From: a virus
Taxonomy: Duplodnaviria > Caudoviricetes
Length of the DNA stretch: 48,391 nt
Virus record (IMG/VR): IMGVR_UViG_3300034127_000010
Span: 1-48,391 of that record
Direction: 5' to 3' (one strand)
In this document: one piece after another, positions 1-48,391 of the stretch
Layout: each line of letters begins with the position of its first letter
How positions within the stretch are numbered: position 1 is the stretch's first letter
Translations under genes and position numbers: made by a program
Notes under the pieces: generated by a model
Seen by the model: only the letters and a program-made list of their open reading frames with translations
What the model was told of the DNA's origin: nothing
Databases searched by the model: none

Positions 1-15
1 TACTTCGGTCTGCCT

Positions 16-95
16 GACGCGCGTCGCGGGCTTCATCCCACGGGTCAACGTCAGGCAGACCGAAGTAGCAGCCACCCGATTCGACGTAGAGGGCG
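16..95. repeat. Terminal direct repeat (80 bp), identical to 48312-48391; assembly overlap of a circular genome
   Basis: GACGCGCGTCGCGGG...CGTAGAGGGCG is present at both ends, and an ORF reads in frame across the join. Confidence 0.95.
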
Positions 96-135
96 GCGAT
101 CACCCCCGCACCTGTTCGTTGAGGCGGGAGATTTC
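96..135. repeat. Gene-tail repeat R1 copy 1 (40 bp)
   Basis: Identical to 1173-1212; on the minus strand it encodes EISRLNEQVRG-stop overlapping the next GTG start. Confidence 0.95.
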
Positions 136-489
136 CCGAGCATCCGCCAACAGGAAACGTTCGCGCTCCCGATCAAGCGCACGGTGCCACGCTTGCCAGA
201 CGATCGTATCAGCAGCCTCACGATCGCCAGCGGCATCGAGGCGTGCGACCACGTCCGCAAGATGCACATTGTTCACGGCGCGGTGCTTGCCGATCGTCGG
301 AATGCGACCTGCGAACTGATCGATAGCCCGCCTGATCGCGCGCCATTCGGGATCGGGCTCGCCGTTCTCTGGCGGTTCGATCGGCGCTAAAATAATGCGA
401 TCTGCGGCCCGCAAATAATGCCCTTGGTCCGGATGGTCGAAATCCGTCTCTTCTCGGATTATGGCGGCGATGCGCTCTCTCTCGATCAT
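100..489 (-). CDS. Hypothetical phage protein ending in the R1 peptide
   Basis: Start overlaps the upstream stop (ATGA), and an RBS GAGAGG is present. Confidence 0.75.
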   Translation of the reverse strand: MIERERIAAIIREETDFDHPDQGHYLRAADRIILAPIEPPENGEPDPEWRAIRRAIDQFAGRIPTIGKHRAVNNVHLADVVARLDAAGDREAADTIVWQAWHRALDRERERFLLADAREISRLNEQVRG

Positions 490-926
490 GCTACCTCTCC
501 ATGCGGGTTACAGTGGCGGCAGGGGATGGCATTGTCGCACCACTCGGGTTCGTTGCTGCCGTAGCAAAGATCATCGCAGCATCCGTGCCGCCAGCCGCTA
601 TCGCAATCGACGCAGCCGATTCCTGGCGAGTCGTCGTAATCGAAGCAGACGCACGACATGAGCCCGCAATCTGGGCAATGAGGGTCTTTTTCCTTACCTG
701 GGATCGCAGAGACGCCATCCGCGTTGTTGAAATACAGGCCGGGCAAGTCGCTGCCGTTGGGCTTGCCGCCCTCGATCGTGCCAAGCTCCTTCACCACTAG
801 CGCACGCGCAACAGCCCACGCACCGGGCCCACGAAGCTCGACGCCATAGCCGCCACCGCCGCGCGGATTATCGCCACTCTCTGCGATCATGCGCTCCTGC
901 GCCGCGCTCAGGACACGCCCGCTCAC
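486..926 (-). CDS. Cys-rich (multiple CxxC) hypothetical protein
   Basis: GTG at 926 overlaps the upstream stop; contains CPDC, CVDC, CCDDLC and CRHC motifs. Confidence 0.65.
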   Translation of the reverse strand: MSGRVLSAAQERMIAESGDNPRGGGGYGVELRGPGAWAVARALVVKELGTIEGGKPNGSDLPGLYFNNADGVSAIPGKEKDPHCPDCGLMSCVCFDYDDSPGIGCVDCDSGWRHGCCDDLCYGSNEPEWCDNAIPCRHCNPHGEVA

Positions 927-968
927 CCCACCACCTGCGCATTCAGCCGGTCGGTGTCGGGGAGGGGG
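920..968. repeat. Gene-tail repeat R2 copy 1 (49 bp)
   Basis: Identical to 47719-47767; encodes PLPDTDRLNAQVVG-stop/GTG. Confidence 0.95.
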
Positions 969-1180
969 TTTTGGCGCGCGGCCATCCTGGCGCAACGAGC
1001 GCAGCAGTCGGCCGAAACATCGTCGATAGGACCGATGATCAGCCAATCTGAGCAATCCACCCCGCAAAGGGTGCGCATCTTGTCGCCGCGCAGGTGATAA
1101 ACATCGCGCCTCCACCACTGGTGGCCCTTGGCGCCGCTCTGCACGGATGGGCGAGGGCGGTTGGAGCAGACAGCGATCAC
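923..1180 (-). CDS. Small putative zinc-binding protein (H..TLCG..CARC)
   Basis: Starts at the GTG in R1 and stops in R2. Confidence 0.65.
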   Translation of the reverse strand: MIAVCSNRPRPSVQSGAKGHQWWRRDVYHLRGDKMRTLCGVDCSDWLIIGPIDDVSADCCARCARMAARQNPLPDTDRLNAQVVG

Positions 1181-1212
1181 CCCCGCACCTGTTCGTTGAG
1201 GCGGGAGATTTC
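1173..1212. repeat. Gene-tail repeat R1 copy 2
   Basis: Identical to 96-135. Confidence 0.95.
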
Positions 1213-1449
1213 GGGGTGGGATGCTGCGCGGCCGGCATCGGTGAGCTGGCATTCCCTGCGGTCGCCGTCAGATGGAGCCCATTCGGCGAGCCCGAGAGAG
1301 ATCAGCCGGCCAACGACCGTGGGCGATCCGCCCTGAATGCGCCAAGCTGCGTAGCCGAACTTGCGCTGGTAGACACTGCCATGCCCGATATCGGACAAGG
1401 TCGTCCGCTGCAGAGGTGTGAGGTTAGCCATCTCAGTGCGCCTTGCCAT
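1177..1449 (-). CDS. Winged-helix-like hypothetical protein, first gene of the second leftward operon
   Basis: LTPLQRTTL...VGRLISLGLAEW...QLTDAGRAA fits a wHTH pattern. Confidence 0.65.
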   Translation of the reverse strand: MARRTEMANLTPLQRTTLSDIGHGSVYQRKFGYAAWRIQGGSPTVVGRLISLGLAEWAPSDGDRRECQLTDAGRAASHPEISRLNEQVRG

Positions 1450-1452
1450 TAA

Positions 1453-1544
1453 AAGCGATGTCGCTTATGTAAGCGATGTCGGTAACCGCCGTCAATAAGC
1501 GATGTCGCTTTATTTTTGAGGTGCAGATGATTTCCGATGTCGCT
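1453..1544. promoter_or_regulatory. Four AAGCGA-TG-TCGCTT operator-like palindromes over a divergent promoter
   Basis: Full copies at 1453-1466 and 1497-1510, partial copies at 1471-1481 and 1535-1544; the minus strand has TTGACG-17nt-TTACAT. Confidence 0.75.
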
Positions 1545-1736
1545 AACGAACCGCGCATGGGGCGGCCACCACTCAACCGGGATGACGTGACGAAGCGAAC
1601 CCAGGTGCGGTTCGAGGCTGAGATGATGGCGCGCATCGACGCAATCGCTGGGCCGCACCGACGCGCAGAGTTCATCCGAGAGGCTGTGGAGCGCGAGCTG
1701 GAGCGGCGGGAATCGAGCGCGGTAAAGTCGCGGTAA
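1527..1736 (+). CDS. Ribbon-helix-helix (CopG/Arc-like) repressor
   Basis: MGRPPL..KRTQVRFEAEMMARIDAI...RRAEFIREAVERELE; GAGGTG RBS before the ATG at 1527 (an alternative start is M at 1557). Confidence 0.8.
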   Translation: MISDVANEPRMGRPPLNRDDVTKRTQVRFEAEMMARIDAIAGPHRRAEFIREAVERELERRESSAVKSR

Positions 1737-1957
1737 AACCTCACGCGAATCGGCCGATGTTCTACAGGTGTTCCGGGGTCGCCTTCACCGGAAACGGCAG
1801 AAAACCGCCGTTTTCCCATACCACGGCTTCGTTGACATCGCAGGGGTCGCAAGTTCAATCCTTGCCACGCCCACCAGTCTAAGCCTCGGGAATTGTTATT
1901 CATTTAACGCTCCCGAGGCTCACGACATTCCCGCCATGTGCGGTAACGTCGCGGTAA
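1719..1957. mobile_element. attP: attP: core is the 3' half of tRNA-Val(GAC) (about 1830-1876), flanked by arm-type repeats
   Basis: CG-TTGACAT-CGCAGGGGTCGCAAGTTCAATCCTTGCCACGCCCACCA gives an anticodon loop, T-arm, acceptor strand and CCA with no D-arm. GCGGTAANGTCGCGGTAA occurs at 1719-1736 and 1940-1957. The site is adjacent to the integrase. Confidence 0.9.
1759..1773. promoter_or_regulatory. Alphaproteobacterial LexA (SOS) box
   Basis: GTTC-TACAGGT-GTTC is a perfect GTTC-N7-GTTC. Confidence 0.55.
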
Positions 1958-3162
1958 GCCCCTGATTCGAACGCTCCGGGGCAACCCGATTCGATCTCGT
2001 CAATCACGTCCTCAATCACCGCCAGAGCCCGCCTGAGATAGGTGGGCGAGAACGGCGCGTAGAGGTCGGTCGTATCGTCGAACTTGTCGTGCCCCATGAA
2101 GAGCGACACTTCCTGATGTGCCTCCAGCGGCAGCGCCAGGCGGACGATGTTGCCCATCGATCGGCGTATCAGCTTCATCCCCGACTGCCCGTTGCCGGGT
2201 AGCCCTAGCGCCTTCTCCATAGACACCCATGCGTTCTCGACGCTCTCGGTCGGGATCAGCGGGCCTGAGCACGCATTCATGATCGGCATCATTTGCCGGG
2301 CCATCGGGACGGTCGCCCGGAATTTCTTCGTCTGCCGGCGCCCGGTCGGGTTCAGGTTGAGGATCTTGTGCTTCTTGTCCCACTGCTTGCGCGCCGGGAG
2401 CGTCGATACATCGTGCGCCGCGTCCGGTCGCGCCATCGTCGCCACGCTGATACGGAGGAACGATAGCAGCCGCGACCGCTCGCGCTTGCGCCGTTCGATC
2501 TCTTTCGGGGAGCGCGCGGTCGGGCCGGCCGGATAGAGGCAGTAGCGGAACATGCGCGTCAAGCCGGGAACATCCTCACGGTGCGTCGGGGTCTCGTTGA
2601 CTTCCTTCGGCTGCATCGCCTTGAACTGCGCCTCGACCCCACCGCTTTCGTTGATCGCGGCGGCGAGCTGCAACACGCTGTTCTCGACGGTCGACACGGC
2701 GCGGGTGCGCTCGGCCCCTTTGGACGAGACGATCGGACGGGGTGCCATCCAGTCGCGGAACACCTGCACCCAATTCTCATCGATCTGGGCGCACTTCGCC
2801 GTCGCCTGCCCGCTCTCGACGAGATACGTGAGGACGTGGCCTAGCCGCGTCGTCATCGCGTCGATGGACGGCTTGCCAGCCTTGACCTCCAGGTAATCGG
2901 CGATCGCTGCGGTCACGTACACGCCGTCCCGCTTGATTCGCTCCCCGCATGTTGGGCAGAACTTCTCGCCTTTGGTGCGGGCGCGGTATTCCTGGTCGAG
3001 CTTCTTGCTGGCTGCTTCATCATCGACTGTGCCCGCGCTAATGCTGCGCTCGCGCTTTCCGGCTTCGTCGTACCAGACGATTTCGTGGTTTCGTCCGGCG
3101 CGCGCGTAGAGGCGGAAATCCCCCCGCTGATAGATCGGCTTCGGGCGCTTCGTTGCAGGCAT
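1900..3162 (-). CDS. int: Tyrosine recombinase (phage integrase)
   Basis: Catalytic pattern ATMAR, KLIRRS, MGH and TTDLY; lies next to a tRNA-derived att core. Confidence 0.9.
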   Translation of the reverse strand: MPATKRPKPIYQRGDFRLYARAGRNHEIVWYDEAGKRERSISAGTVDDEAASKKLDQEYRARTKGEKFCPTCGERIKRDGVYVTAAIADYLEVKAGKPSIDAMTTRLGHVLTYLVESGQATAKCAQIDENWVQVFRDWMAPRPIVSSKGAERTRAVSTVENSVLQLAAAINESGGVEAQFKAMQPKEVNETPTHREDVPGLTRMFRYCLYPAGPTARSPKEIERRKRERSRLLSFLRISVATMARPDAAHDVSTLPARKQWDKKHKILNLNPTGRRQTKKFRATVPMARQMMPIMNACSGPLIPTESVENAWVSMEKALGLPGNGQSGMKLIRRSMGNIVRLALPLEAHQEVSLFMGHDKFDDTTDLYAPFSPTYLRRALAVIEDVIDEIESGCPGAFESGAYRDVTAHGGNVVSLGSVK

Positions 3163-3314
3163 TGCTCTTGCTGTTCCTTGACCGCGGCCTCGCAAAGGAT
3201 GGCATAGGCGCCCGACACGACCAACAGGTCAAGGTCATCAACCGAAAGCTGCACCGCCTTTCCGTTCTCCAGCTTGCGCGAGACGCGGCGCACCAAGTCC
3301 CCCAAGCTACCCAT
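2913..3314 (-). CDS. Hypothetical protein at the xis position, overlapping the integrase start
   Basis: ATG at 3314 is coupled to the upstream gene; folded-looking N-terminus with a Ser-rich tail overlapping int. Confidence 0.5.
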   Translation of the reverse strand: MGSLGDLVRRVSRKLENGKAVQLSVDDLDLLVVSGAYAILCEAAVKEQQEQCLQRSARSRSISGGISASTRAPDETTKSSGTTKPESASAALARAQSMMKQPARSSTRNTAPAPKARSSAQHAGSESSGTACT

Positions 3315-3642
3315 TCTCTGATCCTTTAGGTGCGGTGGGGGAGAGAATGCGCTGCGACGGCGCGAACGCACGGTTGTGTTGATCGACGTGGCATCCTGCC
3401 TTGCGCCAGGCATCGAACGCCGGCCAGAAGTCGGAACTCGGCGCTGGCTGACGACTCAGGGGCTCTCCATCCTTGTCGAGCAGGATAGGGCCACAGACAC
3501 CGTGGAATTCGAACGACCTGTATCGGTTGTTGATCTCCATCAGGAACGGACCAACACACCCGAGTGATTGGCTGCTCTTGTTGACGAACGCATTGCGCCG
3601 CTCGCGCTGGCGTTCCGGTGTGTTGCGATCTGGCTCTTTCAC
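3307..3642 (-). CDS. Hypothetical protein
   Basis: Coupled ORF in the early operon. Confidence 0.65.
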   Translation of the reverse strand: MKEPDRNTPERQRERRNAFVNKSSQSLGCVGPFLMEINNRYRSFEFHGVCGPILLDKDGEPLSRQPAPSSDFWPAFDAWRKAGCHVDQHNRAFAPSQRILSPTAPKGSENG

Positions 3643-4046
3643 CCCTCCCTCCGATCGATATCGCCGGGGAGGGCCGGCACGCGCTCGCTGGACATTTCGT
3701 CGAGACTTGCGCCATCGAGCGTTGCCTTTTCAGCGAACCATGCAATGAAGGTTTCCTTCAGGCGCGCTTCAAGGTCGCGCTTAGCTTTTTCGTCGGGCTC
3801 CCCCGTCCAGCCGTCTTCCCACCAGCACTCGTCCTCGTTCAGCCGCTCGCAGATATCGTCAGCGTCGAACAGGTCGAATGACGGGACCATACTGCGGCAC
3901 TGGGCGATCCAGAACTCGGCGCCGTCATATGCGCCGCGCCCGCCAAGGATCGCGTCCTCGCGAGTCTCGCCGCCACGATGCCACCATTCCGCATCCGGTT
4001 GGTCGCTGTAATACCAGCGGACTGGGTTGTTGATCTCGACCATCAC
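3639..4046 (-). CDS. Hypothetical acidic protein
   Basis: Coupled ORF with a GGAG RBS. Confidence 0.75.
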   Translation of the reverse strand: MMVEINNPVRWYYSDQPDAEWWHRGGETREDAILGGRGAYDGAEFWIAQCRSMVPSFDLFDADDICERLNEDECWWEDGWTGEPDEKAKRDLEARLKETFIAWFAEKATLDGASLDEMSSERVPALPGDIDRREG

Positions 4047-4723
4047 TCCCCTCCTTCGACGGGCGAGGAAGGCGAGAGAGCGGCGATTGCGCGAACGGCG
4101 GCCATAACTTCGTCAATCTGCTCGTCGCCGTCTTGCGGGGGCCATTCCATCGCGGCCATGGCCTTGCAGGCGGCTTGCGCGCACTCTTCGACCACAGCCG
4201 CCCGCAGCTTCTCCGCACAGGCGACAGGATCGGTGGGCGGGGGAGTGGTCAGCGTGTCGAGCAGGTTCCGCGCGTCACGACGCTGCTCGCGAATAACGCG
4301 GGCGAGCCGCTTTGCATCAGGCTCGCCATCCCTCGGGTGCGAGCTTGCGCCGGCGATCCTCTCGACGAACGCGCGAAGTCGCTCCCCCTCGCTCACGGGC
4401 GCGGGTTGGGCGGCGAGGATGGCGTCGGCCTTGGCGAGCGAGCGATGGATAAATTGCGCGCGAAAACCTTTCGCTTTCGCCAAATCATCAAGCGCCCACT
4501 CCTCTGGGTCAATGATCCGCGCGATACGCTCTCGCTCCACCGTCGCCAGATGCGCTCTGCTCTGACGAGTGACCTGTGAAGCGATAGGGGCGCCGCAGCC
4601 CGGTTCCTGAGTTAGTTCGTGGGCAGGTAAGGAACATGCGGCGCAAAGACCCGCACCGGGCTCTCCGCAGCGCGGTGGTAGGGTGACGCATGCCGCCGCC
4701 CGCTGCTCCGTGTTGTCGGTCAT
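4043..4723 (-). CDS. Hypothetical mosaic phage protein
   Basis: Coupled ORF carrying the ERIARIIDP..SLAKADAILA module. Confidence 0.7.
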   Translation of the reverse strand: MTDNTEQRAAACVTLPPRCGEPGAGLCAACSLPAHELTQEPGCGAPIASQVTRQSRAHLATVERERIARIIDPEEWALDDLAKAKGFRAQFIHRSLAKADAILAAQPAPVSEGERLRAFVERIAGASSHPRDGEPDAKRLARVIREQRRDARNLLDTLTTPPPTDPVACAEKLRAAVVEECAQAACKAMAAMEWPPQDGDEQIDEVMAAVRAIAALSPSSPVEGGE

Positions 4724-5016
4724 GATTGAATCCCTCTCGAAACGTCGATCGCAAACACCTCAACCGGGTCTGGTCCGAAATGCGGGTGTGTGATCGCGCG
4801 GTGGCTGTAGCCGTTGTATTCGCGGGTCAGGCGAGTAAGGCCCTCGACGCCGCCACCTTTCGGATAGCCGCGCGTCAGGACGATGTTGTCGTAGGCCCGG
4901 TTGACAATCCGCTTTTGCCAATACGGGGTCGCGAGCCGGTATTCCTCGGGCTTCGTGCCGGCCGCAATCTGGTCGAAATATTCGCCGTTAAGGGCGAGCG
5001 TGAGTGTCTTCCTCAC
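4720..5016 (-). CDS. ASCH domain protein
   Basis: LTLALNGEYFDQIAAGTKPEEYR matches the GxKxxExR ASCH signature. Confidence 0.85.
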   Translation of the reverse strand: MRKTLTLALNGEYFDQIAAGTKPEEYRLATPYWQKRIVNRAYDNIVLTRGYPKGGGVEGLTRLTREYNGYSHRAITHPHFGPDPVEVFAIDVSRGIQS

Positions 5017-5384
5017 TTCGCCTGCTCCTGCAAATAGGCCCTGATGGCCTTTCCCTTGGCTTCGGCTGCGAGTGCGCACCGAGCCTCGAAATCGCGCCGA
5101 GCGGCAGTGCGACGGCGCTGATATTCGCCATCAATCCCCGACAATGTCTGGCATGCAAGATTGGCGGCTTCGCGATCCGGGAAGAACGCTATCGCGCCAA
5201 CGCGGGTTATCTGGCTCGGGTGTCCGCCGCGCTCCAGCATCACCAGTTTCGGCGTGATCTTCGCCACCTCTCGCGCGTGATACCTTGACGCGTTGGTCCA
5301 TCCTGCGTCGAACACGACCCAGTCGCCGGGCTTCCCTGCCTCGCTCAATCCTGCCGCGATGGTTGCGATATCCGGGGTCACCAT
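5013..5384 (-). CDS. Hypothetical protein (SH3-like barrel plus coiled coil)
   Basis: KPGDWVV..REVAKITPKLV; coupled ORF. Confidence 0.65.
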   Translation of the reverse strand: MVTPDIATIAAGLSEAGKPGDWVVFDAGWTNASRYHAREVAKITPKLVMLERGGHPSQITRVGAIAFFPDREAANLACQTLSGIDGEYQRRRTAARRDFEARCALAAEAKGKAIRAYLQEQAK

Positions 5385-6001
5385 GGTAAATCGTCCTCAA
5401 CTGTGCGCATGGCTTCGCCACCGGGCTCTTGCCCTTCGGGCTGAGCCGCCTGCGGCGTCTCATCGCTACGCGCTTCGATCCCTTGCGCGGGCGTTGCCCT
5501 GAGGCATCCGACCGGACGATATCCGGAATAGCCTTCCTCCTCTGCCGAGTAGCCGAAACAGCCGGCGGTCGTTCCGTCATCGCGCGGGACGGCTTGGCAA
5601 ACGGAGCATACGGCCCGCGTCGGCTCATCCAGCGGAGCCAATCGCCATGACGGAACCTTGCAATAGAGCGAGGCGCTTTTAATGTAGTCGCGAGCTGGCG
5701 TTTCGTGGTCGCTCTCCACGTCGTCGACGACGATCTGAAAGCGGTTTCCACGTTCAGCGACGACTGTTGCTGGCCACGTTTCTTGACTGAAGTCTTGCCG
5801 TCCCCAATCGTCCGTATCGCCAGTTGGCACAGGCCACCAGACGCTAACCCGCTGGCCGACAGAGAACACTGGCATACGGGCAGAACAGCGAAACTTCACC
5901 GACGTGACGCCAAGTCCCTTAAGGCCGGCGGCTAGAGAAAGACGACGGGTGCAGTCGCTCTTCTCATGCAGACAATTCATGCAGTTGCGGAAGTGCGTCA
6001 T
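5378..6001 (-). CDS. Hypothetical Cys-containing protein
   Basis: CMNC and CSVC motifs; GGAG RBS. Confidence 0.7.
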   Translation of the reverse strand: MTHFRNCMNCLHEKSDCTRRLSLAAGLKGLGVTSVKFRCSARMPVFSVGQRVSVWWPVPTGDTDDWGRQDFSQETWPATVVAERGNRFQIVVDDVESDHETPARDYIKSASLYCKVPSWRLAPLDEPTRAVCSVCQAVPRDDGTTAGCFGYSAEEEGYSGYRPVGCLRATPAQGIEARSDETPQAAQPEGQEPGGEAMRTVEDDLPW

Positions 6002-6151
6002 GCCACCATCTCCCAAATAAACCGCCCGACGATCACCAGCCCGAACGCCACAGAATCACCCGAATCGGCCAGCCAGCCTCGCCCATCGAATCCCACGCGC
6101 TCTGGTCGCTCTCGTCTCGCGGGCGCGGATTGATCGGGGTGTGGGGGTTCG

Positions 6152-6316
6152 TCACCGACCGCGCCCAAAGAACCGACCAATCCGCTCAGCCAGCGGTATC
6201 CGCACGCCCGGGAACATGCCGAACGGTGCCAGGCTATCGCTGGTGACGTGGACCGCGCGCCAGTCGATGGCTTTGCGACGCGCGTGGATCGGGGCGTAGA
6301 TGTCGGTGCGAGGCAT
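6152..6316 (-). CDS. Small basic protein (54 aa, MPRTDIYAPIH...)
   Basis: Read manually; AGAAAGGA RBS; too short for the ORF track. Confidence 0.5.
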   Translation of the reverse strand: MPRTDIYAPIHARRKAIDWRAVHVTSDSLAPFGMFPGVRIPLAERIGRFFGRGR

Positions 6317-6361
6317 AGGATGTCCTTTCTGGGGCGGACCCGCGAGCCCGCCCCATGGTGG

Positions 6362-6994
6362 TTACTTGGCGGCCTTGGTCCGCTCGTCGGCCGTGAAAGT
6401 GGCGTCGAGGCGGTTGCTGGAGGTCGCATATCGAAGGGTCGCAGCGCTGGCGGCAGCCATCGTGCCGCGCATGCCGGTGCCGGACGCGGCGAAGTTCATT
6501 GCGGTCGCCGCCTGCACGCCAATCCCGGCGCCGACAGAGAATGCGTCTTGGTTCGCCCCCAGGTACAGGACGAGCCAGTTATCCTTCTCCTGCTTCTCGT
6601 CGAGCAGCTTCTTGACTGCGTCCTTCGTGTATTCGCGGCTGGCGTTTTCGTGGCCGTCCGTGAGGATCACTAGAGCCTTGTTCTTGCCCTTCGCGTCAGC
6701 CAGCAGGGTTACGACCTTGCCGATCGCATCGTACAGCGGCGTGGACGCGCGCGGCTGGTAGGTGTCCGTGGTGAGCGGTACAACTTCGCCGATCTTCACA
6801 TCATTCACAATGGTGTCGACAGACTGGCTATCGAAGATCGTCAGACTCAGCTTACTGCCGGGTGCATCCTTCGCCAACGTTTCCACGTAAGCATTGAATG
6901 CACCTATAGTATCGGTCTTTATCGAGTTCATCGAACCGGATCGGTCTAGCACAACGTGGACTGTGAGTTTTGCTTTCTTGTCGGTCATCTTCAT
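6362..6994 (-). CDS. von Willebrand factor A (vWA) domain protein
   Basis: MIDAS motifs VVLDRSGS, TPLYDAIG and ILTDGHEN; AAGGAG RBS; flanked by hairpins. Confidence 0.9.
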   Translation of the reverse strand: MKMTDKKAKLTVHVVLDRSGSMNSIKTDTIGAFNAYVETLAKDAPGSKLSLTIFDSQSVDTIVNDVKIGEVVPLTTDTYQPRASTPLYDAIGKVVTLLADAKGKNKALVILTDGHENASREYTKDAVKKLLDEKQEKDNWLVLYLGANQDAFSVGAGIGVQAATAMNFAASGTGMRGTMAAASAATLRYATSSNRLDATFTADERTKAAK

Positions 6995-7087
6995 TCTCCT
7001 TGGTGGTGGGTATCTGCCGGAACCGGCCGGGAGTTCGGGGGAACCGGCCGGTCCCGGGGCGCGAGCACCTTGCCCGCGCTTGTCTGG

Positions 7088-7876
7088 TCAGGCGGCCAAT
7101 TGCTCGCGCCGCTCGGTCGCTGCATCGCGCAGGGTCTGGCCATCCTCGTCGGACAGCAGCGGCAGGATCGCGTTCACCATCGGGTCGATATCGACGGCCA
7201 GCTCGATCTTCTTCAGTTCCGCCAGCGCGTCGGTGAGGTTGGTGGATTCGCCGTGGTCTGAGGGGGTGCGGCCTTCAAACGGGTCTTCGTCTGCCGATGC
7301 GGGCGCGAGCGCAGCGATCGCCGTATCGACTTGGGCCGCGAGTTCCGGGCGATTGGCCGACAGCCATGCTCGCTGTTTCACGACAACCGGATCATCGATC
7401 ACGTTGCCCAGGTTCTTCACATCGACCGAGCTGATGCGGGCGATCAGCGTGCGAACACCGTCTGCGGCTTTGTCGGCCTTCTGCTCGGCGACCAGCGGCA
7501 ACACCTTGTACGCCTTCTTGACGCCCTTGGTCGCGGTCAGCGCCATCGTCATCGGGCCATCGATATCGCTCATATGCGAGATGCGGATGCCGCCGACTGC
7601 GAGCGGGCCGAACTTGACGGTCGGGTCGCAGTAGAGGGTCAGCGACTTGCCGACATACTGGTTTGCGTCGAGCCCCCAGCCTTGCACCAGCACGCGGCAC
7701 ATGGACTTGCACGGGCGGAAAGCCTTGTCGCTGCCCTCGAAATAAATCGATACCGGCTGCTCCTGGCCGCCCTTCAACTGGACGGCGGCGATGGTGATCA
7801 TCATCGATCGACCCTGAAGGTCGTCGGCATTGATCTGGTCCGACTTCGGTACGATCACGCTGCTCATGTCGTTCAT
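7088..7876 (-). CDS. Putative ssDNA-binding/annealing partner of the exonuclease
   Basis: Position next to YqaJ; KSDQINADDL...GGIRISHMS beta-rich N-domain. Confidence 0.55.
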   Translation of the reverse strand: MNDMSSVIVPKSDQINADDLQGRSMMITIAAVQLKGGQEQPVSIYFEGSDKAFRPCKSMCRVLVQGWGLDANQYVGKSLTLYCDPTVKFGPLAVGGIRISHMSDIDGPMTMALTATKGVKKAYKVLPLVAEQKADKAADGVRTLIARISSVDVKNLGNVIDDPVVVKQRAWLSANRPELAAQVDTAIAALAPASADEDPFEGRTPSDHGESTNLTDALAELKKIELAVDIDPMVNAILPLLSDEDGQTLRDAATERREQLAA

Positions 7877-8016
7877 GATTGTTGTCCTTCTACTTTGGAT
7901 AGGATGGCGTTGACCTTGGCGGCCCATTGGGCGGTGCCGGGTTGCGGACCTTCGATGGCGACAAGCTCTTTCAGCAAGGCGATCAACTCAGCCTCAAGCG
8001 GGGTAAGCTGCTCCAT
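7873..8016 (-). CDS. Small hypothetical protein (47 aa)
   Basis: Coupled to neighbours on both sides. Confidence 0.55.
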   Translation of the reverse strand: MEQLTPLEAELIALLKELVAIEGPQPGTAQWAAKVNAILSKVEGQQS

Positions 8017-8714
8017 CACATGTACATTTCTTGTTCGATGCGGCGTACGGTCGGGATTAGCCGGGCACGCGACGCCGTTACTTCGTTGAACTTGTCCCAC
8101 GCAGCCGCGAGCCGGGCTTCGAAGGCGCCAGACGCTTCGATGATGGCGTTCTGGATCACGTCGTCGGGCCACACGCGCACGGTCGCCATAGGCAGGCCGC
8201 CGCTGTACGAAATGAAGTCCACCCAATCGCGCTCGGAAACGAGCGGACCGGCCTGGCACTGGAGCATGAAGTCGGCCGGGATCGTCTCACCAAGCACGTT
8301 CTCGATGATCGTCTGCACCTGGAATTTCTGCCGGCGCGACTTCGCTTCGATCAGCCCACGGTCGCCAACCAGCCCATCCGGCGAATAGCCGAGCGTGAAG
8401 CCCCATTTGTCGTTGGTGATGAAGCCCGCCGTGGTGACGGGACCATTCTCCGGGTACTTCTTCTCGTACTGGTCGCGCGCTTCGATCTCATCGACCTGGC
8501 CGCGCAGCATGTCGTCGTTGAAATAGCGCGGCTCGACATAGCGCGTGATGCGCTGGGCCAGTAGCTCGTACAGGTGGGCGCGCTCTTTGTCGTTGCTCGC
8601 GACCTTGAGCGTGGGCGTGATGATCAGCTTCATTTCGGAAGCGGTCAGGATGCCGCACCGGAGCGCGAGCCATTCGTCCGTGCCTTGATCGACGTTGTGG
8701 ATCTGGATGCCCAT
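8016..8714 (-). CDS. YqaJ/lambda-exonuclease family recombination nuclease
   Basis: QGTDEWLALR..LTASE, SPDGLV, IEAKS and QCQ motifs. Confidence 0.92.
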   Translation of the reverse strand: MGIQIHNVDQGTDEWLALRCGILTASEMKLIITPTLKVASNDKERAHLYELLAQRITRYVEPRYFNDDMLRGQVDEIEARDQYEKKYPENGPVTTAGFITNDKWGFTLGYSPDGLVGDRGLIEAKSRRQKFQVQTIIENVLGETIPADFMLQCQAGPLVSERDWVDFISYSGGLPMATVRVWPDDVIQNAIIEASGAFEARLAAAWDKFNEVTASRARLIPTVRRIEQEMYM

Positions 8715-8827
8715 CACCGCAGCCCCAGCATGTAGGCAATCGTGCCGTCAGCCCAAGCGCAAGCCCCAGCAATGGCCACCCCCACGCAAATCCCGCAGAG
8801 GATCGCCCAGGTTGCAGAGCGCGTCAC
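8714..8827 (-). CDS. Small single-TM peptide (37 aa)
   Basis: MTRSATWAILCGICVGVAIAGACAWADG..., read manually and coupled at both ends. Confidence 0.5.
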   Translation of the reverse strand: MTRSATWAILCGICVGVAIAGACAWADGTIAYMLGLR

Positions 8828-9252
8828 GATTGCACCATGCGGGCGCGGAGGGAGGCGGCTGTTAGGGCGAGCGCAGGAGTTGATGCCTGTCCTTCAGCCC
8901 GCGTCGGCGCAGTCACGACCGCGACGTATGCGATGCGCCCACCGATAAAACGACCCTTAACGAGGCTTCCGAAATGGTCGCCAGCCAGAGTCATTGCCGC
9001 ATCGAGCGAGGCGGTATAAGCAGGCGGCTCTCCGTAATAGAACGGGCCAAGGACTCCGGTTCGATGCTGGCGCCAGACATCAAAGTCGATGTCACGCATC
9101 ACGCCGAACGTGGATCCAACAGTCCCATGACCCGGATCGGTCATGCATTTCGCGTCCGGGGTCACGGCGACCTGGATAAGACAATCCAACTCCCGATCCG
9201 GCCCCGACGCGCGTTCTACGCGCTCCACCAACTCCTGACTGATCTCGCTCAC
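8824..9252 (-). CDS. Phage ABA-sandwich-like protein
   Basis: GPDRELD...PAYTASLDAAMTL...TPALALTAASLRA. Confidence 0.7.
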   Translation of the reverse strand: MSEISQELVERVERASGPDRELDCLIQVAVTPDAKCMTDPGHGTVGSTFGVMRDIDFDVWRQHRTGVLGPFYYGEPPAYTASLDAAMTLAGDHFGSLVKGRFIGGRIAYVAVVTAPTRAEGQASTPALALTAASLRARMVQS

Positions 9253-9289
9253 GAAGCCCTCCCTTCAATCTCAGCAATCGGGGTGCGCA

Positions 9290-9838
9290 TCAGTTGTCGA
9301 ACCAGAAGACGAGGCGCGTCTGCTTGCCGCAGGATTCGAACGCCCGCATCGCGGCCATCGTGGCGATCCATTCGGCCGGCACTTCGCCTTCGTTCGGCCG
9401 ATAGGTGACCGCGAGTTTCTTGTAGTGATCCAGCGCCTGCTGAAGCTCGTCAGCGGTCAGCCAGCTATGGCTATGCCAGTCGGGACCGGACACGCGACGA
9501 AGCCTGCCCTTGTCGTCGTTTTCGCCGACCGAATAGCCGCGTTCGACCCACTGCTGGGCCTTTTCGAGGCTAATCCAGTCTTCGTCATCCGCCCATTCGG
9601 GGTAAGCTTCCGGCGCGACATTGGTCCAATATCTCTCGCCGGTATCGTATCCCAGCCGGCCGGTCGGCATACCTTTCGGAGCGAACAGCTTGGCATCTTC
9701 CACGCGCACGCCAGCCAGAACGCCAAACATCACATAGTTGCGACTGCCGCCGTTGCTGGTGAAGTTCTTCCAATACGGCTCGCCTTCGACTGTGGTGAAG
9801 TCGGCATATTCGAGGTAGGTGTGGATATCGCAGCCCAT
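9290..9838 (-). CDS. Conserved phage protein (MGCDIH...RNY..F..LAGVR...HSHSWL...VFWFDN)
   Basis: Recognisable family pattern of unknown function; flanked by 18-bp repeats. Confidence 0.8.
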   Translation of the reverse strand: MGCDIHTYLEYADFTTVEGEPYWKNFTSNGGSRNYVMFGVLAGVRVEDAKLFAPKGMPTGRLGYDTGERYWTNVAPEAYPEWADDEDWISLEKAQQWVERGYSVGENDDKGRLRRVSGPDWHSHSWLTADELQQALDHYKKLAVTYRPNEGEVPAEWIATMAAMRAFESCGKQTRLVFWFDN

Positions 9839-9840
9839 GG

Positions 9841-10041
9841 TTATTTCCCTTCAATCTCAGCAAATTCCGCAGCACTGATCGGCCTCGACAGATCGAGCAG
9901 CCGGGCTACGTCGGACGGATTCCCCTGCGACACGCGGACGGTGACAGGCCGGACGGACAGGGGGCCGCGGGCAAGCGCGATGGCCACAGACGCGCGCGTT
10001 TCATCGGCGTGTCCGGGGGCGAATGGGTTCGGGTAATTCAC
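9841..10041 (-). CDS. Small hypothetical protein
   Basis: GGAGGG RBS before a GTG start. Confidence 0.55.
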   Translation of the reverse strand: MNYPNPFAPGHADETRASVAIALARGPLSVRPVTVRVSQGNPSDVARLLDLSRPISAAEFAEIEGK

Positions 10042-10253
10042 CGGTCCCTCCATTCGAACTGATCTTCGTAAATCGCGTCGCCGGGTGTTGGCATCGGATC
10101 GCCGCGACGCTCGTCGTTGTTCATCTCCCACGACGCCCATGCTTCCTGCCAAGCTGACAGCGGCGTGAAGTCGTAGGGGCTGCGCAGGGCGAGGCGGGCG
10201 TATCGCAGGCACCAGAGGACGCGGCGGGCTAGGGTGGTGGTTGAGGTGGTCAT
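10038..10253 (-). CDS. Small hypothetical protein
   Basis: Coupled ORF. Confidence 0.55.
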   Translation of the reverse strand: MTTSTTTLARRVLWCLRYARLALRSPYDFTPLSAWQEAWASWEMNNDERRGDPMPTPGDAIYEDQFEWRDR

Positions 10254-10573
10254 GCGCCGCGCGCCTTGGCGGCCTGCGTTCGGCTGGGGGTGGACCGGCC
10301 GAAACCCGCGTAGCTGTGGGAATTTCTCAACGCTTGGTATCGGCGCTCGCGAGCTTGGGCGGCCGCCTCCTGCTTCGGTGTCAGCGGGGCGCTCAACCTG
10401 TCGTATTCGTCCTCGCTCAGGACAATCGCGCTGTCCGCCACGTCCACAGGGAATGGATCCGGGCAACCTATGGTGTACGCCATGCGCTCGCCCTTCTTGC
10501 CAGTCACAGCAACAGGCTCGAAATTCCCGTCGCCGATCCGCGCCCAATAGAACTTAGCTTTCGTCCCGCTCAT
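10250..10573 (-). CDS. Hypothetical protein
   Basis: Coupled ORF. Confidence 0.65.
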   Translation of the reverse strand: MSGTKAKFYWARIGDGNFEPVAVTGKKGERMAYTIGCPDPFPVDVADSAIVLSEDEYDRLSAPLTPKQEAAAQARERRYQALRNSHSYAGFGRSTPSRTQAAKARGA

Positions 10574-10911
10574 GACGCGGCCCCGGTGCGTGCGAGGTTC
10601 AAAGCAGCATCGATGCGGGCAAGGGCGTCGCAGGCCAAGGCGACAATCGATTCACTGGCCTGCGAGAAATACGACTTGCGCTCTGCCGCGTCAGATACCC
10701 AATCGCGGATGCCCTCCAGCGCTTCCAGCAACGCCGGGGCGGATGCGATCAGGCGGGCGTCGCGGTCGCGCTGCTCGCCCATTTCGAACGTCACATCAGT
10801 GGCGTACAGGACGTAGCTGATCGGAAACGACGGGCCTTCGATAATGCCAAAGGAACTGGGATAATTGCTATCCCGACCGACCGACCATGGACCCGGCGTG
10901 TGCGTACCCAT
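10570..10911 (-). CDS. Phage HTPGPW...ARLIAxAPxLLEAL family protein
   Basis: Characteristic motif; GGAGG RBS. Confidence 0.8.
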   Translation of the reverse strand: MGTHTPGPWSVGRDSNYPSSFGIIEGPSFPISYVLYATDVTFEMGEQRDRDARLIASAPALLEALEGIRDWVSDAAERKSYFSQASESIVALACDALARIDAALNLARTGAAS

Positions 10912-11109
10912 CTCAAAACCTCCGAGTAAAATAAGGATCGCTGCAGCCGTCATCCGGCCGCACCAGCAGACCAGCCGCGCCGTCCCGAGCCTTCGCCTGT
11001 GCGGGCGTCAGGACCCATTTCGCGGCACGCTCGCGCATCTCCGCAAGCTCGGCGTCAGTGACTACCGGGCCCTTCGTTTCGGGGCGCATTGGGTGGCGGG
11101 GTTGCGCGG

Positions 11110-11352
11110 TCATGGCCGGACGATCCGGTAGGCGACGATGTCCGTCTCGGGATCGTACGGGCCTCCGTGCCGCCAAGACAGCGTCCCGGCCAGCATGGGG
11201 CTGCCCACGGGAAGGATACGGCGATCAGTCGTTTCGCTGCCGGTCCCGTCGCGCAGGATAATATGAACCCGCGCGTAAGAATCGACGGGACACTCACCCC
11301 CAGCCCACTCCACCCAATCCGAACCGGCTTCCGCCATCGTCGGGGCGGTCAT
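11110..11352 (-). CDS. Phage WxEWxGGECPV...DIVAYR domain protein
   Basis: Characteristic motif. Confidence 0.75.
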   Translation of the reverse strand: MTAPTMAEAGSDWVEWAGGECPVDSYARVHIILRDGTGSETTDRRILPVGSPMLAGTLSWRHGGPYDPETDIVAYRIVRP

Positions 11353-11507
11353 GCTGCTTCTCGCGCGACAAGCGTCTCTCCCGCCCAGATCAGGCGAGCG
11401 AGCATGTCAGGATGAATGTTGGTCTGACCACCGCTACGGCGCCGACCTTGTGCGTCCTTGGCGAACCGCACGGCCTGAGCGATCTGGACGGGCGTGTAGG
11501 CGGTCAT
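11349..11507 (-). CDS. Small hypothetical protein
   Basis: Coupled ORF. Confidence 0.5.
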   Translation of the reverse strand: MTAYTPVQIAQAVRFAKDAQGRRRSGGQTNIHPDMLARLIWAGETLVAREAA

Positions 11508-11932
11508 GCCGACACCACGGGGCGAACGAAGCACAGGTGGCCATCGTTGGTGCCGGTCGCCTTGAGATTGGCGATCACCTCGTCAACGTTCTCGCCCTTG
11601 AGCATCTGGCGGGCGAACAGATCGCGCCCCGTGATGTCCGTCATCACGATATGGCCGAAGGTGATAGTCAGGCCGTCCGCGATTTCCTCGTCGGTCAGGA
11701 CACTGCGCGAGCCGATGGATGCGGCGTCGGTGAAATACTCAGCCTCGACAGATGCGGGGTCGATCTGGAAGCCGGGCTCGAAGCCCTTGAGGTATTCGGT
11801 GTAGCCAGCGTTGATGTTGGCGATGCTGACTTTCAGGCGCTCAGCAATCGCTTCTGCGTCGCCCGGCGTGCCGAAGAATGCCGCGTGGGCAATCGCCTCT
11901 GCCTTTGCCGCTGCGTTCCAGTCCGTTGCCAT
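11504..11932 (-). CDS. Hypothetical protein, first gene after PL
   Basis: GGAGAG RBS. Confidence 0.7.
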   Translation of the reverse strand: MATDWNAAAKAEAIAHAAFFGTPGDAEAIAERLKVSIANINAGYTEYLKGFEPGFQIDPASVEAEYFTDAASIGSRSVLTDEEIADGLTITFGHIVMTDITGRDLFARQMLKGENVDEVIANLKATGTNDGHLCFVRPVVSA

Positions 11933-11972
11933 CGTCGTCTCTCCGCGGCCGAATGCCGTCTGGAGAGTGTTC

Positions 11973-12021
11973 TTGCACATTATGCAAACAGCGGTCAACA
12001 GGAAAGTTGCACATCATGCAA
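11973..12021 (-). promoter_or_regulatory. PL/OL: two TTGCA-N5-TGCAA operators
   Basis: TTGCACATTATGCAA at 11973-11987 and TTGCACATCATGCAA at 12007-12021, with minus-strand TTGACC between them. Confidence 0.8.
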
Positions 12022-12175
12022 ATAATGGTCCGCCCTACGTAAAATGACGGGGTGTCGCGCGACGGTCGGATTGGGCCTATATTCCGGCCGACTCGACCAT
12101 AGTTGAACTCCGCAACCTTTCTGCCACGCGGCGCAGAGGGGCTGAGGAATTTTCCTAGACACGTCGCAAAAATGA

Positions 12176-12190
12176 GAACAAAAGAGCAAC
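12176..12190 (+). promoter_or_regulatory. Near-consensus SOS box (GAAC-N7-CAAC) ahead of an ORF antisense to cI
   Basis: GAAC-AAAAGAG-CAAC, with a TAGACA -35-like hexamer at 12156. Confidence 0.5.
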
Positions 12191-12218
12191 GGAGAGGGAG
12201 TGTTTAGGACGTGAGTCG

Positions 12219-12506
12219 ATGTTCTTGAAAGAGCCAGCGTGCGACGTGGGGTGCCGCGTCTGCCTCCTGTCCTGCGCCGTTAAGCCTGATCGGCTGGCTT
12301 GGTGGGAGCGGGAGGTGGAGCGCCTTTTGCGCGAGCGCGTTTCTTACCATCGGCCTGGCTGGCACGAGTGGCGGGAGCACCTGAAAGCCGCTCAACACGC
12401 ATGTGCAGAGCTGACGCGGCAGATCGAGGCCACTCGGAGTACGGGAGTTGGGCCGGCAGCTCTTGCTGCACATCTCTCAATAGGTCGGTCAGCACTTCTT
12501 CATTAG
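12219..12506 (+). CDS. Putative SOS-controlled antirepressor-like ORF, antisense to the cI 3' half
   Basis: N-terminal CxxxCxxCxxxC; purine-rich leader; SOS-like box upstream. Confidence 0.4.
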   Translation: MFLKEPACDVGCRVCLLSCAVKPDRLAWWEREVERLLRERVSYHRPGWHEWREHLKAAQHACAELTRQIEATRSTGVGPAALAAHLSIGRSALLH

Positions 12507-12738
12507 GCATCAGGGTCGGGGCCTCGCCGTCCTCGCTGAAGATATCCTGCACCCGGCACGCATACGCGCGTGCGATCGACGGCAAATTGCTACTCGGGAT
12601 ATTGGCCTTACCGTTCTCCCACCGGGACAGCATGCTCACCGAATAACCGATGCGTTCGGTCATCTGTTCGAGCGTGAGCCCGAGCCGTTCACGGAGCTGA
12701 GAGAGGTTGATTTGCACGGGCGGGACTTTGCACGACAC
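12280..12738 (-). CDS. cI: CI-like XRE HTH repressor without an S24 peptidase domain
   Basis: LRERLGLTLEQMTERIGYSVSMLSRWENGK; divergent from cro; GGAGGG RBS before the GTG at 12738. Confidence 0.85.
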   Translation of the reverse strand: MSCKVPPVQINLSQLRERLGLTLEQMTERIGYSVSMLSRWENGKANIPSSNLPSIARAYACRVQDIFSEDGEAPTLMPNEEVLTDLLRDVQQELPAQLPYSEWPRSAASALHMRVERLSGAPATRASQADGKKRARAKGAPPPAPTKPADQA

Positions 12739-12804
12739 GCAAACTCCCTCCAGAGCATGATATGCAAATCGGCGATTGACCTCGTGTTGCATATTGTGCA
12801 AATT
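12728..12804 (+). promoter_or_regulatory. OR operators and PR
   Basis: TTGCACGACACGCAA at 12728, GAGCATGATATGCAA at 12753 and TTGCATATTGTGCAA at 12787. TTGACC at 12776 has the same 5-nt offset to the operator as in PL. Confidence 0.8.
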
Positions 12805-12811
12805 GGCGATC

Positions 12812-13006
12812 ATGACCCTTTCCGATTATCTCAAGCAGCCGGGCAAGAGCGCCACTGACCTCGCCAACGAGGTGAAAGTCGCTGTGTCCACGATCACACG
12901 CGCCGCCAGGGGCGAGGTAGTGCCATCGCGAAAGCTGATGCACGACCTGTTCGAGGCGACAGGTGGGCAGGTCACGCCGAACGATTTCTTCGGAATCGCA
13001 GCATGA
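12812..13006 (+). CDS. cro: Cro-like HTH protein (probably leaderless)
   Basis: MTLSDYLK..SATDLA..STITR..GEVVPS...ATGGQVTPNDF. Confidence 0.88.
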   Translation: MTLSDYLKQPGKSATDLANEVKVAVSTITRAARGEVVPSRKLMHDLFEATGGQVTPNDFFGIAA

Positions 13007-13338
13007 GCGACGATGTCATGACCTGCGTCCGCTGCGGCCAGCCGATGCGCGTTTCCTACATGGGGAATATCACCAAGTGCCCGTGCGCTGGCGATCTCGC
13101 TACCGCCGTCGCAGGTCCAGCGACACCCGATACCGAACGGGCCGCGCGCCTTGCTCGCCAACAGGAGGGCCGGACGCGCCAGATCGTCATTGAGGAACTG
13201 CACCGGCAGTTCGGCCGCGTGGCTCTGTCTCATGGCTGCGTTTGCCCCGTAGGCGCTGAAAAGACCTGTAGCGGTCCACTTTGTCCGCGCCGCTCCCTCC
13301 CCGCCGGTTCATGTTCGGGAGCGGGGGCGGGGGCGTGA
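13003..13338 (+). CDS. Cys-rich hypothetical protein
   Basis: Coupled to cro; CVRC, CPC and GCVCP motifs. Confidence 0.6.
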   Translation: MSDDVMTCVRCGQPMRVSYMGNITKCPCAGDLATAVAGPATPDTERAARLARQQEGRTRQIVIEELHRQFGRVALSHGCVCPVGAEKTCSGPLCPRRSLPAGSCSGAGAGA

Positions 13339-13784
13339 GCGAGATCGTCCTCGGCTTCACCGGCACCCGTCGCCCTGGGACGCGCATTCAGCGCGACACT
13401 CTGAAGGAACTGCTGTTCGAGGCGCGTGCGCACGGCGCCGAGTGGATGCACAACGGCGATTGCGTCGGGCTTGACGCATTCGCTGGCACCTACTGGCGCG
13501 CAATCGGCGGGAAGTTGCATCTGCATCCGCCGTCCGACCCACGCCTGCGCGCATACCTCGACGCTGACATTGTCGAGATGCCGAAAGCGTACCTCGTCCG
13601 CAATCGCGACATCGTCAACGATTCCACGAGGCTGATCGCTGCTCCGAACGAGATGACCGAGCAAGATCGCGGCGGCACGTGGTCGACCATTCGATACGCG
13701 ATCCTCCGCAAGTCGCCACTGATGATCGTGCGCCCGGACGGTTCCGCCACCCCTCACATCAACCCCCCGGAGTCAGTCGCATGA
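13335..13784 (+). CDS. SLOG (DprA/YspA-like) nucleotide-binding protein
   Basis: GFTGTR, HNGDCVGLD, RNRDIV and GGTWSTIRYA motifs. Confidence 0.8.
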   Translation: MSEIVLGFTGTRRPGTRIQRDTLKELLFEARAHGAEWMHNGDCVGLDAFAGTYWRAIGGKLHLHPPSDPRLRAYLDADIVEMPKAYLVRNRDIVNDSTRLIAAPNEMTEQDRGGTWSTIRYAILRKSPLMIVRPDGSATPHINPPESVA

Positions 13785-13960
13785 CCATTCCCAGCATAGT
13801 CGCGCTCGTCCTGTTTTTCGCGTCGATCGCCGTCACCGTCCTGCTTGTCGCCGCCTGCATCGTCGCTGGTGACGCAGACGCCAGCAACGACGCGCGCAGC
13901 CACATCGGCGAACGGCTCGGGGGTGGGCGGGGTGTCGATCATCATGGACAGGAGCAATAA
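13781..13960 (+). CDS. Small membrane protein
   Basis: MTIPSIVALVLFFASIAVTVLLVAAC; coupled. Confidence 0.55.
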   Translation: MTIPSIVALVLFFASIAVTVLLVAACIVAGDADASNDARSHIGERLGGGRGVDHHGQEQ

Positions 13961-14421
13961 TGATGCGGTGCAGCAATGTCTGTCTCATTGAACCTATCTC
14001 GAAGGACAAGTTTCAGCGCCAGCTTGCCGCAGCCTGGGGGCGAGTATGGCCCCGCGTCGGCAAGGGCGAGATGGCTGACCGGATGGGGTTGAGCGACTCC
14101 AAGACGATCGACCGCGCGGTGACGGCGGCCAATCTCCCGGAAGCGCACACCATCTTCAATTCGCTGTGCGCCGACCCGACCGCGCTTGACGAGGTGCTGG
14201 CGCTGTACGGCTTCCGGCTCTGCTCGCTGGCACCCGAGGCGGCGAACGACATGGCGACGCTGTCCGGCCTTTGCGAGACCGCGGCTGTTCTGTCCGAGGC
14301 GCTAAAGGACGGCAAGCGGGTTCATCCTGAGACGCTGGACGTCGCCGACAAGCTGCGCCCGCATATGCCAGCGCTTATCGCCATCGTTCGGGAAGCTGAT
14401 GCGCTGCGTGGTGCGGCATGA
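13960..14421 (+). CDS. CII-like regulator
   Basis: HTH (MADRMGLSDSKTIDR) plus a helical ALKDGK..ET C-terminus; CII position. Confidence 0.65.
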   Translation: MMRCSNVCLIEPISKDKFQRQLAAAWGRVWPRVGKGEMADRMGLSDSKTIDRAVTAANLPEAHTIFNSLCADPTALDEVLALYGFRLCSLAPEAANDMATLSGLCETAAVLSEALKDGKRVHPETLDVADKLRPHMPALIAIVREADALRGAA

Positions 14422-15527
14422 CCATCATCATCGCCAACCGCCAGACACTGGCCGCAGCACTTAAGCACGGCGCGTCGATCGTCGAAAAGAGCGGCGTCGA
14501 TGTCGTCAACAATGCCCGGCTGTCCGTCCAGCGCGGGCAACTGGCGCTGATGTTCACCGACCTGTCGCTCTGGCTATCAACCAGCATCGCCGTCGAGGCT
14601 GATGCCATCACGGTCACGTCGATCCCGGCAACCCTGCTATCGCGCGCCGTTGACGCCATGGAGGGCACCGAAGCCCGGATAGAGGTTTCAGCCAACGCCG
14701 CGTCCGCCAGCATTTCGAGCGGACGAGCGAAGTTCAAGCTTCCGATCATACCGGGCGACCAGTTCCCGGCAGTGCCAGCCGAAGACCTCGCAGCATGTAA
14801 GCCGGCGACAGTCAGCGTCAAGGCTATCGGAGAGGCGCTGGCATCGGTCGCGTATGCCGCGCCGTCCGAGATCTGCAACTGGCCTCAGGCCGTGTTCTTC
14901 GATCTGGCGGATGGCGAATTCAACCTCGTAGCGCAGGACGGCAAGCGGCTGGCTCACGCCGCCATATCGAACGATGGCGAGGAAATCCCCGGGTTCGGCC
15001 TGCCGATGAAGGCGGCGCGCGTTCTCGCCCGCCTCTGCGCCGATGTTGGGACGGGTGATGTCAGCATAGCGGCGACAGATCGGCTCGCGTCGTTCTCGGT
15101 CGGCAACTGGCTGCTCGTCACCAACCTGATTCAGGCGAAGGTTGGCCGGTATGCCGATGTGGTCGATGAGCGCGCAGGCGACCCGATCATGTTCGACCCG
15201 CGCGCGATGGAGCGCGCCCTTGGCCGCCTGTCGCTGATCTCCGACCAATATGCGCAGGGCGTTCGCTTCGAGCTTCAGGCCGACAAGCTGACGCTGTCCC
15301 TCGCAAACCAGAAATCAGGCGAAGCGACCGAGGAAGTCCCGGTTGCCTACGAAGGCGAGCCACAGACGCTCGGCTACAGCCTGACCCTGATGCGCGACGC
15401 GCTGCGCAACATCCCCGGAGACGATGCGGAAATGTTCGTGTCGCTGCCCGTCAAGCGCGCCCTCCTAACTGCCCGCCACCCGGCCAATGGCGGATCAACG
15501 CACCTCATCGGCCCATTCGCAGTCTGA
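14418..15527 (+). CDS. dnaN: DNA polymerase III beta sliding-clamp homolog (divergent)
   Basis: 369 aa; FTDL, KFKLPIIPGDQFP, LVAQDGKRLA and EATEEVPVAYEGEP match DnaN architecture. Confidence 0.88.
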   Translation: MTIIIANRQTLAAALKHGASIVEKSGVDVVNNARLSVQRGQLALMFTDLSLWLSTSIAVEADAITVTSIPATLLSRAVDAMEGTEARIEVSANAASASISSGRAKFKLPIIPGDQFPAVPAEDLAACKPATVSVKAIGEALASVAYAAPSEICNWPQAVFFDLADGEFNLVAQDGKRLAHAAISNDGEEIPGFGLPMKAARVLARLCADVGTGDVSIAATDRLASFSVGNWLLVTNLIQAKVGRYADVVDERAGDPIMFDPRAMERALGRLSLISDQYAQGVRFELQADKLTLSLANQKSGEATEEVPVAYEGEPQTLGYSLTLMRDALRNIPGDDAEMFVSLPVKRALLTARHPANGGSTHLIGPFAV

Positions 15528-15539
15528 AAGGAAGTTAAA

Positions 15540-15752
15540 ATGGAACAGTTCCGTGAACTCGCTCGCGCCCTCGCCCTCCGAGATTTCGCGGGCGCCGATA
15601 TCATCCTGCGCATTCTCGTGTCTGACGAGCAGAATTTCGAGGACGAACGCAAGCAGGAGGAGGCCGCGCACCAGGTCGAACTCGGCTACACCGATGCCGC
15701 CAACATTCGGCGTCGTGACGGCAAGGTTTCCGTCCTGAAGGCGGCGGCGTGA
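15540..15752 (+). CDS. Small hypothetical protein
   Basis: AAGGA RBS. Confidence 0.6.
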   Translation: MEQFRELARALALRDFAGADIILRILVSDEQNFEDERKQEEAAHQVELGYTDAANIRRRDGKVSVLKAAA

Positions 15753-16043
15753 AAAACCCCATCCGCGCATATTTCGATCCGAACACCCGCAAGTGCCTCA
15801 AGCCCGTGCACTTCGCGGCCCCGTTCGCCACGCCAGCGCAGCGCCAGATGATCGAATGGAACAAGCGCTCTCGCAGGTGGATAGCGGAGGTATCCCGATG
15901 ATCAACCTCTCCAAATGGTGGAGCAAGCCGACGCCGGCCGCTCCCGAGCCAAAGCGCGTCTCGACGCACCTGACACCAGCCTATGAGACACGCCGCGTCC
16001 GCGAGCTGCGAGCCGCACGCGCGAAGTTCGAAGGAGCAAGCGC

Positions 16044-16412
16044 ATGAGGGACGATCCCCGCACAACCTTCTGGTCCGACAAAGAAATCGCGATGCTTGAC
16101 GCCGCACTCCGCGCCGGCATGGACATCGACAAGTGCAAGGCGCTGTTTCCCAAGCGCACGCACGACGCCGTCGCCTCTAAGATGCGGAAGCGCCGCCGGG
16201 AGCTCTGCATGCCCCGCCCAGGACGTGGCCGGCCGATCTCTGAGATCTACGCGCACCTCCCGCCGCTCGGCTTCACCGTCGATCAGGCGCGGCTCCTGTC
16301 GAATGCGGAGGATGGCTCCCGTCGCCTCCTGAAGCGCCAGTTGCAGACCGGTCAGTATTTCGGCGCGGCGCGGGCTGAATGGCTCGCCCGGCATGACCGG
16401 TTCGCGGCCTGA
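16044..16412 (+). CDS. GcrA/Myb-like HTH protein
   Basis: WSDKEIAML...RTHDAVASKMRK resembles the GcrA N-terminal WTxE...SRNAVIGK. Confidence 0.5.
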   Translation: MRDDPRTTFWSDKEIAMLDAALRAGMDIDKCKALFPKRTHDAVASKMRKRRRELCMPRPGRGRPISEIYAHLPPLGFTVDQARLLSNAEDGSRRLLKRQLQTGQYFGAARAEWLARHDRFAA

Positions 16413-16446
16413 CCGCCAAACACACCTCCAATCCGAAGGACGAACG

Positions 16447-16686
16447 ATGGCCGAAGATTCCGCAGCAGACCAACTCAGGCTCCTCGTTGAGCGCATTGAG
16501 CGCTTGAAGGAAGAGGGCAAGGGCATCGCCGACGACATCCGCGACGTGTTCGCGGAGGCAAAGAGCCGCGGATATGATGTCCCGGCGATGCGGGAATGCA
16601 TCAAGCTCCGCAGCATTGAGAAGGACAAGCGCGACGAGAAGGCCGCGATGGTCGAGCTCTACGGCGTGCAGCTCGGGCTGTTCTGA
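16447..16686 (+). CDS. gapR: GapR (DUF2312) nucleoid-associated protein homolog
   Basis: QLRLLVERIERLKEE.K.IADDIRDVFAEAKSRGYD. Confidence 0.92.
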   Translation: MAEDSAADQLRLLVERIERLKEEGKGIADDIRDVFAEAKSRGYDVPAMRECIKLRSIEKDKRDEKAAMVELYGVQLGLF

Positions 16687-16687
16687 C

Positions 16688-17026
16688 GTGATCGAGCTGC
16701 CTTTCCCTGACAATATCCTGTGGCCGAACGGGCGCGGCCATCACATGGCCAAGCACCGCGCGTTTCAGAAGCACAAGGCTTGGGCATGGGCCGCGCTGTC
16801 TGCTGACCGGTCGTATGCCTACCCAGGCGGTCGCATCCGGTGGTCGGTAACGTTCTACCCGAAGACCCGGAATGCCGTCGATGACGACAACGCCCGTGCG
16901 TCGCTGAAAGCGTATCAGGACGGGTTCGCCAAAGCGCTCGGCATCGATGACGTGCTGTTCGAGGCTCCTGCGGTTCACTTCGGCGAGCCGGTCAAGGGCG
17001 GCAAGATCGTCGTGGTGCTGGGATGA
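16688..17026 (+). CDS. rusA: RusA-like Holliday junction resolvase
   Basis: IELPFP..LWPN...DDDN..SLKAYQDG.AKALGIDD. Confidence 0.8.
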   Translation: MIELPFPDNILWPNGRGHHMAKHRAFQKHKAWAWAALSADRSYAYPGGRIRWSVTFYPKTRNAVDDDNARASLKAYQDGFAKALGIDDVLFEAPAVHFGEPVKGGKIVVVLG

Positions 17027-17367
17027 GCCTTGCCACTTTAACCTCACGGCCGACAGGCTCCAAATGGCGAAAGGCTGCCTTCACGGCACTATGCGATCGT
17101 GATGGAGTCCATTGTGCCCAATGCCAGACGCCTCACCGCATCATTTGGCGGCGGATGGGCCGGTGGGGAAGCATCGAGACAGGGCATTATACCAAGGTTC
17201 ATCCCACTTCGAATCTTGAGGTGGATCATCGCCTACCACTGAGTTACGGCGGCAATAATGAAATATCCAACCTCTGGCTGCTGTGCATCGATTGCCACAA
17301 GGCAAAGACGACCGCTGAGCGCTCAGCCCGCCTGAAGGCTCTATTCGCAGCGGCGCGTGCCGCATGA
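17023..17367 (+). CDS. HNH endonuclease
   Basis: RDG..CAQC...LEVDH..PLSYGG.N..SNL..LC..CH..KT. Confidence 0.9.
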   Translation: MSLATLTSRPTGSKWRKAAFTALCDRDGVHCAQCQTPHRIIWRRMGRWGSIETGHYTKVHPTSNLEVDHRLPLSYGGNNEISNLWLLCIDCHKAKTTAERSARLKALFAAARAA

Positions 17368-18146
17368 GCGGCTACGCGCGCCTTCACCGGAGCCTGCTCG
17401 GGCATCCCGCTTTCCGCAATGATGCGGAGGCGATGGCATTTGCCTGGATGATCCTGCGCGCCTCATGGAAGCCGGCCCGCGTCCGCTACAAGGGCAAGCC
17501 CATCATGCTCGCTCGCGGGCAACTGGCCACCTCGGTTCGCGACCTCGCAGACGCCATGGACCGCGACAAGGCGTGGATCGAACGCCTTTTCAAACGTCTA
17601 AAAGCCGAGACAATGATTGAGACACATACCGAGACGGGTGTGACGGTCGTAACCATCTGTAACTACGCGCAATATCAGTCTGACGGCGAAGCCGGTGAGA
17701 CAGTGCGTGAGACACTTCGTGAGACAGAGGCGAGACAGACGCAAGACACAGAACAAGAAGATAAAGAATTTAAGAAAGAGGAACCTAAAGGTTCAGACAC
17801 AGAAACGCGGGCGCGAGCTGTTTTCGTTTGCCCGCCGGGCGTCGATCGCCAGCACTGGGCTGACTTCCTCGCAAACCGGAAGCGCAAGCACCTCACCAAC
17901 ACGGTCACCGCCTACGAGGGCCAGATGCGCGCCCTGGCTGATCTGTCGGACGATGAATGGCCGCCCGGCCGGCTCGTGGAGCACGCCGCAGCGAAAGGCT
18001 GGGGCTCGATCAACAATCCGAGAGACGCTGGAGTAATTCGACATGGGCCAAGGAACGGAACTTCGCAGACAGGACGCGGAAAGGTCATCGACGCTGCTTT
18101 CGGTTTCATCGAGGATGGCGGACATCACCGATCTGCAACCCGTTAG
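17364..18146 (+). CDS. Replication initiator (lambda O-like)
   Basis: GYARLHRSL, RGQLATS.R.LA and VTICNYAQYQ motifs; internal iterons. Confidence 0.85.
   Translation: MSGYARLHRSLLGHPAFRNDAEAMAFAWMILRASWKPARVRYKGKPIMLARGQLATSVRDLADAMDRDKAWIERLFKRLKAETMIETHTETGVTVVTICNYAQYQSDGEAGETVRETLRETEARQTQDTEQEDKEFKKEEPKGSDTETRARAVFVCPPGVDRQHWADFLANRKRKHLTNTVTAYEGQMRALADLSDDEWPPGRLVEHAAAKGWGSINNPRDAGVIRHGPRNGTSQTGRGKVIDAAFGFIEDGGHHRSATR
17606..17790. other. ori: Putative replication origin: GAGAC iterons followed by an A-rich tract
   Basis: Repeated GAGAC(A) at about 17606-17636 and 17697-17737, then AGAACAAGAAGATAAAGAATTTAAGAAAGAGG. Confidence 0.7.
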
Positions 18147-18513
18147 CCGACCTGAGTTCGCCGCAGAGATCGTGCCATGCCTCGCCCTGACGAGCGGAAT
18201 CGGCATGTCGCAGGAGGACCAGCGCAACTGGCTGAACGCGGCCTACAAGGCGCTCGACGGCATCCCGATCGCGCTGCTGAAGCGCGGTGCCGCGGTCGCG
18301 ATGGGCAAGGCCGACCACCCGAGCAAGATCGTCCCGGCGATCATCGCGGAGGTGCGAGACGCTTGGGCATGGCGTAAGCGGCACAACGCAGCACCGCAGT
18401 ACACGCCGGCATTGCCCGCACCGATCGAGACGGCCGAAGAAAAGGCTGAGCGCGAGGAAGTCGCCGCGCTGATGGCTGGGCTGGCGCGCAAGCTTGAAGC
18501 GAACGCGTCGTGA
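18115..18513 (+). CDS. Replication protein (P-like/helicase-loader position)
   Basis: GAGG RBS; W..A.Y.AL.GIP.ALL..G...A......P pattern. Confidence 0.6.
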   Translation: MADITDLQPVSRPEFAAEIVPCLALTSGIGMSQEDQRNWLNAAYKALDGIPIALLKRGAAVAMGKADHPSKIVPAIIAEVRDAWAWRKRHNAAPQYTPALPAPIETAEEKAEREEVAALMAGLARKLEANAS

Positions 18514-18752
18514 TCTACCGCGAGCAATTCGCCTGCCTTTGCGGCTTTCGTTCCGACCAGCCCGACACCTGCGAGAAATGCCGCGAGCCGTTGTTCTCGA
18601 CGGCTGACCAGCAAGCCCGCACCCTCAACACAATGCCGAGCGGAAAGACCGGCCGCTGGTATCCGGACACTGACGGGCAGGGTGTGGTCTATCGCCACGG
18701 TGCCGTTCACACGCGGCCTGCGTCGCCCAACCCCCTGCTCGAGGGGCGGTGA
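18510..18752 (+). CDS. Small zinc-ribbon protein
   Basis: CLCG..CEKC; coupled. Confidence 0.55.
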   Translation: MIYREQFACLCGFRSDQPDTCEKCREPLFSTADQQARTLNTMPSGKTGRWYPDTDGQGVVYRHGAVHTRPASPNPLLEGR

Positions 18753-18775
18753 GGATGGGCACTCGCATGACCTCG

Positions 18776-18961
18776 CTAGGGCAGCTTCCCCGCGTCGAGC
18801 AATTCCATGAGCAAGCAGACAGGGCCGCTCGGGTCACGGTCGCCTGCCTCGATCATGCGAATGTATCGGCCGCCGTTGTCACCGAGCCTCAGACGCGCAG
18901 CAAGGCCGGACTGAGTGAGCCCGGCCCGCTGACGGATGGATTTGAATTCGATGGGGCTCAT
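18776..18961 (-). CDS. XRE HTH protein
   Basis: FKSIRQRAGLTQSGLAARL...IRMIEAGDR.PSGP. Confidence 0.85.
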   Translation of the reverse strand: MSPIEFKSIRQRAGLTQSGLAARLRLGDNGGRYIRMIEAGDRDPSGPVCLLMELLDAGKLP

Positions 18962-19189
18962 TTACCAGACCCGCATCGAATCGTTCTGCATGACGGCCTG
19001 CTTGACCGAGCGATCGGACATGGAGCGAGCAGCGGCGGTGCGGTCCTCGGCGTCCTGCCAGGCCTGCCAGTTGGCAGTGGTGGAGTTGGCGACCCAAACT
19101 TCCTTTGCAGCGGCTTCAGCCTTCTTCGCGGCTTCGACCTGCTGCCAGGACCAGTTAACGCGAGCGGTTTCTGCGGTGTTCATCTTCAT
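18962..19189 (-). CDS. Small helical hypothetical protein (moron, co-transcribed with the HTH)
   Basis: GGAG RBS; own promoter. Confidence 0.65.
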   Translation of the reverse strand: MKMNTAETARVNWSWQQVEAAKKAEAAAKEVWVANSTTANWQAWQDAEDRTAAARSMSDRSVKQAVMQNDSMRVW

Positions 19190-19226
19190 TCTCCCGTGTC
19201 CGGTGGAGCATCGCTCCGGTGCAGCC

Positions 19227-19255
19227 CTTATGAGGAACTATGTTCCTATCCGCAA
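19227..19255 (-). promoter_or_regulatory. Promoter TTGCGG-17-CATAAG with the palindromic operator AGGAAC-TAT-GTTCCT in the spacer
   Basis: Palindrome at 19233-19247. Confidence 0.65.
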
Positions 19256-19326
19256 GCACAATCGCACTCGGTTCGTCGCAAATTCGACACTCGCATGACC
19301 GCAGATGTTTTTGAGGGGAGGGACGT

Positions 19327-19569
19327 ATGACCCAAATGACCACGATCAACCGCGGACGGCCGGCGCACCGCCAGCGTCAGTTCATCGCCTACGTCAAGGA
19401 CACCGTCCGCACGGATGGCGTGGCGCCGTCCTATGACATGATCTGTCGCGAGCTCGGCATCAGCAGCCGGGGAGAGGTCCGCAGGCTCGTCTGCGCAGCT
19501 GAGCGGGCCGGACAACTGCGCCGCGTCGGCAAGGGCCGTGTGCGGCGAATCCGCCTGCCCGAATTATGA
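19327..19569 (+). CDS. LexA-type DNA-binding (wHTH) domain protein with no peptidase domain
   Basis: RQRQFIAYV...GVAPSYDMICRELGISSRGEVRRLV.A.ERAG.LRR. Confidence 0.8.
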   Translation: MTQMTTINRGRPAHRQRQFIAYVKDTVRTDGVAPSYDMICRELGISSRGEVRRLVCAAERAGQLRRVGKGRVRRIRLPEL

Positions 19570-19618
19570 CTACTCACATGCGCCGCCAGAACGCGCTATG
19601 TGGAACCACGAAGGAGCC

Positions 19619-19762
19619 ATGACCATGCCCGCAGCGACGATCAACGGAAAGCAGACCAAGCCCATGCCGGCCAGCGTGAAGAACGCGATGGACCGCGGCG
19701 TTCCGAAGCGGCTCGCGTTGTCGAAGGGGCCGAAGCCCGTTTCGACGGTGCGGGTGGGCTGA
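19619..19762 (+). CDS. Small basic protein
   Basis: AAGGAG RBS. Confidence 0.5.
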   Translation: MTMPAATINGKQTKPMPASVKNAMDRGVPKRLALSKGPKPVSTVRVG

Positions 19763-19782
19763 TCGAAAGTAGATGGGTCTAG

Positions 19783-20070
19783 ATGGCGCGCGGCATAAAG
19801 ACAGGTGGGCGGGTCAAGGGCACGCCTAACCACGCTACGGCCGACATCAAGGCGCTGGCGAGGCAGTACACGCCCGAAGTATTCAAGGAACTGGCGAGAC
19901 TCGCTGTTGAGGCTGAGAGCGAACCAGCGAGGGTATCGGCGATCAAGGAAATTCTCGATCGCGCATACGGCAAGCCCACCCAACCACTGAGCGGAGACGA
20001 CGATGCACCTGCCATCCGTATCGCCCGCATTGAACTGGTAGCGGGTGATGGCGGCTACAGCCCAAGTTAA
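19783..20070 (+). CDS. terS: Terminase small subunit
   Basis: KTGGRVKGTPN...ARVSA.KEILDRAYGKP; lies upstream of TerL. Confidence 0.75.
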   Translation: MARGIKTGGRVKGTPNHATADIKALARQYTPEVFKELARLAVEAESEPARVSAIKEILDRAYGKPTQPLSGDDDAPAIRIARIELVAGDGGYSPS

Positions 20071-21361
20071 GCTCCCGCCAAAGCTGATCCCGGTATTCCT
20101 GGGGGAGGCCCGATACCGCGGCGCATTCGGCGGGCGAGGGTCGGGCAAGACGCAGTCGTTCGCGAAGATGACGGCGGTTCGCGGCTATCAGTGGAGTATG
20201 GCGGGCGAGGGTGGAGTGATCCTCTGCGGCCGCGAGTTCATGAACAGTCTGGACGAATCCTCCATGGCGGAGGTGAAGGCCGCAATCCGGTCCGAGCCTT
20301 GGCTTGAGGCGCATTACGACATCGGCGAGAAATACATCCGTACCAAGGATGGGCTGATCGAATACAAGTTCGCCGGCCTCGATCGCAATATCGCCAGCAT
20401 CAAGTCGAAGGCGCGCATCAAGCTGATGTGGGTCGATGAAGCCGAGCCGGTCAGCGAAAGCGCGTGGCAGGTCGCCATCCCGTCCGTCCGCGAGCATGAC
20501 TCGGAAATCTGGGTAACGTGGAACCCTGAGCGCAAGACCAGCCCGACGCACAAGCGCTTCAGGCTCGACCCGCCCGAGGGCGCGAAGATCGTTGAGCTCA
20601 ATTACCGCGACAATCCGTGGTTCCCGAAGGTGCTCGAACTGGAGCGGGTTAACGACCTTGTGCGCCGGCCGGACGCTTACCCGCATATCTGGGAGGGCGA
20701 CTTCGTCAGCGTGGTAGAGGGCGCGTACTACGCAGCCTCGCTCGCCAGCGCTCGCTCACAGAAGCGCATAGGCCCGCTGTCCGTGGATCCGCTCATGGAG
20801 TTCTGGGCATTCTGGGACATAGGGACGCGCGACCACACCGCGATATGGATCGTCCAGTTCATCGGCGGACGCATTCACTGCGTCGACTATTACGAGGCCT
20901 CAGGCCAGCCGCTGGCTACGCACCTGACATGGCTGCGCGACAACGGGTACGGCAACGCGATCTGCGTGCTGCCTCATGACGGCGTGCAGGTGAATCACCT
21001 GACCGCACACCGGTATATCGATCACATCCTTGAGGCGGGCTTCAGGGCGGAGTATGTCCGCAATCAGGGCAAGGGTGCAGCTATGGCCCGTGTCGATGCT
21101 GCCAGGCGCTTGTTCCCGGCCGTGTGGATCGATCCGGAGCATTGCGAAGGCGGGTTGCTGGCGCTGGCGGCCTACCACGAGAAGAAAGACGAAAAACGGG
21201 AGATCGGATTGGGCCCGGAACATGACTGGTCGTCGCACGGCGCCGATGCGTTCGGGTTGATGGCGGTGGCGAAACCGATCCTTGTCGACATGCTGTACGC
21301 GCGCGGTGACGAACAGCCAGAGCGGCCACGGCGGCGCGCCGGCAACTCAGCAGGATATTGA
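20045..21361 (+). CDS. terL: Terminase large subunit (PBSX/P22-like headful type)
   Basis: Walker A GGRGSGKT, Walker B WVDEA, TWNP and nuclease WDIG...HDWSSHGADAF. Confidence 0.95.
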   Translation: MMAATAQVKLPPKLIPVFLGEARYRGAFGGRGSGKTQSFAKMTAVRGYQWSMAGEGGVILCGREFMNSLDESSMAEVKAAIRSEPWLEAHYDIGEKYIRTKDGLIEYKFAGLDRNIASIKSKARIKLMWVDEAEPVSESAWQVAIPSVREHDSEIWVTWNPERKTSPTHKRFRLDPPEGAKIVELNYRDNPWFPKVLELERVNDLVRRPDAYPHIWEGDFVSVVEGAYYAASLASARSQKRIGPLSVDPLMEFWAFWDIGTRDHTAIWIVQFIGGRIHCVDYYEASGQPLATHLTWLRDNGYGNAICVLPHDGVQVNHLTAHRYIDHILEAGFRAEYVRNQGKGAAMARVDAARRLFPAVWIDPEHCEGGLLALAAYHEKKDEKREIGLGPEHDWSSHGADAFGLMAVAKPILVDMLYARGDEQPERPRRRAGNSAGY

Positions 21362-21969
21362 CCATGAAATGGCTTGCCTCTCTATTGCGAACCATTCTGG
21401 GATGGCTGGAGGCCGCGCCAGAGCCCAACATGCCCGTAATAACCGCCGCTGACCTTCGCGCGCTGACGGACGCGGTATATGGGCCGCCGGCTGAGGGGTG
21501 GTACGCCTGGGAATGCAGGATGCTGCGCGAGCACGGATCTCTGGCGTTCTGGTTCGACCATCACCGCTATGATGACACGTCGTACGCTTATCCCGAGCCG
21601 TCGAACGACGATTACAAGGCTAACTATGCCGCCAGCATGGCGGTGAGTATCCAGAAATACGGCGAGGATATGGTGCGGACGGCGACCTACTGGATCAATG
21701 AGCGGACGAAGGCGGACCCAACCCTCCGAGCGGCACACAAGCGGCAGTACAACCCGATATTCTGGTGCGTGCTGCAGTGGTGCATGGCGGGTAGCCCAGA
21801 TGTCGAAGTGCCTGCGTGGTGGTCCCTACTGCCCGACGAGAGGGCAAATGGCCCCGCCAACACGGGTCTTAACGGGCTCAATCAGTTGGCGTATTTTCAG
21901 GCGTCAGCGATGAATCAAACGTGGCGCCCTGGCGAGTATCGCGCAGTTTCCTTTGGAGCACTCCAATGA
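21358..21969 (+). CDS. Hypothetical aromatic-rich protein
   Basis: Coupled to terL. Confidence 0.65.
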   Translation: MTMKWLASLLRTILGWLEAAPEPNMPVITAADLRALTDAVYGPPAEGWYAWECRMLREHGSLAFWFDHHRYDDTSYAYPEPSNDDYKANYAASMAVSIQKYGEDMVRTATYWINERTKADPTLRAAHKRQYNPIFWCVLQWCMAGSPDVEVPAWWSLLPDERANGPANTGLNGLNQLAYFQASAMNQTWRPGEYRAVSFGALQ

Positions 21970-22238
21970 TCACAGACGAAATCCACGCCACAGCCAAAAC
22001 CAACGCCCGCCGCCGCGGTTACGTGATCGCGAAGTGGCTGGAGCCCGCCGGCGATGATCTGGTCGTGTCCGCCCGCATGCGCATCAAGGGCCGCACGCAC
22101 GGACTCGGCTTCCGCTGGGATGGCAAGAAGAACAAGGACCTGCTCGATCGCGTCGTGTCGCTGGACTATGCGATGAGCGTGCTGGAGCGTAAGGTCGCGG
22201 AGGGCAAGATTGCGAGCCTTCAGGAGACGGAGCAGTGA
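21966..22238 (+). CDS. Hypothetical protein
   Basis: GGAG RBS; coupled. Confidence 0.6.
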   Translation: MITDEIHATAKTNARRRGYVIAKWLEPAGDDLVVSARMRIKGRTHGLGFRWDGKKNKDLLDRVVSLDYAMSVLERKVAEGKIASLQETEQ

Positions 22239-22432
22239 TTGGCTGGGCGCTTTACCTGACAATCGTCGGGTCTATTTTCTACGGTCTGTACCGCAATTGC
22301 GTTTTCCAGATTCAGCAGAACCAAAGGCTCGCGGATATGCATCAGCAGCATGAGATTTGGCTTAGGACGCATATCCTGAGGCAGGTTGGCGCGCCGTACC
22401 TGACATTAGTGGGAACCAGTGATGCCCGATGA
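22235..22432 (+). CDS. Small membrane protein
   Basis: N-terminal TM segment; coupled. Confidence 0.55.
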   Translation: MIGWALYLTIVGSIFYGLYRNCVFQIQQNQRLADMHQQHEIWLRTHILRQVGAPYLTLVGTSDAR

Positions 22433-22550
22433 ACTCGAATCCCTCCGCGCCAAGCTCGCCTCCCGCAAGGGCCGCGAAGGCTATGCCGAGAACGTCAGCG
22501 AGATCGAGCGGCGAATTGCGGAGTTGGAGGCCAAAAACCCCGGCGCATAG
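22422..22550 (+). CDS. Small coiled-coil protein (42 aa)
   Basis: MPDELESLRAKLASRKGREGYAENVSEIERRIAELE, read manually. Confidence 0.55.
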   Translation: MPDELESLRAKLASRKGREGYAENVSEIERRIAELEAKNPGA

Positions 22551-22635
22551 TTTTTGGCCTTGATATTCGACTACTATCCCGACCCAAATACATGTCTAAT
22601 TAGGTCTCCAGGCGGGGAAAGCCTGGAGATCGACC

Positions 22636-22908
22636 ATGACGAAGAAGACGAACACGCCGGCCACCACCAAGGCCGCACCCGTTGCCCCCGAGGGCGAAGG
22701 CACAAAGCTGGCAAAGGTCATTGACCCCGCCAAGCTGACCGACGCCAAGATCGACGAGATCGCCGGCCAGCACGACGACCCGACCGATCCCGAGCAGACC
22801 GCGAACGTCGATGTCGCGGAGACGCTCGAACAGAACCGCGACGACGCCAAGCACCCGAACGACGACCGCGCCTATTTCGGCGGTCAGGGCGGGGCTGCGG
22901 GTATCTGA
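22636..22908 (+). CDS. Acidic hypothetical protein
   Basis: GGAG RBS; strong GC3 bias. Confidence 0.7.
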   Translation: MTKKTNTPATTKAAPVAPEGEGTKLAKVIDPAKLTDAKIDEIAGQHDDPTDPEQTANVDVAETLEQNRDDAKHPNDDRAYFGGQGGAAGI

Positions 22909-23210
22909 TGGCAAAGGACGCGCCCGTTCGGGAGATTGAGCCCGCCCGCGTGGCTGGCGGTCTGGGTGGGCGCGTCCTCCACTGGTCACGCCGGTTGGTG
23001 GATGATGATAAGGATATCATCGCGTTCGCCATCGTCGGGCTATACGCGGACGGCTCGCCATTCGGGGTAACTGAGGTCGATTGGCCGAAGGAATATCCCT
23101 GCAATCGGCACATGTTCGTCGGCATGGCGGCTGAGCTGATCCGCGACAATCTCATCACGCAAGACACGGCATGCGACATCGTCAACCGCGCCAACGGGTT
23201 TGACGACTGA
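22908..23210 (+). CDS. Hypothetical protein
   Basis: TGATG coupling at both ends. Confidence 0.65.
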   Translation: MAKDAPVREIEPARVAGGLGGRVLHWSRRLVDDDKDIIAFAIVGLYADGSPFGVTEVDWPKEYPCNRHMFVGMAAELIRDNLITQDTACDIVNRANGFDD

Positions 23211-25348
23211 TGGCCACCGCCCCCTACATCGACGAGCAGGCACCCGAGGAAGTCGCGCCCGAAGAGGACGCACTCGCCTTCCTCGAACAGGTTTCGCAGC
23301 TCGAAGGCGACATCAGTTCGCTGCTCGACGAGCAGACCCTGACCAAGCTCGGTGCGGACGTGGTCCGCGATTACGAGCTCGACGTCAGCGACCGCCAGCC
23401 GTGGGAGACCGTCGTCGTCTCCGCGCTCAAGAAGGCGGCGCAAGAGCGCGACTTCACCGAGGAGGACATCGCCAACTGGCCAGCATACCGCCAGAGCGAC
23501 GTCAATTTCCCGATCCTGACCGTCGCGGCGCAGCAGTTCAACGCCCGCGCCTATCCCGCCATCTGCAAGTCAGGATCGATGGTCCGCGTCCGCGTGATCG
23601 GCTCCGACAAGGGTCGCCCCGAGATGCAGCAGGGCCCCGGCGGCAAGATGACCCCGGTCATGCAGCCTGTAGCAGGTCCCGATGGCCAGCCGATCGCTGG
23701 ACCGGACGGACAGCCGCAGATGCAGCCGGTGTGGAAGATTCCGCCGGGCGCCAAGACCAAGCGCGCAGACCGCGTGTCCGACTATCTCAACGTCTATGTC
23801 GAATACCGCATGGACGATTGGGAAGAAGACACCGACGTCATGCTCTACCAGATCGCCATCGCCGGCTGCGGGTTCCGCAAGCTGTGGTGGGCGGACGGCA
23901 AGCAGTGCGCGGCCTATGTGCCGGCGCTGGACCTGATCGTCCCGGTTGCCGCCAAGAGCCTCAAGACGACCCCGCGCATCACCGAGCGCATGCCGAACGT
24001 CTATCCGTACCAGATCCGCCAGCGCCAGCTATCGGGCGAGTATCGTGACGTGGTTCTGCCCCAGATCGGCGATGACGAAGAGGGCGCGCGCATGCTGCTG
24101 GAGCAGCACCGCCTGATCGACATGGACAAGGACGGCCTCGACGAGCCGTACATCGTGACGGTCGATCGCGAGACGTCGCAGGTTCTGAAGATCGAGGCGA
24201 ATTTCGCGCCCGAGGACGTGAAGCTGGACGCGCAGGGCAAGGCAGCGAAGATCACGCCCGGCCGCTTCTACATCAAATACCCGTTCCTGCCGAATCCCAA
24301 GGGCGAGTTCTACGACATCGGATTCGGGCATCTGCTGAGCCAGATGGGCGACATGATCGATGCGACCATCAACCAGATGTTCGACGCGGGTCATGCGCAG
24401 ATCGCCGGCGGCGGGTTTCTCGCCTCGGGCGTGCGGCTTCAGGGCAACGGCCAGACCAACACGCTGCGCTGGAAGCCGGGCGAGTACAAGACCGTGTCCG
24501 TCACCGGTCAGGCGCTTCGGGACGGCATCTACGAGCGGACCTTCCCGGGGGCATCGCAGATCATGTTCAACCTGCTCGAGCTGATCCTGGGCGCCGCGAA
24601 GGACGTCGCATCGGTCAAGGACGTCATCACGGGTGAGGCGAGCAATCAGGGGCAGGTTGGCACCACGCTCGCCCTGATCGAGCAGGGCCTTGCCGTGTTC
24701 ACCGCCATCTACAAGCGCATTTACCGGTCGCTGGGCGAGGAATTCACGCTGGTGGCGCAGAACCTCGCCAAATACGGCGGGGAGGCCGTGGCGAAGGATT
24801 ACGATGCGGTTCTCGACGATCCGGCGGCCGATTTCGCCGCGGACTTCAACGAGACTGACATGGACATCAAGCCGGTCGCCGACCCGTCGAGCGTGACGAA
24901 GATGCAGCGGGTCGCGAAGGCTGAGGCGCTGCTCGGGTTCCGCGGTCAGGGGCTGAACGACCTCGTCATCGATCGCCGCGCACTGGAGGCGCTGGATATC
25001 GAGGATATCGACGAGATCATGCCGGATCCGAACGCGCCACCTCCGCCGGCCGCAGTCGCCGAATTGGAGAAGACGCAGAGCGAGACGGCGAAGAACCTGG
25101 CTGAAGTCGAAAAGATCAAGGCCGAAATCGCCAAGATCGGGGCCGATGTCGGCCACACGCTAGGCGCATCAGAAGGAGGCGGCGCAGATGCCGGTAACGA
25201 AGGACGACTTCCTGTCATGGCGGGAGAATCCGGTGACGACGTGGATGTTCCGGGCACTGGAAACGGCGGCGGCGGACCAGAAGACGGCATGGGTGGAGGC
25301 ATCATGGGGGAGCCGGGTTTCGAGCCCGGAGCTGCTCCTGGAGCTTAA
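23210..25348 (+). CDS. Portal protein
   Basis: 712 aa after terL; FNARAY, GCGFRK, FYDIGFGHLL and AIYKRIYRSL.EE are typical of podovirus portals. Confidence 0.9.
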   Translation: MATAPYIDEQAPEEVAPEEDALAFLEQVSQLEGDISSLLDEQTLTKLGADVVRDYELDVSDRQPWETVVVSALKKAAQERDFTEEDIANWPAYRQSDVNFPILTVAAQQFNARAYPAICKSGSMVRVRVIGSDKGRPEMQQGPGGKMTPVMQPVAGPDGQPIAGPDGQPQMQPVWKIPPGAKTKRADRVSDYLNVYVEYRMDDWEEDTDVMLYQIAIAGCGFRKLWWADGKQCAAYVPALDLIVPVAAKSLKTTPRITERMPNVYPYQIRQRQLSGEYRDVVLPQIGDDEEGARMLLEQHRLIDMDKDGLDEPYIVTVDRETSQVLKIEANFAPEDVKLDAQGKAAKITPGRFYIKYPFLPNPKGEFYDIGFGHLLSQMGDMIDATINQMFDAGHAQIAGGGFLASGVRLQGNGQTNTLRWKPGEYKTVSVTGQALRDGIYERTFPGASQIMFNLLELILGAAKDVASVKDVITGEASNQGQVGTTLALIEQGLAVFTAIYKRIYRSLGEEFTLVAQNLAKYGGEAVAKDYDAVLDDPAADFAADFNETDMDIKPVADPSSVTKMQRVAKAEALLGFRGQGLNDLVIDRRALEALDIEDIDEIMPDPNAPPPPAAVAELEKTQSETAKNLAEVEKIKAEIAKIGADVGHTLGASEGGGADAGNEGRLPVMAGESGDDVDVPGTGNGGGGPEDGMGGGIMGEPGFEPGAAPGA

Positions 25349-25436
25349 GACCCGAGAGGACGCTTACCGCGCCCTGATGGACACCGGTTACGAGCGACTT
25401 TGCGAGATTTTGGGCGAGACGCCCTCACAAGAATAG
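25188..25436 (+). CDS. Small protein overlapping the portal 3' end
   Basis: AAGGAGG RBS; FLSWRENPVT.W motif. Confidence 0.7.
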   Translation: MPVTKDDFLSWRENPVTTWMFRALETAAADQKTAWVEASWGSRVSSPELLLELKTREDAYRALMDTGYERLCEILGETPSQE

Positions 25437-25445
25437 GAGCCACAG

Positions 25446-25784
25446 ATGGCGATACCCAAACTCGAAGACTGCACCCTCGGCATGCGCGCTACCGGCTGGA
25501 ACGTGATCGTCGTTCCTGAGCCCGCAGAGGAGAAGAGGGGCGCGATCTTCATCCCCGATTCCACGCGAGACAAGGAAGAGATCGTGCAACAGCGCGGTCG
25601 CGTCGTGTCCGTTGGTCCAGCCGCCTTCACCGCCGCCGATTATGCCGGTCAGGAGCCGGGGGAGGGCGACGCGGTGATCTTCGCCAAGCTGGCCGGGTTC
25701 CGGGTGAAGCTGGCGGACGGCAAGGACGCACGTGTCCTGCAGGATCGCGACATTGCGGTCATTCTCGATGAGGAGATGGTGTGA
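25446..25784 (+). CDS. groES: GroES-like co-chaperonin
   Basis: EEKRGAIFIPD, GRVVSVGP, GDAVIFAK.AG and DRDIAVI motifs. Confidence 0.88.
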   Translation: MAIPKLEDCTLGMRATGWNVIVVPEPAEEKRGAIFIPDSTRDKEEIVQQRGRVVSVGPAAFTAADYAGQEPGEGDAVIFAKLAGFRVKLADGKDARVLQDRDIAVILDEEMV

Positions 25785-26599
25785 TGGCAACCCAACTCGC
25801 AGACGATGGCGACGACGGCCAAGACGTCGAGGTCATCACCGACGCAGGCGCCGACAACACGCCCGCCGAACTGACCCCGGTCGAACAGCTCGCGGTCAAG
25901 ATGAAGTGGAAGCCGAAGGACCAGTACACCGGCCCCGAGGGCAAGTGGAAGCCGGCGGAGGAGTTCATCCTTGCTGAGCGCGAGATTTCCAGCGGTCTCA
26001 AGGACACGGTGCGCGGCCTCAAGGACACGGTCGATCGGCTCGCAGCGACCGCGACATGCCAGACCGAACGCGCGCTGAAGGTGCAGGCGGACGAGATCAA
26101 CGCGCGGTGGGAGCGGGCGGTCGAAGAGGGCGACAAGACAGCCGCCGCCGCCGCTCAGCGCGAGATGGCGAGCCTGGAGAAAACGGTCGTCAGCGACCTG
26201 GGCAATCCGGAAGAGACGTTCGCGCGCGACAACCCGTGGTACGGCAAGGATGACGATGCGACCGCCTATGCACAGGCCATATCTATGCGGGAGGCCAAGG
26301 CCGGCAAGTCGGTGGAACAGCAGCTGGCAGCGGCATCGGCCGGCGTGAAGAAGCGCTTCCCCGAGCTGTTCGATGACGGTGAGCCGGCGCCGGCGGGCAA
26401 GAAGCCCCCGAGCGTCAACGCGCCAGCCTCTCGCGCCGCGATCGGACGCAAAGGCACATCGTACGCTGACCTGCCGCCGGAAGCGAAGGCCGCGGCGAAC
26501 CGGTATGCCGATCTCTACAAGCAGAAATTCGGGTCGGATCCGGAGAAGTCCAAGGCTGAATACGCTAAGGATTACTTCACGAACACCGGCGCTGCCTAA
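25781..26599 (+). CDS. Scaffolding protein
   Basis: Acidic N-terminus, coiled coil, NPWY motif and EYAKDY C-terminus. Confidence 0.75.
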   Translation: MMATQLADDGDDGQDVEVITDAGADNTPAELTPVEQLAVKMKWKPKDQYTGPEGKWKPAEEFILAEREISSGLKDTVRGLKDTVDRLAATATCQTERALKVQADEINARWERAVEEGDKTAAAAAQREMASLEKTVVSDLGNPEETFARDNPWYGKDDDATAYAQAISMREAKAGKSVEQQLAAASAGVKKRFPELFDDGEPAPAGKKPPSVNAPASRAAIGRKGTSYADLPPEAKAAANRYADLYKQKFGSDPEKSKAEYAKDYFTNTGAA

Positions 26600-26643
26600 A
26601 AATCAGGCAGCCTATTGCGCCGCCGTCGAAAAGGATATAGAAG

Positions 26644-27138
26644 ATGCCGCGAGGAGTTTACGATAGGGCCCAGAGCCCCAATCAGCTGGCAGAACAACCA
26701 GCACTCACTCAACCTTCGGCCCGCGCCGAAGAGGTGCGCAGAGAGCGCCGCCGCCGAGATGACGGCGACCTAGATCGGATGGGGCGGATGGCCCTGTCGA
26801 TACCTCCAGAAGTAAAAGAGCGTTTGGACCGTGAGGGTAAAACCTCCCGCTGGGTCCGGGATGCATCTGGCCGCCAGCAGGCCATGCACCGCGATGATTG
26901 GGACGTAACGCCCAATGTCGAACCCGTACCGGAAGCGCGTGATTCCGAAGGCAAGCTCGTCCTCATGGAGAAATACGCGGAATGGTACAACGACGACCAA
27001 CGCAAGAAAACCAACCTGCTCGACAAGCGGGAAGAGGCGATCAAGCGCGGTTCCAGCACCAGTCCCGAAGACCGCCGCCAGCCGGGCACGTCCTACGTCC
27101 CCGAAGGCAACCAAATTTCACGCAAACCGGGGTTCTGA
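26644..27138 (+). CDS. Conserved head-module protein
   Basis: RWVRD..GR...W...LVLM pattern between scaffold and capsid. Confidence 0.65.
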   Translation: MPRGVYDRAQSPNQLAEQPALTQPSARAEEVRRERRRRDDGDLDRMGRMALSIPPEVKERLDREGKTSRWVRDASGRQQAMHRDDWDVTPNVEPVPEARDSEGKLVLMEKYAEWYNDDQRKKTNLLDKREEAIKRGSSTSPEDRRQPGTSYVPEGNQISRKPGF

Positions 27139-27165
27139 TCTTTCGCCCCGGATAGGGGTTGAAGA

Positions 27166-27756
27166 ATGGCAAACTCGAATGCACCGACCGGGCTCACGCC
27201 CCGGCGCTATCGCAACGGCTCTCCCTGGATGGGGGCATGCCGCACCTATTATGTTCCAGCAACGGACGCGACCGCCATCGGCATCGGCGACCCCGTGATC
27301 ATCGCGGGCGGCGCCGACGCTGCCGGCGTCCCGACCGTCACGCTCGCAACTGCCGGCGCCACCAACCGCATCACCGGGGTCTGCGTCGGTATCCGGCCGG
27401 GCGGCAACAGCACGCTTATCCCTCCCCGCCTGCGTGCGGCCTCGACGGCGGAATACATCCTCGTCACGGATGACCCCGCGCTCCTCTACGAGGTGCAGGA
27501 GGACAGCGTCGGCGGCGCGCTCACGGCGGCCAGCACCGATCTGAACTGCGACCTCGTCGCGGGCACGGCCAGCACCTACACCGGCCTGTCCGCATGGCAG
27601 CTCGACAGCTCGACGGCTGCAGTTGGGGCGACGCTCCAGATGCGTCTCATCGGCCTGCAGATCCGCGCCGACAACGTCTTCGGTGCGAACGCCAAGTGGC
27701 TCGCTTCCATCAATCTTCCGACCGAGACCGGCGCTGCCGGCTCCACCGGCGTTTAA
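27166..27756 (+). CDS. Capsid decoration/minor head protein
   Basis: MANSNAPTGL.P...IGIGDPV...VTDDP..LYEVQ. Confidence 0.7.
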   Translation: MANSNAPTGLTPRRYRNGSPWMGACRTYYVPATDATAIGIGDPVIIAGGADAAGVPTVTLATAGATNRITGVCVGIRPGGNSTLIPPRLRAASTAEYILVTDDPALLYEVQEDSVGGALTAASTDLNCDLVAGTASTYTGLSAWQLDSSTAAVGATLQMRLIGLQIRADNVFGANAKWLASINLPTETGAAGSTGV

Positions 27757-27770
27757 GGGGGTACTGAGCA

Positions 27771-28679
27771 ATGGCTGCAGGAATCATCACGCGCAGTGCG
27801 CATCCCGACGCTCTCTGGCCCGGCGTAAAGCGCTGGTTCGGCCTGAACTACGAGAAGGAGCCGGCCACCTGGTCCAAGATCTTCGAGAAGCTCTCGTCGA
27901 ACAAGTACCAGGAGCGCATGGCGGAGGGAACCACGTTCGGTCTCGCCCCGTCGAAGACCGAAGCCGCGCCGATCCAGTACGATTCGGACAGCGAAGGCTA
28001 TGTGGCGATCTTCCAGCACGTGGTTTACGGGCTGGGCTATATCGTCACCGAGGAGGAGTTGGAGGACAACCTTTACGAGGAAGTCAGCCAGTCCCGATCG
28101 GCCAATCTCGCATGGTCGATGCGTACCACGGCGGAATTCGTTCACGCGAACGTGCTCAACCGCGGTTTCGACGGTGCCTATCCGATCGGCGACGGCCAGC
28201 CGCTGTTCTCGGCGTCTCACCCGACGCTGAGCGGCAGCCAGTCGAACCTCCTGACTGCGGCGGACTTCTCCGAAGCAGCCATGGAAGACGCGACCAAGGC
28301 TGTGTGGCGACTGCAGAACAATCGTGGTTTCCCGATCAACGGCGGCATCAAGCGCATCATCATCAATCCCGAAGATGCGTTCACGACCACCCGGGTGCTC
28401 AACTCGGTGCTTCGTTCGGGGACCAACAACAACGACATCAACGCGCTCAATGCCATGGGCATCGTGCCGGACGTCGTGGTCAACAAGTACCTGACCGACA
28501 CGGACAGCTGGTATGTCCAGACCGACATCCCGAACGGCCTGGTTTCCTTCTGGCGGCGCGAAGTCTCCCTGTCGAAAGACAACGACTTCGACACCGAGAA
28601 CGCCAAGGCCAAGGCGACGATGCGGTTTGCCGCTGGCGCCGCAGATTGGCGAGCCGTCCTGGGCAACGCCGGCGCCTGA
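27771..28679 (+). CDS. Major capsid protein
   Basis: ALWPGV, VTEEELEDNLY, GDGQPLFS.SHP, YLTD.D.W and DFDT.N.K.KA..R. Confidence 0.9.
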   Translation: MAAGIITRSAHPDALWPGVKRWFGLNYEKEPATWSKIFEKLSSNKYQERMAEGTTFGLAPSKTEAAPIQYDSDSEGYVAIFQHVVYGLGYIVTEEELEDNLYEEVSQSRSANLAWSMRTTAEFVHANVLNRGFDGAYPIGDGQPLFSASHPTLSGSQSNLLTAADFSEAAMEDATKAVWRLQNNRGFPINGGIKRIIINPEDAFTTTRVLNSVLRSGTNNNDINALNAMGIVPDVVVNKYLTDTDSWYVQTDIPNGLVSFWRREVSLSKDNDFDTENAKAKATMRFAAGAADWRAVLGNAGA

Positions 28680-28694
28680 TGAAGAACTGCGGGG

Positions 28695-28982
28695 GTGGCT
28701 GTGCCGCTCCCGCAGATTCGAAGGGATGAACCTGTGCGCATCGTTCCGCAGCATTGGCAGCCAGGGGGTGCGTGGGGGATCTGCGCATCGTGTGGCTTTA
28801 AATATCGCCTGAATGACATGCTCCTCCGCTGGGATGGCGTCCGCGTCTGCCCGGAGGACTGGGATGAGAGGCCGCCACAGTTGACCCCGCCAAATGTCTA
28901 TCCCGAGGGCTTGCCACGGCCTGACGCCGCCCCTGAGCCACCTGACGTGTTCGTCGGGACCGTAACGCCGGGTGACCTGTGA
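28695..28982 (+). CDS. Small Cys-motif virion-module protein
   Basis: ICASCGFKY...W.G.RVCPEDW. Confidence 0.65.
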   Translation: MAVPLPQIRRDEPVRIVPQHWQPGGAWGICASCGFKYRLNDMLLRWDGVRVCPEDWDERPPQLTPPNVYPEGLPRPDAAPEPPDVFVGTVTPGDL

Positions 28983-29668
28983 CCACGTCGGGCCTGATCA
29001 CCTCGCAGCTGATCGTTTCGGAGATCGTGCAAGTCGCGATGGAGGAGCTGGGCGTTCTCTCGTCCGGGGAGGCGCCGACCGCTGAAGAGACGGCGACTGG
29101 GATTCGCGCACTGAACTGGATGCTGAAATCTTGGCCGGCGCGCGGGCTCAACCTGTTCCGCGAGACGCAGGGCGAGACGATCTTCCCGGCCGACACTGCG
29201 ACGATGACGCTCGAGCCCTATTGCCTGGACGTGGTTGAGGCGCGGTTTCTGCAGGCGACGACATTCGAGCGTCCGCTGGCGCGCTGGGAAAACGGCCAAT
29301 ACCGCCAGATCCCGAACAAGGCGCAGGCAGGCTATCCGACCGCCTATTTTCTCGACAAGCAGACGACCGGCATCACCATGACGCTGTGGCCTGTGCCGAT
29401 CGCGGACGCGCCGATCCTCTATACCTATTCGCGCATCCCGCAGGACGTGACAGACGGCGCCGAGACGGTCGATATTCCGCAGGAATGGACCGAGCTAGTC
29501 TATGTCGCGCTGGCAGCCCGGCTCGTCCAGACGTTCGGCGTCGCCCGTACCGATCCAGCAACCGCGCAGATCATCGCCCAACGCGCCGCGTCGCTCGAGC
29601 AACAGATGCTCGATCAGGACCGGCCCGCGTCCGTCTTTATGGGCAGCTACAGAGGGCGTAATTTCTGA
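28979..29668 (+). CDS. Head-to-tail adaptor (P22 gp4/tail tubular A-like)
   Basis: ALNWMLKSW, YRQIPNK..GYP, LWPVP and DIPQEW motifs. Confidence 0.75.
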   Translation: MTTSGLITSQLIVSEIVQVAMEELGVLSSGEAPTAEETATGIRALNWMLKSWPARGLNLFRETQGETIFPADTATMTLEPYCLDVVEARFLQATTFERPLARWENGQYRQIPNKAQAGYPTAYFLDKQTTGITMTLWPVPIADAPILYTYSRIPQDVTDGAETVDIPQEWTELVYVALAARLVQTFGVARTDPATAQIIAQRAASLEQQMLDQDRPASVFMGSYRGRNF

Positions 29669-29708
29669 TGTCGCCTCGCAACCATTTAATTCGAGGGAGG
29701 AATTTCTG

Positions 29709-30119
29709 ATGGCCGACCAAGTCCTCGTCACTTATGGCGGGCAGTCGCGATATGCCGAGCTGAGCACGCTTGTTACTGGCGTCGGCGGGCTGGGCTCGGC
29801 GTCAGCCCCGCTCGTCACGTCCGATCCTGGCACGGAATACGAGACCGTGGCGGCCTCGCAGACGGGACAGGCTCTCGGAGCGGCAGGCGCGACCGGTGAC
29901 CTCCTGAACGGCCTCCTGATCATCCCCGCGACCACATCGCCGGGTCTGGTGACGATCCTCGACAACGCGATCTCGATCCCCGTGTTCGTCGGCGGTGCGT
30001 CGAGTGTCGCAACGCTGATCCCGTTCTTCGTGCCGCTGGGCATCAAGAGCGTTTCGGGCGCGTGGAAGGTCACGACCGGCGCTAACGTCTCTGTCATCGC
30101 GGTGGGCGATTTTACCTGA
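29709..30119 (+). CDS. Beta-rich virion accessory protein
   Basis: GGAGG RBS; coupled to the next gene. Confidence 0.65.
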   Translation: MADQVLVTYGGQSRYAELSTLVTGVGGLGSASAPLVTSDPGTEYETVAASQTGQALGAAGATGDLLNGLLIIPATTSPGLVTILDNAISIPVFVGGASSVATLIPFFVPLGIKSVSGAWKVTTGANVSVIAVGDFT

Positions 30120-31333
30120 TGCGTCGGCGGATGGCCTGGGGGACGAATGTTGCTGCGCTCATGGGGGCAGGGACGTCTGAACGCTTTGTAGCCACCCGCG
30201 CCCGACCGCTCAGCAGCGTCGCTCTTTCCAACAAGCAAATCATGTCGCGGACGGCGCATGTCGCTTCTGCCGATATTACAGCGCTGAAAATCGCAATCGC
30301 CAACTTCCGGATGCTCGATTCGTCGTCGACCGAGACGGGCTTAGGCGGATCGACCACTTGCACTGCGTCAGTCGAATTCCCCGCCGGGACTTACAAGCAG
30401 ATCACATTCGACGCTGGCAGCGCATCAACGGTCATCCCCGATACAACGTTGATCATAACCGACATGACGACCGGTAACCTCGGTATCCCGGCCGGCGCCA
30501 CGTTCTGGATCTTGATGTACAAGACCAGCGCGACGGGCGTGCTTTATAACTCGTGGCGGAATACCGCGATGGGCGACCTGACCTGGACGGCTGCATCTGG
30601 CGTCGCGGACAGAACGATGGGCGGTGTCATCACCTCAAGCGGAAATTATTCCGTGCCGCCCATGGCGATCATTGCCATGACCTCCGCCAAGGCGATCCTT
30701 GGCATCGGCGACAGCAAGACCGCGGGCTTTGGAGATTCGAACGAAAGCGCAACGGCAGCCGGGCCTGGCCAACTCGGAGAGATTGCCAGTTCGATCCCGA
30801 CAGATCAGCCGTTCGTCAATATCGCGACTGGCGGCATGCGCGCCGATCTTTGGCCGACGCTCGCCACGCAGCGCAAGAAGTTGTTGCCCTATGCGTCGCA
30901 CTATTTCTTCAATCTCGGGTTCAACGACATCTACAACAACGCGGCATCGGCCGCGACTTGCAGGACGAATGTCGAATTGATCCTGGCGGAGATCCTTGCC
31001 GCGAACCCGGGTGCTCGGATCACGCTTGGGACGCAGAGCCACAAGAGTACGTCAACCGACAGTTGGGCGACGACGGGCAACCAAACGACGGTCGGCCAAA
31101 CGGCGCAGCGCAATATCTACAATGGCTATGTGCGTGCCGGATCAATTGCTGGAAACAACAACGGGTATTTCGAAATCTCCGATCAGCTCGAAACGGTTCG
31201 CGATAACGGTATCTGGAAGGTCACCGGCGCGGCGTTCGGGTACACCGGCGACGGTACGCATGAATCCCCGGCTGGCTATGACCTGATCTCCGCATCCGGC
31301 GCGGTCGATGTCGCGGTAAAGCTGGCGAGCTGA
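30119..31333 (+). CDS. SGNH/GDSL hydrolase (virion-associated esterase)
   Basis: Catalytic blocks GIGDS, GFND and DGTH. Confidence 0.85.
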   Translation: MRRRMAWGTNVAALMGAGTSERFVATRARPLSSVALSNKQIMSRTAHVASADITALKIAIANFRMLDSSSTETGLGGSTTCTASVEFPAGTYKQITFDAGSASTVIPDTTLIITDMTTGNLGIPAGATFWILMYKTSATGVLYNSWRNTAMGDLTWTAASGVADRTMGGVITSSGNYSVPPMAIIAMTSAKAILGIGDSKTAGFGDSNESATAAGPGQLGEIASSIPTDQPFVNIATGGMRADLWPTLATQRKKLLPYASHYFFNLGFNDIYNNAASAATCRTNVELILAEILAANPGARITLGTQSHKSTSTDSWATTGNQTTVGQTAQRNIYNGYVRAGSIAGNNNGYFEISDQLETVRDNGIWKVTGAAFGYTGDGTHESPAGYDLISASGAVDVAVKLAS

Positions 31334-31334
31334 C

Positions 31335-32690
31335 ATGCAAATCCCCTATGGTATCCAGTCCTATCGCCGGGCGGACATCCCGCAGATCCGCCTGGAGAAC
31401 CTGTTCGTCGAGAAGACGCCAGCCGAGCCCGGCGGCATCGTCCTGCTGCCGCGTCCGGGCCTGTCGCCCTATGGCGAACCGCTGGGCACGGGTCCGAACC
31501 GCGGCGTGTTCCAGAAGCCGGGTGCGCTGGAAGACTCGCTTTTCACCGTCTCCGGGACAGAACTCTATAACGGCGCGGACCTGATTGGCACGATCGAGGG
31601 GGCGGGCCGGGTCAGCATGGATGGCACGCTGAACGCGCTGCTCATCGCGACGGGCGAAAAGCTCTATGCGTCGGATGGGGCGACGGTCACCGAAATCTCC
31701 TTTCCGGATAATGCTGGCGTAACGTCTGTCGGGTTTATCGGCGGCTATGCGCTGGCGACCCGGGCGAACTCGCGCCGCATCTATTTCACGCTCGATCCGA
31801 TGGTGTGGGACGGACTCGATTACGTCTCAGCCGAGCAATCGACCGGCGACGTCATCGGTCTGTCGATCGTCAGCGATCAGGTGTGGGTGTTCTGCGAGCA
31901 GGTCACGGAGATTTTCGTCACGACCGGCGACCCGGACATCCCGATCCAGCGCGTTGAGGGCCGGCTGATGGACAAGGGGTGTCTGGCCCGCGACGGTATC
32001 GCCAAGCTCGACAATTCGGTGTTCTGGGTCGGCCACGACGGCATTGTGTACCGCGGCGACAGCGCCCCGCAGCGTGTTTCTGACCACGGCATAGAGGAGC
32101 GCATTGCGGGTTCCGGTGTTGACGATCTCAATGCCTGGGCATTCCCATGGTTCGGGCACACCTTCTACGCGCTCAACACCAGCGACGGAACATTCCTGTT
32201 CGACGTGGCCACACAGCAGTGGACATGTTTTTCCAGCTACGGGCGGGGCAAGTGGCGGGCGCTGACGGGCACGCTATACGGGCGCCTGATCGTCGTTGGC
32301 GATGACGAGACCGGCCAGCTGTGGCAACTGGACGCCGATGCGATCAGTGATGATGGCGACCCGCTGCAGCGCTGGTTTACCGTGCTGATCAAGAAGGCGA
32401 TGTTCCTCGACAACATCACCCTGAACTGCTCGGTTGGAGATACAGGTGGCACGCCATCGACCGCGGGCATTGCGGAAATGCGCACGTCGCGGGATGGCGG
32501 GAACACGTTCAGCGACTTCCGGGAGACAAGCCTGGGAGAGCAGGGTCATTATAGGCAGCGCGTTGTCTTCCGGCGCGTCGGGATGGTCGATCAGGACAAT
32601 TACGTGTTCCAGTTCCGAATCACCGACCCTCGCCCGTCGCGCATCAGTTACGTCAAGGTCAACGAAGCGCTTGGCGGGCGGTCGCGGTAA
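31335..32690 (+). CDS. P22 gp10-like packaged-DNA stabilisation (tail hub) protein
   Basis: SAEQSTGD, GCLARD.IAK.DNSVFWVG, VSDHGIE and SRDGGNTF..R..SLG..G.Y..RV.FRR.G. Confidence 0.9.
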   Translation: MQIPYGIQSYRRADIPQIRLENLFVEKTPAEPGGIVLLPRPGLSPYGEPLGTGPNRGVFQKPGALEDSLFTVSGTELYNGADLIGTIEGAGRVSMDGTLNALLIATGEKLYASDGATVTEISFPDNAGVTSVGFIGGYALATRANSRRIYFTLDPMVWDGLDYVSAEQSTGDVIGLSIVSDQVWVFCEQVTEIFVTTGDPDIPIQRVEGRLMDKGCLARDGIAKLDNSVFWVGHDGIVYRGDSAPQRVSDHGIEERIAGSGVDDLNAWAFPWFGHTFYALNTSDGTFLFDVATQQWTCFSSYGRGKWRALTGTLYGRLIVVGDDETGQLWQLDADAISDDGDPLQRWFTVLIKKAMFLDNITLNCSVGDTGGTPSTAGIAEMRTSRDGGNTFSDFRETSLGEQGHYRQRVVFRRVGMVDQDNYVFQFRITDPRPSRISYVKVNEALGGRSR

Positions 32691-33337
32691 TGGCCGTCGC
32701 TCCGATCAAGCTGCCGCGCCTGCCGGCCAATCAGCGGCTGATCAATCCGGACGGCACACCGACGCTCACCTATTCGCGCTGGTGGCAGTCGGTTGTCCAG
32801 CAGGTGGAAACGGCGGTCAATGGCATCCTCGAGCTACCGGGCATTCAGGAGGCGATCGACGCCGCCCAGGCTGCGGCCGATGCCGCGAACACCGCGGCGG
32901 CGACGGCCAACACGGCGGCCGATGCCGCGCAGACGTCAGCAGACGCCGTCACCGCTTCGTCGGCGTTGGCGAACAGCTACGTAAGTGGGCTGACGCTTTC
33001 TGCGGCAGATGCGGGGGCAAGCGTGACCGTCACGATTTCGGCGCACACCCGCACCTATGCGACAGATCCACCAACCTCGGTTTCAGTCTCGGGAGGCGCG
33101 GTTACGGGTGTCCCCTATTCCGTCTCGCCTGATACTTACACGGCGTACATCTTCTATGATCAGCCGAGCCGGGCAGGGGGCTCGGTTACCTACCAATACA
33201 CCAACGACAATTCGGCCGTTGCCCAGATCAATGACCGGCACTCGGTTGGCGCTGCTGCGAGTCCAGAGGCGGCGGGCCCTGTTCGAGACGGGCGACCAAT
33301 CTCACCGCCTGGCGGAAGCTACGAGCGTGAGCTTTGA
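32690..33337 (+). CDS. Tail needle/plug-like protein
   Basis: gp26 position; Ala-rich coiled coil plus a beta domain. Confidence 0.55.
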   Translation: MAVAPIKLPRLPANQRLINPDGTPTLTYSRWWQSVVQQVETAVNGILELPGIQEAIDAAQAAADAANTAAATANTAADAAQTSADAVTASSALANSYVSGLTLSAADAGASVTVTISAHTRTYATDPPTSVSVSGGAVTGVPYSVSPDTYTAYIFYDQPSRAGGSVTYQYTNDNSAVAQINDRHSVGAAASPEAAGPVRDGRPISPPGGSYEREL

Positions 33338-33420
33338 ACGGGCTTGATGATGGCGGCCGAATAGGTTAGTGAAGGCGGTAGATCAGCCCCACAGCGGGGA
33401 TTTACGAGCGGGCTGATCAT

Positions 33421-33951
33421 TTGCGACATTTCCTGAAGCTCGGCGAGCAAATCGACGTCCTCCCGATCCTGTCGGCGCTTTCGACGCGCCCGGACCTGTG
33501 GAACGCGAACGACCTCCGCACGACCTACCCAGACAGCCCGCACGCCGATGCAGACGACATCTGGGTCATGTTCAACGATGTGACCGGCGATGTCGTCAAC
33601 GACATTCAGGCGCACCCCTTTCCCGCATGGAGCGAGCTTCCGGTCAAGGATCTCGTCCTGAACCTGATGCGCCGCGTCGGTGGCGTGCAGCTCGGCCGCG
33701 TCATTATCACGCGTCTGGCGCCCGGCAAGTCGATTGCTGCCCATGCCGATCAGGGCGCGCCGGCGACCTTCTATCAACGATACCATATCGTGCTTCAGTC
33801 GCTCCCCGGCTGCGTCACGAAAAGCGGAGAGGAGGTGATCCAGATGTCTGGGGGCGAAGCATGGTGGTTCGATAACCGCGCCGTGCATAGCGTCACCAAC
33901 AACAGCGCCGACGATCGCATTGTGATCATTGTGGATATCCGGGTATGCTGA
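33421..33951 (+). CDS. Asp/Asn beta-hydroxylase-family 2OG-Fe(II) oxygenase
   Basis: HAD, RYHIVL and WWFDN...HSV.N...DRI give the HxD..H..R set. Confidence 0.88.
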   Translation: MRHFLKLGEQIDVLPILSALSTRPDLWNANDLRTTYPDSPHADADDIWVMFNDVTGDVVNDIQAHPFPAWSELPVKDLVLNLMRRVGGVQLGRVIITRLAPGKSIAAHADQGAPATFYQRYHIVLQSLPGCVTKSGEEVIQMSGGEAWWFDNRAVHSVTNNSADDRIVIIVDIRVC

Positions 33952-34403
33952 CGGCAGCCCCGGAAGCCTTCGCGCCGTTCCTGGAAGAGGTGAAGCCCCT
34001 CTTGCCGCTCCACTATGCGGAGCTGGCCCTCGATCAGGACAAGGTACCGCTCTCGCCTCAATATGATGAGTATCTGGCCCGCGACGCTCGCGGCCAGGTG
34101 CTCACCATCGCTATGCGGGAAGGCGGCGAGCTCGTCGGGTATTTCGTCGGGTTCATGGCGCCGGGTCTGCACTATTCGACGTGCCTCACGCTGCATCTCG
34201 ATATTTTCTGGCTGAAGCCGGAACATCGGGGCAAACATGGGGGCATGCTGCTTTTTCAGGCAGTCGAGGCGGAAGCCAAGAGGCGCGGCGTCCAGCGCAT
34301 GTTCGTCGGCTCGAAAACGCATCTCGACGCCTCCTGGCTGTTCGATCGGCTGGGCTATACCAAAGTCGAGACGCACTATTCATGCTGGCTGGGAGACGCC
34401 TGA
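33945..34403 (+). CDS. GNAT-family acetyltransferase
   Basis: DIFWLKPEHRGK.GG..L...E..AK.RG and FDRLGY. Confidence 0.85.
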   Translation: MLTAAPEAFAPFLEEVKPLLPLHYAELALDQDKVPLSPQYDEYLARDARGQVLTIAMREGGELVGYFVGFMAPGLHYSTCLTLHLDIFWLKPEHRGKHGGMLLFQAVEAEAKRRGVQRMFVGSKTHLDASWLFDRLGYTKVETHYSCWLGDA

Positions 34404-35101
34404 TGGTTGCTGTTGCCATCGTCGGTGCGGCGGTTGTTGGCGGGGTCGCGTCGTCCTCCGCCAGCAGCAAGGCGTCCAAGACCGCGTCCAAGACCGCAGA
34501 CAAGAACAATGCGCTCCAGCAGGACATCTACAACCAGAACAAGGCCGCGCTGGCACCGTACCTGTCAGCGGGTGCTCCGGCGACGGCAGCGATCGACTCT
34601 CTGCTCGGGATTGGCGACGACCCGACCAAAGCGAAAGCTGCGCTCCAGACCTATTACGATTCCACCGGCTATGACAGCCGCTTGAAGCAGGGCGAAAAGA
34701 GCGTCACGTCAGCGCTCGGCAATCGCGGCCTGCTCGAAAGCGGGGCCGCGCAGAAGTCGCTCCTGAGATACGGGCAGGATTATGCGTCGAACGAGTTCGG
34801 CAAATACATGGGCTATCTGTCGAACCAGCAGGGCGTGGGGCTGGCGGCGGCATCGGCGCAGGCGGGGGTCAGCCAGAACTATGCCAACTCGGTGACGCAG
34901 AACAACAACAACGCCGCGAACACCTCGGCGAACGCGGCTCTGGCAACCGGCGGCGCGATCAACAGCGCGCTCGGCAGTGCGCTTTCGGCTTACGGGCTCT
35001 CGCAGGGCATGCGCTCGAGCTATGGCGGAGCTGCGGCCAGTAGCGACCTTGTCGATCCCCGTTCCTATGGCGGGTTCGCCGACCCGTCGAGGAACTACTG
35101 A
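34403..35101 (+). CDS. DNA ejection protein (P22 gp7-like)
   Basis: Gly/Ala/Ser-rich; APY..AG..A and RGLL.SGA..K.L..YGQ.YA motifs. Confidence 0.8.
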   Translation: MVAVAIVGAAVVGGVASSSASSKASKTASKTADKNNALQQDIYNQNKAALAPYLSAGAPATAAIDSLLGIGDDPTKAKAALQTYYDSTGYDSRLKQGEKSVTSALGNRGLLESGAAQKSLLRYGQDYASNEFGKYMGYLSNQQGVGLAAASAQAGVSQNYANSVTQNNNNAANTSANAALATGGAINSALGSALSAYGLSQGMRSSYGGAAASSDLVDPRSYGGFADPSRNY

Positions 35102-35907
35102 TGCCTGACTTCTCCCTCCTCAACACGCCCAACTTCGCCCAGGCTGCGCTCGGGGGATATCAGGCGGGCCGCCAGATCGGGCAGCAGAAGCGCACCGACG
35201 ATGCGATGGCGCTGTACGCCAAGGACCCGGATGCGGGCGTCGAGGCGATCTCTGCGCTCGATCCAGAGCGTGGTGCGCGTCTTCGTGAGGCGGCGCGCGA
35301 AAAGCAGGCGCGCGAGGCTACAGCGAGGGCCCTGACTCCGAACACTGACCCGAACGCGTCTTCGCCGCTGACGATCAACCGGGAAGCGCTCGGCGATCTC
35401 GCGAAGCTGGATCCGAAGATGGCGCTGGACCTGCAGGGGTTCGCGATGAAGGCGGACGAGGCGCAGCTGAAGCGCGTTACCGACCATCTCGCGGTCAAGG
35501 CGAATGCGGCCGATGCGCTGTTGGCCCTTCCCCCGGGCGAGCAGCGGCAGCAAGCATTCGAGCAGCTTCGCCCGCAGCTCCTGCAACAGGGGTTCACGCA
35601 AGAGGAGCTCGCGCAGGCCGATCTCAGCGACAACATGCTCCTGCGCGACAAGCTCATGGGCATGACGTTCGAGCAGCGACTGAAGGCGCAGGACACAGCA
35701 GCCGACAACGCACGGCAGGAGCGAGCGACAAACAACACCATCATGACCTCGCAGGCACGCCTCGGTCTGGCGCAGCGCGCTGATGCCCGATCCAGTGAGG
35801 CGCGTTCGGAAGGGCGCGTTCGGTTCCGCGAGCGGGATAAGGACCGGGCGGCGATCGCGGCCGGCGGACGCGGTATCCCGACCGATCTCAGCGACTTGGA
35901 TTACTGA
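35101..35907 (+). CDS. DNA ejection protein (gp20 position)
   Basis: Helical Q/A-rich protein; synteny. Confidence 0.65.
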   Translation: MPDFSLLNTPNFAQAALGGYQAGRQIGQQKRTDDAMALYAKDPDAGVEAISALDPERGARLREAAREKQAREATARALTPNTDPNASSPLTINREALGDLAKLDPKMALDLQGFAMKADEAQLKRVTDHLAVKANAADALLALPPGEQRQQAFEQLRPQLLQQGFTQEELAQADLSDNMLLRDKLMGMTFEQRLKAQDTAADNARQERATNNTIMTSQARLGLAQRADARSSEARSEGRVRFRERDKDRAAIAAGGRGIPTDLSDLDY

Positions 35908-38663
35908 TGGCCCTCAACCCGACCAAGACGGCGACGAATCCACGCATCGCCAAGCTGATCGAGCTTGAGGTAGCGGGCCGGATCAAGCCCGAGCACCAGC
36001 AGGAGCTCGACACCTATCGCGCGCAGGGTGTCGCCCCGAAGAAGGCGGCGGAAGGCGGGACCGAGAGCGAGCGCACGGCCGGCTTTCTGGCAACGCGCGT
36101 AGCCGATGAATTGGGCACGCTGACCGATATCGGTACGAAAGATCCTGGCGCGCTGCGGCCCGGCATGGCTGCGGAGACGGTTCGCAGCGTGTTCGGCGAT
36201 ACGGCAGCCAACATGGTCAACAGCTCGTCTCGCCAGCGTGCAGAGGCGGCGCAGGAGAACCTGCTCGATGCCGCCCTCACGTTGGGCACCGGCGCGGCCT
36301 ATACGAAGGAGCAGCTTTCCGGATATCGTCGCTCCCTGTTCCCGCAGATCGGCGACGGCGACAGCGTCGTTGCCGACAAGCGCAAGCGACTGAAGGTCCT
36401 GCTCGCGGCGGCCAAGGTCAAGGCTGGCGGATCTGCGGCCAGCATCGACAAGGCTCTTGCCGCCGCGGGAATGGCGGATCTCGACGCACCGACATCAGGG
36501 ACGGACAAGACCGTCTCGCAGGACGGCCTGAGCCCTATCATCGACCAGCTCGCAGGTGTGAACGGTCCCGACAAGGCGGCTGAGTTCATGCCGAGCGGCG
36601 AGGTGCGCATCAAGCATCCTGATGGCACCTTCACGACCTACCCAAGCAAGTTGCTCTATGAGCAGGCGGCGACGCTCGGGTTTTCCGACAATCCAACCGA
36701 ACAGCAGCGCGCCGAATACAAGCGGAAGTACGGCGAAGATCCTGGCGCGATTTCTGACACGGTTGTCGAGGGCGGCCGGGACGTCACCGCAGAGGATCGA
36801 GATACGACGTTCGGCGCCGTCGATGCCGCGGTGCGCGGCGCAGCGGACAGCGTCACGCTCAGCATGGCGGATGAACTGGCGGCCGGCGCGACCACTCTGT
36901 TCGGCAGCGGGACGATGGCCGAGAACCTGCGCAAGGAACGCGGGATCGACCGCATCGACGAGAAGGTCAATCCCTATGCCCGCATGGGCGGCCAGCTGGG
37001 AGGGGCGCTTCTCTTGCCGACTGGCGGCGCACGCACGCCCGGGCAGTTTGCCGCGCTCGGTGGCGGCTATGGGGCAGCCTACGGGTTCGGCAGCGGCGAC
37101 TCCAATGGTGAAGGTGTTCTGGACCGCTTCAAAGGCGGAGCGCTCGGCGGCGGTACCGGGGCCGCCCTCGGCTGGGCAGGGGGCACGCTCGCCGACAAGA
37201 TCGCGGCCCGCGCTTCTGGAGGTGGTCCGCGCGTCCCGCCAGGCGGCGCCGATGCCGTTGCTCTTGCCCGCGCCGGGCAGGCGGAGGGTGTGCCGCTCAG
37301 CCGCCCGATTCTCGACCCTGCGACGCGTGATCGCATGGCCTATCTGGAATCGTCGCCCGGCAGCGGCGGACCCGTGCGGGCAGCCCTTGAATCGACGCGA
37401 GAGGGCCTTGAGACGCGCGCTGCGGCGCTCGGTGGCGGTGCAGGTGCTGCACAGGAGGGAGGCGCTCTCGGCCAGCGCATTCAGGATGCCGGCCAGCGCT
37501 TCGTCACGCGCAGCCGGGATGTTCGCAACCGCATGTACAATCGGGCGGCGCAGATGGCGGGCGATGCCGAGGTGACGCCGACCGAGGCACTCGCGGCGCT
37601 CGACACGCATATCGCCGAACTCTCGCGCAATGAGAACAGCAATCGTGCGACCATCGACTATCTCAACGATATTCGCGCCGATCTCGCGAGCGGGAACAAG
37701 ACGCTGGCGGATATGCGCGATATCCGCACTAACCTGCGCGGCAATATCAGCCAGCGGAACCTCATGCACACGCCGGCCGAGCGCATCGTCGGCGAAGTCA
37801 TGGACGCAGCCCGAACCGACATCCAACGCGATCTCTCGCAAAGCGCGCCCGCAGCCGTTAATGCCTATCGCCGCGCCGATCGCTTCAATGCGCAGCGGTC
37901 GGCGGAAATCCGGCAGGTCGTGCAGCGGGTTATCGGGCGCCAGGATGATCGCTTGGGCGGAGAACAGGTGATGTCGCGCATTCGGGCAATGTCCGGCCCG
38001 AACGGCGATTCCGCCCGTCTGCAGCGCATGGTCGATAAACTGAGCCCCGAGGAGCGCGCGGACTATGCCGCAACGGTCGCGGCTAGCCTCGGGCGCCGCT
38101 CGGCTGATGAAGACTTCTCGCCAGCGCTTTTCATCAGCAGCGCGCGCGGGCTTTCCCCGGCGGCGCGCAGGACGATCTTCGGTGACTATGGCGCGCGATC
38201 GATCGAAAACCTGCGTTTGCTCTCGTCAGCCTATCGTGACACCGCGGCACGGCTCAACAACAGCCGTTCAGGGCAGGTTGCCAACTGGGGCGCGTTCCTG
38301 CGCAATGTCGTTGGCGGCGGCACGGCTGGTACGCTGCTTAGCGGCGTCTCCGGGGCCGCAACCGGTGTCGCAGCCGGCGCCGCGCTGACCGGTGCGGGTG
38401 CTGCCATCCGCAATCTCTCCGCCCGGGCGCTGATGTCGCCAAATATGACCCGCTGGCTTGCGACGGCACCGCGCCAGACCACGCCATCAGCGATTGCAGC
38501 ACATATCGCGCGCCTGCCGCAGATCGCAGCCCGCGACCCGGCCATTGCGAGCGAAGTGACGGCCCTTCAGCGCGCGCTGCTCGGTGCAAATGACAATATT
38601 CCGGTTGGCCGTGCGGCGGCTTCAGGCCCCGAGGGGAATGAGCAGGAGAAAGCCGCCAAGTAG
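35907..38663 (+). CDS. Large DNA ejection protein (gp16 position)
   Basis: 918 aa with Gly/Ala-rich membrane-like segments; synteny. Confidence 0.75.
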   Translation: MALNPTKTATNPRIAKLIELEVAGRIKPEHQQELDTYRAQGVAPKKAAEGGTESERTAGFLATRVADELGTLTDIGTKDPGALRPGMAAETVRSVFGDTAANMVNSSSRQRAEAAQENLLDAALTLGTGAAYTKEQLSGYRRSLFPQIGDGDSVVADKRKRLKVLLAAAKVKAGGSAASIDKALAAAGMADLDAPTSGTDKTVSQDGLSPIIDQLAGVNGPDKAAEFMPSGEVRIKHPDGTFTTYPSKLLYEQAATLGFSDNPTEQQRAEYKRKYGEDPGAISDTVVEGGRDVTAEDRDTTFGAVDAAVRGAADSVTLSMADELAAGATTLFGSGTMAENLRKERGIDRIDEKVNPYARMGGQLGGALLLPTGGARTPGQFAALGGGYGAAYGFGSGDSNGEGVLDRFKGGALGGGTGAALGWAGGTLADKIAARASGGGPRVPPGGADAVALARAGQAEGVPLSRPILDPATRDRMAYLESSPGSGGPVRAALESTREGLETRAAALGGGAGAAQEGGALGQRIQDAGQRFVTRSRDVRNRMYNRAAQMAGDAEVTPTEALAALDTHIAELSRNENSNRATIDYLNDIRADLASGNKTLADMRDIRTNLRGNISQRNLMHTPAERIVGEVMDAARTDIQRDLSQSAPAAVNAYRRADRFNAQRSAEIRQVVQRVIGRQDDRLGGEQVMSRIRAMSGPNGDSARLQRMVDKLSPEERADYAATVAASLGRRSADEDFSPALFISSARGLSPAARRTIFGDYGARSIENLRLLSSAYRDTAARLNNSRSGQVANWGAFLRNVVGGGTAGTLLSGVSGAATGVAAGAALTGAGAAIRNLSARALMSPNMTRWLATAPRQTTPSAIAAHIARLPQIAARDPAIASEVTALQRALLGANDNIPVGRAAASGPEGNEQEKAAK

Positions 38664-38737
38664 CGCGAGGCGCAGCCATTTGAGACGAGCGCCCGCAGCG
38701 TAGGTAGCTGCTGATGCCGCAGTGAACTCCAATGGCG

Positions 38738-38965
38738 TCACTTATCTACGCATTCGTAGCGGTACGAGTTATCCCATTCACTATGTCCAGTTTCGCGTGC
38801 GACGCGTCCAGCTTTCCCGCATTCTTGCTCGGCGAGATTAAAGGCTTTCGCGCGTTTGTCGGGCCCGAGACCCATATGAATCGATCCTCCACGGGCGTTA
38901 GAGCCAGTGAGGGCGGGCGTGCAGGCGGGCAGGACGATGACTGCCGCGATGATGGCTAGGCGCAT
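38738..38965 (-). CDS. Small lipoprotein moron (possible superinfection exclusion)
   Basis: Lipobox MRLAIIAAVIVLPA-C; own TTGCGG-17-TATACG promoter ending 7 nt before the ATG. Confidence 0.75.
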   Translation of the reverse strand: MRLAIIAAVIVLPACTPALTGSNARGGSIHMGLGPDKRAKAFNLAEQECGKAGRVARETGHSEWDNSYRYECVDK

Positions 38966-39067
38966 AGCTTTGCGTATATCGAAACTTGCCCCGACCCGCA
39001 ACATCGCGTAAGGAGGGGACAGACGAACCCCGCAGGTGGGTCATGCCTCCAAGCAGCGGGTTCGTTC

Positions 39068-41836
39068 ATGTCTCAACTCTTTACGTCTCCTTTTGTGCGC
39101 GCCACCGTGCAGACGGGCGTTATCGCCCCCGGCGCCGAATATCATTTCTGCTTGAGTGGGACCAGCCAACTCACAAATATTTATACTGACGAGACGCTTA
39201 GCACGACGTTGCCAAACCCGATCGCGGCAAACGCCTTCGGCCTCTTCCCCAGCATCTATCTCGCCCCGGACATCGCTTATCGCGTCCGCCTCTTCACCTC
39301 GGCAGGCGTCTTGGTAGACGAGGTGGACCCGCTTTATGGGCAGGATCCAAGTATTGCTGAAAATGCCGCTCAGATCGAGAGCATAAGAGGCGTGATAACC
39401 TCCGGTCGTCGTGAATATGCCACGTATGCCAGTGCCGCCAGCGACGCTGTTACACCGACCTTATACCCAGCGATCACGCTGGGGCAGGTTGCGGAGGTCC
39501 CACTTACCGATGCGGGTACGCACACTGATCCTGTCGTCGGCGGCACAGTGCCAAATTCTGGCATATTTCGGTGGTCCGTATCGCCGGCTGGATTTGAGCG
39601 GATTGCAGATGTCGATGCAGTATCCGCAAATGCAGCAGCTGCATCTGCAGCAGCCGATGCAGCCACCGCCGGGACGGCGGCTAGCGCTGCAACCGCGGCC
39701 GCGGCCGATGCGATTGTCGCGGCCACGGTTGGCGTGGCCGCGATCGGGTACCCGGGCAATCCGTCACCGACGACTTATGGCACCATAACGTCGGATTCGG
39801 CCAACGCCGGCTCTCCGTGGTGGTCGAACGGCATCATCCTGGATCGTGCTGGCCAGATAGAAAGCGTTACGCTGAAGCTTAGCTCATCCTCGGTTCAAGA
39901 CGTAGCGCTTGTGCAGGTTTCGACTCGGGTGATCTTGGCGCTGGCTACTTCAGTGGCATTTTTGGACGGCGTACCAACTGAAAACCCATTCGGCATCCTA
40001 TCCGCGCCAGCCGGGAGCACCATAATGGTACGCCGGATATCGGGGGGCTCGTTGCGGCAAGAGACGGCAACCGGTCTGACCTTCAATTCTACCAACGCGA
40101 CCTATGTTGTGGGAGACACCATGGCGGTGTTTTCTTCCGCAACGACGGTAAAGCTCGGGCTAGCGTACACAGTCAGCGCGGTCGATGCGCCTGTCGAGCC
40201 GCGCGTCGCGTCACTGGAAGGCGACCGCCTAACGGACGCGGTCGTCGCAGGAGTTGAGTCCTCTCCGGCACAATCCATCACGATCGGGCAAACCGGATTC
40301 ACGCCATCCGGCAATGCCAACAACGCGCTGCTGCCAGGTACCAAGACTCCGGCGGCCGGGATTGTGACCAGTGTAAGCATTCAGCTTCAGGGCGCCGGTA
40401 CCGGAATGCTCGAGTTTTGGCGCACCTTCAACGGGGGCGCCCGCAAATGGGCGGAATGGCCTGTCGTGCTGGCTGACGGGGTGAACCCGATCACGATCGA
40501 TCGCCAGTTCGCGCCTGCTGACAGCTATTTCTATTACCGCAAGATCACGGGCAACAATGCCGCCTATCTCAGCGGCGGCAGCTATTACAATATTCCCGCC
40601 AGCCCCTATGCGGTCGGCGATACCGCGACCGTCACCTTCTCGTCCGGCTTCACGATCGGCATATCGGTCACGATGGAGATCGCGACGAAGGCGAGCTTCC
40701 GCGCGTCCTATGAGACAATCAAGGGTCCGCTGACGATCGCGCGAGAGACGTTCGCGGCGGCGCCCGCAAACTGGACGATCGGCGCGAACTTCACGCCTGG
40801 CGCGGGCGGTCTGGCGGCGACAGGGACTGGCGGCTGGGACAAGTTCGCCGTCTTCAACAACTATTCCAGCCTACACAAGCGCAGGCTGGAAGCGAGCCAT
40901 CTGGTGAACGATGCCGCGAGCATCTTCGGGATCTGCACGAACCCGCGTTCGTCCAACACGGGCACGGGCGGGGCCGTATCGATCATCGACGGGGTCGCGA
41001 ACAAGATCCGGCTGTATGCATGGAACGGTTCAGCGACGGCGGGGACGCTTGCCGCTGAAGTGGCGCTGCCTGCTGCGCTGACGGCCGGACGCATCTATAC
41101 GCATGTCGTCGTCATCAACGGCCTGACGATCACCGCAACGATCACGGACACGGTGACGCTGGCGAGCGCCACGGTATCGGGCACGTTCGGCGCTGGAGCG
41201 GTTTCGGCGCGATTCCACGGTCAGCCCGGCTTCATGCATATCGCCGGGGACGTGGCGCACAAATGGGCGAACTTCGCGATCAACGCGCCGCGGAACCTGC
41301 GAGCAGTCGGCATCCTAGACAGCAATGGCGAAGGCACAGCAACCGGCGTCACCAATCCGTCTTGGATCTTCCAACTTGCTAGCGCCTATGACGGCATCCT
41401 AGTAGCCGCGCGATCGGGCGAGAGCAGCGCGGACATGGCTGGTCGCCTCAACGACCTGACCGACCTGCGCCCCCGCACGGCCTTCATGGCGATGGGCACG
41501 AACGACAGCGTTCTCGCGACCTGGCGCTCGAATGTCGGCGGCTTCATCGACGCCTGCCGGCAGATCAACGCCGAGCCGATCCTGTGCATCCCGCCTCCCA
41601 AGACGACGAACGGCACGACGCAGGCGTTCATCACGTCGCTGTCGGCCGACATCACTGGCGGCTATTTCGGCGCGGGTATCCGGTACGTCGATTTCCTTGG
41701 TGCGCTGTCCAACGCGCACGATCGCCTGACGTGGAACGCGACCTACGGCGGCGCCGACAATTTGCACGCGAACAATGCCGGTCAGTCGGCGATGCTGGCG
41801 CAGGTGCTGGCGACGATTCCCGAGATCGCGGCGTGA
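39068..41836 (+). CDS. Tailspike/receptor-binding protein with an N-terminal virion-binding domain and C-terminal SGNH esterase
   Basis: N-terminal IYTD.TL.T.LPNPI.A...G.FP.IYL; C-terminal LDS, GTND and DNLH. Confidence 0.85.
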   Translation: MSQLFTSPFVRATVQTGVIAPGAEYHFCLSGTSQLTNIYTDETLSTTLPNPIAANAFGLFPSIYLAPDIAYRVRLFTSAGVLVDEVDPLYGQDPSIAENAAQIESIRGVITSGRREYATYASAASDAVTPTLYPAITLGQVAEVPLTDAGTHTDPVVGGTVPNSGIFRWSVSPAGFERIADVDAVSANAAAASAAADAATAGTAASAATAAAADAIVAATVGVAAIGYPGNPSPTTYGTITSDSANAGSPWWSNGIILDRAGQIESVTLKLSSSSVQDVALVQVSTRVILALATSVAFLDGVPTENPFGILSAPAGSTIMVRRISGGSLRQETATGLTFNSTNATYVVGDTMAVFSSATTVKLGLAYTVSAVDAPVEPRVASLEGDRLTDAVVAGVESSPAQSITIGQTGFTPSGNANNALLPGTKTPAAGIVTSVSIQLQGAGTGMLEFWRTFNGGARKWAEWPVVLADGVNPITIDRQFAPADSYFYYRKITGNNAAYLSGGSYYNIPASPYAVGDTATVTFSSGFTIGISVTMEIATKASFRASYETIKGPLTIARETFAAAPANWTIGANFTPGAGGLAATGTGGWDKFAVFNNYSSLHKRRLEASHLVNDAASIFGICTNPRSSNTGTGGAVSIIDGVANKIRLYAWNGSATAGTLAAEVALPAALTAGRIYTHVVVINGLTITATITDTVTLASATVSGTFGAGAVSARFHGQPGFMHIAGDVAHKWANFAINAPRNLRAVGILDSNGEGTATGVTNPSWIFQLASAYDGILVAARSGESSADMAGRLNDLTDLRPRTAFMAMGTNDSVLATWRSNVGGFIDACRQINAEPILCIPPPKTTNGTTQAFITSLSADITGGYFGAGIRYVDFLGALSNAHDRLTWNATYGGADNLHANNAGQSAMLAQVLATIPEIAA

Positions 41837-41867
41837 CCCCACCCCTTTGGCAATCAGGAGAGCAGCA

Positions 41868-42044
41868 ATGAAGACGCCGGCCGAACACGCGAAGAACATC
41901 CGCACGACGCTGCGCAAGGTGGAGGCTGCGACGCGCGCGCACCACAAGGCGCTGCAGGACGCGCTGGAGGATCACGGCACGGCATGCGGGCTGACCGAGG
42001 GCGAGGTTACGACGCTCGGCGGCGGTACGCCCAAGACGGCCTGA
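41868..42044 (+). CDS. 58-aa peptide ending GGGTPKTA
   Basis: AGGAG RBS; TGATG coupling to the next gene. Confidence 0.75.
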   Translation: MKTPAEHAKNIRTTLRKVEAATRAHHKALQDALEDHGTACGLTEGEVTTLGGGTPKTA

Positions 42045-42520
42045 TGCTGCTCGCGGCCTTCTACGGGAGCCTTGCGCTGCTGGCGCTATGGGCGACGTGG
42101 CGTGAGCGCGACTTGCGCTGGGTCGGCATAGCGCTCGTCTTTAGCTGGTCCGCGTCTAACGCGATCTGGTTCCTGGGCGGCGCGGAAAGCCGGCCCGGGG
42201 TCTATACGATGTGCGAGGTGTTCGTGGCGATCGCCGCCTACATGGCGTGGGACGACCTGCGCTATCGGATGCTGCCGGTGCTGGTGCTCATTTGCGCGCT
42301 CTCGACGGCTGCGAACGTCGCTCTGGCCCTGCAACTTGCTCCAATTCGGACGCAAATTCATACACATGAGGTTATCACCAACATCTGTTTTGCGCTAGAG
42401 TGCGGCGTCGCTTTCGGCATGGGGGTTTGGCACGGTGTTACATCTGGCCGTTTCGATAGCTGGCCTGGTGTTCGCAACATGGCTGGCCACTCGCATGCTC
42501 TCCGGGACCGTGAGCCATGA
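42044..42520 (+). CDS. Multi-pass (about 5 TM) membrane protein
   Basis: Five hydrophobic segments; coupled on both sides. Confidence 0.75.
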   Translation: MLLAAFYGSLALLALWATWRERDLRWVGIALVFSWSASNAIWFLGGAESRPGVYTMCEVFVAIAAYMAWDDLRYRMLPVLVLICALSTAANVALALQLAPIRTQIHTHEVITNICFALECGVAFGMGVWHGVTSGRFDSWPGVRNMAGHSHALRDREP

Positions 42521-42894
42521 CCGGGACCGCGATCGAGGCCCTACGCGGCTGGATTAGCACGGGCGCGCTGTTGGGGCTGCTGACGTTTGCCGCTCGCTAT
42601 CTGATCCAGAACCGGAAACTGCGCATGCAGGAGAAGATCGACGACCGTCAGGGATTCGGGACCCTGATCGAGCGCCTTGAGGCCAACATAGAGCGACTGG
42701 AGCGCAAGCTGAGCGAGGCTGAAGGCCGCATCAAGACGCTCGAAGCTGAGAGGGAAGGCGAGCACAAACTGATCCTCGAGCTGATCCGCCAGACCAATCG
42801 CACGCAGGCCGCGTCGATCCTTGCCAGCAACTCAGTGTCGCCGGCCATCCGTCGCGCGCTGGAATCGACGATCAGCCCGGAGCAGACGGGATGA
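42517..42894 (+). CDS. TM plus coiled-coil protein (holin/antiholin-like)
   Basis: N-terminal TM and heptad repeats; lysis module. Confidence 0.6.
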   Translation: MTGTAIEALRGWISTGALLGLLTFAARYLIQNRKLRMQEKIDDRQGFGTLIERLEANIERLERKLSEAEGRIKTLEAEREGEHKLILELIRQTNRTQAASILASNSVSPAIRRALESTISPEQTG

Positions 42895-43172
42895 AGAGCC
42901 CCTGGACCTTCGAAACCCTGAAAGAGCATCTGGACGCTCAGCGTGAGGCGGTCGATCGCCGGCACACCGATCTCGCGACAGAGCGCAACCGCGCGGTCGA
43001 TGCGGCGCTGGCCGCGGCGAACGAGAAAGCGAAATCGCACAACGACATCCTCGGAGCGCTGAAGGATGCGCAGGGTCAGTTCGTGTCGAAAACAACGCTG
43101 TTCTGGGCAGTCTCTGCGCTGATCAGCGGGGCGGGATTGGCTTGGGTGATTATCAAGGGAGTGGGTGGGTGA
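42891..43172 (+). CDS. Coiled coil plus C-terminal TM protein (holin-like)
   Basis: C-terminal TM; directly upstream of the endolysin. Confidence 0.6.
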   Translation: MKSPWTFETLKEHLDAQREAVDRRHTDLATERNRAVDAALAAANEKAKSHNDILGALKDAQGQFVSKTTLFWAVSALISGAGLAWVIIKGVGG

Positions 43173-43834
43173 CCATCAAGGAATTCCAAGCCTGGCTGAA
43201 CGCGCACGGGGCATCGCTGGTCGTTGACGGCATCGCAGGCGGGCAGACGAAGCAGGCGATCCTGTCCGTCTTTTCCAACAAGCTGGCGCCGGCCGCGAGC
43301 AATGCCGACATCACCGTGATTGCAGCACGCATCGGCTGCTCGGTAAAGCAAGTTCGCGCGGTCGCCGCGGTGGAATCAGGCGGTGCGGCATTCGACGCAG
43401 CCGGCCGGCCGAAGATCCTTTTCGAGCGCCACTATTTCCACCGCCTCACCGAGGGTAAGTGGTCGATCACCGAATACAGCAACCCGAGTGCCGGCGGCTA
43501 TGCGGCTGATAGCTGGCTCAAGCTGGCGGACGCCGCGGCGCGTGATCCATGGGCAGCGTTCCAGTCCGCGAGCTGGGGCAAGTTCCAGGTCATGGGCGCC
43601 CACTGGAAAGAGCTCGGCTATGACAGCCCGCTCGATATGGCGTGGGCGATGCGCGAGAGCGAGATGGCTCACTATGACGCGCTCGCCCGGTTCGTGAAGG
43701 CGAACGGGCTGGCTGACGACATGGCGCGGCTCTCGACGAACCCGGCGGACAATGTCGGGTTCGCTGCCGGGTATAATGGGAAGGGACACGCCAAGTTCGA
43801 CTATACTGGCAAGCTGGCGAGGGCGATGCTGTGA
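43169..43834 (+). CDS. Endolysin, N-acetylmuramidase (DUF3380-type) with an N-terminal PG-binding motif
   Basis: FQAWLN..G..LVVDGIAG..T, AV..VES.G, ILFERHYF, SASWGKFQVMG and YNG. Confidence 0.92.
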   Translation: MTIKEFQAWLNAHGASLVVDGIAGGQTKQAILSVFSNKLAPAASNADITVIAARIGCSVKQVRAVAAVESGGAAFDAAGRPKILFERHYFHRLTEGKWSITEYSNPSAGGYAADSWLKLADAAARDPWAAFQSASWGKFQVMGAHWKELGYDSPLDMAWAMRESEMAHYDALARFVKANGLADDMARLSTNPADNVGFAAGYNGKGHAKFDYTGKLARAML

Positions 43835-44097
43835 CCCGCATCTCCTGCAGCCCCCACGCCTTCAACCTGATCGCTTTTCTCGCACTCCTGACGGCAATCG
43901 TCGTTCTCGCTCTGGCAGGCACGCGGGCCGATCAGGCGGTGCTGGTGGGGCTGGTGGGAGTGATTGGCACCTTCCGCCCGTGGAGCGCGCCTGTAGCCCC
44001 TGACGGGCCATCCGGGACCGCACGCGACCCGATCGCCGTGCAGGGCGCTGACGACAACGCCAAGCCTGTAGCAACGGAGCCAAAGGATTCGGCCTAG
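43831..44097 (+). CDS. Two-TM protein (holin candidate)
   Basis: Two hydrophobic helices; coupled to the endolysin. Confidence 0.55.
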   Translation: MTRISCSPHAFNLIAFLALLTAIVVLALAGTRADQAVLVGLVGVIGTFRPWSAPVAPDGPSGTARDPIAVQGADDNAKPVATEPKDSA

Positions 44098-44145
44098 CCG
44101 GATGCGAGCCGCGCGCATTCGCGGCACAGACCGAAGGATAGACTG

Positions 44146-44448
44146 ATGAGTGACGAAGCAGCAATCGAAGCGGAGATTCAGAGCAAGGGCCTGAACGCGC
44201 CGCGCCTCAACCCGGACATGATCGACGCAGCCATCGTGTCCGAAGAGTACTACGTTTTCCCCTCTGGTGGTCGCATGACCGTCTGCGCCCTCACGCTGCG
44301 AAACGGGTATATCGTCATCGGCGAAAGTTCGTCGGTCAGCCGCGAAAACTTCAATGCCGAACTCGGCCGGAAGATCGCGCGCGACAATGCCCGCAACAAG
44401 ATTTGGGCGCTGGAAGGCTACCTTCTTCGCGAAAAGCTGGCGGCGTGA
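44146..44448 (+). CDS. N4 gp49/Sf6 gp66 family protein
   Basis: APRL....I...TVCALTLRNGY.V.GES..VS.ENFNAELGRKIAR.NA..KIW.LEGYLL. Confidence 0.88.
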   Translation: MSDEAAIEAEIQSKGLNAPRLNPDMIDAAIVSEEYYVFPSGGRMTVCALTLRNGYIVIGESSSVSRENFNAELGRKIARDNARNKIWALEGYLLREKLAA

Positions 44449-44454
44449 ACCATC

Positions 44455-44476
44455 GGCGGGGGCTTCGGCTCCCGCC
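44455..44476 (+). other. GC-rich UUCG hairpin after the gp49-family gene
   Basis: GGCGGGGGC-TTCG-GCTCCCGCC with no U tract. Confidence 0.6.
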
Positions 44477-44494
44477 ACATAAAGGAACCGTTAT

Positions 44495-44926
44495 ATGCCG
44501 CTGATCGCAACAACCACGCTCGAATGGATCTGGCGCAACTGGAAGTTGGTCTTGGGAGGCCTGGTGGTCGGCGTGCTCGGGCTGATGGTGATGCTGAAGG
44601 CGGGCGAGGCGCGATCGTGGCACAAGAAAGCCGACCAGTCTCAGTCCGCATGGCAGGTCGAGACAGCCGCCCACGCTGTCACCCGCGCCTCCCTCAACAG
44701 CGCCCTGTCCGCAATCGACGACCAGAACGCAGCAGTCCAGGCGCTGGCATCCGAAAGCGCCGACCGGATCAAGTCATCCGAACAGGCCCGCCTTGCCGCT
44801 CAGCAGGCCGCTCAGGCGTCGCTCAGCACGGCGCGGGCGCTGGATGCCTCCGCTGCCGTGGCGCGCGCCAAGGATGGGCCGTGCATGCCGAGCGAGACGT
44901 ATCTGAAGCATAGCGGGGAGCTGTGA
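44495..44926 (+). CDS. i-spanin (Rz-like)
   Basis: N-terminal TM, Ala-rich coiled coil, QNAAV motif and C-terminal Cys. Confidence 0.8.
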   Translation: MPLIATTTLEWIWRNWKLVLGGLVVGVLGLMVMLKAGEARSWHKKADQSQSAWQVETAAHAVTRASLNSALSAIDDQNAAVQALASESADRIKSSEQARLAAQQAAQASLSTARALDASAAVARAKDGPCMPSETYLKHSGEL

Positions 44927-45032
44927 TGCAGAAACGCCCCGGGTTTTATGCCGGGGCGCCTGTGCGCTGGTTAAGCGCGGCTTGCATGATGGCCTCCACG
45001 TCTGGATCTCAACTTGCGATGGGACAAAGTAC

Positions 45033-45305
45033 ATGAAGATTATTATTGCCGCAACACTTATCCTGCTCACCGGCTGCGCATCGACCACGCCGCCGCCAGC
45101 CGTAGAGGTGCGAATCCAGCGCGTAGAGGTGCCGATAGCCGTCGCCTGCATCGACAAGGCGACCATACCAGCCGAGCCCGAGAAGATCGCGGGCAAGCTG
45201 ACCGGGAACGCGAGCCAGGATCTGGATTTGGTCAGCGCATCGGCCTTGCGTTTGCGCGTGTGGGGCCGGGAATTGCGCGCTATGCTCAGCGGTTGCACGA
45301 AATGA
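45033..45305 (+). CDS. o-spanin (Rz1-like lipoprotein)
   Basis: Lipobox LLTG-C, VEVPIAVAC and terminal L.GC. Confidence 0.85.
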   Translation: MKIIIAATLILLTGCASTTPPPAVEVRIQRVEVPIAVACIDKATIPAEPEKIAGKLTGNASQDLDLVSASALRLRVWGRELRAMLSGCTK

Positions 45306-45499
45306 CAGACGACCAACTCCGCAGCATCATCCACAGCGCGACCCATGAGGCGCTGCCCTTAGCGGATAACACGCACGAGGGCGTGCAGGCTCGGGCGAGG
45401 ATTCAGGTGCGCATAGCCGACTTCGTCATCGGAGCGATCCGCGCGCAGGAGGCTGGGGCGGCATCGTTCGAGGGGCTGTACTTTCACGCCGATCCCTAA
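45302..45499 (+). CDS. Small inserted hypothetical protein
   Basis: ATGA coupling; lies between duplicated o-spanin tails. Confidence 0.55.
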   Translation: MTDDQLRSIIHSATHEALPLADNTHEGVQARARIQVRIADFVIGAIRAQEAGAASFEGLYFHADP

Positions 45500-45593
45500 G
45501 CCTTGAGCTGCGCGCTATGCTCAGCGGGTGTGTGAAGCCCTGACCAACATGTGCATTAATTGCACGGGTTGGCATGGGGTTGTGCGCTAGGGG

Positions 45594-45917
45594 TTAGGTA
45601 GCGGGATCTGCCGGCGCGCGCGTCGTTGACATGAGGCTCATCATAGCCCGAAGTTCTGCTGGCGATGGGCCGCGCATCATTCTCAGATCAGCCTGCATTC
45701 GCTCGAACGATTCAATGCGCGCAATCTCCATCTTAATCTGCGCGGCATATTGAGTCAGCGCGGTGTGAACCGCCAGTTGCGCGATCTCATGCACGACGCG
45801 CCGTTCGGTATCGCCAAGATGCTCGCCATGTGTAGCCATCGCACTGGCAACGGCGGAATCTCTTACGGCTCGCTGGATCAATTCGTCGCGACGCGTTTCA
45901 TTCCAATCCATCTTCAT
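45594..45917 (-). CDS. Hypothetical helical protein downstream of a structured RNA
   Basis: AGGAGG RBS. Confidence 0.7.
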   Translation of the reverse strand: MKMDWNETRRDELIQRAVRDSAVASAMATHGEHLGDTERRVVHEIAQLAVHTALTQYAAQIKMEIARIESFERMQADLRMMRGPSPAELRAMMSLMSTTRAPADPAT

Positions 45918-45938
45918 CCTCCTGTTCGTGCACTAGGG

Positions 45939-46158
45939 GGTAGGTGCCGGTCTTTCCCGGCGGTCAGGCTTGGCTTCCCTCAACCCCGGCGGCCTGCATG
46001 GTCCGTGCTCGCTGAGTACTCACCAATGTCGTCTGCCCATGTCCAACGCCATGCACGCGCGCCGGACAACTCCGACTGGAAGAATCTACCCTTGGCCTCG
46101 GTCCCAGCACTGTACCTCGGGGTCGCGATGATCGCCGTCGCGGCAGGACCCTCCTACC
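45939..46158 (-). ncRNA. Putative multi-stem structured RNA (about 220 nt)
   Basis: At least six nested stems plus a UGACC-GCCGG-GAAAGA-CCGGC hairpin; no credible ORF. Confidence 0.6.
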
Positions 46159-46189
46159 AGAATCGCGCACTAAGCGCCATAAATACCGC

Positions 46190-46480
46190 ATGCCCACCGA
46201 CCCCCTAGACCAACCCATAGCCACCCTAATCGGCCACCACATCCAGATCGCCACCCGCTGCCGGTGCGCGAGAGTCGTCGTCTTCACGCCCGAGTTGATG
46301 ATGCGCGAGATCGGGGAAGGCGTTACCCTGCGCATTGCCGGGGCACGGTTGCGGTGCAAGCACTGTCGCGAGCGACCGGCGTTGCTGGTGCAGCGGGACT
46401 GGGCTACGGGCGAAGGGCGGGATAGGCGGGTTGATCCGCCAGAGCTGCCGGGGTGGGTGATGGGGTTGTTGGGGGACTGA
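46190..46480 (+). CDS. Zinc-ribbon protein
   Basis: CRC...RLRCKHC. Confidence 0.65.
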   Translation: MPTDPLDQPIATLIGHHIQIATRCRCARVVVFTPELMMREIGEGVTLRIAGARLRCKHCRERPALLVQRDWATGEGRDRRVDPPELPGWVMGLLGD

Positions 46481-46685
46481 GGCTCCGGCGCTGGCGTTCC
46501 AAGTCCCGACTGACTATCTCTCCAATTGCGAGCGACATAGGGCCCATCACAATCATGAACGCGCGGAAGCTCTCATCTAACCCTGCCACGACCGTTTGCG
46601 GATAACGTCGCTTGTCGATGACTGCTGCGGCTATCCCGCAACCGAGCCAACTCGCAGCGATCAGCAAGGAAATAACTAGCGGCAT
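46404..46685 (-). CDS. Small membrane protein
   Basis: Two hydrophobic segments; GGAG RBS. Confidence 0.5.
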   Translation of the reverse strand: MPLVISLLIAASWLGCGIAAAVIDKRRYPQTVVAGLDESFRAFMIVMGPMSLAIGEIVSRDLERQRRSLSPPTTPSPTPAALADQPAYPALRP

Positions 46686-46729
46686 CTCCAAATCCTACCA
46701 GAATCCGCCCTCAAAGGCGAGGGCTATCG

Positions 46730-46758
46730 TTGACGAAAGCGCAGGGTTGGGGTATGTG
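46730..46758 (+). promoter_or_regulatory. Sigma70-type promoter of the tRNA-like RNA
   Basis: TTGACG-17nt-TATGTG; predicted +1 at about 46765. Confidence 0.65.
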
Positions 46759-46764
46759 CTGGGG

Positions 46765-46896
46765 GCTGCGGCGGCGCTGAAGGAAGCGCGCGATTACGAC
46801 CTTGGGATACGTCACGCCCCGCCAAGGATATCCCATTGCGCAGCGGGGGAAGCGCAACCGATACCCCGCAGCCGGTATCAAGCCCGGCCCGCAGCA
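46765..46896 (+). ncRNA. tRNA-like RNA with an expanded, pseudoknotted anticodon domain (about 132 nt)
   Basis: 7-bp acceptor GCTGCGG/CCGCAGC+A, D-arm GCGC/GCGC, T-arm GCCGG-TATCAAGC-CCGGC and its own promoter. Confidence 0.72.
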
Positions 46897-47156
46897 TCAC
46901 CCCAACCACACCCGGCAAATAAGCCAAGCTACCCCATCGGCCAGCCCCTTGATCGCGCACGCGGCGAACAGGAGGGCTAGGAGAAGGGTTAGGAGCTTAC
47001 GGGCGGCGCGATGCATTGGCGAGCTCGGCACGGACAGCATTGCCCCACGACCACAATACGACGGTCAGCTCGTCGCGCGCTCTGCCTGGCGGAAATGCAC
47101 GCAGCCCCGTATGGATCAGCGCGCGGCCAAGTCTGAACCTCAACATCCGCACCATC

Positions 47157-47504
47157 TCACCCGCCATGATCCACCTCCTGCTTCGGTGATAGCGAGGAAA
47201 GGGTGGCGATCACAGCGTCGGCCTTGCGTAGGCTGGCCGCGACCGCATCACGGGCTCGCTGTTCCCACCGCTCGGCATCCTCGAAATCCAGGCTTTCCAT
47301 AGCACGATTGAGGTGCCGGGCCCGTTGATCCCACGCAGCCGGGTCGATAGCTTGCGCAATCGCCTCTCGGTCTGGCTGGGGAGCGGGGGGTGCGGATAGA
47401 ATCGCAGCCGCCTGCAAGCAGAACAGATAGTTCGTCGCCAGTGGGTCCTTCGACCGGATCCACTTGGCGGTGTCGCGTAAACCCTGGGCCAGTTCCTCGC
47501 TCAC
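47157..47504 (-). CDS. Hypothetical protein with the REAIA..IDP..W...SLRKADAVI module
   Basis: Coupled ORF. Confidence 0.7.
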   Translation of the reverse strand: MSEELAQGLRDTAKWIRSKDPLATNYLFCLQAAAILSAPPAPQPDREAIAQAIDPAAWDQRARHLNRAMESLDFEDAERWEQRARDAVAASLRKADAVIATLSSLSPKQEVDHGG

Positions 47505-47725
47505 GACGCCTCTCCCTCAACCACAGACCGCAGCGCAGCCAACTCCACCGCATAGTTCGGACCCTCGTAAGGGCCACATCGCAACTCCCGATGCAGGAAC
47601 GCGTCGTCGATTCCCGGCGCGCATTCGTCCAGCTTGGCGATCAGGGTGCTGGCTGCGGTCTCATAGATTTCGTCGATCGAGATTTGCATGATCGTGGTCC
47701 TTGTTGAAAGTGCTTCGACGCTCAC
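47501..47725 (-). CDS. Small hypothetical protein
   Basis: Starts at the GTG in R2. Confidence 0.6.
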   Translation of the reverse strand: MSVEALSTRTTIMQISIDEIYETAASTLIAKLDECAPGIDDAFLHRELRCGPYEGPNYAVELAALRSVVEGEAS

Positions 47726-47767
47726 CCCACCACCTGCGCATTCAGCCGGTCGGTGTCGGGGAGGGGG
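47719..47767. repeat. Gene-tail repeat R2 copy 2
   Basis: Identical to 920-968. Confidence 0.95.
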
Positions 47768-48391
47768 AGGGCAGAGCGGGCGATCGAAAGCAGAAGCTCC
47801 TGGAATGCCGCCGGTGTGCCGATCCGCGGGGTGCTGTCTGTCCCGCCACCCTTGCCGCCTACCTCGCCCAGCCGCTTTGCGCGCTTGAGCCCCATGCGTT
47901 CGATAATCGCAGGATCAAGGCGGGATTCGCCGATGCCCCAGTCGAGGGATGGCAGATCGCATCCCACGGCATAGAGCAGCGTTGGCTTCCGGGCGTAGTG
48001 GCCATAGCGACCCTGCTCAACGCAGCACGTCCAGCCGTACTGCCCTCCCCCGAGATAATCGGCAACGACCCATCCACCTTCGCGGGGTGGCTTGTTTAGT
48101 CCGAACGCCGCCCATGCATGGCTGCCCCACGGATGCTCGAGAACCCCACCCCATCTACGGACAGCAGCGAGAGCGGCGACAAAGCAACCGCCATCATCGC
48201 CCTTGACCTTGCGGATGCCGGTTCGCTTGATCCAGAGCGGCTGACCGGCCCACAGCTTGCCCCATCGCTGGCAGGGTGGATGCGCGACGATCGGGTGCGG
48301 CCCGTCATAGAGACGCGCGTCGCGGGCTTCATCCCACGGGTCAACGTCAGGCAGACCGAAGTAGCAGCCACCCGATTCGACGTAGAGGGCG
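47722..48391 (-). CDS. Compact C5-cytosine DNA methyltransferase-like protein (225 aa; starts at GTG 103 and crosses the junction)
   Basis: Manual translation gives MIAALYVESGG...IVAHPPCQRWG...GVLEHPWGS...VEQGRYGHYARKPTLLY, resembling motifs IV, VI and VIII. Confidence 0.7.
   Translation of the reverse strand, partial: ALYVESGGCYFGLPDVDPWDEARDARLYDGPHPIVAHPPCQRWGKLWAGQPLWIKRTGIRKVKGDDGGCFVAALAAVRRWGGVLEHPWGSHAWAAFGLNKPPREGGWVVADYLGGGQYGWTCCVEQGRYGHYARKPTLLYAVGCDLPSLDWGIGESRLDPAIIERMGLKRAKRLGEVGGKGGGTDSTPRIGTPAAFQELLLSIARSALPLPDTDRLNAQVVG
48312..48391. repeat. Terminal direct repeat, right copy
   Basis: Identical to 16-95. Confidence 0.95.

Follow-up and report, generated by a model that had tools for sequence, protein, structure and literature searches.

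A tRNA-top-half-shaped RNA predicted in a phage genome belongs to a widespread family with exchangeable inserts

Main finding

Positions 46765-46896 of the window, by which we mean the whole 48,391-nt stretch of viral DNA analysed here, are identified from sequence comparison as a 132-nt gene whose predicted RNA product takes the form of a tRNA top half. This RNA belongs to a widespread phage family in which a constant frame, resembling the acceptor, D and T arms of a tRNA, encloses an insert that varies in length and sequence from member to member. From the sequence alone, this site had been read as a promoter-driven tRNA mimic that cannot decode, and the comparisons described below support that proposal.

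Anatomy of the predicted RNA

The gene lies on the + strand and begins with the 5' strand of an acceptor-like stem (46765-46771), which pairs with 46889-46895 and shows covariation. It is followed by a linker, C8-G9 (46772-46773), with C at the position of U8 in tRNA, and by a D-like arm (46774-46789) consisting of a 5-bp stem (46774-78/46785-89) with compensatory pairs and the loop GAAGGA, which contains the GG of a tRNA elbow. The cargo insert of 81 nt (46790-46870) ends at a near-invariant A46870 and leads into a T-like arm (46871-46888) with a 5-bp stem and the 8-nt loop TATCAAGC, in which a single base added behind the first U lengthens an otherwise tRNA-type T loop. The acceptor 3' strand and discriminator A46896 (46889-46896) follow, with CCA not encoded, and then a C-rich trailer (46897-46909), which starts like the trailer of the family member in Ssp-JY40 and resembles gene junctions of the opposite strand (R1 and R2, see below). 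The 7-bp acceptor, CG linker, discriminator A, T arm with 8-nt loop and insert hexamers named in the sequence-only reading are all present in the sequence. Its 4-bp D arm, however, has to be extended to 5 bp, with U46778-A46785 as a pair that is replaced by G-C in most members (41 UA and 200 GC, n=243).

Taken alone, the helices of the window RNA prove little, since the whole RNA folds no better than its shuffles (z -0.52), the insert by itself is likewise at chance level (z -0.57), and neither Rfam nor ARAGORN matched the window; the proof comes from the homologs. A protein-coding reading was rejected: the stop-free frame at 46724-46960 on the opposite strand had no Pfam match, and comparable stop-free frames were found in 163/243 members on the opposite strand and 162/243 on the sense strand.

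Promoter and start

A predicted -35 element, TTGACG (46730-46735, + strand), and a predicted -10 element, TATGTG (46753-46758, + strand), are separated by 17 nt and would place the start of the RNA at G46765 or an adjacent base. Both coincide with peaks across the family, at -36/-35 (35/181 members) and at -12 (25/181 members), respectively. Words resembling the two elements at the spacing of the window were found in 42/241 members, compared with 0-4 in shifted controls, and the RNA begins with G in 37 of these 42; the promoter read earlier from the sequence is thus present, and its spacing recurs among family members. A consensus promoter scan of the window did not list TTGACG/TATGTG, the -10 element of which lacks the final T; such elements are common in Alphaproteobacteria. 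Other members lie a short distance before or after tRNA genes and further RNAs.

Extent of the family

Based on pattern searches, the 16-nt T hairpin matched an estimated 560 IMG/VR stretches and the D-arm pattern about 920, 120 stretches being taken from each, and a 20-nt T-arm pattern matched 117 stretches in GTDB genomes, many from Alpha- and Betaproteobacteria and others from Planctomycetota, Verrucomicrobiota and further groups. Parsing gave 243 distinct members (152 from IMG/VR, 88 from GTDB, 2 from phage records and the window). Cultured carriers include the Caulobacter phage DMCA, the Komagataeibacter phage phiKX1 and the Acidovorax phage AP1, with Ssp-JY40 carrying a variant form. The family RNA is an accessory element, and within one sphingomonad genus 2/151 genomes matched, one of them being the search centre. 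Two family copies were seen in one locus in L240, L298, L110 and L359, and the inserts differed where both copies were parsed.

When Rfam was run on 80 member loci, the frame was unmatched, and the two matches obtained were to tRNAs nested inside inserts. Because tRNA finders and Rfam miss the family, its genes stay unannotated. No published description of the family was found, and the exact frame motifs were absent from the literature searched, which extended to work other than the older T5 papers. The family RNA may sit among the 10,006 unnamed candidates of Fremin 2023 (PMC10690425), and the irregular tRNAs described in Mukai 2017 (PMC5389517) are of other kinds. The novelty claimed in the sequence-only reading holds as far as Rfam and ARAGORN are concerned, but is tempered by RNA2 of phage T5, which has the same design.

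Conservation and covariation of the frame

Covariation among homologs, which had been suggested as a check on the structure, supported it. From 238 T-arm matches, we kept the 190 with an upstream D-arm motif and left out the 48 without it. All seven acceptor positions were paired in 154/182 distinct members (102 different acceptor 5' strands), compared with 2.9% when partners were swapped; acceptor pairing was not used in selecting these 182, the D arm being located by motif only. In a 60-row alignment, which leans towards the structure as it was built from parser-selected members, 99% of the cells pair and 12/17 pairs show double changes.

The constant frame of the 243 members starts with a 7-bp acceptor, the sequence of which is free, followed by C8-R9 and a 5-bp D-stem closed by the loop GAWGGA; its T arm has a 5-bp stem and a loop of 8 nt (235/243) or 9 nt (8/243). 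An A directly precedes the T-stem, as the last base of the insert, in 241/243 members, and the linker was CG or CA in 101/106 rows when the parse left it unconstrained. T-loop variants in a set anchored on the D arm (TTTCGAGT, TGTCGAAT and TACTCAAGC) correspond to tRNA T loops enlarged by one or two bases, and 7-nt T loops were found in only 2/102 rows of that set. Since the discriminator base is free, CCA is encoded in 8/243 members and G3.U70 occurs in 2/243, no single synthetase identity is kept.

Variability and exchange of the inserts

Insert lengths ranged from 41 to 208 nt, the minimum being 41 nt though the parser permitted 12, and the inserts fell into 219 clusters among the 243 members. 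They were slightly more folded than their shuffles (mean z -0.41, n=240) and were enriched in GNRA tetraloops (35/165 compared with 21/215 in shuffles). GGAGG was depleted in the inserts (18 observed, 46.9 expected) and occurred near expectation in the flanks (29 versus 31.6); this depletion and the GNRA enrichment point to selection acting on the inserts. A canonical T arm was present inside six inserts, and two inserts, judged by eye, resembled H-type pseudoknots.

Closely related loci can carry unrelated inserts in the same frame. Specifically, among prophages, L176 shares an identical frame and 97-98% identical flanks with L108/L425, and yet the inserts (70 versus 51 nt) are unrelated; the same was seen at matching sites in L277/L280 and in Acetobacter loci. 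Unrelated inserts were found in 30/37 pairs sharing a homologous flank, these pairs not being independent of one another, and in 1/4 pairs homologous on both flanks, one of the four being a self-overlap.

Some cargo is conserved. One class, found blind in five members with different acceptors, keeps invariant single-stranded loops and covarying stems with compensating changes. Its complete motif was present in 8 of the 120 matches listed by a separate scan, and all eight lay inside the frame, four of them new. The loci of this class (L008, L055, L108, L240, L246, L425, L447, L465 and L480) show it only inside the frame. Elsewhere, a whole tRNA fold is nested in the frame (L087, 330-400; L120, 217-286; 46-47 bits with Rfam), followed in both loci by a similar short hairpin.

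The insert of the window has no relative among the 243 members, the best candidate, L155, being a weak lead that equals the maximum of 60 shuffles. Its loop-E-like module was not enriched across the family (10/240 versus 8.4), and the matches obtained against 401 genomes were confined to short pieces of the frame or to chance. A single metagenome match was rejected as a chance match within a coding region. Among sequencing runs, none from RNA was listed as containing the sequence, and the single DNA run, from which the window may have come, showed no variant. The orthologous site of the window gene was not found, as the flanking proteins had no viral relatives.

Fold of the window insert

The insert had been described as a pseudoknotted domain in which two hairpins kiss. 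The hexamers exist, but a competing helix, 46843-48/46864-69, is favoured with a pair probability of about 1.0, together with 46800-05/46822-27 or 46803-09/46829-35 as alternatives. As this helix occupies GCGGGG, it removes the second hairpin and its kissing partner. The two-hairpin form was calculated at -47.5 kcal/mol compared with -54.0 and -57.8 kcal/mol, that is, 6-10 kcal/mol worse before the kiss, and the gain from a kissing duplex, if ideal, is limited to -11.6 kcal/mol before penalties. A kissing pseudoknot is therefore possible but unsupported by this modelling. Nor can it define the family, since the insert is the variable part and that of the window has no homolog.

Genome context

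The window phage carries terminase, portal, capsid and endolysin genes and a CI/Cro-like HTH pair (12280-13006). A terminal repeat (1-95/48297-48391) suggests a complete circular 48-kb genome, though the record is classed as linear. Neither a tyrosine integrase nor a serine integrase/resolvase was found in the window, which makes prophage expression of the RNA uncertain. The operon opposite the RNA had been thought to be controlled by an RHH protein; no RHH protein exceeded the cut-off in the window, and the HTH pair was found instead. The family gene lies beyond the lysis genes and faces the end of the leftward early genes.

Across the family no fixed partner gene was found, the largest neighbour cluster covering 11/165 loci (1,347 crudely called ORFs). 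The gene is intergenic and moron-like in both DMCA, where it lies between a transposase and an integrase gene, and Ssp-JY40, where it directly follows the terminase gene; both genomes carry integrase and repressor-type genes.

Several other elements were observed in the window. Perfect repeats at 96-135 and 1173-1212 (R1, 40 nt) and at 920-968 and 47719-47767 (R2, 49 nt) lie at gene junctions of the leftward operon and are likely recombination points for gene shuffling. A 31-nt imperfect direct repeat (45265-45295/45500-45530) marks the end of a spanin-like gene and the region after the next ORF. On the minus strand, 45946-45966 forms the hairpin module TGAC-C-GCCGG-GAAAGA-CCGGC, a widespread separate phage motif present in about 800 IMG/VR stretches, often beside tRNAs or in tandem, and with no Rfam match; a longer RNA of the minus strand, with its start near 46160, may end in this module. 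The earlier suggestion of a two-RNA system, taking this module as the second RNA, was not supported, because the two RNAs mostly occur apart: 2/80 module loci also held a family RNA. The module was found near family members in 9 loci/517 kb (one self-match removed), compared with 6/1,577 kb in distant flanks, and the two share RNA-rich islands rather than form a system.

Other RNAs were seen beside some members. In Acetobacter loci L244, L278, L279, L311, L333 and L349, a promoter and the family RNA are followed by variable arrays of tRNAs and RNA modules, and in L279 additional modules are bounded by a short repeat. A permuted tmRNA (L083, 1057-1359), an abiF RNA (L025, 1444-1479), a DUF3800-IX RNA (L119, 342-412) and a hammerhead-like match (L109, 61-132) were also present, the last scoring below the gathering score.

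Possible functions

Frame covariation, hypervariable and swapped inserts, recurrent promoter spacing and the lack of a fixed partner gene are observed. On this basis we tentatively favour, at a little under an even chance, a model in which the tRNA-shaped frame is trimmed by the host and stabilises an exchangeable payload, most likely a decoy that binds a host protein; expression, processing, payload function and the link to defence are what we infer in it. A sigma70-type promoter would start the RNA at or next to G1, and in promoterless members RNase P would cut the RNA from longer transcripts by recognising the 7+5-bp arm and the D/T elbow. The D-TpsiC interaction guides bacterial RNase P cleavage, and acceptor/T-stem mimics are tolerated (PMC4919922, section 5.1). 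Trimming of the 3' end would then yield a nuclease-resistant RNA. As it lacks an anticodon arm and its acceptor identity is not fixed, this RNA would neither decode nor carry any one given amino acid. Recombination between the two conserved arms, D and T, would replace one payload by another, and payload diversity may mirror a multitude of targeted proteins, for example factors of defence or superinfection. The suggestion of a scaffold, made among others in the sequence-only reading, is supported by these findings. Against the model, a start at G1 would make RNase P unnecessary in the promoter class, and, as the inserts are only weakly more folded than shuffles and most have no relative, their variability may also stem from neutral drift inside a functional frame.

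A bolder form of the carrier model, which we regard as a doubtful though serious possibility, is a natural RNA cassette system in temperate phages. Here the tRNA-derived frame, altered so as to escape translation, would be a chassis for hundreds of interchangeable effectors, swapped by recombination between the D and T arms, which neutralise host defences or rival phages. The effectors could be aptamers, pseudoknots and nested tRNA mimics, with T5 RNA2 as a frozen example. If payloads are effectors, they would represent a large reservoir of uncatalogued functions for phage RNA, and the engineered tRNA scaffold would have a counterpart in nature. With hundreds of natural variants, the family already sets a constant frame apart from a payload that is swapped, and since it is carried by cultured phages of laboratory hosts (Caulobacter DMCA and Komagataeibacter phiKX1), its function is directly testable by exchanging frame or payload.

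A plain carrier would have no need of the unusual T loop, C8 and 6-nt D loop, all strictly retained, which suggests that the frame itself has a specific partner. In the main alternative, the frame would be the effector: acting as an uncleavable mimic of the tRNA elbow, it would titrate a defence or processing protein that binds tRNA, and the insert would be no more than a nearly neutral, bulky block. The departures from canonical tRNA are fixed in hosts that differ widely (the T loop has 8-9 nt in 243/243), 7-nt loops are rare in the set anchored on the D arm, and the inserts are only weakly folded, all of which would fit. We nevertheless consider this unlikely, as it does not account for conserved cargo classes with compensating stems, the depletion of Shine-Dalgarno-like words only inside the inserts, or clean cassette swaps.

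The frame might instead act like a t-element, a processing signal at which RNase P and 3' nucleases would cut neighbouring RNAs from a polycistronic phage transcript. A canonical T-arm motif occurred at most 110 nt downstream in 13/243 rows, compared with 10/1239 control windows; tRNA, abiF and DUF3800-IX RNAs recognised by Rfam lie just downstream of some members and a permuted tmRNA just upstream, and the Acetobacter members head arrays of RNA modules. Most members, however, including that of the window, adjoin no recognised RNA, and the 41-nt floor and conserved cargo classes are left unexplained. We consider a role of this kind quite improbable.

We rate as very unlikely a processed antisense RNA resembling C4 or CI that would use its insert or trailer to bind ribosome-binding sites in the opposing operon by base pairing, such as those at R1/R2, a role also proposed from the sequence alone. 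The window RNA is transcribed against the leftward genes, and all seven copies of TCACCCC on the + strand lie in the leftward region, where the opposite strand reads like ribosome-binding sites or stop-start junctions. The best duplex of the trailer in the genome is indeed with both R2 copies (-20.9 kcal/mol), but shuffled trailers reached -16.4 to -22.5 kcal/mol, two of eight beating the trailer and three more coming within 0.7, and the trailer of Ssp-JY40, which starts alike, has no outstanding target. Trailers matched their own locus over at least 12 nt in 16/111 cases, compared with 32/880; leaders, however, showed the same excess (13/111), and 11 of the 16 trailer matches were on the same strand, as expected of local repeats (L298 was left out of the trailer and leader counts). 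Inserts showed no excess of complementarity: among loci of 8 kb or more, with exact matches counted within 10 kb (a scope of long, local targets, apart from short or host-mRNA ones), a match of at least 14 nt was found in 1/114, a tandem copy, compared with 16/904 swapped comparisons. In addition, the C4 model RF01695 did not match the family RNA.

Finally, a circularly permuted, self-cleaving twister or twister-sister ribozyme with the insert as a dispensable stem is extremely improbable: the T hairpin and overall topology resemble those ribozymes, but no Rfam ribozyme matched the frame in the window or in the 80 member loci, the loop ends and D-stem ends of the would-be pseudoknot vary independently, and the loop variants read as tRNA T loops.

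Comparison with known RNAs

The family shares with canonical tRNA (RF00005) the 7+5-bp acceptor/T arm. Its members were nevertheless rejected as canonical tRNAs, having 8-9-nt T loops instead of 7 and C8 instead of U8; a hairpin resembling an anticodon arm was found at the start of the insert in 2/243 members and was absent from that of the window. The tRNA-like domain of tmRNA likewise consists of a tRNA top half around a large insert, but the family has a real D-stem and rarely has G3.U70 (2/243) or CCA (8/243), and Ala-Ala-stop, as in a tmRNA-type tag, occurred in 7 inserts with 5.7 expected, giving no excess. In the engineered tRNA scaffold, a cargo RNA takes the place of the anticodon end and the tRNA shape provides processing and stability; this laboratory tool keeps the anticodon stem and canonical loops, whereas the insert ends of the family pair less than those of shuffles.

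Among small phage RNAs, P4 CI RNA is matured from a precursor by RNase P. The C4 antisense RNA of P1/P7 (RF01695) is also matured from a precursor by RNase P (PMC4919922), but, as compared with these two RNAs, the family gave no RF01695 match and no complementary targets were found. T5 RNA1 and the T4 species 1 and 2 RNAs (rnaC and rnaD) are stable phage RNAs with no assigned function, and in T5 RNA1 and rnaC a T arm stands behind a large folded region. All three differ from the family in their D arm and were unmatched by the family model R1 (not to be confused with the repeat R1) at E up to 10.

The closest known relative in design is T5 RNA2 (NC_005859.1, 32959-33083), annotated as 'tRNA-like stable RNA with unknown functions'. 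Like the family, it has a 7-bp acceptor ending in G, a CG linker, a 5-bp D-stem, a D loop starting with GATGG, a long insert ending in A and the T-stem GCAGG, and Rfam did not match it. The family model aligned T5 RNA2 end to end and in register (20.1 bits, E 0.036, E-values being rough) and scored its homologs in T5-like phages at 20-30 bits, whereas tRNAs of T5 and T4, and those next to six members, were not listed by it. A pattern scan for intermediates between T5 RNA2 and the family gave only seven T5-like copies and two unrelated matches. In contrast to the family, with its T loop of 8-9 nt, its exchange of inserts and, in many members, a dedicated promoter, T5 RNA2 has a canonical T loop of 7 nt and a D loop of 8 nt. 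It is located in a lytic phage, within a cluster of tRNAs, and its insert stays the same (at least 80% of it is covered in 418 records). From these sequence comparisons, the family would appear to work like T5 RNA2 and may share descent with it, yet it forms a distinct variant of the same design.
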